A stretch of DNA of 63,806 nt, the filler included, from Licmophora abbreviata (lineage: Eukaryota): assembly GCA_900291995.1 (NCBI GenBank). It is 11 parts of 11 records of this genome, joined end to end, with 100 filler letters (N's around TTAATTAATTAA, not from the genome) between each part and the next. Parts side by side here need not be neighbours in the genome. Positions count along the whole stretch, not along the records: positions 36,132 to 45,997 come from OLMU01004180.1; 10 more parts are not named here. The stretch is one strand, 5' to 3'. Under the pieces are notes generated by a model, which worked only from the letters and a program-made list of their open reading frames with translations, ran no database searches and was not told where the DNA came from. Shown here piece after piece: positions 1 through 63,806 of this stretch. How positions within the stretch are numbered: position 1 is the stretch's first letter; each line of letters begins with the position of its first letter. The position numbers and the translations under genes are program-made.

Positions 1-262
1 AATAGCATCAACAGGAAGCGGGAACTGGGAACGAAACTTCAAAATCGAAAGATTGGAGAACCCGAAATCGTAATCGCGCGACGAGCAGACGTTTTACTTC
101 TTACCGGTTACTCTCAGCACCACCTCTTCACGTAGTTTTCTACGATAGCTGCTTTCGCGCCGCTTAGCCCCTTTGATCGCAGCTAGCTTTCGACTTGACC
201 ATACTCGCCGGAGCATCCAAGCTGAGAAGGTCGAGTCTAGTTTGCACTAAAGCACTACAACC

Positions 263-775
263 ATGGCGCCATCCAAGAAATCGGTACGTCGGTAGACACC
301 GGAGGGGGCCTCAGTTACTGCTGCTGCTCGCCCGAGATGGTGGTTATCGAGCGTCGACAGAAAAAAATGACCTCTCTTTACCACCACCTCGGTGCGGGCT
401 AGCCTCGCTGCGAGGAACTAGCTTATCCTCTCACTTTTTTTATTTATCTTTCGATGAGTACAGAAGAAGAGTGCTGATAATATGAACTCCCGGCTCAAGC
501 TGGTGATGAAGAGTGGGAAGGCAATTTTGGGAAGCAAGGCCTCCATCAAGAGTCTTCGTCGTGGCAAGTCCAAGCTGATTCTTATCGCCTCCAACTGCCC
601 GCACTTGCGCAAGTCGGAGGTCGAGTACATGGCTATGCTTGCCAAGACACAGGTTCATCACTATGCTGGAGACAATACGGCCCTTGGGACTGCGGCTGGT
701 CGTTTCCATGTATGCTCGGTCATGTCGATCGTCGATCCTGGTGATTCTGATATCCTGACGTCGACCAAGGAGTAA
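263..775 (+). CDS. RPL30: 60S ribosomal protein L30 (eL30), 2 exons (263-283, 464-775)
   Basis: Spliced product [26 protein letters not shown]...[43 protein letters not shown]...DPGDSDI is classic eL30; the GTACGT...CAG intron 284-463 keeps frame. Confidence 0.97.
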
Positions 776-1141
776 GGCAGCACTATAGTTTATAAACGAG
801 CATAGAGCAAGTCGATCTTAACTGGTGCGGAGGAGTGACAGAATATTATTATTAGGTAGCAGTAGGACTATGTTTCCTGTGTACCAGACATCCACTCATG
901 TGAACTAAAGGCGCCCACTTCTTGCTGTTTAGTCCACGATTTCTGACGACGGTCGGGTGCAAAATTACACTTCCCGAGCTCCATACTAGTTGAATACACA
1001 TAGTTCGTTGACTTTCGAGACTAACCTGTACCAGGTACCAGGTGCACACTACCCGCCATAATCTCCAATTTAGATTTTATATGAAAGCGCTGATACAGAC
1101 TAGAGTTTATCAACTTTCGCCTAGCCGCTCAGCAGACTAGT

Positions 1142-3616
1142 CTACCTGCCGCCCTTCTTCTTCTTGGACTTCTTCGACACGGCCGGAGTCTCCCACTCGT
1201 CCTGCTGATCCTTGCCATTCTTGCGCTTGATAAACTCTGCAGCAAAGTTATTCACCTGTGGAGTAGATCCCAAATAGGCCGTCAAGTACTGTCGAATTTC
1301 ATCCGGATCTGACAAGGTCATGCAAAAGGATACCTGTGGGCCAAGAATGATTCAAAATTTTAGTTATCACAAAGAACATGATGCACCACGAGTCAGCCTC
1401 GCGTTGCACCACATGACTTACCAGAGTCAGGTCCTCACTTCCGTTCAGCTTTCTCATCTGATCTTTGCACCAACTCTGAAGCGCTGGTGGCATAGAAGCG
1501 CCGAAATCATCCGAGGCTGGGGCGCTCGATTTCTGCCGTTGCGGTTTCGGCGCTGACGACTGTCGGTTTTCGCTCTGTGGTACCTGTAACGGTCGAGGCT
1601 GTGCAACCTGCGTGGCTGGAGCGCCAGCATGGACATTTGTAATAGACGCGGCTGGCGTTGGCCTGACAGCCCCACTGGACCAGCCAGAGCTCCCTCCACC
1701 TGAAGCGGCCACGTTGGCCCATCCGCTACTGGAAGACCGTGGGTTGTTCTTGCGTTCCATCGCCAGACGTGCCGCGGCACGAGCCTCTTCGTGCTGAATT
1801 TCGGACATGCTCTTGCGGGGTACTGATGGACTAGCACCTCCCCAGGCAGGACCCGTAGACTTGTTCTGATCCGATGGCGAACCCTCTTGGGGAATGGGTG
1901 CAGCCCGTTCTGAACTTTGACAGTGCCTTTCTCGTTGGCCTTCGCAGCTTTCTTGTCCTGTGGCCGACTTTTCTTTGGGGTCTTTTCCGTGGGCTGATCT
2001 GCGGGTACAGGGCCGTCTGATCCACCCATTCCAAGCATCATCTTAAGCTGCGAAGACTGGTTCTGCTTCGCTTCCTTAGCGGCAGCAGCCTGTGCACGAG
2101 CTTCAGCTTCCGCCTCCCTGGCTTCCGCTTTCGCGCGTTGCTCTACCATGAGCCTCTCCTGTTCTGCTGCAGCAGCCGCAGCAGCGGCCTCCGCTGCCCT
2201 GTTTCTTTCATTCTCAAACTTAAACGCAACTGACAAGTCCGGAAAGAGTGTTGACAATGGCACGAAAGGACCAGTTGGCTGTTGGCTTATCGGCAAGTCG
2301 CCTTTGAAGTAACCTGCCTCGAGCCACTGGCGCATTTCGTCGCCGCGAAAGGGTCCCTACACGCGTGAGGACAGAGCGCGCAGTGTGAGTGATAGGTTGA
2401 TCAATGGAAACGGTTCAACGAGGGAGCACGACTTACTTGAACATTTTTCTGGGGATCCGAGTAGAACCACGGAGCGTCAGGGGCAATCGGCGGCATTTGA
2501 GGTGTCTCTCTCGAGGCAGCTTCTTGCATGCGTCGTTGCTGTTCTCTGCGTTGCATTTCTTCTTGTTCTGCTCGCCCGTGCGCCTCCTGCTGCTGCCATT
2601 GAGTATGACTTAGGAGAAGTGTCGCCATTTCTGCGCCAAACGCAGGATCGTTCCGCAGCTGGATGCGCTTTGGGTGGCGTGCAATCAGAGCCCGAAGTGC
2701 GTCCACGTTACCCAGCAGCGGGATAACCCGTGAGTCCTCTGCGTGAAGAGTTGCCAGGATGGACCCCAAATCGGAACGCCCCCAAGTCTTTTCTAGGATA
2801 GATGAGATTCTTTCGATGAGGACAAGTTCAACCTGAGAATGCTGCTGTTGTTGCTGAGGGGTGCCAAAAGAGTCTGTTTGCTTCTGGGCTAGCATTGATC
2901 GGCGTTGTGCCTCTTCCTCCTGGCGTCTACGATTCATCTCGGTTTCTTGCACCTCTCGTCGCTCGATTTCAGACGATTCCCCCCTCAGCTTCTGCAACGC
3001 CATAGCCTGCAGTCGGGCTCCTAGGTCATCCTCTCCTTTATGAATTCCGGTAGGCGCAAGCATAGAACCGCCCCAGGGGTTCATGGACAACGAGGTTCCA
3101 GGAGCCAAAGCATTTTTGTTGTCGGGTTTACGCTCCGAGACACCCGCACCCCAGCCCGGCAACTCTGTGGCAGGTTGCTTGCCAGGCACTGGTTCCGCTT
3201 CGTTGCTCACGCCGATCATTTTCATGAGGCGCGAGCTTGCGCTGGCGTCGACGTCGCCACCCTTGGAAATAGGCCCAGCTTCGCCGTCAGTAGCCGGCGC
3301 TCCAAAGTCCTCAAATACATTCACATTCTCTCCAGAGCCCGACTGAATGGTCGTTCCTATTGATGCAAGTGGTCGCTTTGGGTCGACATTGTGGGCCTGG
3401 ACTGGAAGTTCAGTTCCATCTCCCTCAGACGCAAGATCTGATCCCTTCGAGCCATGTCGTTCCATCTCGAACTGACGCGTCGCTTCTGCCATGTCATTTA
3501 AATCAAACGTATCATTCTTGGGGTCTTCCGGCATCCCCCCAAAGGCACTGAAATCCGCTGCTGCATCTTTCGATTCCAAGGGGTCGTCCCAAAGTTCATC
3601 TGGATTCTCCGCGTCG
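1142..3616 (-). CDS. GYF-domain protein (GIGYF-like), 5'-partial at the gap; introns ~2358-2436 and ~1334-1420; apparent 1-nt frameshift near 1917
   Basis: GYF motif WFYSDPQKNVQ|GPFRGDEMRQWLEAGYFKGDLPIS; GIGYF-type C-terminus AWGG...KSMSEIQHEE...LQSWC...FCMTLSDPDEIRQYLTAYLGSTPQVNNFAAEFIKRK; stop at 1142-1144. Confidence 0.88.
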
Positions 3617-3716
3617 NNNNNNNNNNNNNNNNNNNNNNNNNNNNNNNNNNNNNNNNNNNNTTAATTAATTAANNNNNNNNNNNNNNNNNNNNNNNNNNNN
3701 NNNNNNNNNNNNNNNN
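3617..3716. other. Artificial scaffold spacer (44 N + TTAATTAATTAA + 44 N)
   Basis: Six-frame stop linker flanked by N runs; ten identical copies in the window. Confidence 0.99.
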
Positions 3717-4820
3717 CCATCGAACGCACCGTAGAGGGCCAGCGGAAGCCCAAGCATCCAGAAGAAAAGGAATCGAGCAGTGTGACGCGAGTAGAACAGT
3801 GGGACCGGTGACGTCAATAGGCGCTCACTACTACCAAGGTTGTCCTCAAAGATAGTCACAGCCTTGTTGATTTCATTCTTTCGTAGCCAGTGCATCGGAA
3901 GATTCTCAATGGCAACCGAAAGGTCAAACAAGGCGCGATTCGGGCGATGGGCGGCATCAATAATCGCCTGGGCTTGCTCTTTGGGGAGCTTTTCGTAGAG
4001 TTCCTTCTTGAACTCAACTTCGTCTTCGCTCTCGGGGGACAAATGGCGCTTCATAGCGCGCACAAAGGACCAAGTGGCTAAAGCGAGGGCCGTCAAGTCT
4101 TCCTCGCGCTTCTCCGCCGACACGCCCTTCATGTCGTACCACGCGGTTCCCATACGGACGAGATCACGGGTGTGGTTAATGTTCATACCCCAGTTCTTTC
4201 GCGCTTCGTCCCATCGTTTGTAGCCTGAATTGGTGCGGAAGACTGAAGATAGGGCCGAACAAGGCAGTTAGAACTAAGTTGGCGTGCAAATCATAAGATT
4301 CTCTTCTCGTTTCGAAAACGGAGTAATTACCAAGGAGCAATCCTAGCGAAGCACTTGACAGGGTGAAAGGTGCCAAAGGAAGCATCAGCTGGGGTGCTAT
4401 TGTCTCCTTGAGGGCGCCGGCATGCTGGACTCCCTCGAGATCGATATAGTCTCCGGTCAGCCCATTCCAGGCAGTTAATAAGGCGGCCGCGGCGGTAACA
4501 GTGAAAACTTCACCACCAATGTTCTTGTAGATACCGGACGAGAAGGTCGAGAAAGCGTTGCGAATGAACCGATCAGGGGCGCGGTGCTTAACCCAATCAT
4601 CGTGAGTGTAGACAGTACGGCGGAACTTTCGGCTCTCCTCTCCGTACGAAATGTCTTTCGGCATTGGAATAGCCGGGGGTTGCTTTGTGGTCCCATGGAG
4701 CTGTGTCAGGCTACTGATTTTCCCCTGATTTCCCGACGGACCAACGAACGCAGTAGCTCCGCCAACCTGGGCGACAAGGGCACAGGCTGCGACAGCGACG
4801 GCTTGACTCAAACGCGGCAT
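3717..4820 (-). CDS. Plastid-targeted bestrophin-like anion channel (UPF0187/BST family), 3'-partial; intron 4243-4330
   Basis: Signal peptide ending ATA-F (MPRLSQAVAVAACALVAQVGGATAFVG); motifs YGEESRKFRRTVYTHDDWVKHR, LGLLL|VFRTNSGYKRWDEARKNWG and SERLLTSPVPLFYSRHTARFL. Confidence 0.92.
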
Positions 4821-5169
4821 GCTCGAAGGTTTGAAGTGGATGAAGTGGGAACAAAATGCCTTCGAACACCGAATGACGCTCTGAAGCGGGAACGCGCACC
4901 AAACGGCAACTTCAATTTGAGAAGCCGACGACACGTTCAAACGTGGGCAGGACTGACGACTTGAAGGGAGCAGCGTTTTGAAGTTTGAAACGAGTCGAAT
5001 GAGTCGATTAGATGCGAGTCGAAGGCACAGGTGCAGCAGCTATCATGCCATCAGACTCTTCTTCTAGTGATAGCTACGCATGTGCTACCAGAGAAAGCTA
5101 CTCTAGTCTTCTAACTATCTCTTCGTGTCGCTCGCATCCGTGACGAGTAACCCACAGAAAGCCTAGAGA

Positions 5170-6353
5170 TTAGAGCTCGCCGGAATCCACAATCGTCACG
5201 GTCGATTTTGGCTGTCCCGAGTTCGTTCCAACCGCTTCGACTGTCTTGACGTAATCATCCCCTTCCAGGACCTTACCAAAGACAACATGGCGACCATCGA
5301 GCCACGGGGTCTTTACCGTGGTGATGAAGAATTGCGAGCCCTATGTGTGTATTGGTGAAAAAGCAGAGGAGCGGCAAGTCGATGAGTCATTGATCAAATC
5401 ACTATGACATTCTTTCCCTTCACCTTTTCTCTACACTGCAACGTACATTTGTGTCAGGTCCGGCGTTCGCCATCTGTCAGGTCAGAAGAGAAGGAGACGG
5501 TGGGTCGGTGAGCAAAGGTCTCGCATATTGGTACTCGCACTCTCGCTTGTAATCCAAACTCGTCTGTTCAACTTACAGAAAGGTACATCGGACCTTCATG
5601 CTTCAACTCAAAGTTCTCATCGGCAAACTTTTCGCCATAAATACTCTCGCCTCCGCGCCCGTTACCTAGCATGATGATGATATGATGAAAAGACTTAGAT
5701 GCGAACCAAAACGTACTGAGGGCGCTACCTACAAGTTCAAAAGGTACACTCACCCATGGTAAAGTCACCTCCTTGAATCATAAAGTTGGGAATAATGCGA
5801 TGAAAGGTGGACCCTTTGAAGTGCAAAGGCTTGCCGGACTTGCCAGTACCCTTTTCGCCCGTACAAAGTGCACGGAAGTTCTCGACCGTCTTTGGTACAG
5901 TGTCGCCAAACAATCCAAGGACAACACGACCCTTGTCACCGCCATCGATCTCAATGTCAAAGAACACCTTGCTGGTGATCTTTTCACCGGGACTGTCAGA
6001 AGAGGAGGAAAGAATGAGAGACACATGATAGATCTGTGAGGGCGACGCCGGCCACATGCAATGACTATGATTTCATGACACAACAACCAAAAATCAAANN
6101 NNNNNNNNNNNNNNNNNNNNNNNNNNNNNNNNNNNNNNNNNNTTAATTAATTAANNNNNNNNNNNNNNNNNNNNNNNNNNNNNNNNNNNNNNNNNNNNAA
6201 TGACTATGATTTCATGACACAACAACCAAAAATCAAAATCATCGCTCCTGAATCCGGCGTAGGCCATTCTTCTACATTCTCATTGCCTTACATTTCAGCC
6301 CGCGCAAGGGCAAAGAGAGAAAGCGCAACGCAGAAAGAGGCGAAGATCTTCAT
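5170..6353 (-). CDS. Secretory-pathway cyclophilin (peptidyl-prolyl isomerase, CypB-like), about 5 exons including a 27-nt micro-exon (5447-5473); spans a spacer
   Basis: Signal peptide [20 protein letters not shown]; motifs [85 protein letters not shown]; ends VDSGEL*. Confidence 0.95.
6099..6198. other. Artificial scaffold spacer
   Basis: N-linker-N; flanks share an identical 39-nt overlap (6060-6098 = 6199-6237). Confidence 0.99.
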
Positions 6354-6783
6354 GGTGATGGCGTTGTTGATTTTAACGGATGAAAATGACCCAAATGAGT
6401 TCAATGGCCAAAAAGGCACAGGTACCTGGATGATCTACTGAGAATTGTGTATGTAAAAATAAACAGTCTTTCTCAGTACGACAAACAAAGCTTTGACTAT
6501 GTACCACGACAATGATGTCAGATAGATGTCTCATGAAGGCGTTCATTTAATGAATTGTCTGTGCCTGACTCCATCAAAGTGTACAGAGTATCACGTATAT
6601 ATGTACATACAGAAAAGCCTACATACGAACGCGTATCTGTGCAGTTTCGGTCCTTCCTGGACCCAAAACTTCTCTCTCGGCAATGGCAGAAGGAGCCGCA
6701 GTCGCCGCTGATGGAGAGGAAGATTCTTTTCGATCGTCTTTCAAGCAAGTTTGAAGGAAAAGAGAGAGTCGATAAACGACGAG

Positions 6784-8387
6784 ATGGCTCCTTCCGTAGG
6801 CAAGATTGGAGGTTACGCTGAGGAGCACCTCTTGAAGCATGCCCGCGACGTGGTGGAGAAAAAATGTAAAGAGAACACCCTCTTTGATAAGGAAGCAGAA
6901 GATCGCATCCCCAAGTTTGTGGGTGATGGTACGTTCCTGTTTATGTGGCGTTCCATGCTGTCGAGTGTTCTTTCGTCTTTTCTTTTTTCTGACCAAACTG
7001 ATGCTTGCTCTGTCCCCCAATGGTGTTTCTGAAGAAATTACGTTAGGCCGCGTGCTGGGCCGGGGTGGATTCTGTGTGGTTCGTGACCTGACAAAGGTTA
7101 AGATTTCCGGCAAGGCCAACGGAGCGTCTTCGGGAAGTAAGGGCAGAAGAGACGAGGAGGATGATCACCATCTTGCCAATATCATACAGGATCGCAATTT
7201 CATGGCAAAGCACTACCTGCGCGGAGGCAAGGACCCCCGGTACGCCATCAAGAAACTGGATGATTCTACCTTGAAAGACCCGACTGTGTTTGTGAATGGA
7301 GTGGTCGATCTTGCCATTGAGGCGCGCTTCCTAGCCGTCATTCGTCATCCCAACATTATCAAGATGCGTGCGATTTGCGATGGAACGCCCTATAGTCGCA
7401 GCTTTTTCGTCGTGCTGGATCGTCTCTACGACATTTTGTCCACGCGGATTGGAACCTGGAAGAAGCGGAAAGTGAAGGGCTTGGGCAAGTTCGTCGATCG
7501 ATCTGGTAAAAAGGCCCAAGCCCTCTGGCTCGAACGGGTGACGGCAGCTCATGATCTAGCGTGCGCTATCAAGCACCTACACGGTCTCAAGTAAGTTCCA
7601 CATTTACCGAAAGAGAATGTGTCGTCTTGGAATCAGTCTGACGCATTTAGTATCTCTCTGTCGCTACGCTTATTACTGTGAAGTGTCATGTATCGCGATC
7701 TGAAGCCTGACAATGTGGGGTTCGACGTAAGAGGTAAGACAAGGATTGCGTGTCAATCTTGTTGCCAATTGTGCCCCAAAATGGAACGCCCATCTCGTCT
7801 ATTACTTTGTGTATAGGTGATATCAAAATTTTCGACTTTGGGCTTGCCAAAGAGTTTGTCCCGGGTGCTCAGGACAGGTCTGGTTGCTACAAGCTCACTG
7901 GAGACACGGGATCGCCTCGGTACATGGCTCCTGTAAGTTGTGTACACGACCAAAAAAGTTTATTCGATTCGACTTGAGTTCTGACCAAGCACGCGCTCTC
8001 ACGCAACTATTGTTCGCCCGTTTACCGTAGGAGGTTGCCCTGGACAAGCCGTACAATGAGTCGGTGGACTCCTACTCCTTTGGGATCTTGTTGTGGCAGA
8101 TGTTGGCGTTGGAAACCCCGTTCGAATCGTACAACAATATGAAAGTGTTCCGCGAGAGGGTTGTGGAAGCTGGAGTAAGGCCAAAGCCCAACCCGAAGTG
8201 GCCAGAGCCTATTTGTGACCTTCTTCGTAAGTGCTGGAGCACCAAGATGACGGATCGACCTAGCATGGAACAAGTGGCTGAGGTGCTGCGTGAGGAGATG
8301 ACAGTGTACACAGACGAAGAAGTTCTTGAAATTTTGGACGTGTCTCGCAAAAGTGCCATGTCACTGCATGGACACTATGGAAACTGA
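6784..8387 (+). CDS. Ser/Thr (TKL-like) protein kinase, 5 exons
   Basis: LGRGGF, YAIK, HPNIIKMR, VMYRDLKPDNVGFD (small exon 7684-7733), KIFDFGLAKE, TGSPRYMAP|EV, DSYSFGILLWQM, CWS..MTDRPSM. The start codon is inferred. Confidence 0.92.
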
Positions 8388-8840
8388 GGAGCTAGGTGCG
8401 AGTGAAACGGCTAGCTTGGGTCGATCGACGATTCTTGCTCTGGTTAGAGTTGAAAGCGCCTGTACTGAAGATGGCCAAGCTCGGAAATACTGTCACTTCA
8501 ACAGAGCCAGAGACATAAAGCAGGTAGTATCTTAGTGAGCATAAGATTTTTTAGCATTTCGTTGACATACTTGAGTCACGAGTTGAGCGCATCACTCGTG
8601 ACCTAAAAGTGAGACACGACTAAACGAACATGGTGACGAGAGTACCCCTTACGAGAGACGACGATGATGGATGTGCGAGAAATACGGAAGGCTGGGATGC
8701 GAATGTCTGCTACTGAAGTGAAATAACCATACGTGAGAAGGTAGGCATAGGAGTTCGATGTTCCTCTTGACCGTCCGATCCTCAATGAACTTGGATCTCA
8801 GCAACTTTAAAACTTGGTGTAGCATCAAACGACTTTTGGT

Positions 8841-8939
8841 AGCTAGTACCATTGGTCCCCAATCCGTGCACGTGCTAATAACGTCAAACAAGTCTTGATA
8901 GCTAGTATCTTTGGTCCTCAATCCGTGAACGTGCTAACA
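8841..8939. repeat. Imperfect direct repeat (~40 nt, 59-nt period) duplicating the 3' end of the ankyrin gene
   Basis: agctagtaccattggtccccaatccgtgcacgtgctaa (8841) versus agctagtatctttggtcctcaatccgtgaacgtgctaa (8900). Confidence 0.8.
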
Positions 8940-10050
8940 AGAAAACAGCAGCGGACATGCAAATTGCCAGGAGAGCGCCTCGGATTGCAGTGTATCGGTA
9001 CGGAAAGATATATTCCATCAGTGTCTGGGGGCTCGTTCCAACCTGGGATGTTTCCTTGTCGACGCAATACGCAGAGATTATATCCGGTCGCGCCAATAGC
9101 AGCATGTAGCTGGTATTTAACGCGTTCTTGCCACGAACTGTGGCCGCCAGAGCAAACGGTAGGAGACCAGTGACGGGATCGCACACAGTCAGACAACCAG
9201 GGGCCGATCGAAAGACTAACTCTGCCTCGCTCCAAGTGTATGCAGGATTTGCCGCCATGATGTGGAGCGCAAGCCTGTCTCCCTGGCTTGGATCCGGGGC
9301 CCGGGCTTGTTTGGGGTGCCTCTCAAGCAAACGCTGGAGGATTGTGTGATTGATTCGCCTGCTGGCAGGGTGCCCACTGTGCGCCGCAATATGTAACGGC
9401 AGACGTCCTCGACCATCGCGGGTCGTCATGGACTGCCCACAATCGACCAGTGACCACGTAAGTTGAGCAAAGTCTTTGTGATTCTCCCACATGCGCTCGT
9501 CCAAAGCATCAGTCTTGAGCGCAACATGCATCTTCAGAAGCTTCCCGTTCTCGTCTTGGAACTCTGGTAGGCCCAATGCAGCGATAGTCAACAGTTTATC
9601 AATCCGGCTGTTGACACTGCTTTGAAGGGTAAGAATTTCCTCCCGCTGGTGTTCCTCTAGCGTGTTGCTTCGAATGGTCTCAACCCGACGTGCGTATGCA
9701 TCAGCCAGAGCCGTGAAGGGCGTCCTGCCGTACTTGGTTGACCAGAAGACCGTCGACGGCTCCCGTTGCACGAGCGCGTGCAGCACATCCGTGTCGGCGA
9801 GATATCGACAGGCGATATGCAGAGGTAGATTCCCATTCTTTCGCGGAAGCCGGATCGCCTCAGGGTATGCTTCGATCAAGACTGAAACAGTGACGAGCGG
9901 TGGGTTGAGCTGACAGGCGAGATACAGTGGCGTTTCCCGGCTTTCGCCATCTTCGAATGCAGCATCTTCCGGTTGGTCTTTCGCATGCTTTTCCACAGCT
10001 GACCAATCCATATCTAGTACGAGATCATACAGCTGACACGATGCAGGCAT
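8902..10050 (-). CDS. Ankyrin-repeat-like protein with a C-terminal hydrophobic anchor
   Basis: ETPLYLAC, GNLPLHIAC, GRTPF, GRLPLHIAA, RLALHIMA, TGLLPFALAA; C-terminal ALLAICMSAAVFLLA. Confidence 0.85.
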   Translation of the reverse strand: MPASCQLYDLVLDMDWSAVEKHAKDQPEDAAFEDGESRETPLYLACQLNPPLVTVSVLIEAYPEAIRLPRKNGNLPLHIACRYLADTDVLHALVQREPSTVFWSTKYGRTPFTALADAYARRVETIRSNTLEEHQREEILTLQSSVNSRIDKLLTIAALGLPEFQDENGKLLKMHVALKTDALDERMWENHKDFAQLTWSLVDCGQSMTTRDGRGRLPLHIAAHSGHPASRRINHTILQRLLERHPKQARAPDPSQGDRLALHIMAANPAYTWSEAELVFRSAPGCLTVCDPVTGLLPFALAATVRGKNALNTSYMLLLARPDIISAYCVDKETSQVGTSPQTLMEYIFPYRYTAIRGALLAICMSAAVFLLARSRIEDQRY

Positions 10051-10455
10051 CGTGGATTACGAGTAGGGCTGAAATTCTTCTTTGTCCGTCGCCGTAAGCT
10101 GCTACGATGAGCATTCCGATCAGGGGTGCATCTCGGTCTTCGCGTGGTTTTGGTTCGCGCTCTGTCCGCTGTCCGCCTTTCACGCCTACCAGTATCTAAA
10201 TCTGTCTACTTTGCATTGGCTTCGGCTTCCATCTCCTATCATACCTATGATATGAAACAAGGTCAGCTTCACTGTACCGTACCTGGTACCAGTAGATTAC
10301 CAAAGAACACGAGTGTCTCGTGTACCTGGTAGGCATGGAAGCACTACATATCAGATTATCTATCAGTAGTGAGTACCTTGCATGCACGAATCTCATATTA
10401 ACTTCTACGAAGGACATGTTTTGAAATATATGTGGTTCGACCGGTGGGATTGACT

Positions 10456-11991
10456 CTATGCTACCCCCCATGACTCGATCGCGTTAGGCTCCAGCTCCAA
10501 AAGCTTGTTCTTCAGCAGAGATTCCACTTGTCGGGCGCTTGCTCGGATCTTCGGATCTTGGTTGTGGCACAGTATCATGGCTTCCTTGAGAACAAGATCG
10601 ATTGGATCTTTGCTATTCCATATGTCAGCGGGAACGGTTGGTCGATTCCCGTCTGCGACCATTTTGTGCACCTTGGTTTCATCCGAAACTTCTTCGAATG
10701 GCCAGAGACCCGTGAGAAGCATGTAGAAAATGTTTCCGAGGCTGTAAATATCCACTTTTTCTGTTTGGGGCAGATATTTGTACTCCTCGGGGGCACGATT
10801 CTGTGCACCGTTAGGGCGGGGGATGAGTGAGCTAGCGTCTCCTTGTGCAACAAAATTCCCATCACTAGCTGATCGCTTTCGTCAACTTACCGACCCTGGA
10901 TTATTTCCAACCTTGTACGGGCAAGGCGCCTTCTTTTTCGTACTCCACAGAATGAGCCGGGCCCGATTAAAGTCATTCAGCTTGTAGAATCCATCAATCA
11001 GAATGAACTGACCAGGTGTAATGTCTGTATGAGCAATTGACGACTGACCCTCCTTGTCAATGTTATGCATGATAGCAATTCCCATGGTTGCCTGGGTGGC
11101 AATTTTGAGTTTGTCCAGCTGCGTGATGTTTTGCGGCGCGTTGTGTTTGGGCCATATGGCTTGACTAATATCGCCCCCGTCGGCGTATTCAAAGATACCC
11201 GAGTTGCCGCAAAAGCCATAAATATCCACGACGAAAGGACTGCTGGACAGGCGTTCCATTGTTACCGAGTCACGTCTATGTCGGTCGTAATTCCGACCCG
11301 TGTAGTCATGCTCATACCGCATAGTCTTCAAGACTCGTTTCGAGTTGGTTGGCCCCTCCTTCACCATCCAGACGTCACGCCAGTAGCCATTGGCAATGAG
11401 TCGGACTTGCTCATCGTCTAGTGAAGGTGCATGAAGATTCGTCAAGTCGAATTCGTACATGGCATTGCAGGTTGGATAGCTCTTGAGCTGCCAGTCATAC
11501 TGAACCTTGCAGTCATCCGTTTCGAATGGCTCTGCCATCGTTCGCCGATAGTGGCCACCATTCCAGAGCTGTTCCTGAGCCTCGAGAGCTTCCGGTGAAA
11601 CGTCTATAACTCTTTTTGAAGGGTAGTGTTCCATTTCGACATCCAGTCTCTCTACAGTGACTTCATTCTTGTCGAGAAGGTGCCGGACATAGCGTGGAAA
11701 GACTCGTTCCTCGCTCCGGAACGGGAATGTGATTACGAGTCGATTGCCTCCCATCCAAGACAACAGCGCTGCACTCAAAAGAGTCGCCCCAAGGATCAGT
11801 GCTCTGGGGCTCGTTGGATATTTCCAGTAAGTCATACAGCGGAGACTGGCTGGTCCTCCAGAGGCATGAACCTTGGGCTCCTCACGGTCATGGGACACGG
11901 TTGACGGCAGCGTAGCAGAATGACTTTTTCGGCCCCGGACGCGGGGAGTAATCTTTCCATTCTCTCTCATCGCCTTATCATTCCAATGCAT
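10456..11991 (-). CDS. Type II membrane protein kinase-like (PKDCC/POMK-like secretory-pathway kinase); intron 10801-10890
   Basis: TM segment ALILGATLLSAALLSWM; IANGYWRDVW, VLKT, IAHTDITPGQF, KLNDFN, NRAPEEY, DIYSLGNIFY. Confidence 0.85.
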
Positions 11992-12334
11992 CACTCCTTA
12001 TCGTCCTGGACTCGAAGACGAAAACAGAGTAGCCTTACGCTGATGGATGCGACAGCCCTGATGACTCTGAGACTCACTCTCGTCGCCCGTCGTCGTGACC
12101 GAATGACACTCTTTTCACTTTTCCTTCGTCAAAGAGCTGTCCAGTTTTGAGTCGAACGAGTCGTGTACTTGTGCCGCGCCATAAATACAGATTTATCAAA
12201 ATGGTCCAAGAAATCCTGCACAGGCACGACGTCCGATCGTGCTTGTGCTTGGCTCCTCATCATGCTTCGGTCACAATTTGAAATTCTCTCCAAGTTTCTT
12301 TGTTTCCTCCTGAGAAGTGTCGCCGAACTTTCAT

Positions 12335-12706
12335 ATGATGAGTCCTTCTTTCCATTCATCACTCACACCCGCAGCAGAAATCTTTCTCAGCTTCCACGAT
12401 CGTGGCTTGCAAAACCTTGATGAGCATCGCGCATCCCCATCCAAACCTGGCTCACCCTTGTACAACACCATTCGAAAGAGACTTGTAGGGGTGTTCATCG
12501 ATACTGAGTTTTCACAAGAAGAACAAGAAAAGAGACCCAGCTACATCCGACGATGCGTTGCCAGCGAGATTCAAAACGTGGAGGACGAAAGGACTCGACT
12601 GGCGCTTGAAGACAGCGAGGAATTTCGAAAACTAAAGCGGGAAATGAAACAGACACGCATGGTGACACCACAAGGTGCACGACAAGTCCTAAATTCGTTC
12701 CCTTAG
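12335..12706 (+). CDS. Small hypothetical protein
   Basis: About 120-aa ORF with protein-like composition (charged helical C-terminus), divergent from the kinase; no family recognised. Confidence 0.45.
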   Translation: MMSPSFHSSLTPAAEIFLSFHDRGLQNLDEHRASPSKPGSPLYNTIRKRLVGVFIDTEFSQEEQEKRPSYIRRCVASEIQNVEDERTRLALEDSEEFRKLKREMKQTRMVTPQGARQVLNSFP

Positions 12707-12922
12707 ACTGGCTAACATAGAAATGACTCATTGTACAACTGTATGTCACTACACCTGTATCACGCTTCGGCGTTTGTCAGCATGATCCCTACGAAGTCTT
12801 CATAATATCACACAGAAAAACAACTCTTTCGGTTTCGTGCTATGCAGTAGCTTAACGACACTCAGTCCTTACTGCGATAGATCGCTCCTTGAGGCGTTAT
12901 GAATAACAACCTGGATATGATT

Positions 12923-14421
12923 CTAATTGAACCATGAGTCGGCACGCGCGCCAAATGTTTCTCCAAACAAGTCCGACGGCGTCGGCAATGCTCCCGGAGT
13001 CTCGGGTTTCTTGAAAGACTCAAACACCATCGGGTGGTAGTAGTCTTCGCGAGTTTCAATGGACGACGAAAACTGGCCTCTGTTGATCACAATGCCTCCG
13101 AGGATAACGATCTCGTCGATGTTGTCCCAAGCGCTTGCGTCCTTCCAGTGCGCCTTGAGTTCTGCGAGGAGAAGCTCTTCCACCAAATCAAACATCTGGA
13201 TTGTAGTGTAGGCGGGGGCTGCTGCCTTGGAGAGGCTCTGGGCGGTCGGTGAGGTCAGACGAGAACGGAGCTTACGGATGATGTACTCTTCTTGGTTGTC
13301 CATTACGCTTTGCTTTGGGGCGGGTTGAGCTTGAGCAGCGTCCGCAATCAGAGCAGAGCTGGCGAAGTCGACGCCGTTAGGGACTTCGGCGGCATTGGCA
13401 ATCTTGGGAACAAGCATAGGCGCAGTGAACAGGGCACCGCCAGTAGCGCCTCGGACCGCGCCTGGAGCCATAGGNNNNNNNNNNNNNNNNNNNNNNNNNN
13501 NNNNNNNNNNNNNNNNNNTTAATTAATTAANNNNNNNNNNNNNNNNNNNNNNNNNNNNNNNNNNNNNNNNNNNNCTGGTGGACTTGCCTTTGCAGGTGCA
13601 ACAGCGGGAGCGGCGACTGCCGCCTCAGCCTTTTGGTCGATTTCACCCTGAATGGCCTTTAGAGCTCCCAGAGCGGCACCGCAAGAGCCACTGACACCTT
13701 GTCTTCCCAGACGCTCCACCTTGCCCACAACACCGTCGTCGGAGATGCCGACGTGGGGACCATACATTATGACGACCTTACCCTTGTCAGGGGTGTGGCT
13801 TAAAAAGGCCTTCATTCCACTGACTCCGACAAACGGAATACCGCCGAGTCCACCGAGTGTGAACTGACCGTTCTGGTCTGTTAGGGCCGTCTGGAGGGCT
13901 GTTGCCAGACTCTTGCTTGGCTTGCTGTTGATCTCATCCGGACAAACAGAGGATCCAAAAATGGTGTTCGCCTTAGTGAATTGCTTCGAGCTGAGCCTAG
14001 CTGAAACCTTCTCGATCATTTGAGAAGACGCCAAGGAAAGCGGAAAGTACTGGTTCAAGGCAGTCTCAAAAGTCTTTACGGCTGTAGCGGCGTTGGCGGG
14101 AAGAGCGGGCGACAAGGAGGCCAGTACTCCTCCAGCGGCAAGCGCCTTCATGGGACCCTCCACCCGAGCTTCACGAGGCGAAAGCATGATATCGTTCAGA
14201 CAGCACGGACATCCACCCCCGTGAAGGAACTGTCTGAAAGTTTCCTCGTCCCCATCAGTTTCCGCGGGAGGGCCATACTGGCGAGCCACAGAGAGCGCGG
14301 TCCTTGATGAAGGACCGGCGCTCGCCTTTGGCGACGCCAGAAACGCTACACTGTGAGCGCTGAAGCCCTCCGTCGACGAAACGGAGAGGACACAAAGGAC
14401 GGCAGCACTGGAAAACTTCAT
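12923..14421 (-). CDS. Theta-type carbonic anhydrase (LCIB/LCIC family), probably thylakoid-lumen targeted; interrupted by a spacer
   Basis: Signal peptide + TEG-F, lumen-type ..ALPANA; family motifs SSVCPDEIN, LGGLGGIPFVGVSGMKAFLSHTP, YGPHVGIS, SGSCGAALGA; after the gap DNQEEYI, ILGGIVIN, DYYHPMVF. Confidence 0.9.
13475..13574. other. Artificial scaffold spacer
   Basis: N-linker-N. Confidence 0.99.
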
Positions 14422-15305
14422 CGTGGGGCCTCTTTCTGTGTGTACTTCAAGTGCTATGGCGTTCAGATTCTCATGAACATCACTGATTTGTCGTTGCTTC
14501 GGCTGCCAAAACTGCACTATCCCACGCTCAAGATCTGTTAAATAAAGGACGAGTGTTGTTATTAAACGCATTACAAACGTTGGGGTGTAGTAGAGACTTC
14601 AATACGTACGCGTTCATCCGGGTGCTGGGCATCGTTTCACCTACGTCACAGACGTCGGATGGACTTGACTTCAAGCTGCCCCTGCCAACCGAAACCTCGT
14701 GCATATATGGGGTAGTAATAGCGGTAGACCTACCGGTACATGATATCTTCCTAGCTCTAGTGAGCTTCCTTCCACGCCGTCGGTGACGGCGTAACGTCCA
14801 GCATCATCCAGTGCTCGTTCTCATACCGGTAGGAGTGCGACCAGGTACCTCCTCAGGAGTAGTACGACTTTGTAGTAGTAGTAGCTACACATAGCTCAAG
14901 AGATCGATGTCGTTCTTGGCTGCTTCGTCGCCTTCTCCGAAAAAGAACTCCAACGGGATACTGTGGCACTCGAACTCTGCGGAATCATACCCGTAGGGTG
15001 ATATAGAAGCAAGATGCGTCTCGGCTAGACGACGCCCATTCTGTTTCCTGTTTCCAGATGCCTTGGCACAACCGAATGAATGAATTCTGGGTGACTGTTC
15101 GTCCTCCGCTCCTGTATGTCTGTTTTCCACGCCGTCCGTCCGCATGTCGACACGGTTCCGCACGGCGACGCGAGCAACCTTGATCGCACCTTGGAACTTG
15201 GAGCCATCACCAAACACGTCGACCTGCTCTCGACCCCTTCCTTGTGTCTTTCGTATCACCCATGGAGTACCGCTTTCATCGTGAGATATCAAGGCGCGGT
15301 AAACC

Positions 15306-16328
15306 ATGAGTCAGTCCACGGGGGCTTCCAAAAAGCAGTTTCATCGGGGCGACGGGAGTTCGAAACACGTGCGGCATCGACGTCCTCGACGAGGTGGGCC
15401 CGGTATGCTATTGACTTGTGAAACAGGAAGAGAGCAAAAGTGCAGAAGAGAAGGGCTCGATATTCTCAAGCACTATCTTGATTTTGGCAAGGCCAGCAGA
15501 GAAAGCGACTCCGGAACTACGTCGAAACTGAGTTTGGATGACGAACTGGCGCAGCTACGAGCGAAGGGCGCTCAGCAGAATGAACCTTCAAGGGAGCGCC
15601 CCTTTGACACGTACAACACTTCCTGCCGCGGAGTGGTCTTTTTCATGTGTATGCTACCCAACTGTGCCCTTATACCGCCAATATGCGTACCCAAGGCTGA
15701 TGAGGATGGGGATGATGATGTCACATCAGGACAGAAGCGAAAGCCCGAGGACAAAGGTGCTGCAATGGAGTCAAGCAAGAGACTGCAAACGGAAAAGGGT
15801 GAAGGACACGACATAACTGCTGACGATCCTGCTAGTGCCAGACACCAAGACTCAGGTGATCAGAATCCTCCAGCGACTCCTCCATGGGATCCACTCCAGA
15901 CCGTAAAATTTGTTCTGGACGACCTGAAGCAAGGTTTGAGAACCGCGCCAAGTTCTCGTTTCGTCACACGCATGATTCCTGTCCAGGCAACCTGCTTTGC
16001 GTCTGTTGAGGAAATCCGGCTCACTGCTAGAGCAGTCATAGACAAATATCTCGCACCATTCAAAGCATCTTCCTTTGCCGTTACCCTGAAGCGACGCAAC
16101 TGTTCGAACGTGACTCGAGACGATGTGATCCTCACAGTTGTGGACGAAGTACGTAGCCTGTCAGAGGGGTCCAAGTGGACAGTAGATCTCAAGCATCCTG
16201 CCTATACAATTCATGTTGAAGTTGTCCAAACCTTATGCGGGATCTCTGTTCTTCAAGATGCAAGTTCCTATAGTAACTTCAATCTGGCTGCGATACGCGA
16301 GGAACAGATCAAGCGAAATAATTCCTGA
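15306..16328 (+). CDS. THUMP-domain protein (THUMPD1/Tan1-like tRNA acetylation adaptor)
   Basis: GMLLTCETGREQKC, LSLDDELAQL, SRFVTRMIPVQATC, SFAVTLKRRN, VDLKHPAYTIHVEVVQTLCGISVL..YSNFNL. Confidence 0.9.
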   Translation: MSQSTGASKKQFHRGDGSSKHVRHRRPRRGGPGMLLTCETGREQKCRREGLDILKHYLDFGKASRESDSGTTSKLSLDDELAQLRAKGAQQNEPSRERPFDTYNTSCRGVVFFMCMLPNCALIPPICVPKADEDGDDDVTSGQKRKPEDKGAAMESSKRLQTEKGEGHDITADDPASARHQDSGDQNPPATPPWDPLQTVKFVLDDLKQGLRTAPSSRFVTRMIPVQATCFASVEEIRLTARAVIDKYLAPFKASSFAVTLKRRNCSNVTRDDVILTVVDEVRSLSEGSKWTVDLKHPAYTIHVEVVQTLCGISVLQDASSYSNFNLAAIREEQIKRNNS

Positions 16329-16494
16329 TCCAAAACTTATACTCTACGTCTCTTACTCTAAGAATTAGAAAGGAGCTAATGACATCCTTTCTTTAGTCCA
16401 ATACAGGCGACGAGTCGCTCTATTTAAAATCAGCTCGTTGCATACTTTGGGTCCTGTTCCAAGCTTTGTTGAGGTCCGGCGCGCCACTTGCCAT

Positions 16495-16683
16495 CTATTC
16501 AAAATTCCTCATACGAACATTCTCGTCGTCATCCCTAGCAAGGTAAGGAGAGAAAGGAGACGCTGGAAGCGCAAAAGGTTGGCTGCGAGTACCTTCGGAA
16601 AGGTTGACTGATCTATGCAGCCACCAGAGTCCTCCCGCGAGTCCGGCTGTGGCCACTGCTAACGGCCCAGCACTTGGCTTCAT
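16495..16683 (-). CDS. Possible small membrane-anchored hypothetical protein
   Basis: MKPSAGPLAVATAGLAGGLWWLHR... short ORF with a hydrophobic N-terminus; the 3' structure is unclear. Confidence 0.3.
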   Translation of the reverse strand: MKPSAGPLAVATAGLAGGLWWLHRSVNLSEGTRSQPFALPASPFSPYLARDDDENVRMRNFE

Positions 16684-17057
16684 ACGAGATGCGTAGTGCA
16701 GGTGTCGAAGGATAAGACTATGCATCACGAGCTGTTGTTTCTACGCGTCTCCAGGGTACTTTTCTCTTCTGGCAAGTCTGTAGATGATATGGAAAATTGT
16801 TTATGAGTAGAAGTACTTTGTCGGAGTAAATCGCGTTCCATCAATCATCCTTCTTTTCTTGTGAGTTTGTGAACGCGTTGGAGCATGGATGCGAACCCTG
16901 TTTCGTCGCCGCGTTACGCGCTCGCGCGATGACGGTTGTCGTCTGTATGTCGCTCCTTATCGGACCAGAGCGCGGGGCGCGCGTACACGAAGTCAGTCAT
17001 CTTTCCGCAAGTTCTCCCATTTCTTTGCTGCTGTTTGTGGTAGATTTGTGGTCGACG

Positions 17058-18251
17058 ATGCTCGCCCGAACGGCCGCTTCCGTGCTTCGGCGTCGCTGCG
17101 TTGAGACGTTGCGACTGCATCGGACGACTACACTGTGTCCCAAAGTTTCAACCACACGCTCGTATTCCTCGACAAGACTGGTCTGTGATGAAAAGAAAGA
17201 CGACAACACAGGCACTACTTTTACTGACGGCTCAATTGAGATCGTCAACTCGACTATGTCTCAACAGGAGGCTGCCAATATTCTGGAAGAAGAAATGAAA
17301 AAATTCGAGGATGAGGCCAAGGCCAAAGAATATGCCGACTGGAAGCCTGGAGAGCGCAAGCGCCCTTTGCAAGTGTCGTATCGGTTGGAAGATTTCGAGT
17401 ACGAGTTGAATGAAAATGCGGAACGAAGGTGGACTCTCCGTGACAAGCGTTGCGGGGCGTTGGCGATCAAGGTTGGCATGATGCCTTTGTGGGACGATTG
17501 GGGAGAACGTCACCCCTGCACTGTCCTGTACTTGGACACCAACGTCGTCATGGGACATAAAACGATGGACAAGCATGGGTACTGGGCAGTCCAGGTGGCA
17601 GCTGGCGAGCGAAAGAAGAAGAATGTGGGCAAGACTGTCCTTGGTCAGTATCAAGGAGTCGACGGTCTGCTCGAGCAGCCTCCGTATCTGATACGTGAAT
17701 TTCGAGTGACAGAAGAACGTTGTCTGGCTCCGATTGGATCTCCGATTCATGCACGGCACTTTGTGCCTGGCCAGAATGTGGATGTCGCGGGAATCACCAA
17801 AGGCAAGGGTTTTCAGGGAGCCATGAAGCGTCATGGATTCAAGGGAAACGCTGCAACACACGGTACCAGCAAGTCCCATCGCGCCTTGGGATCAACGGGT
17901 CAATGTCAAGATCCAGGAAAGGTTTTCAAAGGCAAGAAAATGGCGGGGCGGATGGGTACTGATCGCGTGACTGTGCAGAACGTACGTGTCGTCAAGGTAG
18001 ACCGAGGCCGGAATTTGTTGTATGTCAAGGGTGCAATTCCAGGAAATAGGGGTGGATTTGTGGAAATTCGTGACGCCGTCAAGAACCCCTTGTTTGGAAC
18101 CGACAAGATTGAGGATGCACTCTCTACTCCTCCGCTACCTTCGTTCGAGTACAAAGATGGTGTGGATGGATGTGGCGAAACCGGGCACGAAGTATTCATG
18201 CCGCTCCCACAGCGCGATCCTTTGTCGCCTGATGATGATGTAGCTGCGTAG
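17058..18251 (+). CDS. MRPL3: Mitochondrial ribosomal protein uL3m
   Basis: Arg-rich presequence MLARTAASVLRRRC; GALAIKVGMM, HFVPGQNVDVAGITKGKGFQGAMKRHGF, HGTSKSHRALGSTG, PGKVFKGKKMAGRMG, LLYVKGAIPG. Confidence 0.96.
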   Translation: MLARTAASVLRRRCVETLRLHRTTTLCPKVSTTRSYSSTRLVCDEKKDDNTGTTFTDGSIEIVNSTMSQQEAANILEEEMKKFEDEAKAKEYADWKPGERKRPLQVSYRLEDFEYELNENAERRWTLRDKRCGALAIKVGMMPLWDDWGERHPCTVLYLDTNVVMGHKTMDKHGYWAVQVAAGERKKKNVGKTVLGQYQGVDGLLEQPPYLIREFRVTEERCLAPIGSPIHARHFVPGQNVDVAGITKGKGFQGAMKRHGFKGNAATHGTSKSHRALGSTGQCQDPGKVFKGKKMAGRMGTDRVTVQNVRVVKVDRGRNLLYVKGAIPGNRGGFVEIRDAVKNPLFGTDKIEDALSTPPLPSFEYKDGVDGCGETGHEVFMPLPQRDPLSPDDDVAA

Positions 18252-18351
18252 TAGAGAGGCTCAAGCGAGATTCTACTTTGAACGTGTTTTTAGGATATCT
18301 GGAGCTCTCGCTAGGGGTCCGTTCAACGGTTCTACTGTGTCTAGCAAGTCT

Positions 18352-19227
18352 CTATTGTCGTGTAGCCGCAGACAGCACTGACTTTGGGACTCGCCCTCGT
18401 CTCAGGATCCAGACGGTCGCAATTCCTGCGGCCAGTAAGGCGTTCAGCCCCTTTAGCTCGGCAGCTAGATCCGTCCATTCGTTGACACCTCCTTGACGAA
18501 ACGTATTCCCAATGATTCCGATAAAAGGGACATTGCTTGTTTTTGCATCGTACTCGGCACTCAGTGTTCCGCCCATCTTTCGTCGGTACCTGGAGTCAGT
18601 ATGGGACCCTCCAATCAAGGCTACAAGAGCAGGCATGGACCAGAAAAGACGCTGTGGGACCGATGGCAACAAGAGACCGTGGCCTAGACAGGCTAGACCC
18701 ATTGACCAAAGACCTGGGTGCCTCGAGATTCTCTCCACCCCATGTGGCGTGTCGTCCGGTTGCTTCGCCTTGGCGTCAGTAAAGTCGAAGGGGCACTGTA
18801 CTTTGAATCTACTCGACGAAGCCGTTACCTCTGACGGGGCGTCAGACTCTGTCCTTCCTTCTGCTTCCGCCCCTCCTACGTATCTTACTGGAATCTGCAG
18901 CTTGGGCAAGGTCTGGGAGGCTAACGTCAAACCCAGAGAAAGACATGTCCAGCCTGCCAGAAGAGACGACGATGGTATTGGATTGTTCGCAGGCCATAGC
19001 AAGGGAGTCGCGAGGCGTGGAATCTTGTAGAGATACGCGTATGCAATCGAGCCGACGGCTGCTGTTGAGAGAGTGCCGTAGGCGGAATGGTATCCTTCGT
19101 CTCCGAGTTTTTCAATGAGCCAGGTTCGGTTCTCACTCAAAATGACATTCTCCGCGATGAAAAACGACCAGCCGCCGATCGCCCATCGCACAGAAGACGA
19201 TGTTAGCAGCGCAGACACTTTCGACAT
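18352..19227 (-). CDS. NnrU-family membrane protein
   Basis: Multiple TM helices; YHSAYGTLS, GVERISRHPGLW, GGSHTDSRYRR, KTSNVPF match the NnrU/Z-ISO family pattern. Confidence 0.8.
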   Translation of the reverse strand: MSKVSALLTSSSVRWAIGGWSFFIAENVILSENRTWLIEKLGDEGYHSAYGTLSTAAVGSIAYAYLYKIPRLATPLLWPANNPIPSSSLLAGWTCLSLGLTLASQTLPKLQIPVRYVGGAEAEGRTESDAPSEVTASSSRFKVQCPFDFTDAKAKQPDDTPHGVERISRHPGLWSMGLACLGHGLLLPSVPQRLFWSMPALVALIGGSHTDSRYRRKMGGTLSAEYDAKTSNVPFIGIIGNTFRQGGVNEWTDLAAELKGLNALLAAGIATVWILRRGRVPKSVLSAATRQ

Positions 19228-19641
19228 GTCAAGATTTTCAGAGCGCAAGTGAATGAGGCGACGAACGATTAGACGATGTGGCCCATGATACAGCATCAGC
19301 CATTGATGGCGGTCTGTGTCTGTTGACTGTTGACGGTCAGCATCTCAGTTTACGGCCAGGACACGCCCCGGGGAGTGCGGAGTCCGGAATGTCGGAACTT
19401 CACGAGAAGAGAACTTGTCTCAATCTCAACTATCGCGCCTTTTTCTTAGATTGGTGAGCTCTCCTTCTTTACCTACGTCTGATCTCTTAGGTCCAGGTAG
19501 AAGCTATCATACTTTACAACAATATACGTCCTTGAGATGTCAACTCAATCGCCTCGATAATCTTGATAAGCAGCACCGATACGCGATTAGTAGAACAACT
19601 CTCTCTAGTAGAGAACAAGAATCATTCGGACAAGTCCGTAT

Positions 19642-21054
19642 CTACGGACAAGCTGTCTGGAAATTCTGCTGGATGTCCGGAAGCATGCCCACACGACGCC
19701 GTCCCGTTTCCTGCAGTACAACTACCTCGTTCCGCCGAACATTGACTAGCTGTGAGGCCCAAATCTCTACCACTGCCACTGATAGTAACGTGACAGGTAC
19801 AATCGTCGCTGCCACAGTATCTGAATTCCCTGGAAGCCAGTAGAGACATGCTACGACAATCCCCGCTGTGACTCGTAGCAAGAGTCGGTACAGCCGTTTC
19901 CAGCGAGGCTTTTTAAGAGCAAGTGTGGGGTCGGCGGCCGTCAGTTCGATCAGACCCATGATGCAGAGGAATCCGCCTGCAGAGCAATGAAGAGCTGCCA
20001 AGCCATCACTATCTCGCTCCTCATCCTCGTCTGATTCTGAATGGAGAATAAGCCTCGTGTATCCCACACTCATGAGAGGCACAGTTGCAATCAAGAACAA
20101 GTGAAGTTGTTGACAGAGTACATTTGAGGAGGCTGACCGAGTCCAGGGCTCTTCACGCTCTGGGACACGCGCGTGAAAATATAACAAAAAACAGCCAAAG
20201 ACGGTAAGGAGCGAGCACAGGGACAGGTAGTAAGCGCCCGACTCGGATGCAGCGGCGAAACATAGCTCGCCCAAGAAAATCAATACAATCAGCTCGTGCC
20301 GTTCCTTTAGATGCTCGACATCCAGTAGTTTTGAGGAGCCTAGGGCTTCCTTTTCTTCCACATCGTGTTGGTGAGCAGCGTAGATCTGCAAGGTACACCC
20401 CACAGCAGTCGAGACAATGCCACCCAGGAGTACCAAGGTATCACTGTGCAAGGCATAAAGAGTCACCAGAAGCGGAATGCTCTCCACAAACGCCTTCAAA
20501 GGGACGAGAAAGGTGCTTAGATACTTCAAGTTGTCGTGCCATTGATGGTCGATCCAGACAGGTCTAGTCGAGTACCCTGTTGCCACAATGGCAGCCACTT
20601 GAACAAATCGTCCAGCCCAAAAGGCAATGAGCATGTAGAGAGGATCATCTGCCTTGGTCAAGAGCACGATCGATCCCATGATGGAAAAGATGACGACATG
20701 ATGCCAAGCTTGTAGCACGTTAGCAGTGTAAATATTGGCCAAATTTGTCATGACAATGCAGTTGTGCCAAAGACACCAGAGAAGCAAAACCTTGAAGAAA
20801 TACATTGGGAGTCCAAGTTCTCTTTCACAAAGCTTATCGGATAGATTGTGAAGTGCCACGACGACAACCAGGTCAGAAAAGAGTTCCACAACGGAAACTT
20901 CGCCCTCTTCATGAGTCGAGTCGAAGACTGCCAACGATGCTCGGCGCGATATGCTCGAACGCTGAGTGTGATGATGATTTGCAACCAAGAGGGGGTCGCG
21001 CTCTAAGGAGGCTATGCTGCGGCGGTGACCGATGATGCTGTGGCGTGCAAGCAT
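19642..21054 (-). CDS. LtrA-like (low temperature requirement A) multi-pass membrane protein
   Basis: VSVVELFSDLVVVVAL and DVEHLKERHELIVLIFLGE motifs; about 10 hydrophobic segments. Confidence 0.82.
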   Translation of the reverse strand: MLARHSIIGHRRSIASLERDPLLVANHHHTQRSSISRRASLAVFDSTHEEGEVSVVELFSDLVVVVALHNLSDKLCERELGLPMYFFKVLLLWCLWHNCIVMTNLANIYTANVLQAWHHVVIFSIMGSIVLLTKADDPLYMLIAFWAGRFVQVAAIVATGYSTRPVWIDHQWHDNLKYLSTFLVPLKAFVESIPLLVTLYALHSDTLVLLGGIVSTAVGCTLQIYAAHQHDVEEKEALGSSKLLDVEHLKERHELIVLIFLGELCFAAASESGAYYLSLCSLLTVFGCFLLYFHARVPEREEPWTRSASSNVLCQQLHLFLIATVPLMSVGYTRLILHSESDEDEERDSDGLAALHCSAGGFLCIMGLIELTAADPTLALKKPRWKRLYRLLLRVTAGIVVACLYWLPGNSDTVAATIVPVTLLSVAVVEIWASQLVNVRRNEVVVLQETGRRRVGMLPDIQQNFQTACP

Positions 21055-21168
21055 GGTTCTATGATTGCATGGTGATGGTCTCGTCGTTGTTGCTGTTCGT
21101 CGGACATCAGTTCGCCATTGTGTGCATGCACATTTTCTTTAGAATTTGGAATTTTTCTTTTTCACACA

Positions 21169-21268
21169 NNNNNNNNNNNNNNNNNNNNNNNNNNNNNNNN
21201 NNNNNNNNNNNNTTAATTAATTAANNNNNNNNNNNNNNNNNNNNNNNNNNNNNNNNNNNNNNNNNNNN
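21169..21268. other. Artificial scaffold spacer within a (CA)n tract
   Basis: N-linker-N with cacaca on both flanks. Confidence 0.99.
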
Positions 21269-21721
21269 CACACACACACGTGATCACAAAAATGAGTCGA
21301 GTCGAATGAGTCAGTTGTTCACTCCTCAACGTTTGATTCGTACTGAATTTTTGGTATGTAGAAATATGTACGTTTTCAGTACCAATTTGGAAAGACTGCA
21401 CGCGCGCACGAGAACGGACACCGCGACGACACTCCAAAACGGACGAGAGAGTGCCGCCGGCATGGCGCATTCATTTTGGAGTGCGCTCGTGACTCTTGTC
21501 TTTCGCTTCTTTTCCCTTTGTGAAGCTCTTGTTTGCTCTATCCTCTTCCGAACTTCCCTTAGGCTGAACTGTCTGGTGAACTTTGAACTGGAAGTGTTCT
21601 CTTGTTCTCGAAAATCGGTCCGAATTGGCAGAGATTCTCGTACCACGTTCTGTTCCGGCGCGGACACGGGTCATCCTCCTCGTACACCGCGGTATCATAG
21701 CGATTTTTTTTCGTTCTCACA

Positions 21722-22887
21722 ATGACGAAGGTTGATTCGAAAAACAAGAAATTAACTACTCCTCCCCGAAGGAAGCAGAGTGATGTTGAAACACAGGATG
21801 ACAGTATCATATATCCCGCCGATGACAGCTTCGTACACGACGACCATCATCGTCATGTCCATGAAACAAACAAGAAGTCGTCCACGCGGTCGGCACTTAC
21901 GGGAAAGCACCTTGTGGGAGCCGTCATGCTTATCCTGGCCGGCTTCATTTGCTGGGATCTCTTCGTCACCCCTCCTGAACAACGATGGATCCGGAAGGAT
22001 TCCAGCGATAAATTCCTACGGTGGGTCGAGTCGCACCCCTACTGGGGAATCGGTGCCTTTCTTCTTGTCATTGCTTCTGCTGTGGTCTTTCTCATTCCAA
22101 TAGGCACTCCCATGACTGTCGGGTGTGGCTATATCTACAAGGGTGTCTACGGATGGAAGGCAGGCATAGCAGTTGCCACCACAGTGACAATGCTGGGTTC
22201 CGGCATTGGTGCAACGGCCTGTTTTCTCTTGGGACGATACCTCATGAGAGAACGCGTGCGCAAGTGGATTCGGAAGTATCCACTCTTTGACGCCATTGAT
22301 ACAGGTAAGTCAAAGCAGAAACGCAGTGTGTCACGCGAACGAACGAACTTACACATTTTCTTGTCGTTTCTGCTACTCGTACTTTTGCCGCAGCTGCTGC
22401 CGAACATGGACTCCGCATCATGGCCATGCTCTATCTTACTCCCATTCTGCCTCTAGGGCCCGTCAGCTACATGTGCGGGACCACATCCATGGCTCTGACA
22501 TCCTTTGTCGCTGCCAAAGTCGCTTCGCTCCCACTCATGCTCCTCTATGTATTCGTGGGAGCATCGACTGGAGATCTTCTTGCACATGGCGCGGATGGTG
22601 GAGAGGATGAAGCGGAAAAGCTCGAAAAGAACAACACAGTCATTCTCTTGGCCATTGTACTCAGTACCATCATGATTGGTTTGGTATCTCGTTCGGTCCG
22701 GAAAGAGTTGGATAAGATTCTCGAACGTCAAAAGCAGGACAAGCCAGATCGTAATAGTAGTCTGGAAACACCGGAGTCGAGAAAAACCACGGACGAGTCA
22801 GTCGAGATGGGCATGAGTTTTGCGAGGCAACGACGTCTGACTGCTACTACAGATACAGAGGTTCTCATGGAGAATGGAGCAAGATGA
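21722..22887 (+). CDS. TVP38/TMEM64-like (SNARE-associated, VTT/DedA domain) membrane protein; intron 22305-22393
   Basis: IPIGTPMTVGCGYIY, GATACFLLGRYLMRERV, LYLTPILPLGPVSYMCGTT. Confidence 0.9.
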
Positions 22888-23048
22888 ATAGAAAAAGTTG
22901 TGATTGTTTCAAGTTCTATTTGTAAGCGACCGCACAACTAAAATCACGGTCGGCTGTTGTTTGAGAAAGCAGTCCGAGGACTCTACTCTGACTGGTTCGA
23001 GAGCACTAGTATTGCTCCCTCCCAAGCATATACGAGTATACGTTCCAC

Positions 23049-24770
23049 TCACGTCCTCCACTTTCGGCACTTCTCACACATGCACTTCTTGGCTTTCTCG
23101 ACATTCATTCTTCTCCGAACCGCTCTCCAATCCGTTACCTGGTGCATACCACGTACAAGTTGTCCACCATTGATGAGGATCCTCGCGTCCTTGTTCGCAC
23201 ACGGAAATTCGACCCCGTACCCTGTCATGGGAGTCAGCTTCCACTCGTCGCAATCGGGGACTAGCATTTCCTCGTACCCAAGCTTCTCCATCGTTGCAAA
23301 AAGGCCAATACTGTTCATTTTTTGAAGCAATGCCGGCGAGTACTTGGCAAGTGACTTCCCGATGCCTCCCGAGCGTGGTCGGTATGATCCAAGCTGATCA
23401 ATTTCTTGTTTTGTGATGCAGTGATTGATGCGGCCATCGAAGAACTTCATATTCTTGACCTCAAATATGAATTTAATCGCTTTAGCCATCACCTTCTCTC
23501 GGTATCGAATCAAGTCTTCATATCTGACGAGTAATATTGGTACTTTCTGGCGCAACCAAAACTCGTGGAACTCCTTCCAAACCTGAACTTCCTTGAAAGC
23601 CATGCGTTCCCACAGCTGCACATGCTTCAGCCGCGTCTCTTCACTTATGCTGGTCGTATGAGTATTCGTCATCATGAGATTGAAGTATGACTCTATAGCA
23701 TCGTACGGGTTTCGGACTAGAAGAACCACTTTCGATGCCCAGAATGCCGGATGTCCCCGTCGTTCCGGATAGTGTGTCTTCACAAAAGGAACCTTGTGAA
23801 GAGAAACGGCGGCTTCTCCTACCAAGTCATGTTTTGTCAGGCCTCCTCGCATGTCACTTCCAGTCACACGCAAGCTTATGCGCTCAAACAGATTGCGCAT
23901 CAGGGAGTTACCACTTCGAGGATACGATGCCAGCACAGTCACAAGGTGAAAAGCTGCTTTGCTCTTTGACTGGGAGAACATCATGAGTTCGTATGGACTC
24001 GGAATGTCGGGAAAGTGCTGTGTCACGTCGAACCGCTTGGAGTACTTCTTCACCAGGGTTTGCCACTCGTATGCTGCAATCTGATCAGTTGTTTTATTCT
24101 TTGGATACGGGTTGCTCTCGTATAGCTCATACTGCTCCTCTTCAGACAACGATCTGAAATGTCGCACTCTTTTTCCAATGCGACGAGTATTGAGTCGCGC
24201 AAGGAGTGTGTCTGGGTTTTCGAGTCCATCCGGGAGTGTTTGTCGATGGGTACGCTTCTCCTCGGTCTCGTTTTCCTTCTTTGCGTCCTCGCCGGTGGTG
24301 TCATTTTCGTTCTCTTCCCTGTTCTCTTCCTGGTCAACACCTTCATCGTGTTCCTCCCGCAGGGAGCTCGCGGTGACTGCGGCAGTATCAACGTCGTCAT
24401 CTGCAGTCATCAAGGCGGCTGCATTCGTTAGATCCACTGCCGTCCCTTCATCGTTGTCGCTTTCATTCTTCACTTTTTCCTTTCTCTGTTTCCTGTTGGG
24501 CCGACGAGCTATCCGATACCGACGCGAGGCGACTGCCATGCGATTGCGATCGTCGTCTGTGAGATGTAAAAGCATGCGCATCTGCAACTGAGGTTCCAAA
24601 GATTCCAATGGTGACAGACTCTCTTTCTCGTTATAGAAAGGCAGCATGGTCAGGGATAGTCTCTCTGGATCAAGTACATGTCCGCCATCTGTGCAAGGAC
24701 AATGGGATGACATCCAACGGACGACGCGCCATTTTCGAAATATCGGAATATCGCGAGTTTCGAAGTCCAT
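23049..24770 (-). CDS. Sulfotransferase-domain protein with an acidic N-terminal extension
   Basis: 5'-PSB VLASYPRSGNSLMR, FVKTH, 3'-PB LLVRNPYDAIESYF, LVRYEDL, MEKLGY. Confidence 0.9.
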   Translation of the reverse strand: MDFETRDIPIFRKWRVVRWMSSHCPCTDGGHVLDPERLSLTMLPFYNEKESLSPLESLEPQLQMRMLLHLTDDDRNRMAVASRRYRIARRPNRKQRKEKVKNESDNDEGTAVDLTNAAALMTADDDVDTAAVTASSLREEHDEGVDQEENREENENDTTGEDAKKENETEEKRTHRQTLPDGLENPDTLLARLNTRRIGKRVRHFRSLSEEEQYELYESNPYPKNKTTDQIAAYEWQTLVKKYSKRFDVTQHFPDIPSPYELMMFSQSKSKAAFHLVTVLASYPRSGNSLMRNLFERISLRVTGSDMRGGLTKHDLVGEAAVSLHKVPFVKTHYPERRGHPAFWASKVVLLVRNPYDAIESYFNLMMTNTHTTSISEETRLKHVQLWERMAFKEVQVWKEFHEFWLRQKVPILLVRYEDLIRYREKVMAKAIKFIFEVKNMKFFDGRINHCITKQEIDQLGSYRPRSGGIGKSLAKYSPALLQKMNSIGLFATMEKLGYEEMLVPDCDEWKLTPMTGYGVEFPCANKDARILINGGQLVRGMHQVTDWRAVRRRMNVEKAKKCMCEKCRKWRT

Positions 24771-25100
24771 CACAATTTCGAAATTTGAGATTGGCGGGAA
24801 AGCCGGTCGCGCGCGCGAGCATTTCCATGTTCAATGTCGTCGCCGGCGGGCGTCTCTCGCCCCTGTGAGAATGTGTGCGTGAGTGAGTCGAGTCGATTTG
24901 AGTGAGTCAAGTCTCTCCCTTTGCCTGATCTCTCTGTCGCGGCGCTGAATGCATTCAAGCTTGATTGATAACGGTGCAGTAGCCCGATTCAATTGTGGAA
25001 TAGGGTACGATACCAGAATCAGTTGTATTCTGTGAGTTTACACATAACTATCAATGTTAGCAGAGGTCAATGTACCATGCCTAGCTAGGGGCTAGGGGCA

Positions 25101-25733
25101 CTACTCTGGCGGAGCCATCCCGTGAGGCTCCTCGCCGACACATTCTTCACCTGCACAGCAAGAAGTAGCCGTCATAAAAGTTGAAAATAAAGCCTCTAGC
25201 CACGAGGGCTCCTCGACTTCTTTCTCTGGAGGGGAGCGTCGCGGTCGTTTCCGGGCTCGAGGCTTCTGCAAAGGCTCAGGTTTGGGAGTCACAATAATAG
25301 GGGGAGGAGCCGCCATCTCCATTTCAAGCTTCCGTCGCTGATCCTCTTGACGGGCTCTGTCTCGCTCGTGCTTCTCCAGCAATCTCTTCTCCCTTAGCTT
25401 GTCAACAGCGTCCTCCTCCACCTCCATTTTGAGTGTTCGCCTCGTGAACTGCACCACTTCTGCCCGCGCTTCACGACGTACTTGACGCGGCTCCTTTCGC
25501 CGCAAGCGAAAATCGTGTTCCCGTTCGGCATGTTCGTTCCATTCCAATCTGCGATGACGATCGGATCGATGGTGATCTCTCGCTACGGGCAATGACTGCT
25601 TTTCGTTCTCCTTGCCCTCTGCCAAGACCTGCCTCCATTGCTCCTTGCGTCTGTTGATCTTAGCTCGCTTGAGCTGCGACAAAGCAGGCGATTGACCTGC
25701 AGCATTACTGAGGCTGCTAGTACGAGACGACAT
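25101..25733 (-). CDS. Hypothetical charged coiled-coil protein
   Basis: 210-aa ORF, E/R/K-rich, with a CC motif near the C-terminus. Confidence 0.6.
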   Translation of the reverse strand: MSSRTSSLSNAAGQSPALSQLKRAKINRRKEQWRQVLAEGKENEKQSLPVARDHHRSDRHRRLEWNEHAEREHDFRLRRKEPRQVRREARAEVVQFTRRTLKMEVEEDAVDKLREKRLLEKHERDRARQEDQRRKLEMEMAAPPPIIVTPKPEPLQKPRARKRPRRSPPEKEVEEPSWLEALFSTFMTATSCCAGEECVGEEPHGMAPPE

Positions 25734-26063
25734 GGCGGAGCCTGGTGCAATGCTTCACTAATGCTGTGATACACTGCCGACCGCGTCACTCGAGATGCCA
25801 AGATGAGATAGCAGCAGAGCAGATTTTTCGGACCGAATGGGTGAAATTTTCTAGTTCGCGAAAAGCATTGAACTTTCTTCGCGTCTGAATACGTTTCAAA
25901 ACGTGAGATTATCTCCGGCGACAATGATCGAATGAACATTCCAGATTCCTCACCGCGCAGAGGTTCGCGGGTCGGGCGTCGTCATCGTCACTTTAGTTTT
26001 GAAACGAAAATTGAAAATTACGACGATGGCGCCGACTTCACTTTATCGCAGACGATACGGAAA

Positions 26064-28098
26064 ATGACTGAATCCGAGCTTCCGAAGGACGCAGAGGGCC
26101 TCGACGAAAGATACGATGTAATCTTGTGTGGAACAGGTCTGGTCCAATCGATTTTAGCGTCCGCCCTGGCTAGAGCAGGCAAGACGATTCTGCACTGCGA
26201 CGGCAATGACAGACTACTACGGCGAATTTGATGCCGTCGTTTCGCGTTCGTACGAGTGGAACCAGCCGCAGGAAGAAGACGAAATCATCAAAGACAATTC
26301 TGCTGGATCGATTCCTCTTCGTTCGAAAGCGAAGATTCGGTACATTTCCTCCAAGACGAGCACAAACGTCGACTTCGAAGTGGGAACAGAAGTCACGACT
26401 CCATACGGGATAGGGCGCATACTTTCTCTTTCTCCTCTCCAAATTCAGCTGGAACGCTGGATTCTAGCCAGTGGATGCTCTCCGATCCTACACATGGACG
26501 TTTCAGCTTTACAAAACGGCACACTGGTTCCAACAAGACAGATACAAGACGAGGACATGCTCAAACGGAGATTCTCGCTCGACTTGACAGCATCGCTAGT
26601 GTTTGCCTCAGGCGTGGCGGTGGAGGGGCTCCTTCTTTCGGGCGTAGCCGAGTATTTGGAGTTTAAATCCATTGAAGGCCTCTTGTGGAGCGAACTCAGT
26701 GGCGACAAGGCAGTTCTGTCACGGGTTCCTTGTGGTAAGGCCGACGTCTTCGCCACGTCTCTACTATCGCCGTTGGACAAGCGGAAGCTCATGAAGTTTC
26801 TGCAGCTCACCTTGGACTACGCAACATCTAAAATCAGTCATAACGAGGACAAAGAGGATGCTGTGGAAGTTCCCTTTGATAGTGAAGGTGTGGGTGCGGA
26901 AATATCGGAGGCGACACCAGACGCCATCGAGGTCAAGCCGACTCATGGTACAGGCGAAGAAGAAGTCCAATTTCTCAATGAAAAACACCTCAACCAAGGG
27001 CGGTCCCTGGCCCGCCCACAGAATAAGGCTGTATCGACAAAAGACCTGGAAACACTGCAGTCGTCGCTGGACATGACTTTTTCCGAATATCTGGCAAAAC
27101 AGGCCAAGCTGTCGCCCAGACTGATTGCTCTCGTCACGCACGCGCTAGCCCTGCAGAATGCGCTTGGCGCTTCAACAGAGCAAGCCATGACGCGGTTGTG
27201 TCAACATGTACAGGCTTTGGGTAGATTTGGAACGACGGCTTTCTTGGTGCCCATGTACGGGAGCGGGGAACTGTCGCAGGCGTTTTGTCGATCGGCGGCC
27301 GTTCACGGTGGCACGTACTTGTTGCGACGAGCTCCTAAGAGTGTACTTCTCGATAACGGAGGACAGCACGTGTCTGGAATTGTGTTAGGAGGAGACAATA
27401 CTGCCGAGTTTGGGGGGTGTACAGAAGACAAGAGGATCCACGGTGATCATGTCGTGGTGCCTCGGCATGGTATACTGGACTCTTGCTCTTCAACAGGAAG
27501 GCACCTTCTGAGACGCATCAGCATCGTACAAGGTAGACTGCTGCTCGAGCACAGCGAACAACGCCATGTTATACTTCTTCCACCAGGTGAAGTTGGGAAT
27601 ACAAACGTTATCTATGGTCTCGTACTGGACAGCGGGGTACAGATTGCTCCTACAGGCTGCGCCGTGTTGCACCTTAGCACCATAGTTGAGCAAGATGAGA
27701 ATGGCGAAATCTTTGGTGCGGCTACTCTCGAGAAGGCTGCAGAGCTTCTCAAGGCTCGCGAAATTAGTACTGTGTCCTACAGCTATCCGCTTCCCAACCA
27801 GGCATTCGCAGTGGCGGAAGGTCTTCATGTCTGTCGGCAGGCCGGTGAGAGTTTGGTAATCGACGACGCGTTCGAAGCAGCCAGAGAGATATTTGAACGG
27901 ATATGTCCCGGGCAGAAGTTTCTTCAGCTGTCAGACGAAATGAATACAGCAATCCAGGAAAGACTGGCCGGTCGTAATGAGGAAGAGGATGATGAAGGAA
28001 TGGTACTTCAAAGTGCCGTGAACATGATGACTTTGAAGGAAGAACAGAGAGTTGATATGGATGGAGATGAAGCAACGGAACCAGGAGAGGAGTCATAA
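26064..28098 (+). CDS. Rab escort protein (REP/CHM, GDI family); frameshifted by a 4-nt insertion at ~26211-26214
   Basis: YDVILCGTGLVQSILASALARAGKTILHCDGND|YYG, RRFSLDL, SGVAEYLEFK, VPCGKADVF, LDKRKLMKFL, PMYGSGELSQAFCRSAAVHGGTYLL. Confidence 0.92.
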
Positions 28099-28151
28099 GT
28101 TAAAGTAGCGGTAACTTATGTGGAATCACGGTGTCCATCTAGAAGTTAGAC

Positions 28152-28686
28152 TGTACCAGTGGTGGGGGTTGTGGTGGTTTTCTTGCTATGAAGGAGGAGC
28201 AGCTCTCGTCCTACTCAAAGGCGATCACTGATCGAAACCAGGGAAGAGCCCTCCTGTACGTGGCTGCGGGGGTGCCATGATACCGGGTATGCCCCGACCG
28301 ATATCTGTACCGGTACGGAGTTGCCCCCGATTAGGTGCACCAGGAAGCAGCTGGCTGCCGGTACAGCCAATACCTACTTAGCTAGGGACGACAACCTCCA
28401 TATAACATATATGGGCGAAGCCCGAATCTCTAAATACTCTATCTATCAACACTCAATAGAGACACCATAGGGATGAAGACGAGAAGCTTCGCGGTGCTAG
28501 CCCCATCCTGACTATCAGTTCTCTGTCGTCCCTCATGGGTCCCGATCCCTTTCAGCCATCCCCTTCGCCCTAAGGGCTAAGGGAGCGGCATGTATGCAAA
28601 CATTTCTATATAGTCGCCACTAGCGCTCCCTAGAAAATAAGAGAGCGTAGTAGCACTAAGGTTTTCAGCTGAAGCGACCTCAGTTT
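28152..28686. mobile_element. Putative transposon terminus/LTR fragment or structured ncRNA, truncated by the gap
   Basis: Begins TGTAC about 50 nt after the REP stop, has no ORF of 60 aa or more, is dense in palindromes and hairpins, and ends at an assembly break. Confidence 0.4.
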
Positions 28687-28786
28687 NNNNNNNNNNNNNN
28701 NNNNNNNNNNNNNNNNNNNNNNNNNNNNNNTTAATTAATTAANNNNNNNNNNNNNNNNNNNNNNNNNNNNNNNNNNNNNNNNNNNN
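28687..28786. other. Artificial scaffold spacer
   Basis: N-linker-N. Confidence 0.99.
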
Positions 28787-29601
28787 GAGTCATCCAGCAT
28801 GTCGGACTGTTCAGGTCTCTCAAACGTCGATGATCCTTCCGACTGGTCTTCTCCTTCGCTGGATAGTATCGTTGGAAGGTAACGCCGGTAGCGATTTCTC
28901 GGGACCGAGTCTTGCGACGAGGAAATCTGCCAGTTGGGATCATCCCCTTCGTCCCTCACTATCGCTAACGGAGAGCTCTGAAATGAGAGCGATGAGCGCG
29001 ACTGTAGGTAGGACTGTCTGATGGACAATGTGTTCATCCCTCTTGATAAGTTTTGTTCACGCATCCTTTGGATTCGCTCTTTTTCTGCTAAAAATTTTCG
29101 CGATTTATCGTGAAAGTCTTGTGTAGCGTCCTCTGTGCTGCTCTCTCTCGATGAAAGAGACGACGGACGGGGGAGAACATCATGGAATTCGGAGAAATCG
29201 AACGAGCGACTCCGATTGTTCATGGGTTCACTCTCGCTGTTGAGTGGAGAGACGACGTGCACCGCCGTCGAGCTCAACGGGTGCCCGCTCCTCTGTCGGG
29301 GTTCTCCAACGCCAGGATCGTTGTCGGTTTGACAGACGAAAGACGCAAGAGCCCCCATATCCATCTGCGGGGACCGTTTGTGATGACTAGATCCTCTTCT
29401 TGGAACGTTGGAAGCAGTAAAGGTGTCACGGTTTTCCACTCCAACGGACAACATCAATTGGTCTCGCCGCAAAATACCAAATTCGCGTGACGAATTCATT
29501 GCGTCTGACTGCTGACTGACAAGGTGAGATCTCGGGGGAGTGATGAAGACAGAGCCGCTGCTTTCACCTGCGAATGAGGTCGCACAAGTCTCTGGGATCA
29601 T
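28787..29601 (-). CDS. Hypothetical Ser-rich protein, 3'-partial
   Basis: 271 open codons up to the gap; low-complexity S/R/D/E composition; no family recognised. Confidence 0.65.
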
Positions 29602-29901
29602 GCGATGCAGTTAGAATGGGACGAGGCTCAAAGCGAAACACATACATTCGACGAAGCCTTAGGACTCTCGAAGGCGCGGAGTCTTGAAAGTCAGTTGCTC
29701 GAAGGATTCGGCCGCCTAATCGTTGTCGACGTAACCGAAAATTCAGCCATTTACATAAGTCATGTACACCTAAATATCATAAGTGTCTGTATATGCGAAA
29801 ATACCGTAAACCGTTACTCAACGCACAAACGTGAAATGAGGCAGACGAAGTCGACTACCGGTGTGTACGGGGTTTCCTACGGAAAAATTCGTATTAACGA
29901 A

Positions 29902-30080
29902 AAATCCTACTCAACTCTGTGTACCAGCGGTCTACCCAAAGTTTTCGCACCTCGTTCGTTTAAACGCATCCACGCAAATCCTACTCAAACTCTGTGTAGT
30001 TTTCGCGCCTTCGTTTGAAACGCATCCTCTGTCAATTCTGTGTCGTCTTTCGTACCTTCGTTTGAATCGCAACCCACGTA
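29902..30080. repeat. Three degenerate tandem copies of a ~52-74-nt unit
   Basis: aaatcctactcaa(a)ctctgtgta at 29902 and 29976; tttcg..cct..ttcgttt(g)aa.cgca.cc at ~29943, ~30001 and ~30048. Confidence 0.75.
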
Positions 30081-30403
30081 AAATTTGCTGATGCCTTTGT
30101 TCTTCGGTCCCAGTATCGCGTCATCCAAATGTTGTCTGCCTGCCATTTCAGAATTCAAACCGCAGTACTGCTGGCTGGAAGGTGAAGACTCGCAGCCTTT
30201 CACGAAATATATTCGACTAGCCTACACTAGGAAATCCATCTAACAGCATGTACAATATCGCTATCATAAAATTCAGGCTTTGTAGCTAACTGTGCAGCAG
30301 ATTATATTTGGCTCTTGACGTACTACTGGAACAACAACAACGACGACAGCAAACAACGCCGGGTCGAAAAGGCAAGGCCTTCCTCGTAGCAGCAACGTCT
30401 GTT

Positions 30404-32045
30404 TTAGTCGAACGATCCATACGAACTATCGGTATCAGTGCCTGTAGTACGAAGGGTCGCGGGCCGGTAGTTGGACTTTTCCGGAGATTCCGTCAGGGGC
30501 CGGTAGTTTGTCCTCACTCCGAGAGTTTCGGGCATGAACTGAAAGAGTAGAACTGGAATGAATGAAATCACAAGTGACGCTGTCAAGCTAGCGACATGAC
30601 CAACCTTTTCCACCGCCATTTGGCCAAAATAGTTGGAAAGCGTCGCTCCGAGACCAAAGAACGATGCGATCACGCCCACTGTGCGATCCATGGAATATAA
30701 TATATATATGTGAGAAAATGTGCATCGGCGACCGAAACAATCTCCGAGCGACATTGAATAGAACTCACTCAATACGTTGAAACGACCGGTCCCAAAGGTA
30801 ATGTCTGCCACCAGGTAAGGCTGTACGAGGCCAATCAAGCCTCCACCTAGCCCATCCAAGACTTGAGTTGACAAGAGAGCTGCATTGCCTGCGTCTTTTA
30901 GCAATATAATGAGCGCACATCTCAGGGGGAGAGACGCAAGGCCCGCTAGGAACAGAGGTTTCCTTCCAACACCGCGAAGAGTTAGTTTGTCCCCGACATA
31001 AGTGGCTGCGGCCATTGTGACTTGCGCTGTAACAATGGCTCCTGCGACCAGAGGAATAGCAAGTTTTGAGTTGCCACCATTCGCCTCGTCCTGGCCCATC
31101 AGCTCACCAAGGACAAGTAGCACATTCGCGTTTGCGAAGCTGGAAATGCGACGACAACAAGCACAGTGAGTTACCGGGATTATCACCACAACATTGATTC
31201 AAGAGGTGGTTTCGTATACACAGATAAATTCAGGGCAGTGGAAGTATTCCAGCAACTCACTGAAAGAAGAAGCCAGTCATGCATAGAATCACACTTTTGC
31301 TATCGGCAAAGACTTTCCAGTAAGATGCAGCTTCGGGCATCTCATCGTCTGTAGTATCCACCTCAGTAGATTCCTCGCCTTCCAACTCCTCCATGTACCC
31401 TTGCTCGTCCATCGCAACCTTGCCCGCAAACCCACGTCCCATTCTTGGGTCTCCCTGAGGCAAGTAGAGGACAAAGAAGCACGCCAGAAGCGCCGATGCC
31501 CCAATGACGAGAAAGCAGTATTTGATATGGGGGTATAGGACAAAGGATACCAATCCCGCCAAGACGGCAGCCGCAACCGAACCAATGTGCCCCCACAAGA
31601 TGTTGGAGGCCATGACGGCATCGAAGTGGCGTGGGCCGAAGGTTGCCAGAGTGAGTGCTGCTAGACAGGGTCCGAGAAAGGAGGCTGTGACGCCCTCTGC
31701 AATTTTGGCAGTGAAGATCAATGCGTGATCGGTATTTCCCTTGTGCACGAGTAGAATGGTGGATGCCGACAGCGCAGTCATGAGACTGGCTACCGCCAAG
31801 AAGATGCGGCGATCGACCGTGGTCTTGTCGACCCAGTCACCGGCCCAGGGCTGAATGACCAGAGCTGTAAAGCCCATGAGACTCAGGGCCAATCCAACAC
31901 TGCCCTCGTTCCAGCCCACGCCAACGAGGTAGATTCCTTGAAAAATGTTGAGGCCATCTCCAAGCTGACCGAGTGCTAGACTCACAAGGAGAAAGGCTAA
32001 TTTGGGTGACAGCAGTCGTCGCGTTGAGGGACCATTTTCCATCAT
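30404..32045 (-). CDS. MFS transporter, 3 exons
   Basis: About 12 TM; QPWAGDWVDKTTVDRR (motif-A-like), WGHIGS, FF|HFANANVL, GRKPLFL, QVLDGLGGG, ADITFGTGRFNV. Confidence 0.92.
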
Positions 32046-32547
32046 CCTGTTGAAACAGGCTACTGTAGAAACCTCGTTGGTCTTGACTGGTGATAGGAAA
32101 GCAACGCAAGCAGGATACTTGCCTGTCTTCTGTTGAATATACTCCAACAATGCTGTGTGTTGTGTGATGGGTGACGAGTTGTTCCTATGATTTCTCCATT
32201 TCTCACGCATCACATCCACTCGGATTTTTCCAGAGAGCGCGCCATGCGGAGTTTTAAATTTGAGACGCCCAAGTAATGTCATAGACACGCTTGGATGAAG
32301 TAGACATTTATGTATGCACTCATATGACCTACAAAGATGAATACAGGAACGGAAAGGTCAATCCCACAACGTTATTTTTCGAGACGGCAAAGCCACCTTC
32401 GTCCTACAAGAAAAATCGAATCCATTTCGATTTTTTGTCATTTTCTTTGGACTCTCGACAGCTGGACAGCCACAACCGCAACCAGCTGCATCACTTGAAT
32501 TACTACAACTCTTTAAGATTGGATCGATCGAGGACACTGTATTTCCG

Positions 32548-34450
32548 ATGGATTCCTACTCCCTGTAAGTTTAGAAATGCTTGAGTCGGGAGCTGGGTAG
32601 GAGCGAGTGTGCCGTTGCGCTCGATGAAGCCATGCATCGTTGCTCACGGACTTTTTCTCGTTTTCATTTTTGATACCTCGTATGATACAATCAATTATAG
32701 TCTGCCAGGATCCCCTGGCGACCCCATCAAAGGCTCCTATGGCAGCATTGATACTATGGAAACCCAACCTGGGAATGAATCCTGGTCGGAGGACTCTTCG
32801 GAGGATCCAAGCCCTTCTGCAAGAAGTGATGCTGTCGAGAAAGCGGACAGCGGATCTCCACGCTTTGCCTCCGGCGTTGCCATTGCACCTGGGTATGGGT
32901 CTCCCGTACGCCTCCTCCGGTCCAGCCAAGGAGGCGCCTTCGAGGATGGCGATCTGACCTCTCCTCTGAAAGCCCTGGCGGAAAGGACTCACATTCCTGT
33001 TGCTGACGAGCATGGCCATCTTGCTCACTACCCCGGCGAGGAAGAGAGCCATCTGCGTGGAAGCAAGTACCTCGACGAACAAGATAAGAAGGAAGCCTCT
33101 CAGTCGATTCTTGTATCTGGCATCACAGGTTTCAAGTGTCTGTACTCCTTCTGCCTTTGGCTCTTCTCTGTTGTTATGATCATGTCCGCGCTCTGCACCA
33201 AGCAAACTATCGCCACCGACGCCGGTGTCCCCACCCCCGTCGCCTTCATTATATTCTGGTTCCTCATCGCCTGGCTGGCCAAGATGGAGGGTGGCCAAGC
33301 CTGTTTGGTGGGCCTCCAGCCCATTGACAAAGCGCTCTACGCTGAGACTCACCCTCGAACTCTCATGAGCACGTCCATGGCTCACAAGGGTGACAACATG
33401 GAGCGCTTTATCATCGGGCGCCAATTCTTGGTTTGTCTCGTCGTCTTTGTTACCGACATGATGGCTTCTACTGTCAAGGACGTTTCTGTTCTCGGTCTCA
33501 GCGAGTTCTGGACCAAGAGTTTCCTCGGATCTGGCGTTGCGGTTACCTTGATTGCCATCATGGTGGGTCAATCGGCTCAAGTCAACGCTGCCAACTGCAT
33601 GCTTGACTTCATCAACACGTACTTCATGCTCTTCACGACGTCCTTGTCGCTGATTCTCGACATGTCTGGCCTCTTGCATTCGGTATACCTTGTCCAGATC
33701 CTTTTCTCCAAGTTCACGAACACTCCCATCGAGTCGGACGAGCCCCCGCGCACTGCCAATCAGAACGTTTGGTTCTGGGCACGTGTTGTCTTCTCGTGCG
33801 GCGCCCTCAGCTTCGCTCTCAGCGTGACGCTGTCAGCTCTCTTCCACGGCCAGACCACAATGTACGAGGGAGTTTCGGACATTGTTTCCGTCATCCTCTT
33901 ATTCATTCTTTTGTGCTTTGTCGGTGTGATGGAGGGTATGCAGATTGCTTTGTTTGCCGTCGTGAACTTGCCTCCCGACGAGGTCGAAGGGCACCCCATG
34001 GCTGCCAAGAGCTGCAAGCTCACCTTCACTGGCTCCAACTTGCAGGCTTTCTTGATTGGGCGACAGATGTGTGTGACTTTGTCCATGTTTATGATCGCTC
34101 GTATCACAAGATGCGATGTCAAGGTGGGAGAAGAAACCGTCTTTGGAGTCAGTGAAAGCGTCCAGAACGGCTTCAACACCGGATTGCTTGGAGCCGTCAT
34201 CACCACCGTTATCGGATCTCTTGCATGGCGTATTATTGCATCTTCATTCCCGGTTGCGTTTTTGTCCAACCCGGTCGTCTACGCGGTTATCCGTCTATGC
34301 CTTGTCGTAGAGTCTTCGGGTATCTGCTCTGTAGCGTGGGTGCTTGCAGTAGTGATGAAGCAAATAGTTGGCTACCAACTGGATGAGGTGTACATTGGCA
34401 CCCCTGAAGAACGGGCAGCCGCTGCAAAGAAGGTCGACGGGGACGTTTGA
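32548..34450 (+). CDS. SIT: Silicon (silicic acid) transporter; exon 1 32548-32564, intron 32565-32700
   Basis: Four GXQ motifs (MEGGQ, FIIGRQF, MEGMQIA, FLIGRQ), CMLDFIN, SGLLHSVYL, LAWRIIASSFPVAFLSNP, DEVYIGTPEER; about 10 TM. Confidence 0.97.
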
Positions 34451-34633
34451 AACGCCTCGCCAGAACTTTCACTCGGTGCGTCTCTGTCAAGACTACGCTC
34501 TCGGCTGTTGGTACTGTCGGACTTTGCTGTACCTGGTACGGTAATTGATATCATAGATCAACCTTACCAGCGTTCTCAACATATACTGAATAGCAGAAGT
34601 GCAGAGTATTTCCAGTAGTACCTGGTAGGACGA

Positions 34634-35883
34634 TCATCTCGTAGGTGAAGACTTGCAGACCAGTATGGATAAACAGTCCGCTTTCAGCTCGAAAGTAGAA
34701 AGCTCCACGCAGTTGATGCTTGAAAAGATATCTTGAAGGCCACCATAAAACTCATCGTGTGCCCTCTTCCCTCTCTGCTGATAGGAGAACACAACTTCCA
34801 ATGGTGTCTTGGCTTCCTTCAAATACCTACTGATCGTGCTTAGAAGTGGGGCGACCAATTCTTCAATCCAAACGCAGTCGGCCACAAGGATGACGTCCGC
34901 CTGCCAAGGATGAACGGCGGTATCGGCAGCAGCAATCGATGCGCCAAGCTCTGCCATCGTTGGAGGATTGAACCAGTCACAGCTTCGACACTTGACTTGC
35001 TCACATCCTCTTTCAAAAACCTCGTTCCTATGCCGATCGACGTTCTCCAGCATCAGAGGCAGCGCGTAGGGCAAGTCTGTCAGGATCGTGTGCGCAGCTC
35101 CCAATAAACCCGCAGCAATTCCGACCAAGCCACACCCGGCCCCGAGCTCTAAGACGCGCCGTGATCGCACCTATCATTGATGTGAAAGCGATGAGAGACG
35201 CAGATCATTGTTAGAGAACTATACGATAGAGAAGGGTCCAAGTAAAGGGCATGTGCGCTCTGACGCTCTTACTGCCTACGCTCACCATCTCTGGTTGGTA
35301 TTCGAGGTACTTCGCCCTGTATCACATGTGTCCGAGAAGGGAGGAACAGATGGCAGGATATCAGCAAACTAGCACCCCATGTTTTAACAGCAGGTTAACC
35401 AGTGATCTTCCATCGCACGTACAGAAGTATAGCGCCATCCCATACGTTCAAACCTGTCCCGGCACCCGCGATGTTGAACCTTTCTTTCACTAGCACTAGT
35501 TTGCCGGCAAGCTTGATTCCCTTGGCCGCATCGTATGGAATAAAGCGGCCCATTAGAGCAAGTCGACCGCCTTGCTCGCTCGTATCTTCAATAGAAATAG
35601 AGCATCGCACTCGTTTGCCAAAGATCACTGTAACGTCTTCTTCTTTCAATTCGGGGCTCGAAAGCGAAACGAACTCGCACCGGCTGCTATCATAGATTTC
35701 AACAGTCAGCTTGGCTTGACTTGTGACATCATCATAACCTACTTGGCGAAGGAGTTCAGAACGAAGAAGTTCGCCCGTTATCTTTCCCTCTGAGATGATC
35801 CGCGTCCTTACTTTCCGTCGCTCAGTGGTTCTTCCGTCGCAGCTAGGGAACTCAACCACGCCTACGATTTCCTTCTCCTCCAT
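34634..35883 (-). CDS. METTL21/EEF1A-type lysine methyltransferase (Methyltransf_16-like), 3 exons
   Basis: GTGLNVWDGAILL|AKYLE, RVLELGAGCGLVGIAA, ILTD, CDW, DVILVADCVW. Confidence 0.9.
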
Positions 35884-36031
35884 CTTTGTACAGTCTTCTG
35901 TCTTCCTTCTGGAGTTAGGCCATCCTTTGTGTCAATCTCGCTTTGTCGCCATCATCATCAGTACGGTGGACTAGTAGTCGCACCTCAGCACTCGCCTGAG
36001 CTTCTGAGCTACTGGAGTAATAGTCACTGTC

Positions 36032-36131
36032 NNNNNNNNNNNNNNNNNNNNNNNNNNNNNNNNNNNNNNNNNNNNTTAATTAATTAANNNNNNNNNNNNN
36101 NNNNNNNNNNNNNNNNNNNNNNNNNNNNNNN
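36032..36131. other. Artificial scaffold spacer
   Basis: N-linker-N. Confidence 0.99.
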
Positions 36132-36342
36132 CATCATCGCGAGTGTATACGAGGATGCGCGTCAGGCGGATCGCGGCCAGGCTGTAATATAGTGCGTCAC
36201 ATTCCGAATGACGAAGACGTTGCTAGACCTACACAGGACACGATTCTTAATTTGTCAGTGCTCTTCAATCTGCTAACATCTCCATGGTTAGCTTAAAGAC
36301 AGCTGTGTCAAAAGAGACTTCTCGTACTCACTGGTAGCTACC

Positions 36343-38320
36343 CTAGTAGACTTTAGTAAGTCTGTCAACTAGATCTGCCTTGTTTCCACTCACAGGCAAT
36401 CCGGCGTCACGGAGTCGATCTTTCAATTCGACAACTGTCAGAGAGGTATAGTCCACAATCTCACTTTCCGACTGTTCGTTGCTACTACCGTCGTCCTCTA
36501 AGATTGCTTCCAGCTCTGCATCGATGTCGAGGTCAGATGGCTCGTTCTGGACATTGGATTGATTCCCATTCGCGGCATAGCCTTCGTCAGGACCGTCAAC
36601 TCTCCACTCTCGTGTTCGATCGTCGACAAGCACTGCATACTCTTCTCGAAGCTCGTCACGGATAGTGTCAGCTACATCGTAGTCACGGTTCTGCTTTGCC
36701 TCCATGCGCCGTGCCAGACTCTCCTGGATGTACGATACCGTGTCTGGGTCCAACGATGGACTTCCAACTGGAACGTACTCATCACTGAGCACCCTCCACT
36801 CAAACGAAAAGTCGTCGATACTAAGCGAGTACGTTTCACGCAGCTCATCTCGAATAGAATCCGCCAAGTCAAAATTCCTCCCTTTCTTTGCTTCCGTCCG
36901 CTCGGATAGCATCGACGTGATGGTGGAAACATCTTCGTCCGATAGGTCTCCGCCGCCCCTACGGACCCACTCTTTGGAAGGCGGACCCTGACTTCGCCCA
37001 AACTCACCTCCGACCGACCATTGCCGACGCTTATCGTCCAGCTCAACATTCCAGTCTTCTCGAAGCTCATCTTGTAGATCGTCTGCAACTTCGTAGTCTC
37101 TCTTTTTTCTAGCAGCCGCGCGGAGTGACATCAGATTCAAGACCGTCTTCGTATCCTCCGGCGAAAGAGATTCCGAGAACTCGGACTGAGAATAGTCTCT
37201 CGATGCTCCTTCACGCCCATCTCGTTCCGATAGGTCGGCAAAGGGCTCGCCGTCAGCCCTCCAAACTTTTCGCCTGTCATGAATAAAGACGCCGTTGCTG
37301 ATGAGCTCTGCCTGGATACTATCCGCCTGCGCAAATCTCCGATTCATCTTGCACTGAAGTCGTTCAGCAATGAGACTGTGAATCTCATCCTCTGGAAGAG
37401 TCGATGTGATTGGCCCGGCGTCCGGGGCTGGGTAGTAATCGTGTCCGTGGGGACCGAAATCAGTACGTGACCCGCGTTGCCGACCTGGCTTGCTAGAGGG
37501 AGAGTTTCCCGTGTAGTGGTCGCCAAAGGGTACACCATCGGCACGCCACTCCTTGCGTCCATCGTGCAGAAAGACCCCATCGTCTGCAAGGTCGGCTTGA
37601 ATCTGATCCGCGTTTCTAAAATCACGAGAGAGTTTGCATTGAAGCCGCTCCGCGATACGTTTGTGTATCTCTTCGTCCGACAGGGATGATCCGGAGGAAC
37701 CAGCATCCTGAGACTCCGAATAGTCATGTCCAAGAGGTCCAAAGTCTCTGACCCTCTGCGGTTTACGACGATTCTGCGATGGCCTTCGCATGCCGCTGCC
37801 GCTCTTGCTACACCCGCTCCTCCATGTCTTTTCTCTATCCCAGACCATGACGCCATAGTTTTGGATCAAATCGTCTCGAATATCATCAGCGACGTCAAAC
37901 TGACCGGTCTTTCTAGCTTGCAGACGCTCGGAAAGAAGCGCATCGACTGCATCCACGTCAATATTGCTGTTGTCCGACGATGTGTCGCGTACGTAGTCGT
38001 GACTACCACCAGTAGAACCTTGTGTTCTACCACGCCTACCGTTGGACATTGCATTGTCAGCCTTGTCCTCCCACTCGGATGGATCGAAATCAGCATACCA
38101 GTCATCATAGTCATCACCTTTTTGCTCGTCCTTGGAGGAGGTGCTGCTGCCCAGTGTCCGTCAGCAAGCGAGCAGAAGAAGTATCATGAAGCCGCCGGTA
38201 GGACAAGTAGTCGTGATGGAAAGTCAGGGAGTTTGAAATGCCGAACGAAGAGACACATCGTGCACTGGTGACCAGGAGTACCGCTACTATGAGCTCGATG
38301 CTGGTAAAAGGAAACGTCAT
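36343..38320 (-). CDS. Protein with six tandem CysRS C-terminal (anticodon-binding)-like repeats and a C-terminal SAP domain; probably plastid-targeted; apparent frameshift ~38115-38170
   Basis: Repeat consensus I..L+.ER..A+..R.F..AD.I.D.L...GV.+.D....WR; SAP YTSLTVVELKDRLRDAGLPVSGNKADLVDRL; the upstream frame gives MTFPFTSIELIVAVLLVTSARCVSS-FG. Confidence 0.8.
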
Positions 38321-38783
38321 CTTTCCAACGGCAGCGACGAGGTACTGTGCACTGTTCAGGTGAGTCCGATGCGATGATGTGCGATGTGATGTTTGATGTG
38401 ATCCGCACAATCTTTTCTGCAAAAGTTTGGCGCGAAATCCGCAGTCAGATTTGGTGTGGGTGGCTCTCGCATTTGGGTTATGAGTTTCTTGCTTCGCGCG
38501 TTTTCTCGTAGCTCAAAAATTACGGGGTTCACAAGGCGAAGTCTTTAGTAGTCATTCGGAAAGAGTAGTTCGTTTCCATTCTCAATTTCAGGAACCCGGT
38601 TCCCTTTTCGGTTTGGGTTTGTCGTTATTCGAGATGGTATCGAACGATGCTGCTGGTAATAAAGCAGAGTAAAGTCATTGAAGCGAGGTCATCGAGAGTC
38701 AAAAAGGCCGGCCGTTGCTTGGGGATTGGACTCAAAAGAGTTGAGAGAGTTATCAGGTCTTTGGATCCGTCGATCGTTCAAGG

Positions 38784-39917
38784 ATGGTAAACTCTGCAAC
38801 AGTCTGCCAGAAGTCGGCCAAGCAGATTAGTCTTGCTGTGTTGGTTGTTCAGAATGTCAGCATCGTCCTCATGATGGGATACTCGAAGACGGTGAGGAAC
38901 TCTGGCTACATTTCCTCTACAGCTGTTCTCACTGCTGAACTGCTGAAGCTACTAATCAACACTGTCATTGAGTCCGTGCGGACTGGAGCGAGCAAGGGAT
39001 CCTTTTCTTCTCAACTTTGGAACTTGGAGACATTCAAATTGGCGGTGCCAGCACTGCTGTATGTCATCCAAAACAACCTCACCTTCCTGGCTCTCGGAAA
39101 CTTGTCAGTGCCTATGTACCAAGTGACTGCTCAAGGGAGGATTCTTACTACGGCTGCTCTCAGTCGTCTGCTCCTCAATAAGAAAATTTCATCCATGCAG
39201 TACGTGTCCCTTGTCCTCCTAGCGTCTGGCGTCGCGGTCATTCAGTTCGCAGCACTGGACAAGTCCACGTTGGAGGATTCTAAAGATACTGACCAAAGCA
39301 CCATGCTAGGTCTCGTTGCTGTGCTCATTTGCTGCTTCACTTCCAGCTTGGCGGGAGTCTACTTTGAGAAAATGGTCAAAAAGTCAAATGATGTGTCGGT
39401 GTACATGCGCAATATACAATTGTCTTCCTGGAGTATTCTGCTGGGTTCCTTCACTGTATTCTTCCACGACTTTGATAACGTCAAGGAGAATGGCTTCTTC
39501 CACGGCTACGATGGACTCGTCTTGGCAATCGTGGTGAACCAGGCCGTCAGCGGACTTACGATTTCACTCGTCATGAAGTACGCTGACAATATCCTCAAGG
39601 GATTCGCAACATCCATCTCGATATTCATTTCCTCAGGCTTGTCGTGGTGGATCATGGATGCACAGCTGGACACGTCGTTTGGGGCAGGGGCTTCCATTGT
39701 TGCCGTCTCAGTTTGGATGTATGCAAAGTTTTCTCCGATGAAGACGAATGCAAACGTGAACCTGGACCAAGCCCCTAAAGGAAACTCGCCGACACTTATG
39801 CTATCGCTGATGGCTGTTCTCGCATTTTGTTTTGTATGCGGATGCATTGCATTCTATGCTCAACTAAGAGAAGGAACCTTTTCGAATGTCAAGTCCATGG
39901 TCAGAAAAGGAGTATAG
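38784..39917 (+). CDS. Nucleotide-sugar transporter (SLC35A, UDP-Gal/UDP-GlcNAc type)
   Basis: STAVLTAELLK, AVPALLYVIQNNL, YQVTAQGRILTTA, SLAGVYFEKMVK, RNIQL, VMKYADNILKGFATS. Confidence 0.95.
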   Translation: MVNSATVCQKSAKQISLAVLVVQNVSIVLMMGYSKTVRNSGYISSTAVLTAELLKLLINTVIESVRTGASKGSFSSQLWNLETFKLAVPALLYVIQNNLTFLALGNLSVPMYQVTAQGRILTTAALSRLLLNKKISSMQYVSLVLLASGVAVIQFAALDKSTLEDSKDTDQSTMLGLVAVLICCFTSSLAGVYFEKMVKKSNDVSVYMRNIQLSSWSILLGSFTVFFHDFDNVKENGFFHGYDGLVLAIVVNQAVSGLTISLVMKYADNILKGFATSISIFISSGLSWWIMDAQLDTSFGAGASIVAVSVWMYAKFSPMKTNANVNLDQAPKGNSPTLMLSLMAVLAFCFVCGCIAFYAQLREGTFSNVKSMVRKGV

Positions 39918-40161
39918 ATGACAGTGCAAGCGGCAGAAACATTCTCGATTTTGAAAACCTGAGAATGAAATTCGCTAGCTTTAGTTCAATGATGTTTACT
40001 ATGAGTCACCGGCTCGTCATTGTGTATTCAATAGCGTAGTTGCTATGCTGCATTATCTACCACAGTACGTGGTGCAGGCTCGTACCAGAGGTTCCGACCT
40101 ATGATAGCTGAAGCAATAGAAGGGATTTACAACTACCCTACCCTCACTGCTCCGAAAAAAG

Positions 40162-41529
40162 CTAGTCGACTTCTCGCACGACGGTCTTCTGTCTCGCGCT
40201 CTGGAACTCGACAGTACCCGGTTTGGAATGCTTGACGCGATTCGCCTGCTTCCGATCGGCACTTTCCTTTTGAATTTGAACAATAGCAGTCTGCTTTTTA
40301 ATGACCTTTGGAATCTTTCGGGATTTTGATATTCTTCTGACTTCCGGGAGGTGCTGATACTTTTGTACAAGTGTCTGGCGATATTGCAGTGATGCCTCTT
40401 CGCGTGCAGTACGCTGTCCCAGTTGTTCACTAGCTCGCGCTTTCCATAGTCGCAAATTGGTATCGTCACTTCCCGATATGATAAACTTATGATCCAACGT
40501 ATAGTGCACAGTAAAGACTCTCTGCATCCGCTTCGAGTGGTAAACATCTCGGGACGCGCCCTTGTGATTTTCGAACATGCGCAAGGTCCGATCGTAGGAT
40601 CCAGTAACAAACTCACGTCCTGTTGGCGACCAGCTGACACATAGAATGGCACCCATGTGACCCTTGAAAATGCGAGTTGGTTGATTCAACTTTCGCATAT
40701 CGAAAGAATACGCATTGTGATCTTCGTTTCCCACGACAAAGTTCATTGGTTCCATTGGGTTCCACTCGAGGCAATTGGAGCGCATCTGCAAAACAGTTTT
40801 GTTCAGTGCCGCACCAGCTCGTGTGTCGTGAAGACCAATGCCTCGGTCCGCAGAACAGTGAGCTAGTAAATTTCGCTCGGCAGGGTTGAATCGAACGACG
40901 TTGACAGTGTCGTCGCTACCAAACAAATCAGAGTGTTTCTGAATGGGACTACTCCTAGTGGGACTCCAGATACAGACACTCTCGTCGGAGGCTGTTGCGA
41001 ACAAGTCATCGTGCCAATGGTGATCTATCGACTTGAAGGACCCCGAAGTTCTCCATGTTTCGAGGGGTGCATGAGTGCTCGTTCCAGTGTTCTCATCTCG
41101 ACTGCCGTGAACTGACCACAGCTTCACCAAACCGTCATCACTGCAGCTGTAGAATCGTTGACCTTCTCCATCAAAGACAAGGCCTGTAATGAGCCTCGAA
41201 TGTCCTCCAGTCAGCGAGGCAACACGCGATCGACTGGCCAAATCCCAAAGTCGAATCTCTCCGTCGGCAGCTCCCGACACAAAGGGCACAAGCGAGGTTC
41301 GGGACGTGGCAGAAGCTGTCACACCATCCATATGACCTTCTCCGAGGCTCCCAACAAATGGTTTGGCAAACATGCGATCCAATTTCGCTCCTGTGACGGC
41401 GCGGGTGTATTCACGGGCGCGCTGCATGGGATGGGACGAGGGGTCGAGATTTCGAAACTGGCGACGCAAATCGCCAGAGCATTCCCGCTGTGTGGAAGCT
41501 GTCGAACGAGAAAGTGCCTTGACCTTCAT
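40162..41529 (-). CDS. SOF1: DCAF13/Sof1 (SSU processome WD40 protein)
   Basis: RNLDPSSHPMQRAREYTRAV, MFAKPF, WNPMEPMNFVVGNEDHNAYSFDMR, WSPTGREFVTGSYD, VYHSKRMQRVF, SGSDDTNLRLWKARASE. Confidence 0.96.
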   Translation of the reverse strand: MKVKALSRSTASTQRECSGDLRRQFRNLDPSSHPMQRAREYTRAVTGAKLDRMFAKPFVGSLGEGHMDGVTASATSRTSLVPFVSGAADGEIRLWDLASRSRVASLTGGHSRLITGLVFDGEGQRFYSCSDDGLVKLWSVHGSRDENTGTSTHAPLETWRTSGSFKSIDHHWHDDLFATASDESVCIWSPTRSSPIQKHSDLFGSDDTVNVVRFNPAERNLLAHCSADRGIGLHDTRAGAALNKTVLQMRSNCLEWNPMEPMNFVVGNEDHNAYSFDMRKLNQPTRIFKGHMGAILCVSWSPTGREFVTGSYDRTLRMFENHKGASRDVYHSKRMQRVFTVHYTLDHKFIISGSDDTNLRLWKARASEQLGQRTAREEASLQYRQTLVQKYQHLPEVRRISKSRKIPKVIKKQTAIVQIQKESADRKQANRVKHSKPGTVEFQSARQKTVVREVD

Positions 41530-41815
41530 TCGGAGTGTGAGCAATCAAGTATGTGAAGGGGGGCGATGTTGCTGTGGTGCACGATGAAGTTGTGAGTCAA
41601 GTCGTTGTATCGACTGATGCCCATCATGGAGGAAACTGAAAGGTGAGCGGGGCATGCACGGAACAAAACCGCGCCCTCACCAGCACTTTGAATGGCGAGC
41701 AGAGACCAGGTCATGAGCCATAATTTGCGACCTGGTGGTACGGACAGACAGCGCATTGGGTTTTGTCCAAGAGCCCCGGAAGCGCACTGAACATTGCACC
41801 TCCGCCGATCCGACG

Positions 41816-44225
41816 ATGGTGATGAAGGTGATGGTGCCCTCCAGGAGGCCTCTCTTGCGCCTCTTTGCATGGACACTCCTCTTGTGGGTCATCCCTTATG
41901 TTTTGGATGCGGTATCCTTGAACTTTGAGACAGAAATTAGCATGCAGGACGGACCGGGTAATCTAGACGAAGGCAGACGTCTGTTTCAGCTCCAAGACTA
42001 TGATCGTGCGGCCATGCACTTCTGGAGGGCCGTCCTGATGCAAATGACGTCTGGGGACGCGTACACTGTGGAAGAATGTTTTCCCCAGTTCATGAAATGC
42101 TTCTCTATTCAAGGAAACTGGCCGATGGATACGTCTATGTGGCACAAGAGAGTTTCGGCCGTGGCCAACTGGACATGGCCAAAATGTATGTCGACCAAGC
42201 TCTCATGGTCGATGCCAATCACGACGAAGCTTTGTTGCTTCAAAAGCAGATAGGAGTCGTGGATCCTGCTAGTGACGCGCTGGAGGGCGACTTCCAGGAG
42301 GATGAAGAGGACGACGAGCTGGCCGGGATGAGCCCTGAGGCTCTCTACGAACTCGGCACCAGACTGTTCGGGGACGAACGTGACTACGAGGGCTGTGCCG
42401 ATGTCTTTGAGCTTGCTTGCCAAAAGTCAAATCAGCGATTGGGTCCAGCTTGTTCCAATGCAGTCTACTGTCGCAACATGATTCTCGATTGGGGATTCAA
42501 TGGTACTCAGTTCGAACAGGACATGGATCGCATCGCTACCATTACCAAGCTGGAGACCAGTCAGTACCGACAAGTCAAACCAGACGGATCTTTTGTCTGG
42601 CAGCGAGCCACTTCTACCCACCCCCATATGATGCTTGGATACCCAGTAGATCCGATGCTAAAGCGATATGTCACGGAATCGGTGGCCATCATGGATGAGT
42701 TGATGGCGAGGGTCATGCCTGGAAACGGCGAACCACAAGTCCGGCCTCTTCCGGATGGTCTTCCTTTTGATCCCGTGGAAGATCGAGCGACTTGTATCTT
42801 TGACAAAGCCTCGGCAGCAGACTACAGAATCCGAGTCGGCTTTGTCGCTTCGGGCTTCAAGTCTAAAGCTGTCCTCTATCTGTCACACGACATGTTTCGC
42901 TTCTTTGACAAATCACGATTCGAAGTACACATATTCTCGATGGGACCACCTGACAATCCTTTATTTATCCAGCATGGAATGCGAGGCGTTGACTGGAGAG
43001 AGAGGGTTAAGGCAAATGTCGATCACTTTCACGACGTGGAGGCTTTGAAAATGGACCACATTGCCTTGGCTCGTTTCATTCATAACCAGAAAATACACAT
43101 TCTCATCGAATGGGATGGGTATGCTCGACAGGGAGAACGCGCTCAAGGCCTCTTTGCTCTTCGACCTGCACCAATTCAAATCTTGCATCAAGAATATCTT
43201 GGAACGAGCGGAGCACAGTATGTGGATTATCTCTTCACAGACAAAGTAACGTCGCCACCACACCTCGAGCACCTCTACACGGAAAAGTTCATTTACATGC
43301 CAAACCATTTCTTCTCCAAGGGTCATGCAGTTCAGAGAGAAGTTCGGGCGCCGACTTATGACTACCCGGACCAGGCAGATCCATATGAGGTTGGACGGGC
43401 AGTCCGCATGTGAATCGATGCCTAGCTCCTGATGGCGAAGGACCGCAGATGCCCTCCATTGTTTACTGCAATTTCAACAAGTTTCTGAAAAACAATCCCG
43501 AAACTGTCCGTAGCTGGATTCGTATCTTGCGTGAAGTTCCGGACTCGATGCTTTGCTTGCTGGAAAATCCAGATGTTGGAGTGCCATACCTTCGAAAGTT
43601 TGTCCATGAGGCCAGCGGAACGTCAAATAGCGATTCGGATGAGGAGAGCTTTGTTGAGGGGGATGGCGTCGAACTAAACTCTCGGATACACTTTCTCAAG
43701 TGGGAGGCGAATCCTTTTGACCATCAAATGAGAAATCAAGACTTCTGCAACGTCATGCTTGATTCATATCCTTACAATGGTCACACTGTCGCTCAGGATG
43801 CACTATATGGCGGTGTTCCAATCGTTACAAGGAGTGACGGCGATGACATGAGCTCGCGAGTAAGCACCTCCGCGAATGTCGTGTTGGGAATGGAGGAACT
43901 GAATGCGTACGACGGCCCACAGCAGTACGAAGACATCGCAATAGAGCTTGGCAGAAAACCGGCGAAACTTCAGGCACTGAGAACAAGGTTGATTGGGACT
44001 GCCCTCCAGAGGAATCCTATGCATGCTTACTGGGATGTGCCGCGCTATGTAAAGAGTTTCGAGAGCGGCTTGGCGATGGTATGGGAGCGCTACTTGTCAG
44101 GCGAGTCTCCAGATCACTTGACAATCGAGGAGACAGACGAGACAAAGCAGGGAACCAATGACGAAGTGCTTCTTGCGCATCCCCCCGGCGGGAAGCAATC
44201 AGTAACTCACTATGGTGAGCTCTAG
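41816..44225 (+). CDS. GT41 (OGT/SPINDLY-like) glycosyltransferase with TPR-like region and N-terminal signal peptide; two 1-nt frameshifts (~42116, ~43393)
   Basis: RIRVGFVASGF, FDKSRFEVHIFS, IHILIEWDGY, LFALRPAPIQI, YLGTSGAQYVDYLFTD, YCNFNKFLK, WIRILREVPDSML, LDSYPYNGHT, GVPIVT, SRVSTS. Confidence 0.9.
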
Positions 44226-44301
44226 GTTAGTGTCGACTTTCTCTGAACTCGGCAAGCACTACAAATATCCCCCTTACAGTGGAGACCACAGGTCTACTGA
44301 T

Positions 44302-47300
44302 CTAAGCGTTCATGGCCCCGATGAAATCACGACCGCCGGATTCAATCACATCGTACATCTTCCCCTCCATCGGCACAGCCTCGTCCCCTTCTGCGAACAG
44401 TCTCTCGCGATCCATGATCATGCTAAACTCCTCCTCGTCTATTTTGATGTTTTCGATGTCAGCGCCTTTCGCATGCAGGTCTTTGATATCATCCTCAAGC
44501 AAAGTCGTAAGAGTATTGAACGTCAACTCGCCTTTGGACCGGCTTCCCGCCTTGCGATAATCTCCCGCGGCAATAGCCATACGCTCCAACTTTCGTTTGG
44601 AGAGTGCTCTACTCATCATCATAATGTCCACCGAGTTCGCGGTCAACAACCGATAGACCGCTACCGGTCGGGTTTGTCCAATGCGATGGCATCGATCCTG
44701 GGCCTGAGAGTCTGAACAAACGAGGATAGAGAAGCACTCGCATTGAGTAAGCAAAATGTCGAGGATGACGATAGACGGTGACAGTCGAAGAGCCTACCTT
44801 GGAAAGGGTTCCAATCAGAGTCGAAAATGATACAGGTATCAGCGCAAGTCTGCAATAAACAAGAACGAGAAGCAGTTAGCTTGTGTCGGATTTCCAAAAT
44901 GTCCCAAGCAGCGGTGCCACTCGTACGGACTTACCAAGTTGATCCCCAGACCTCCAGCTCGTGTGCTCAACAGAAAGACAAAGTGGCGATCGTCGCTGTC
45001 GTTTCTTTTTCCATCCAGACCCGCCGTTTTCTCGGCGTTGAAGACGTCCATCTGACGCTGCCGTTCATCAATGTTGGTACTTCCGTCAATTCTGCAGTAA
45101 TTCCAGGTTCGAAACCTCAAGTAGTCCTCGATAATGTTCAGCACTGCAGTCATCTGGCTGAAGATAAGAACCTGGTGCTTGTTCTCGTGGAGGTGTTGCA
45201 GCATGCGATCGAGAAGGGCAAACTTCCCACTGGCGCGCACTAAGAGCTGTGGGTGAGCCGTACCGAGATGGATGCCACTCGCCGGATCGATTGGTTCTCC
45301 AAAGAGGAAAGGATGATTCACATTCTTCCGATGGTTCATCAGCTTGTTCGTCTGGCTCAACGTTCGTCCTTGCTCGATCCCCTGCTTGATGAGAGTATCG
45401 CGAAGGACTCCCTTTTCGATCAAGTCAGCATAACCAACCTGCAGTTTCGACATGCCGCTGTACACGACGACCTCTTTCTTGGGAGGCATATCGGAAAGAA
45501 CGTCAATCTGGTATAGCACAACAAGAGACGCTTAGAGAAGAGCCCCAAGGAGACACCACGACACAAACACACTTGACGGCCAGCTGAAATTTACCTTGAG
45601 ACGTCGCAAGAGAAAGGGGCGCAAGATCTCGTGAAGCTTGCTGATGGTCTTGTTCGCTCTCTGCTCCATAAGGATCGCCTCTTCCGACGTGGCACCCTGG
45701 CTCTTTTGCCCAATGTCTTTGAAGCCAAACCAGGATTGGAACACCGAAAGGTCGTCGAAGATCTGAGGATTGACGAAATTTAACAGACTCCAAAGCTCGT
45801 CCAAATTGTTTTGGATAGGTGTGCCACTGAGAAGCAGACGATTGGCAGCCTTCAAACGCTTGAGTGACGCAAGCAGCGTACAGCGATGGTTCTTCAAACG
45901 CTGACCTTCATCCACAATGAGGTACATGAACTCTCCGAGCCTCTCCAGCTTCGACTGGTCCTTGATTGCGACTTCGTATGATGTCACAATGAAGGGGNNN
46001 NNNNNNNNNNNNNNNNNNNNNNNNNNNNNNNNNNNNNNNNNTTAATTAATTAANNNNNNNNNNNNNNNNNNNNNNNNNNNNNNNNNNNNNNNNNNNNTCC
46101 TTGATTGCGACTTCGTATGATGTCACAATGAAGGGGAACGTAGAATGTCTACGCTCCTTCGGATTCAACGGTCCCTTGAGCATGGCATCGCGCTCGGCCT
46201 GGGTTCCGTGGTATCGAATGACTGGCCTCACAGGAAGCCACTTTTCGAATTCACGAACCCAATTGGGAAGCGTCGCCAGCGGGGCGACAACAAGAAAGGG
46301 TCCGCTGACGCCTTGCGTGAGGAGATGACCAATCAGAGCAATCACTTGGATCGTCTTGCCAAGCCCTAAAGAGACAGACGCACTCTATGAGGAGACTGAT
46401 CGACATGACTGGCAACGAATTTCAGACCCGGACGAACGTACCCATCTCATCAGCAAGTATGCCTGACACTCCGTTTTCAAACAACGAGGCCAACCAACGA
46501 ACTCCCTCGAGCTGGTAGTCTTTCAGCACACAGCCGTTCGAAAGATTGGAAGGTTGCACAAAGACTGGCTTGTTAGTAGCCACATGTCGGATCTCAGCAT
46601 CTTTGTCCTGAGCAGTTCTGAGAGCTGATTCGCCGTCCGCTTTCTTCTGTTTCTTCTTGGCCGCCTTCTCCTCCTTGCTCTTGCGCTTCTTGCTCTTCTT
46701 TTCTGCTGCGTCGAGAGTCTTGTGAGCACCCTCTGTCAAGTTCTTCTGGAGCTCCTCCAGGTCATCGGCGATGAATTTCGAGTACTCCGAGGCCTTGTTC
46801 AATAGGAAATCTAGTTGGTTGTTCTGTAGCAGCAGTGGGTCATAGAGGCGGGTGAGAAATGTCAGAGCAACGCGAATACCAATGCCACAAGAACAGATGC
46901 AATCGACAATCGAGCATCCAGGAGCAAGAAGCAATACGATTGGTACTTACACGCGCGTGAGCATGATGAGACGGGGAGACGACCGTTTCATCTTCGCCTT
47001 TCTTCTCTTCTTGAGCTTCTGCTTCCTGTCCGACCGGAGAAGGCTTGGTTGCTTCCTTTTCTTCTTCTGCTTCCGAGTCGTCCGCCTTGACTTCGCCCTT
47101 CTGAAGTGCGACCTGCAACAGTCTGGGAGCAGCCGTGATTTCCTTGGGCTGCGCGTGCGGATGAGCCGCTTCCTCGGCTTCCTCCTTTTCCTTTTCTTGT
47201 TCTATGGACACTAGGAGAGCCTCCTCGTCATCAACGTCGTCTGGTTCGACGCCCCCGCCTGCTGAAGAAGGATCAGCATTGGCTGCTGGCAGTCCTTCGT

Positions 47301-47370
47301 TGGGCACCGGCTGGTCACGACCGCTTTCCAAGGGGTTCTTCTCCTCCTTGGCCATCGCTGTCCCGCTCAT
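44302..47370 (-). CDS. DDM1: SNF2-family chromatin remodeller, DDM1/LSH (HELLS) subfamily; multi-exon, spans a spacer
   Basis: [127 protein letters not shown]-terminal [13 protein letters not shown]. Confidence 0.9.
45998..46097. other. Artificial scaffold spacer
   Basis: N-linker-N; flanks share an identical 39-nt overlap (45959-45997 = 46098-46136). Confidence 0.99.
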
Positions 47371-47760
47371 GACTGCTGCTTCGGTAGGTGTTTTGAACGG
47401 CTTCTTGATTCGATCACTCTGCAACGGGAGACCGGCAGAAGGACTTTCGCACAGTGGTTCTTGCTGGCGTGCGTGGTGTGTGAGAGTGTGAACGTCGAGT
47501 CGAGTCGAAGCGAGATACGACAAAAATCGAACGGCGCGCGCTTTTTCCGAACAAACTCGAACACTCGAACGGGCGATGGTGGGACGGAACTGCACCGAAT
47601 CGGTCTGTACGTCGTGCGGTCCTAGCGAGGGGTCGCGACACGCGCCACATTCAACACATCATCATTGCGACTGACTTGGCTGCCTCGGCGTTTGGTCTAC
47701 TGTTGTAAACAATTGCCTGCGGTGTTGTACTTTGTTACACTCGTCAGAGAAAGGACACTC

Positions 47761-48432
47761 ATGAGAGGTTTCTTATTGTGGGGGGTCTTGCTCGCCCAGG
47801 TCTTAGGACCGGTGTGTGGTTTTGCAAGTCGACGGCCGACCCGACTGTTGTTGGCGCGCGGGAAATCTCGCTTGGCAGCTGCAGCGAAGACGACGCTGAC
47901 AGATGAGACGACGTGGCGACTTCGATTTGTGCTAAAGGGCATCCCGACGAGCAAGGGGAAGAAAGTTGATGACATGTTTGTTGTTGAAGCGAAATTCATA
48001 GAAGATGAGGGGTATGAACCTCCGCAAGGGACTTTGAAACAGACCCTTCGTCAGGGATCGAACGAGGGCGGTCGACAGCTCGAAATCGTAAACAGCAGGT
48101 GGCTGCTTTCCGAGGATCCAGATGATCGGAGAGATGGGCTCTGGGTGTGGGGACTCTTCAAGGAGCCGCTCTACCCTTTCATGCTGCTGCAGCTCGAGAC
48201 GAAACCACTTCCGCTTCCAGGCAAGTCTGACGAGGACGAGTTCGTCAAACCGCTACAGCTATACGCCCAGATTGACCACTCCCGTGACGCAGAAATAGGA
48301 GTATCTCTGGCAGGGGCTACCTTGAAGGTTCGAGAAGTGGAGACTGTCAAAGCAGACGTTTTGGGCGTGGCGTCCGTGGAGGTGTACGAGGAGATCTCCG
48401 TTGGACAATTGAGCATCCAGCCTGTTTCCTAA
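47761..48432 (+). CDS. Hypothetical plastid-targeted protein
   Basis: Signal peptide ending VCG-FAS followed by an Arg-rich transit-like stretch; conserved-looking blocks FIEDEGYEPPQG and WLLSEDPDDRRDGLWVWGLFKEPLYPF. Confidence 0.75.
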   Translation: MRGFLLWGVLLAQVLGPVCGFASRRPTRLLLARGKSRLAAAAKTTLTDETTWRLRFVLKGIPTSKGKKVDDMFVVEAKFIEDEGYEPPQGTLKQTLRQGSNEGGRQLEIVNSRWLLSEDPDDRRDGLWVWGLFKEPLYPFMLLQLETKPLPLPGKSDEDEFVKPLQLYAQIDHSRDAEIGVSLAGATLKVREVETVKADVLGVASVEVYEEISVGQLSIQPVS

Positions 48433-48608
48433 CGCTTCGGCCTGGCATGCACGATCGGCTCAGCAAAGCTAACCGTGACTTTAGCTGGGCACATGCTATC
48501 CTTTTCTGTAGACGTTCGTATAGTCAGTCGACGCTTGCGTGATTGCAACAAGCCAAATATTCGAATGGATACCCAAAACCACCGAGTTCGTTCTGTTCAG
48601 TCGCCTCC

Positions 48609-49159
48609 TCACATCAGGTCAGTGTCGTCATCATCGTCATCGTCCGAATCAAAGGTATATTTCTTTCGCTGAATGCTGATCCTGCTGGACGATGCCATTC
48701 CTTTGCGAGCCTCGAGCTCTTCCAGCATTTCGATGAGACGGCCTTCGTTCACAGGCCCTGGCAGCTTCCCTTGCATGGCCATTGATACTACTAGATTTTC
48801 GACCGCAGAAGCTTTCTCCTGCTTGACCAGCTGCAGAGTTAGGCATTGGTCGTCAAGTGAGTGAGTTCGCAAGGCATGACTCGTCCACGGCAAGCTACGA
48901 TATGCCAGGAGGGTACAGTTCGGCGGTACGACGTGCGAGCAGAGCCGATCGATCCGATACTCACCTTGATTCTCTGCAATCGTTCTAGAGCATCCGCTGT
49001 CAAGGCTTGCTGAAGAACCATCTGCTTCTGCTCGTCCTTGCGCTGACCTTCGGTAGGCTGATCGCTTCCGGCGCCCCCATTGGGAGCGTTCGGGTTTGCC
49101 GCAGTGAATCCATCCGGGAGCTCGTTCGGATCTATCTTTCCCGGTGCGAGTTTGTCCAT
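48609..49159 (-). CDS. PDCD5: PDCD5-like protein; intron ~48832-48964
   Basis: QKQMVLQQALTADALERLQRIK|LVKQEKASAVENLVVSMAMQGKLPGPVNEGRLIEMLE...ISIQRKK..DSDDDD. Confidence 0.9.
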
Positions 49160-49586
49160 TTTTCTTTTTCAAACTTTGTTCGCACGTGATGATTTGGCGG
49201 TATCACGTCTTCCTATGGATTAAAGCAGCACTTCTTGTTAAGAGGCCTCGGCAGTGGTGATCCTGCTTGCCGCTGTTCCACATCATCAGCGACGAAACCC
49301 GTCATTGTGGAAAATACAGCTCGCTGACTTCTTTGTCATTTCTTGCAGGAGCAGGGCGGTGGACAGCCAGACTGTGATTTTTGCAATGAACAATGAATGG
49401 AAGTCTATGCCGGGACTACGCGTAGACGATATAACTGAAGTTAGTCTATATCGTTTCTTTCATCGACACCGTGATTATCACCGTCATACTGTGAAGATAA
49501 TAGTGTCTACCGCAGCCAGGAGGAACTGACTACTAGTAGTTAAAGCACGACAGCGTGCGATTCATCTCATACAAAAACTACGATTC

Positions 49587-51260
49587 CTACTCAGTCTTAG
49601 TGCCAGGAGTTCCTCGCTCATGGATCATCTTCCTCACCCGAACATACCCTCCGTCTTTGAGATATACTTTCTTCTGCATCCGACCTGACTTGTCAGGCTC
49701 ACCGTCTCCATCCAACGTATCGAAGGCCAAACGAGCATGACGGGGTGATGAAAATGTAACCAAAGTCTTGCCATTTTCTCCGGAAAATTCAAGGTCAGCA
49801 ATCTCTTTCGGGTTCACAAACGTGTGGGAAAGGAACATGCTCGACAGATGCGCTCCCTGGCATTTCTTGGGGATGCGATGGACAAAGAGCTGGCTAGAAG
49901 CCAGTGGATTACGAATCGGGCGCTCTGATCGCTCGATCGGTTCCACTTCGCCATCTTTCTCAAGATACACCTCCAAACAAGAGAGAGCCGTTCGAGCATC
50001 GTTCACAGAGTCGTGCGTTTCTGGCATGGCCTTCTGCATGACAGACTTGGCCAGATCCTTCAGGCTTGGCGCTCCTGTGGAAGAGTCCTTCACGTGGAAC
50101 AACAGAGACGAGTCGACGTTGCAGTGGTGTTCCATCTTCAAGGCGACGAGGTCGTTCTGCAGTGCATGCCCAAGGATCACTGTCTCTTCACTGCAGAGTG
50201 CCAACATGAATGCCTGCGCGTGACGCAGAGTGAACTGGACATTCTCGAGGTGCTCGGCCCGAATACCATTGATGCGAGATCGATGATCCACAACTGGCCA
50301 AGCAGGTTTCACCAAGCTGTCAAGGAGCACTTCGCTCGGGTTCTCTGCGTTCACCACAGAAAGGCGACACAAAGCCTTGCCGGCTGTGGTTCCTGTAACA
50401 GGATCCTGAGTCTCACACATTTCGCAGTCAATCGCAATGGCTTGGGGGTTCGACGCGCACCAGTCGCCCCAAGGACGACACTTGATCCAATCGGAAGAAC
50501 TTCCGCGTCCAGATTCTTCATCCGATTCAATCGATTTCTCGAAGTTAAAGGATCCGGCGTAACGAGGGTGTTCTCGGGTTTTGAGGACAGCCGCATGCCA
50601 CTTGCGGCCGGTCGGTGTAGACACAGGGAGTGGAAGCGATGGTACTTCACCAGCCGGCGGCGTCGCAGCAGTTGCAGGTTCAGCATGAACGGCAGGGACT
50701 GGATTAGGCTGTCCGAGAACTGTGAATGAGGCGATCGGGAGGCTCAAGCTTCGAAAGTCTGGAGCGTCGGTCGCCTTCTTTATCACTTTAGTATGCTTCA
50801 GTTTTCTGTCGTCGGCCTTGCGCTGAGACGGCGTTTGTACCGACGGACTAGCTAACTTCTTCGTAGCTGGTGACTTCTGCTTCTTGCTAGTCTCTTGCTC
50901 CGTCTTGGCCTTGGTGCTCTTGGGTTTGGCAAAAATATCACCCGTCGCGGCATCCCTTGTGGCCTTACGTTTCTTTGTTTTCTTTCCCTGTTCCGAGCTT
51001 GCGGGTTGCTTGGGATATGATGAAGCGGGAATCACGTTCGAACCTTCGTTGACATCAGCTTCACTCTCAGAGCTGACCACCGAGGATTCACTACTAGCGA
51101 GTCTCGGTGCGGAATCGTCTGTCCCGACCCCACCGGGCGCGACGTGGAGAAACTTGCAGTTGTCACCGTTGCGACATCCTCCTTCAGACGAAAAGAACGC
51201 ACACGGGGATCGCCCGCTCGTCGCTGCAAACAGTCTGTATTTCTTCCCGGTGGATGACAT
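49587..51260 (-). CDS. DEDDh RNA exonuclease (REX1/REXO-like) with an N-terminal CCCH zinc finger
   Basis: CAFFSSEGGCRNGDNCKFLH; AIDCEMC, LVKP, ILGHALQNDL, PSLKDLA, HDSVNDA; C-terminal RRM-like segment. Confidence 0.92.
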   Translation of the reverse strand: MSSTGKKYRLFAATSGRSPCAFFSSEGGCRNGDNCKFLHVAPGGVGTDDSAPRLASSESSVVSSESEADVNEGSNVIPASSYPKQPASSEQGKKTKKRKATRDAATGDIFAKPKSTKAKTEQETSKKQKSPATKKLASPSVQTPSQRKADDRKLKHTKVIKKATDAPDFRSLSLPIASFTVLGQPNPVPAVHAEPATAATPPAGEVPSLPLPVSTPTGRKWHAAVLKTREHPRYAGSFNFEKSIESDEESGRGSSSDWIKCRPWGDWCASNPQAIAIDCEMCETQDPVTGTTAGKALCRLSVVNAENPSEVLLDSLVKPAWPVVDHRSRINGIRAEHLENVQFTLRHAQAFMLALCSEETVILGHALQNDLVALKMEHHCNVDSSLLFHVKDSSTGAPSLKDLAKSVMQKAMPETHDSVNDARTALSCLEVYLEKDGEVEPIERSERPIRNPLASSQLFVHRIPKKCQGAHLSSMFLSHTFVNPKEIADLEFSGENGKTLVTFSSPRHARLAFDTLDGDGEPDKSGRMQKKVYLKDGGYVRVRKMIHERGTPGTKTE

Positions 51261-51766
51261 CAATGCAATGCCGTTGATGTAGTCAACTAGTTTATTGTTA
51301 CGATTGTGAGAGCTGTGGTCTGTGATGAGGCTAAGTGATTGATGGTCGTCTCACGCACACAGTTCCGTCGCAGGTCGCAGGTAGTGAATACTCGTACACA
51401 GATGTCGTCGAAATTGGTCAGAGATGAATGGCTTCAATCGCAATAGGTACTGAGCCGTAGTCCCGATGGAGGGCGGTTGGCACCGCTTTTCTCTTTCGTC
51501 ATGACGGTCCGGCGTACAGACACTGCGACGGCACTTCGTTAGAAGTGCAGGTCGCACAGGCTAACAAGTCTAGTCTTTGCTGTTGGGAGACTAGGCTTTA
51601 CTAGCGCTGGTGAATGCCTCTCCCCTAGAACCCAAGCTGGTCAGCAGAGCCGCCAGCGCCACGCCTGAATTGGGCCGGTGGGTGGGTTTCGGCTGGAGGG
51701 CCCGTGGAGCGAGCTTGATCTTGAGGGACATCGGCGTTGGGGCGGGTGTAGGACAAAGTTGCCTCC

Positions 51767-52216
51767 TCAAAGCATGTCTGAGGCAAAACTGTGCATGATA
51801 GGCTCCACTTGAAGGTGGAGAAATCCTAACATTTCTTCAAAGCCCCACCTGCACAAGAGTTGTATAATGTCCCTGTCAACATTGGCATACACGAGTGCCA
51901 TGGCTCCGGATCTTTGAGGGCCAAGGGTCAGGACGGCGGTGCGGAGCAATTGAGTAATGTCTGCAGGGGAAATGTGCCCCCACTGACCATTTTCAGAATA
52001 AACTGCCAAGGGAACAGAGGTGTTTGACTAGCTAGGGTCACAATGGCTTGGACTGGGCAAAGCAAGGGGTTGCCCGATACGCCAAGGCCCGATGACTTCC
52101 CCACGGACTTTGTTTTTCTGTGAAACGAATCTGGCTGTGTCTTATTGCGCTTTTGTGGCCTGGAAGATATCCAAGTAGGCGCCTGAGGATGACAGATGTA
52201 AGTCCGTCAAACGCAC
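51767..52216 (-). pseudogene. Degenerate tyrosine recombinase (DIRS/Ngaro-like or Crypton-like element), C-terminal part
   Basis: QKNKVRGEVIG, frameshift to LGVSGNPLLCPVQAI, ISPADITQLLR, GAMAL..ANVDRDIIQLLCRWGFEEMLGFLHLQ; contains stops, frameshifts and deletions. Confidence 0.8.
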
Positions 52217-52316
52217 NNNNNNNNNNNNNNNNNNNNNNNNNNNNNNNNNNNNNNNNNNNNTTAATTAATTAANNNNNNNNNNNNNNNNNNNNNNNNNNNN
52301 NNNNNNNNNNNNNNNN
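52217..52316. other. Artificial scaffold spacer
   Basis: N-linker-N. Confidence 0.99.
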
Positions 52317-52520
52317 CTGAGGGGGTAGCCAGCAGTGTATTTGCGGGGGCGGAGACAACAAGACACAGCCAGACCCACTGATCCAGCCCTCTAAGAGGCA
52401 GCCGAAAGAAACAACCAAGATGCCGTCCATCAAGGACAAGGAAGGAAGCACGACACAAGCCAGCAGGCCAACAGTGGAAGTAGGCCGCAATGACAAAATC
52501 GACAAGTCCGCAGATGCGAT

Positions 52521-52557
52521 ATTTTGAGATTTGAGATTTGAGATTTTGAGATTTGAG
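52521..52557. repeat. (TTTGAGA)n-like microsatellite, about 5 units
   Basis: attttgagatttgagatttgagattttgagatttgag. Confidence 0.85.
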
Positions 52558-52828
52558 CAGCCAGGGTCATTGCTGAATGGTCATTCCCCTAAGTGTTGGC
52601 TACTTATGCGGATCATGCCCTATAAATTTTCAAGCTGTGACTGATGCACGTGAGCCACGATCAAACTCAAACAACATCCATACCTCTTTCAGTAGGATTC
52701 AATGTGAGTTCAAATTTACTCCATACAGACACAGCCAAGATGAAGAGTTCATTGCAATTTGATTCGAGTTTGATTTGAACTCAAATTCAAACCTCATCAC
52801 CATGGACAAGCAACACCCCAGCACGTCA

Positions 52829-52937
52829 CTCTGCCATGGCACATCGCCCTCCTTCTTTGCCACCCCCGTTCGTCATGTCCAGCTGCTCTGCCGTGGCACA
52901 TTGCCCTACTTCGCCACCCCCATTAGTCATGTCAAGC
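52829..52937. repeat. Two-copy ~55-nt tandem duplication
   Basis: ctctgccatggcacatcgccct...cgtcatgtccagc (52829-52883) versus ctctgccgtggcacattgccct...agtcatgtcaagc (52886-52937). Confidence 0.85.
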
Positions 52938-53850
52938 CCCCGACGTTCGCCGCCGGTACTCCCATGTTTGGTGATCCCTTCGGAACTCCAATTTTCCACA
53001 TGGGCTCACCGACCTTTGCCCCTCGGTCTTCATATGACCGTCATTGTTTCTCTGACCTCATTCAGGGTGGCAAGAAATTGGCCTAATGGGGAGGAACCGA
53101 AGTCGTTCCTCGAGGATGAGTATTTGTTGACTTCAATCGCGAGCTTGATCGAGAAAGGCAATGGCGAGTTGAACATTGATGCCATGAACATGCAGGCAAT
53201 AGATACAGGATTGCTCTTCGACGCCCTTAGTCGCAAACCGTTGGACAGCAAGTTATGTCAGTTTCATGGAGGCCTCTTCCAAAGCAATGCAAAAGTGCTC
53301 GTGCAGAAGAGCAAGAAGCTCCTGGAGATGCAGGTGGAGAGCTGGAGAATTGAAAGCAAGGATTTGGAGGAAGAAGAGAATGCCTTAGAAGAGACGTTCG
53401 AGACCGCAAGCAGAATGAAGTCAGAAGATTGCCTACACTGTGAAGGTGAATTTCAAAGAGAAAATGGCCAGCAAGCAGTACAAGCAAAAATTGTTCCTTG
53501 CTACGGGGTTTTTGGCTTGTGCGAGCCACAAGATGCTAGTTGCTCCAGCAAACTTGCGTCCTTACGGGTCTGGTGTGAACCCAGATACGGGTGCCCTTGA
53601 TGCAGGCCAAATGGTCAGGACCATCAATGATATCCGTGCCGCTGTGAAACTTCTTGAGACACGTGCAAGTACTTGGCAGTGCTCGCGTGCGCCAGCAGCC
53701 GTCAGCTCGCCTACCCTTGATGCCACAAGACGACGGCAGGATGACAAGACAGGCCCACGGAAACAACAAGCAAACAAACAAAGTCCGTCCATCAAGTCAC
53801 CCAGGAATCAATCACCGAATCTGATTTCCGCATCCACTGTGCATGACTGA
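52836..53850 (+). pseudogene. Degraded ORF(s) of unknown function within the element-rich contig
   Basis: Overlapping 254-aa and 136-aa ORFs in different frames with protein-like central stretches; no family recognised. Confidence 0.35.
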
Positions 53851-53973
53851 GAAAGTACACCCCAGTCAAAATCAAAGGACCCCTAACCCTAACCCCTATC
53901 TTATGCTAGCTAGCAATCTCTATAGTCTAGAAGATTCATGAATTGAAGAGGAAGCTAATAGATTCAAAACTAA

Positions 53974-54759
53974 TCAAGGCTGAGGAGTGGCCGCCCAGTG
54001 CCATGTTCCCACCTCTGGATTGGCGGGATCTCCAAGCTCAAGACTGCTATCACCTTTCAATAGCTCACACTGAGTGCTAGTCAAGTCACATATATCCCAT
54101 TCTTGGTCATTGTAAAACACAGTCAGCTTGACTTTGAGATTGCGCCTCCCAAGTGCATGGAGTTGCAGCGCCAGTAGATCTGTGCTATTGGAGCTGCACA
54201 CACAGTAGAGAGGACGGTCAATCGGAAGATGAGCATTGGGGAGCCGGGGTAGTAGCAAACAAAAGTCCAAGATATGGGGTGGTAGCCGGCCAAAGTTCTG
54301 CTCCTGTAACATGGCTTGGGTGAGGAAGGCCGAGGGAACAATAATGTTCACCATACGGCGTGCTCTTCCGAGAGAGGCGGCCTGGTGCGTGTAAGCGAGA
54401 GCAGTCGATGCCACAGTCCATGACTCCTCCAAGTGGTCTTCAAACTCATTCCATAAGCATGTACTCATCACAGCAAGCCAATAACTGAGAATCCCGCCAT
54501 TTGAAACATTCACAAACAGCAACTTGTCCCCCTGATTGGAAATGAAAGCCCACATTTCCTGGAGCACCGCAATCACGAACGCAAGAGGCTCTCCGTCATT
54601 CGATGACAAACGCTTGGGACAAAAGCATGGGACCGGCATTTCAAGAAAACGGAGCAGGACCAAAGAAGCCAGGAGTCCATTGCAGATCAGGAATTTGCTT
54701 GGTGCGTGCCAAAAACATCTACATTCGGAAACACAGGATCTCCCGCGACTTCCAGGCAC
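53974..54759 (-). CDS. Hypothetical ORF (261 aa) within the element-rich contig
   Basis: Long ORF convergent on the previous one; no motif recognised. Confidence 0.35.
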   Translation of the reverse strand: MPGSRGRSCVSECRCFWHAPSKFLICNGLLASLVLLRFLEMPVPCFCPKRLSSNDGEPLAFVIAVLQEMWAFISNQGDKLLFVNVSNGGILSYWLAVMSTCLWNEFEDHLEESWTVASTALAYTHQAASLGRARRMVNIIVPSAFLTQAMLQEQNFGRLPPHILDFCLLLPRLPNAHLPIDRPLYCVCSSNSTDLLALQLHALGRRNLKVKLTVFYNDQEWDICDLTSTQCELLKGDSSLELGDPANPEVGTWHWAATPQP

Positions 54760-55034
54760 GGATTGATCAGCTCAGAGATGGAAAATCGAATCGTGTTTGA
54801 GTCACAGCTCCATCCGCCCTAATCCTGTGCAATCCATAGCGCCTTGACATAAGATACTCCTCAAAAAATGGCCTTACATACGTCTGCATCCACGCATGCT
54901 GTAGGAGCTAAAGTATGCTTGCGGGTACCGGGCTCTGATGAATAGCGAGCTCATCTCTGCATCAAGGGGCTCAATCCTTGCAATGACAAAGACTGTGAAG
55001 GGAAGAAAACTCGCGTGAGGCCAGATACTTCTTG

Positions 55035-55196
55035 ATCCAAGGTGATCATGTCAGACATGGCTTTGGTACTGCTATGGGGTGACTGGGAGGCTGCCTGCAT
55101 GATCCAATGGAGAAGGGTTATGGGGACCGGTTTGACGGGGTCAGGTGGTGGATCCTTGGTGTATCTGAGGAACCGATATGGAGTGGACGTCACCAT
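55035..55196 (-). pseudogene. Second tyrosine recombinase fragment (region upstream of the first catalytic Arg)
   Basis: YTKDPPPDPVKPVPITLLHWIMQAA...TKAMSDMITL resembles the DPPP.RVKPVP...ADMI segment of YR-retroelement recombinases (recalled pattern, not searched). Confidence 0.6.
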
Positions 55197-55228
55197 CCCT
55201 CACGTTCTGTCATGCATATTGTTTGTAA

Positions 55229-55328
55229 NNNNNNNNNNNNNNNNNNNNNNNNNNNNNNNNNNNNNNNNNNNNTTAATTAATTAANNNNNNNNNNNNNNNN
55301 NNNNNNNNNNNNNNNNNNNNNNNNNNNN
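55229..55328. other. Artificial scaffold spacer
   Basis: N-linker-N. Confidence 0.99.
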
Positions 55329-55584
55329 ATTTTTTCGAAAGAAAAGTCATCGCGTCCGGCGCCTACACAACGAGACGGTTGAGCTCTTCCAGAAGGGAGA
55401 TGTTCGGAACTCGCGCCCGTTCAAATTCCTACTGAAGTCCTACATACGAGAAATACGTGGATTCTGGTACATTGCAAGTCAGCCCGCAGGTACATGCAAT
55501 GTGCCCCCCTCTGACAACCATCCAAATTTCAGAACAAAATATTTCAACTTGCCTCTCGCAACCGCGAAGTAAACTTCTTGTTCA

Positions 55585-57264
55585 ATGGCAGCCACCACCA
55601 TGACGACCCTCACGTCCACCTGTGGGAATCTATCCGCCCTCGCAGACACCTCTACTCCTCATACAGCTCGACTGACAATTCCGCTGTACGCGGTCGACAC
55701 GTCGAACTTGCAGTCGACCCTCACGTGTTCTTTGAAAGACACTGGCAGCGACGATGTTTCGGTAGTGAAGTTGACGCTGCCCACACCAGACTATTGCTGC
55801 GCCTTGCTCTCCAACAACAGTATCGTCGTTTGGAGTATAGTTCGAGGTGTCGTGGTGAGCACTTGGAAGGGGGGTGACCTAAAAGCGGAGTTTTGGGATA
55901 TCAATGCTGTCACAAGATCCGACATGTCGTCGTCGTTGCTACACGTCTTGGTCAAGCCGTCGTCCAAAGACAAGTTGTATGTCTACGAATACAATCTAGA
56001 GACAACCAAGTGTGTCCGAAAGATAAAATGTGGTAGCGCTGGTGGTAGCCATGGACAGCTGGCTGTGACCCACAACCACATCGTGCTACGCGCCGACAAT
56101 ACCATCAAGATTCTCCGTCTCGATGATGGTTCCAAAGTGGGAAAGATCAAACTCAAGCGAGCGAGTAGCATTGACGGTACTACTATCCCACTGCTGGCGA
56201 CCTGTAGCGATGGAACGTTACTAGTCACGATGACCCCCTCTGGTGTCGTTGTGTATGAGTTGGAAACGCAGCGTCGCCTTGCCACCATTGATGCGGCTAC
56301 CGACAGTATCGAACAGCTGTCCCTTTGGAAAGACGACGATACCGCTACTTCGGCGATGGTGGTGATTCGCTCTTCTTCCACAGAAACTGCACACATGTTC
56401 GAGCTTTCTTTGGACGACGCCGCTACGACAGTGTCGACACCGGCATGCCGCGTCGACACGGATGACGATTCGGAACTGCTATCTCTGCAGCCAACATCAA
56501 GTACCGAACTCCGTGTCATTCTTCGTCGTCGTGGGGGCGTTCAGTTTCGATCAGCAGTGTATCGTTTGGAGGGGGGCAGTGTGCTTGGCACGGTCATGTT
56601 GGGCAAGGAGGCAGAGAAAGAGGCGATTGAAGATGCCTCTACTCCATCCACCAATAAGCGTTCCATTGCGACAACACTTGGTCCTGGACAAGCAGGGGGC
56701 GAAGCTATGCAAGTACAGGATCAGGCCCACGCGGCGAAGAAACGTCGCAAGACTGACGATGAGGATGCAGCTATGGAAGAAATCTTGGAAATAGAACTGA
56801 CTATCGCCGAGCGACTGCAGAAGATGCGAGAGGCAATGGAGCAAGAAGAATCGGATGATGACGAGGAACCTTTACCGAAAGTTCCCACGTTTGCTCCCAA
56901 ATCGGCCACCACAGAATCACTGTCGCATTTGCTGCGTCAAGCGTTGCAGAGTGGGGACGATAGCATGCTCGAGATCGCCTTGGCCGTCCGCGACGAACGC
57001 ATCCTTCAAAGCTCCTTTCAAGAGCTTGAAGCCTCCCACGTCGAGCGACTCTTGCTGTTGTTGACTACGCGACTTGCTTCCAAACCGAATCGTGCGAGTG
57101 ATTTGTGTGTATGGATCCGAGGAATCCTGCAGAGTGGCAAACTACAAAACTCAACAGCTTCTTCCCTACGGCCACTGAGGAATCTACTCCAAGAGAGGGT
57201 TGAGAGCTTTCCACACTTGTTGCGACTAGAGGGACGACTGAGCATGCTAGGTGGAGCGTCGTAA
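55585..57264 (+). CDS. UTP5: UTP5/WDR43-like SSU processome protein (beta-propeller + Utp12 domain)
   Basis: Beta-rich N-terminus; SLSHLLRQALQSGDDSMLEIAL, RLASKPNRASDLCVWIRGIL, LLRLEGRLSML. Confidence 0.85.
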   Translation: MAATTMTTLTSTCGNLSALADTSTPHTARLTIPLYAVDTSNLQSTLTCSLKDTGSDDVSVVKLTLPTPDYCCALLSNNSIVVWSIVRGVVVSTWKGGDLKAEFWDINAVTRSDMSSSLLHVLVKPSSKDKLYVYEYNLETTKCVRKIKCGSAGGSHGQLAVTHNHIVLRADNTIKILRLDDGSKVGKIKLKRASSIDGTTIPLLATCSDGTLLVTMTPSGVVVYELETQRRLATIDAATDSIEQLSLWKDDDTATSAMVVIRSSSTETAHMFELSLDDAATTVSTPACRVDTDDDSELLSLQPTSSTELRVILRRRGGVQFRSAVYRLEGGSVLGTVMLGKEAEKEAIEDASTPSTNKRSIATTLGPGQAGGEAMQVQDQAHAAKKRRKTDDEDAAMEEILEIELTIAERLQKMREAMEQEESDDDEEPLPKVPTFAPKSATTESLSHLLRQALQSGDDSMLEIALAVRDERILQSSFQELEASHVERLLLLLTTRLASKPNRASDLCVWIRGILQSGKLQNSTASSLRPLRNLLQERVESFPHLLRLEGRLSMLGGAS

Positions 57265-57598
57265 GTCGTCAGATGGATTAAAGTATCATAGCTTGTTAGT
57301 AAATACCAGCTTTGTCGCTTCTTCTGCTTTCTCGTGTGTCGCATCTTCGTTTATTTTCAAACTACAGTATGATACAACGTTCCGTTCGTCGCTGAGTGCC
57401 GACGTAGATAGTCAACTTCCTAAAGCCACAAAGCTACTTTCTCCTCGTATCATATGCGCGAGCTTTCCTTGTCGGAAAGCTCGAGACAAGAGTTGATTTC
57501 TCGAATTCGCAAAATTCTTGCCACAACATTCGAACATTGCTCCCTAGCCCCACCATCGTCGGCGACGACGGGCGCTGATCTCCTCCCGCTCCAACAAG

Positions 57599-58876
57599 AT
57601 GATAACCCTTTGGACGCCTGCTAGTGGGAGCGCGGACGAAAAGACTGCCCAGGCGGGGCAGCAACGATCCAGACGACGAAGAAAGCGCGGTCGTACCGGC
57701 TCCACGCCGTCATCAAGACTCTTTTCCGAATCGGTCCGGCCGCTTGTCGCATTGCTGCTTCCATCTTTGGTCCTCGTGACTATTGTACTGATAGTGACGT
57801 ACATCAAAGTCGAAACGACGGTCTCCTGGAATGATGAGAGAAACGGTGCTGAAAGTCGACTGGTCTCGCCACAGCAACTGCAGAGCACAACGTCGCAGTC
57901 GCGGTTGCGGGGAAGGCCATCCCAGGTCTCCGCCGGTGTGGACGCAGTACCGATATCCAACAGCGCCCCTCTGCATGATACTACTTTCCAGAAGAAAAGA
58001 CCTGTTTCGGCTACTCCTTCACACGTTATTCCGAATGTCCTAATTTTCACGCACCACTTGAACTTGCTGACGGCAAACACTGCTGAGCTCTCAGGGGAAG
58101 ACGCGGCCTTGCAACGGAACGTGCAAAACACCGTTCAGCTACACACCGGTACGGATCAGTACGGCACTCCAGAGGTTAGATTTCTGACAGACGAGGCCTG
58201 TGTCGAGTCGATACGAAATGTTTTGGGCGACGACACACCGTTGGTATCCTTCTTTCGCGCCGAATCTCATGGCATGTACAAGGCCGACGTCTGTCGCGGA
58301 GCCGCGCTCTATGAAAGTGGAGGTCTGTACTTTGATGTCGATATTCAACCCAGAATGAATATGTTTTCAGTTGTTGAGAAGAACACCACGTTTGTAACGT
58401 CCTTGGTGCATCGGCAGTCCAAGTACCCGCGCAACTTTTTTCAAGCATTCATGGGCTGCACGCCGCACAATCCGATACTGTTGCGTTATCTGGAGTTATT
58501 CTTGATGTACTATCAAGGCCATCTAGATATTCAAGGTCCTCTGGGAGTGTTACTACTGCGAAAGGCGCACGACGACGTCGTATTGACGAAGCATCATCAT
58601 CACAAGCACGGGACGAACAACACGGAGCGCCAATCTGTTGAATTGTGGCAGGAAGTCTTGTATTCACCCAAGCTGTTTCCAGATGTCCCGCCTCCAGCAT
58701 GGGGCACGCGACGGGCGTGTCATTTTGTCGTTGTGAGCAATCCGCAGACGAGACATCCCCCACTTGTCGTGCCACTGTACAGTCGGACAAGTGGCAGCCG
58801 CATGTGTGGGGCGAGTGAGAATGCAGCGAGTACGCATAATCAAGAGAAGCACGTCCACCATAGAAAGTCGAAATGA
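57599..58876 (+). CDS. Type II Golgi glycosyltransferase, GT32-like (DXD)
   Basis: TM LVALLLPSLVLVTIVLIVTYI; IPNVLIFT, KADVCRGAALYESGGLYFDVD, FFQAFMGCTPHNPIL, GPLG. Confidence 0.88.
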   Translation: MITLWTPASGSADEKTAQAGQQRSRRRRKRGRTGSTPSSRLFSESVRPLVALLLPSLVLVTIVLIVTYIKVETTVSWNDERNGAESRLVSPQQLQSTTSQSRLRGRPSQVSAGVDAVPISNSAPLHDTTFQKKRPVSATPSHVIPNVLIFTHHLNLLTANTAELSGEDAALQRNVQNTVQLHTGTDQYGTPEVRFLTDEACVESIRNVLGDDTPLVSFFRAESHGMYKADVCRGAALYESGGLYFDVDIQPRMNMFSVVEKNTTFVTSLVHRQSKYPRNFFQAFMGCTPHNPILLRYLELFLMYYQGHLDIQGPLGVLLLRKAHDDVVLTKHHHHKHGTNNTERQSVELWQEVLYSPKLFPDVPPPAWGTRRACHFVVVSNPQTRHPPLVVPLYSRTSGSRMCGASENAASTHNQEKHVHHRKSK

Positions 58877-58913
58877 TATCTCAAAGCTACACATGGATAA
58901 CGTGCCATGATTA

Positions 58914-59552
58914 CTATAATCCTTTCTGCATGAATCGATTGTATACGTCGTAGAGTGGCAGCAGACTAAGCATTGCGTAGAGTCCCGCCGTGTATACCGG
59001 CAAGGACTCGACGGCTGTTGACGATGATGGCGTGCTGCTCATCATGCTCGTTTTCATTCCCAGTATATATCCGCATGCCATTGCGAGTAAAGACGCCAGC
59101 AAGGCATAGAGAAAGGCCATGCCGCTTGAAATGCCGGCGACGCCCCCGGCCAGTCCCCCGCAAAGATTGTTGAGAGTCATGGGGAGTGCCAGAGACAGCC
59201 TCGAAGGGTACGACAGTGAAGAATCCGGTTTCTCTTGTTCGTCGGAATCACTGATTTACCTGCTACTAGTATATTCCACTATTGCCAAATACATGAACGC
59301 AAAGGATGAAAGCAGCGGCGCCAACCATCCAAGCCACGAATCGAGATGGGCAATGGTATTTCCCAGTACCGTAGAGACCCATGCGCCCCCAGCATTACAC
59401 AAGGCTATCACTGCGTTAGTCTGTATGAACCAGTACTTGTATTGGCGGCGAGAAACCATACTCTGCTTCTTATTTTGCATTTTTACTCCGAGCACCAAGC
59501 CGACCGCAAAATTATCGGTCGATGATGCCAGTGCCAACAAAAAGGCTTCCAT
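58914..59552 (-). CDS. MntP/YtaF-like (DUF204) membrane protein with an in-frame TAA at 59256-59258
   Basis: Repeat 1 LALASSTDNFAVGL and repeat 2 LALPMTLNNLCGGLAGG; six hydrophobic helices; both ORFs are in the same frame. Confidence 0.75.
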
Positions 59553-59991
59553 GTGCCGCTTCTGAGGCGTAAACAGAGATATGGAACACTAAGAGCTAGC
59601 TCAGAAGCAATAAGATTCTCTCGGGAGGATCAAAACACCGAGGAGACGCAAAAAATTGCCGTCGCTGCTCACTGCTCCCCATGGTCGACAGACGCAAACG
59701 CGCGCACGTTGAAATAAAGTTGAAGAAAAGGAACAGTCGAAGGAGTCGTCAGTCTCAGCTTTCTCTTTTTAGTCGAAGGAATCCACTCCCCAAATCGACG
59801 GAATGAATGGTGATGGCGTTGTGAACTGTAATCTAAACTCCAAACTTCCAGACTTCCAAACTGAAAATTCATGTGCCTTGGTTCACACTGCCGCCTTCCT
59901 GCTGTTTGTGCTCTTTGCTCTTCGCCACACAACACATTGTACACCGCTGCCTTGTTTTCCGCTGTAGATTTGTTTCGTTTCATCTTTCATC

Positions 59992-61757
59992 ATGCCGTGG
60001 GACGATTTCCAGGTCGACGGCTTGCTGAGCGACTCGCATACGGAGACGGCCACAAGTTTCGTCTTGTGCGCGGCTGCAGCAGCTGCCGTAGCGGCAATGT
60101 CGCTCCCGCTGTTACAGAGCGACGTCGTGTCGCGCAAGTTTCTGTTGGACCCCAAAAGGTTACAGGCCAGACGGCAGCGCTCCTACAAACTACAATGGAA
60201 ACAAGCATTGAATGAAGCGCGGAGTGACGCGAGAACAACCGAGAGTCTGGCCCTTTCTGAATTGGTTATGAAGCCCGATGAATTGACATCGCTTGTGCAG
60301 GAATGTTTGAAACGCCCTCCTCATCTCATTTCCATTCAGAAAGATAAAGAAGACCCGCGGGATGTGCAAGAGTACTTTCTGTATCTCTTGAGTTATGACG
60401 AGGACGAGAGTAGTAGATGGTCACGACTCTACCAAGTGCCGCTGATTGCCTTTGGTCACGCGCTGGCGGACGCCATGGAAGATCGACTCACGACGACCGC
60501 GTTGTGCTTCATTGCGGATGCGAGTTCGAATCAGGGCACCGAGCTGTTAGGGACCTGGCTGGAAGGATGCAAGGCTGGAGTGGTGAGCGTGTGGACTTTT
60601 TATAGTATTTCCCTTGTGGAGGAATCAATCGACCTTGTGTCACTCATTTCATCTTTCTCTGGCACGCTCGCTCGCAGTCTCTTGTTCGAGAACCCCTCTG
60701 GATGGCACTCTTGGCTGGTATTGCTGAAATGCAGATCTATTCTGACGACAAACTACAGCGCGTCCTATTTGGACTGTGTCGATTGGAGGCATGGCGTGTC
60801 GAGCAAGAGACACATAAGGAGAAGCTGCAATTATCCAATACGACCGTGCCGACTGCTACTGCCACTCAAGACAAGATTCGCACGGTGACATTTACGATTC
60901 CGGGACAAGCTTGTGTGCCGGCGCTGCTTCCATTGCTACAAGCTGCCTTTCCCTGTGAAAGGCACTTATTTGTCTACGATGGCTGCGTGAACAGCGTCGT
61001 GCGTGGAATGAGTACCTCAAATGTCCGTTCGGCAGATCCATATCGATTTGCCAGCCGGGTCCAGGCCACGACGCCTCTCACAAAGGTTCCACTCACAAAA
61101 TCAATCGCGGCTTTGTGTGGGCCTCTGTCGGCGTTGCCCATATCCATGGCGTCGATCGTCGAAACATGGATGACGTCGGTGGATGCATTCGTACGTATGA
61201 AGACAGACGAAGCGACCAATGAGTACTTGCCATTCGTGCTCAAGTTGAGCTTGTTGTTGGACGGATCATTAGATGGCCAGAAGAGTGATCGAAGGCTTGC
61301 GTTAACCAATGTCTTGCAGTTTGTGACGGGATCGCGATCGAGACCCATTCCAGAGGGTGTCATGGACGTCGCGGTGGAGATCTGGCGTGACCTTACCGAC
61401 AACAAGGCGTCAACAATGTGTTCCGTGTCACCCTCGCAGCGGAAGGCGATCGAAAACTGCGTATTTTTGCATCATGGAATATTGATTGAAAATAAGACGC
61501 TGATTGATACCGTCAAGCCGGCCAAGGAGTGGACTTTGAAGGCCGCCAAGAGGATTTCGGGATGTGCGTGCTGTGCTCCAGAAGACGAGGACGAGCAAGA
61601 GCAAATGGGGACGGCAGCCAACAACTTTCCTACCACTGAGGGTACATCCGTACAAAGAGTGCTTTCTATCGGAGGAGCCACTCAAACGAGAAGCAAGGGG
61701 CCGAAATATGTAGACGGAAAGATGGGATTCGCCTTTGATCCGACTCGATTCTCGTAA
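59992..61757 (+). CDS. Hypothetical protein, possibly a degenerate P-loop/sulfotransferase-like fold; intron ~60583-60678
   Basis: A GTGAGC...CAG intron joins the two long ORFs in frame (AGV|SLVREPLWM); hydrophobic N-terminal segment; GCACC motif. Confidence 0.7.
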
Positions 61758-61960
61758 TGCCGGGATGTGGACGGCGAGCGTGAATTTGTATGGATGCGAG
61801 CCGATTTTCATAGTGCGACTGTCATAATTGGAAGATTCATCGATAGAACCATTGCATCCTCTTGCTATGACTCGGAGTAGCTTACCACCGGTATTCGTAT
61901 CATATGGATATGGCTAAAGAAGTAGGAACATTGAGACATGACGATAGAGAAGACAGGAGA

Positions 61961-62513
61961 CTATACATATTCACCATCGTCGCCTTTCTTAGCCTCGCAT
62001 TCCTCCTGCTCCTCTACATGCGGTAGAACACAGCGGTGTACTAGGGCTCCGAGGACTAGCCAGCAACAAGTGGACGTGGCGCACCGCCGCCACGCACCAT
62101 CTCCGACCAAAACTCGTACGATGGAAGCCGCGCAAACCCCACCCACCACGGACCATAGCAAGAGTCGCAAGTGCAAAGCCGTCATATGCCGACTTGCCAT
62201 TTGCAGTCTGGCATCACAGTGCGTAGTCGTATGGGCATATACCGTGTACATGACGACTTGTCGTGTAATCCGAACCACGAAGACCATAAGGGCTGCGGCG
62301 ACCAAAGCCCAGGAGAGAGCAAAGAGCGCGTGCGTCTTGGGTACCGGACCATCTTGAAATCTAAGCGAGACCAGAGCTCCACGCTCGCTCGTCTGAACAA
62401 GACAGCCCGTGAGTAATCCAAGGAGGCTAGTGCACCCTATTCTAACTGACGAGTTTGAAATAGGTACTTGGACTATACGCGAAGTCGGAAGCATGGTGAT
62501 ATGGTGATGTGAT
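61961..62513 (-). CDS. Hypothetical small multi-pass membrane protein
   Basis: Four hydrophobic segments and an acidic C-terminal tail; start uncertain. Confidence 0.55.
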
Positions 62514-62674
62514 ATGCTCATGACGGAATTGAGGAGTCGACTTGCTTGAAGAATGGCAAGAAATAGTCTACTTCTTGATTGATACCTGCTTTGTGATGTG
62601 AGCAAGGAAAGACTCTCGTTGTGAGCGGCCTTTCCACTCTGTCGATTTACTTCGGTCCGTCGAGAGCCATCGTA

Positions 62675-62774
62675 NNNNNNNNNNNNNNNNNNNNNNNNNN
62701 NNNNNNNNNNNNNNNNNNTTAATTAATTAANNNNNNNNNNNNNNNNNNNNNNNNNNNNNNNNNNNNNNNNNNNN
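62675..62774. other. Artificial scaffold spacer
   Basis: N-linker-N. Confidence 0.99.
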
Positions 62775-63558
62775 CAACGCGAGTGAAGGCAGTAACGGTT
62801 ACCAAGTTGAAGAACAAGTCGGACAGTCCAATCGGCTGACGTTGCAAGGTCGTTGTCTGTCCTTCTTGTTTTGTGCCGAGTCCTGGCAATACTTTGGGAG
62901 CACGCCACAAGCCACCCTCGTACCAGTTCTGATCCCTCTGTTGCTCCAGCAAGTTCGTAGCCTTGCGTCGTTCGGTCTTGAGCTCATTGGCTAGCTTGAC
63001 CAGACTGGTGAAAAGCTTCCGCTTCGCAGTCTTTTCGACGTTGAGCTGCTCTTTGATTTCATTCATTTCTTTCTGTTTATCCGCGAGCATGAGAAGGGTT
63101 GAAGCTGTACTAGTAGTAGTCCGAGAAGGTGACGCGGGTTTTTTGGTAGGCGACGGTCGGGATGAACCAGAGCGGGGCAACGTCTCGTCCGTGTCGTCCG
63201 ATGCTGCGGATTGGGGAACACCCTTCTTATTCTTCGACGAGAAGGAGGACGTGAATGGAAAGAGATTGAGGGGGTTAGGTGATTTAAAAGAGATGAATCG
63301 ACTTTCCAAGCAGCAAGAGGAGCCTTGGTAGCCACAAACAAGGCGTGGTTCGGCGGTAGGATCAAGGTGAAAGTATGAGGGTTTCACTATGCTAATAAAT
63401 TCGCACTCACCTTTTCGGATTTTGATTTTGAGAAGAACATCGCTCACACGGGCTACTTTGCCTCTAGACAAAGCTTTGGTTTCTCTTTGGGATGTGACTG
63501 GAGGTCGAATGAGGCTGGTTCTGTCTCCTTTCTTCGTGAAATCCCTTCGCCGGTTCAC
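62775..63558 (-). CDS. Probable second LtrA-like protein with an N-terminal coiled coil, 3'-partial; start uncertain
   Basis: Coiled coil KEMNEIKEQLNVEKTAKRKLFTSLVKLANEL, then WRAPKVL and IGLSDLFFNLVTVTAF (LtrA 'ELFFDLVFV'-like). Confidence 0.55.
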
Positions 63559-63806
63559 TTTGGTGATGTCGCTCGTCGTGTGTCGCGCGTTGCGTTTGGG
63601 TCTCGTTCCGAATTTTCTGCGGGCTTTTGACTTCTACGTGGATTAAGTATTAACTATGTACCGGGATATGCTAGTCTTCATAGCATCTACCGATCATCCA
63701 AGACCATCTCATTCTTCACGTATATCGTATAACTTTTCTTCCCAACACTGTGGCGAGAGGTGCGCACTGCGAACCATGATGACGATTATGGCACAGTGAT
63801 AGCGTC

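Follow-up and report, generated by a model that had tools for sequence, protein, structure and literature searches.

We identified, in the diatom Licmophora abbreviata, a gene whose product consists of six tandem units homologous to the anticodon-binding domain at the C-terminus of cysteinyl-tRNA synthetase (CysRS), followed by a SAP domain, lacking the catalytic domain of the enzyme and likely, as judged from its presequence, targeted to the plastid. Its putative role, which we hold with about even confidence, is that of a plastid RNA-binding array of CysS_C domains tethered to nucleoid DNA by the SAP domain.

Gene and domain organization

The gene is located on the minus strand of the window, the whole stretch of 63,806 nucleotides analysed here. 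Its main open frame and the parts of the encoded protein, numbered from the start of that frame, are the following:

36343..38160, minus strand: main open frame, stop to stop, 605 codons (605 aa), stop codon at 36343-36345, no intron needed
38068..38115, minus strand: the mature protein's N-terminal acidic-aromatic motif, DDYDDWYADFDPSEWE, conserved as D.YDDWYADFDPS in an alignment of 76 proteins
37810..38016, minus strand: unit 1, aa 49-117, position-1 type (POS1 score 125.3), pLDDT >90, preceded by S-HDY
37744..37809, minus strand: basic flexible linker, aa 118-139, net charge +7, pLDDT <50 at 123-134
37534..37743, minus strand: unit 2, aa 140-209, position-2 type (POS2 score 132.3), with the invariant FGP.GHDY motif
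37249..37458, minus strand: unit 3, aa 235-304, second unit of position-2 type (POS2 score 129.3, other positions ≤49.8), 59% identical to unit 2
37006..37215, minus strand: unit 4, aa 316-385, position-3/4 type, ambiguous (POS3 84.5, POS4 86.9)
36784..36990, minus strand: unit 5, aa 391-459, position-5 type (POS5 score 105.0), preceded by W.RRGGGDLSDED
36592..36795, minus strand: unit 6, aa 456-523, position-6 type (POS6 score 101.6), abutting unit 5
36457..36591, minus strand: acidic disordered linker, aa 524-568, net charge -14, pLDDT <50 at 525-547 and 556-566
36346..36456, minus strand: SAP domain, aa 569-605 (Pfam E 3.1e-13, Tho1 SAP match, Z 4.5-7.0 with SAP structures)

The six repeat units described in the first-pass annotation of this DNA were all recovered, with ~68 aa each; they end at aa 114, 206, 301, 382, 456 and 520, every one with a D..[KR].W[RS] signature, and their pairwise identity ranges from 24 to 59%. 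The HDY motif reported before the first three is present as S-HDY, G-HDY and G-HDY, and units 4-6 have RDY, KEW and DEY, respectively, in the same aligned column. In unit 2, residues F140, G141, P142, G144, H145 and D146 are invariant across 76 sequences. A six-frame scan of the window with a hidden Markov model trained on those same units detected exactly six units and none elsewhere.

The terminal SAP motif, also noted earlier, is genuine. It matches Pfam SAP (PF02037) at aa 570-603 with 49.4 bits, against a cut-off of 23.9, and is 59% identical to the yeast Tho1 SAP domain over 34 aligned columns (phmmer E 0.004); its model superposes on domains solved on DNA or RNA (Ku70, DEK and 3'hExo).

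The whole protein has a net charge of -45 and a pI of 4.62, each unit contributing between -2 and -8 (the E. coli CysRS domain has approximately -3, as counted from its letters), and the linkers between units are basic and contain RG. Such acidity would be unusual for a general nucleic-acid binder.

A silicon transporter is encoded elsewhere in the same window and, together with the named homologues, which are all from diatoms, it agrees with the diatom origin assumed previously. The scaffold has an N/linker gap ~210 nt beyond the stop codon. As part of the explanation that we favour, we regard the locus as an intronless nuclear diatom gene with a product of ~658 aa.

Relationship with cysteinyl-tRNA synthetase

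The first-pass annotation had proposed that the units resemble the C-terminal anticodon-binding region of CysRS, and in fact both sequence and fold indicate homology. The Pfam family CysS_C (PF23493) matches three stretches of the protein (58.7 bits against a cut-off of 23, E 6.1e-16), and the unit model detects all six. The NCBIfam cysS models match five to six stretches through their C-terminal profile positions only (for example, 414-450 of 466), and the TIGR00435 equivalog model, with 76.6 bits, stays well below its full-length cut-off of 340. When a profile of the unit was compared with the sequences of the PDB, four CysRS sequences were retrieved with E-values between 1.2e-7 and 9.3e-5, and one more with 0.058; the matched region is the final ~55 residues of the solved bacterial enzymes (409-460 of 462 in 3tqo, E 1.2e-7; 405-459 of 461 in E. 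coli CysRS 1li5/1u0b, E 5.3e-6). By these values, the likeness between the units and CysRS is far beyond chance. Single-sequence phmmer searches against the PDB retrieved nothing except the Tho1 SAP domain. Matches of the unit profile to eIF3g (E 0.04-0.55) were set aside as due to chance or composition, and so were the weak hits to the domain families Terminase_2, CPP1-like, Ubiquitin_3 and Flg_hook; none of these had a stretch passing alone.

In the full-length AlphaFold model, each unit folds as strand-helix-helix-hairpin with pLDDT >90, and the overall pTM is 0.44. Unit 6 (residues 463-522 of the model) superposes on residues 402-461 of E. coli CysRS (1u0b_B) with a Z-score of 7.3 and an rmsd of 2.8 Å over 58 aligned residues. 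The structure search with a single repeat that had been suggested earlier placed Borrelia CysRS (3sp1_B, 422-480) first among 48,161 chains and as the only one with Z ≥5 (Z 6.3); this fold match emerged only with the VIA aligner, as Foldseek retrieved nothing from the PDB at E ≤1e-3 with either the full model or the single unit. The POTRA1 domain of BamA is weakly matched by the unit model (Z 4.0 and 3.4, Foldseek probability 0.02-0.09, no sequence signal), the element order strand-helix-helix-strand-strand being common to the unit and POTRA domains. According to the model, the units are separate α/β domains on flexible linkers and not a helical solenoid.

The absence of catalytic motifs, also noted in the first reading of the sequence, is evident: no HIGH-like or KMSKS-like pattern and no Pfam match to a catalytic domain were found in the protein, and the same regular expressions retrieved zero HIGH-like and two KMSKS-like patterns among 121 family proteins. 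The SAP-array protein is predicted to lack aminoacylation activity. Many family members are labelled "cysteinyl-tRNA synthetase" in JGI-sourced entries; since the catalytic domain is absent, this name is wrong and they are not synthetases.

Frameshift and predicted plastid presequence

The start codon and the presequence are located upstream of the main open frame, in another frame:

38159..38320, minus strand: upstream frame with the start codon, encoding a ~25-aa signal peptide (predicted cleavage between VSS and F) and the start of a Ser/Thr-rich transit-like stretch
38158..38159, minus strand: position of the frameshift, where the coding strand has a run of two letters, GG; with one letter less, the signal-peptide and main frames are joined

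The upstream frame has its first ATG at 38320 (38320-38318, minus strand), in agreement with the ends given in the first-pass annotation, which had also placed a frameshift at ~38115-38170; the shift is present in the window within that bracket, at 38158/38159. Presequence and mature protein are therefore out of frame in the window as given and in frame without letter 38158, in which case the frame reads through 659 codons with zero internal stops and encodes 658 aa. A metagenomic contig (151 nt, corresponding to 38052-38203, depth 2) lacks one letter at 38158 and is otherwise identical, and the fit of a second contig, from the same study, ends at 38158 and is compatible with a one-letter loss, so that the repair of the frame is based on a single 151-nt contig at depth 2 and one compatible contig from one study. 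Although an intron was considered, the shift is better read as an indel, since the contig, apparently from a run labelled DNA, differs by one letter and no joints were seen. Another run, which we guess to be RNA, covers only parts of the locus outside the frameshift.

The signal peptide of 25 aa has a hydrophobic 11-aa maximum (h-region) of 2.78 and is followed, after VSS, by FG, an [S]-F motif like that of the homologues; the subsequent transit-like region of 43 aa contains 14 S+T, 5 K+R and 4 D+E. The ASAFAP-type motif of diatom plastid targeting consists of a signal peptide with cleavage before Phe (or Trp/Tyr/Leu). A signal peptide with [A/G/S]-F is found in most complete homologues, and 64 of the 114 homologues starting with Met pass our targeting test, a crude hydrophobicity and motif count made without a control set; many of the remaining ones are gene models that start at the DDWY motif. 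The plastid targeting proposed previously is thus sustained by the joining of the frame encoding VSS-F to the main frame, once the letter absent from the metagenomic contig is removed, and by the presequences of the homologues, and we consider targeting of the six-unit SAP protein to the plastid as likely.

Conservation among diatoms and related arrays

Relatives of the protein were retrieved with E ≤1e-3 for 247 of the 8000 candidates scored; the named ones are all from diatoms, including Corethron and Proboscia, and these ~250 homologues span 55-100% of the main frame. The Phaeodactylum orthologue is UniProt B7FZI9. In the survey of repeat number proposed in the first-pass annotation, 100 of 121 proteins have six units and 15 have seven. 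The signature of a unit is specific to its position among the six and conserved across diatoms, and the order of the units fits the position-specific profiles in 96-99 of 99 proteins. The SAP-array family appears to be present throughout diatoms, early-branching centric genera included. Transcription in other diatoms is indicated by MMETSP transcript entries and by a Seminavis entry annotated as "expressed unknown protein". A search for longer relatives (1060-3025 aa) retrieved none, which is weak evidence, and that for shorter relatives mainly fragments. In accordance with the earlier statement that no characterised protein has this architecture, we found no publication on it in the literature on CysS_C, diatom plastid nucleoids and CysRS-domain paralogues.

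In a wider survey of CysS_C arrays, 119 further representatives were scanned out of the best 150 of 383 proteins with E ≤1e-30, and the only partner domains passing the E-value cut-off with their own matched stretch were SAP (42 proteins), RRM_1, Surp and an RsmE-type RNA methyltransferase (one protein each). Ubiquitin_3, Terminase_2 and Flg_hook had no stretch passing by itself in these scans. The RsmE-type fusion (PF04452, E 3.3e-27) is one continuous protein with approximately six to seven diatom-type units; its cluster comprises six proteins, of which five have 888-932 aa. The RRM-bearing array protein has an N-terminal signal peptide followed by AAF. What these partner domains suggest is guilt by association, as their carriers are paralogous and not orthologous to the SAP family.

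Residues contacting G34 and the question of a code

In E. coli CysRS, G34 is contacted by Arg427, Asp436, Trp432 and Arg423 (PMC12684709, PMC13449415). A profile alignment to CysRS of 733 units from 121 proteins shows that Arg423 and Asp436 are kept (R and D, 99% each), Arg427 is present as Lys/Arg (98%) and Trp432 as Phe/Tyr (99%). These columns are invariant in all six unit positions, and only the Arg439 column differs between positions, with Gln in position 2 and Arg elsewhere. With the G34-reading residues unchanged from position to position, the known contacts show no combinatorial code, and a PPR-like code at these residues is not supported by the alignment. The analogy with PPR/OPR proteins drawn in the first-pass annotation is thus weak, given the constancy of the contact residues and the separate α/β domains, not a solenoid (pTM 0.44), of the model. 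The contact residues are also core conserved positions of the domain and could be retained for folding alone. In the synthetase, anticodon binding takes place with the domain embedded in a large enzyme, and in the literature surveyed there is no record of an isolated CysRS anticodon domain binding autonomously.

Putative function

The RNA-nucleoid tether put forward in the first-pass annotation is our best guess, and it is helped by related arrays being partnered with SAP, RRM, Surp and RNA methyltransferase domains. The basic, RG-containing linkers, the signal peptide of the RRM-bearing array protein and the match of the SAP domain to those solved on nucleic acid are further indirect support for a role with RNA or DNA. 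The protein would enter the secondary plastid by means of its bipartite presequence, composed of a signal peptide, a cleavage site before Phe and a Ser/Thr-rich transit part, and the mature protein would be a string of six α/β domains, connected by flexible linkers that are short or basic and followed by a long acidic linker and the SAP domain. Each unit may bind a nucleotide or loop that is exposed in plastid RNA and probably contains G, with affinity presumably arising from multivalency and from the basic linkers, and the SAP domain may keep the array attached to AT-rich DNA of the plastid. Acting in this way at the nucleoid, the protein would take part in plastid gene expression, for example by handling nascent transcripts, rRNA or tRNA.

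A rather unlikely alternative is that the domain was co-opted for protein contacts, the array being an acidic protein-binding scaffold or chaperone, for example for basic nucleoid or ribosomal proteins, in which only the SAP domain touches nucleic acid. The acidity of the whole protein and of all its units, and invariant loop motifs such as FGP.GHDY with no known RNA role, are consistent with it, as is the element order shared with the protein-binding POTRA domains, although the unit matches these weakly (Z 3.4-4.0). However, these matches are far below that to CysRS (Z 7.3) and have no sequence support, the set of G34 contacts is kept, and the partner domains of related arrays, among the best 150 of 383, are all linked to RNA or DNA.

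We also consider improbable that the array is a small-subunit rRNA or ribosome-biogenesis factor, docking at the nucleoid, as the site of plastid ribosome assembly, on 16S rRNA or on the 30S subunit as it forms. RsmE methylates U1498 of 16S rRNA, at the decoding centre, and the fusion of a paralogous diatom-type array to an RsmE-type RNA methyltransferase points in this direction; position-specific units would also suit one large structured target. Nevertheless, this is a single fusion family among the best 150 of 383, paralogous and not orthologous to that with SAP.

Improbable to a similar degree, and ranked next, is a tRNA-Cys-specific binder, in which the GCA anticodon loop is still recognised by each unit, so that one molecule could sequester, store or present as many as six plastid tRNA-Cys at the nucleoid. 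In the tRNA complex 1u0b, the fold match spans the anticodon-binding domain in its entirety, and 98-99% of the units retain the residues with which E. coli CysRS reads G34, but the six distinct conserved position signatures suggest six different partners or sites and not one ligand bound sixfold, and the related arrays among the best 150 of 383 are fused to RRM, Surp and rRNA-type methyltransferase domains, none of them specific for tRNA-Cys. A decaying or mis-assembled gene, with a real shift, an unjoined signal peptide and a product from an internal Met that is cytosolic or absent, is highly improbable: the shift is present in the window as given, no RNA run is listed for the locus and the scaffold gap lies nearby, but the 605-codon frame is intact with every family-invariant residue kept (76 aligned proteins), a contig of an independent run lacks the extra letter and the read-through frame is stop-free.

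Returning to the RNA-nucleoid tether, a broader and doubtful extension is that CysS_C arrays constitute a so far overlooked class of modules for RNA recognition in algae with secondary plastids (diatoms, dinoflagellates and probably haptophytes), each unit reading a short G-containing element as CysRS reads GCA, and the six units jointly recognising one plastid RNA or tRNA-like loops held on the nucleoid. If true, the protein would correspond in diatoms to pTAC3/PAP1, which likewise combines SAP with repeats, and the array would be a new scaffold for programmable RNA binding.

Comparison with known systems

To our knowledge, very little is known about nuclear-encoded factors of diatom plastid gene expression, and we know of no simple carry-over to diatoms of the land-plant PEP-associated proteins or of the large PPR/OPR families. 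With its apparently diatom-wide distribution, fixed six-unit plan with position-specific signatures, predicted plastid presequence and SAP tail of DNA-binding type, the family is a concrete candidate for such a factor. A synthetase anticodon-binding domain is here reused as a tandem module, with sister architectures containing RRM, Surp and RNA methyltransferase domains, and, if the units bind RNA, the set of RNA-binding modules of organelles would be enlarged by a new type.

Domains appended to aminoacyl-tRNA synthetases (aaRS) are reused as RNA-binding platforms in the tandem WHEP-TRS repeats of metazoan Glu-Pro-tRNA synthetase and in free-standing aaRS-derived tRNA-binding domains such as Trbp111/Arc1p/EMAP II. 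The diatom array is similar to them in the reuse of an aaRS domain outside aminoacylation, sometimes in tandem, but they belong to different domain families and are not known as organellar arrays or in combination with SAP. Ribosomal protein S1, an established RNA binder in which six S1 domains are strung like beads, is also composed of six small autonomous domains, acidic and flexibly linked; its domains have an OB fold, whereas those of the diatom array, for which RNA binding is presumed, are α/β.

Relative to the C-terminal domain of bacterial CysRS (PF23493; ~403-461 in E. coli, 1U0B), the units share sequence homology, the α/β fold and the residues contacting G34. The diatom array has no catalytic, CP, SC-fold or helical-bundle domain, contains the domain sixfold, has in each copy an additional N-terminal strand with a conserved motif ([H/R/K/D][D/E][Y/W]) and is part of a predicted plastid-targeted protein with SAP.

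The land-plant chloroplast protein pTAC3/PAP1 is comparable by analogy only, being also a nuclear-encoded plastid protein with SAP and RNA-binding-type repeats. This PEP-associated protein is nucleoid-located and DNA-binding (PMC4080259) and its repeats are PPRs (PMC11561172). PAP1 is a structural PEP subunit, whereas the diatom protein has no known polymerase link, and the repeats are unrelated, a PPR solenoid in one case and CysRS-derived α/β beads in the other. PPR, OPR and HPR proteins are likewise nuclear-encoded and organelle-targeted, with tandem repeats and a putative role in RNA binding, but they form α-solenoids, while the ~68-aa diatom units contain a β-sheet and have known base-contact residues that are constant between units.

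Gene organization and genomic context

The array gene occupies, on the minus strand, 605 codons read in one frame from stop to stop (36343..38160), offset by one base from a second minus-strand frame; the first ATG after a stop in that second frame is at 38320, its N-terminus is hydrophobic, and it runs to about 38117. Six units, alignable over ~68 residues with pairwise identities of 24–59%, are each closed by a D..[KR].W[RS] motif (at aa 114, 206, 301, 382, 456 and 520), and the HDY column reads S-HDY, G-HDY and G-HDY in units 1–3 and RDY, KEW and DEY in units 4–6. This confirms the first-pass annotation, which had described six repeats, the first three preceded by HDY.

Features neighbouring the array gene
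31257-32357, minus strand: MFS transporter
32585-34450, plus strand: silicon transporter (PF03842, E 1e-154)
34634-35170, minus strand: lysine methyltransferase
36032-36131: scaffold joint (N run 36032-36075, linker TTAATTAATTAA 36076-36087, N run 36088-36131)
38745-39917, plus strand: nucleotide-sugar transporter (PF04142, E 5e-93), divergent from the array gene
40162-41544, minus strand: Sof1/WD40 protein
42004-43413, plus strand: GT41 glycosyltransferase

The gene neighbours place the window in a diatom nuclear genome; the silicon transporter among them marks the genome as a diatom's, and this origin is established. An upstream region of ~430–470 nt is shared between ATG 38320 and the nucleotide-sugar transporter gene. 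The joint, ~210 nt past the stop of the array gene, indicates that the window was stitched from contigs and that the 3' flank of the gene is incomplete.

Homology and predicted structure of the repeat unit

A Pfam scan of the protein matched CysS_C (PF23493, the anticodon-binding domain at the C-terminus of cysteinyl-tRNA synthetase, CysRS) with 58.7 bits (cut-off 23) and SAP with 49.4 bits (cut-off 23.9), and found no catalytic domain; a pattern search detected no HIGH- or KMSKS-like patterns, so that the synthetase motifs are, as annotated, absent. The NCBIfam cysS models matched 5–6 stretches, all corresponding to model C-terminal positions, with a score of 76.6, far short of the equivalog cut-off of 340. 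A six-unit profile matched solved CysRS at their extreme C-termini, in Coxiella (3tqo, residues 409–460 of 462, E 1.2e-7), E. coli (1li5/1u0b, residues 405–459 of 461, E 5.3e-6) and two further structures (E 2.8e-5 and 9.3e-5). Since the units match only the CysRS C-terminus, and the catalytic domain and motifs are absent, the name "cysteinyl-tRNA synthetase" that JGI gives to many relatives is a mis-annotation.

The AlphaFold2 model of the 605 residues, built with a 76-sequence alignment of the family (A1), has a mean pLDDT of 80.5 and a pTM of 0.44; each unit is predicted with pLDDT >90 as a short strand (the HDY motif), two helices and a beta-hairpin, and the linkers between units are disordered. 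A single-unit model from a six-row alignment gave identical elements (pLDDT 85.1); the fold is established at the level of prediction. Comparison of single repeats with CysRS structures, proposed in the first-pass annotation, had a divided outcome: Foldseek returned no significant structural match for the full model or the single unit, but VIA-align of the single unit against 48,161 representative chains ranked Borrelia CysRS first (3sp1_B 422–480, Z 6.3, 55 aligned, 29% identity), the only chain to reach Z of at least 5. For the full model, the E. coli CysRS–tRNA complex came first, on unit 6 (1u0b_B 402–461, Z 7.3, rmsd 2.8 Å, 58 aligned). These Z values are middling alone; with the sequence E-values added, the modelled likeness settles the homology, and the resemblance to the CysRS anticodon-binding region claimed at first pass is upheld. 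The terminal SAP motif is likewise secure, as aa 560–605 match SAP structures of hnRNP-U-like, 3'hExo, Hcc-1, PIAS1, Tho1, Ku70 and DEK at Z 3.9–7.0. The units, including the HDY strand (e.g., aa 53–117), also have the strand-helix-helix-strand-strand order in common with BamA POTRA1, at Z of only 3.4–4.0; this likeness between model and structure probably arose by convergence on a simple topology.

Residues corresponding to the G34 contacts

In the E. coli CysRS domain that binds the anticodon (residues 403–461 in PDB 1U0B), Arg427 and Asp436 hydrogen-bond G34, Trp432 stacks on it, Asp436 and Arg423 keep a network of water molecules in place, and changes at residues 427, 432, 436 and 439 alter anticodon preference (PMC12684709; PMC13449415). 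We placed these residues on the unit columns through the six-unit profile alignment and counted frequencies across 121 family proteins, which together contribute 733 units.

Contact columns in 733 units
Arg423: R 99%
Arg427: K/R 98%
Trp432: F/Y 99%
Asp436: D 99%
Arg439: R 77%, Q 18%

Within the unit, conservation is highest at the contact positions, and they are invariant across all six unit positions, with the sole exception of the Arg439 column, which has Gln in position 2. This invariance speaks against a code of the PPR type at these sites and fits a retained guanine-type pocket; the conservation could alternatively reflect folding constraints.

Distribution and unit order in diatoms

A near-length search (8000 candidates scored) yielded 247 proteins at E<=1e-3 (best E 3.9e-171), with 34–48% identity among the 120 matches listed. 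All named sources are diatoms: Phaeodactylum (B7FZI9 and B7S3N1, "predicted protein"), Seminavis ("expressed unknown protein"), Pseudo-nitzschia, Amphora, Asterionellopsis, Chaetoceros, Proboscia and Corethron. Several entries derive from MMETSP transcriptomes, so the family is transcribed in other organisms. The survey of repeat number that had been recommended, with a unit HMM in 121 proteins, establishes a conserved six-unit plan: 100 proteins have six units, 15 have seven, 4 have five and 2 have four.

Position-specific profiles trained on 99 other six-unit proteins recovered the order 1-2-3-4-5-6 in 96–99 of these 99, a partly circular result given the training set. In the window's protein the order is 1-2-2-(3 or 4)-5-6. 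The third unit (37249-37458) duplicates the position-2 unit (37534-37743), with 59% amino acid identity, and one of canonical units 3/4 is missing. The duplication is old, and the six-unit count is kept by another route than in the 99 other members. In the DFGP.GHDY loop before unit 2 (37534-37743), F140, G141, P142, G144, H145 and D146 are invariant in the 76 aligned diatom proteins (A1), a strictness without explanation from the CysRS structure.

Targeting and the frameshift

Homologues whose N-termini are complete begin with a signal peptide; after it come [A/G/S]-F, a Ser/Thr-rich stretch and a conserved DDYDDWYADFDPS. By a crude count without a control set, Met is the first residue in 114 of 120 homologues, 67 of these 114 have a hydrophobic maximum >1.8, and [ASGC][FWYL] follows in 64 of the 67; many of the remaining ones are gene models beginning at DDWY. 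The upstream frame of the window scores 2.78 and reads VSS|FG.

We compared the locus with contigs from four public runs and saw no joints in them. One contig (run X1, 151 nt, 38052-38203, depth 2, otherwise identical) has one letter fewer at 38158, exactly where a contig of a second run (X2) ceases to fit. Dropping this letter, the correction called for at first pass, joins the frames into 659 codons with no internal stop (658 aa), with a signal peptide of 25 aa and a transit-like region of 43 aa (14 S+T, 5 K+R and 4 D+E). The frameshift very probably stems from faulty assembly or from a rare allele. Plastid targeting, annotated earlier, is probable: the signal peptide and the homologue presequences speak for it, but the presequence is in frame only once the letter is dropped.

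Partner domains and putative function

The unit profile, searched against 1.84 billion representatives, matched 6245 proteins at E<=1e-3, of which 1129 passed E<=1e-10 and 383 passed E<=1e-30, with arrays of up to 10–11 units. Atlas indicated a haptophyte cluster (score 0.79), a lead only. Partners were scanned with Pfam in 119 of the best 150 representatives, those new to the analysis, each match requiring its own matched stretch; Ubiquitin_3, Terminase_2 and Flg_hook were rejected, as no stretch passed alone in any.

Clear partner domains in 119 representatives
SAP: 42 (8/30 + 34/89), one protein with two SAP domains
RRM_1: 1 (P0356, E 9.4e-16), starting with a signal peptide and AAF
Surp: 1 (P0349, E 3.4e-10)
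RsmE-type RNA methyltransferase (PF04452): 1 (P0288, E 3.3e-27), in a six-member cluster, five of 888–932 aa

Every clear partner in these 119 of the best 150 acts on nucleic acids; this indirect evidence is the chief reason to propose that the arrays have an RNA role. We rate the window's protein as a putative multi-domain organellar nucleic-acid-binding protein assembled from an aaRS-derived module; no paper describing the six-unit CysS_C plus SAP architecture emerged from the literature searches. We give about an even chance to a mechanism in which the retained guanine-type pockets would bind plastid RNA multivalently and the SAP domain would tether the RNA-bound protein to nucleoid DNA.

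Among the rivals, an acidic protein scaffold stays alive through the charge of the protein (net -45, pI 4.62; units -2 to -8; family median pI 4.79), in which only linkers 1 (+7) and 2 (+2) are basic. Acidity is nevertheless compatible with nucleic-acid binding and not decisive against it, because the E. coli CysRS anticodon domain is slightly acidic too (counted from the profile-search alignment) and acidic multi-domain RNA binders exist. A 16S rRNA or ribosome-assembly factor is the second rival; the fusion of about six to seven diatom-type CysS_C units to the methyltransferase in P0288/P0389, from a cluster of six metagenome proteins, would make a link of the arrays to small-subunit rRNA possible. 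The third is a tRNA-Cys-specific binder.

SAP-less arrays of 9–11 units also occur (among P0252-P0255, P0280, P0309 and P0340). P0255 has nine position-2-type units and a mitochondrial-looking N-terminus, and P0309, the 11-unit example from the dinoflagellate Gymnodinium smaydae, has units with THTF ends instead of W, between proline-rich stretches.
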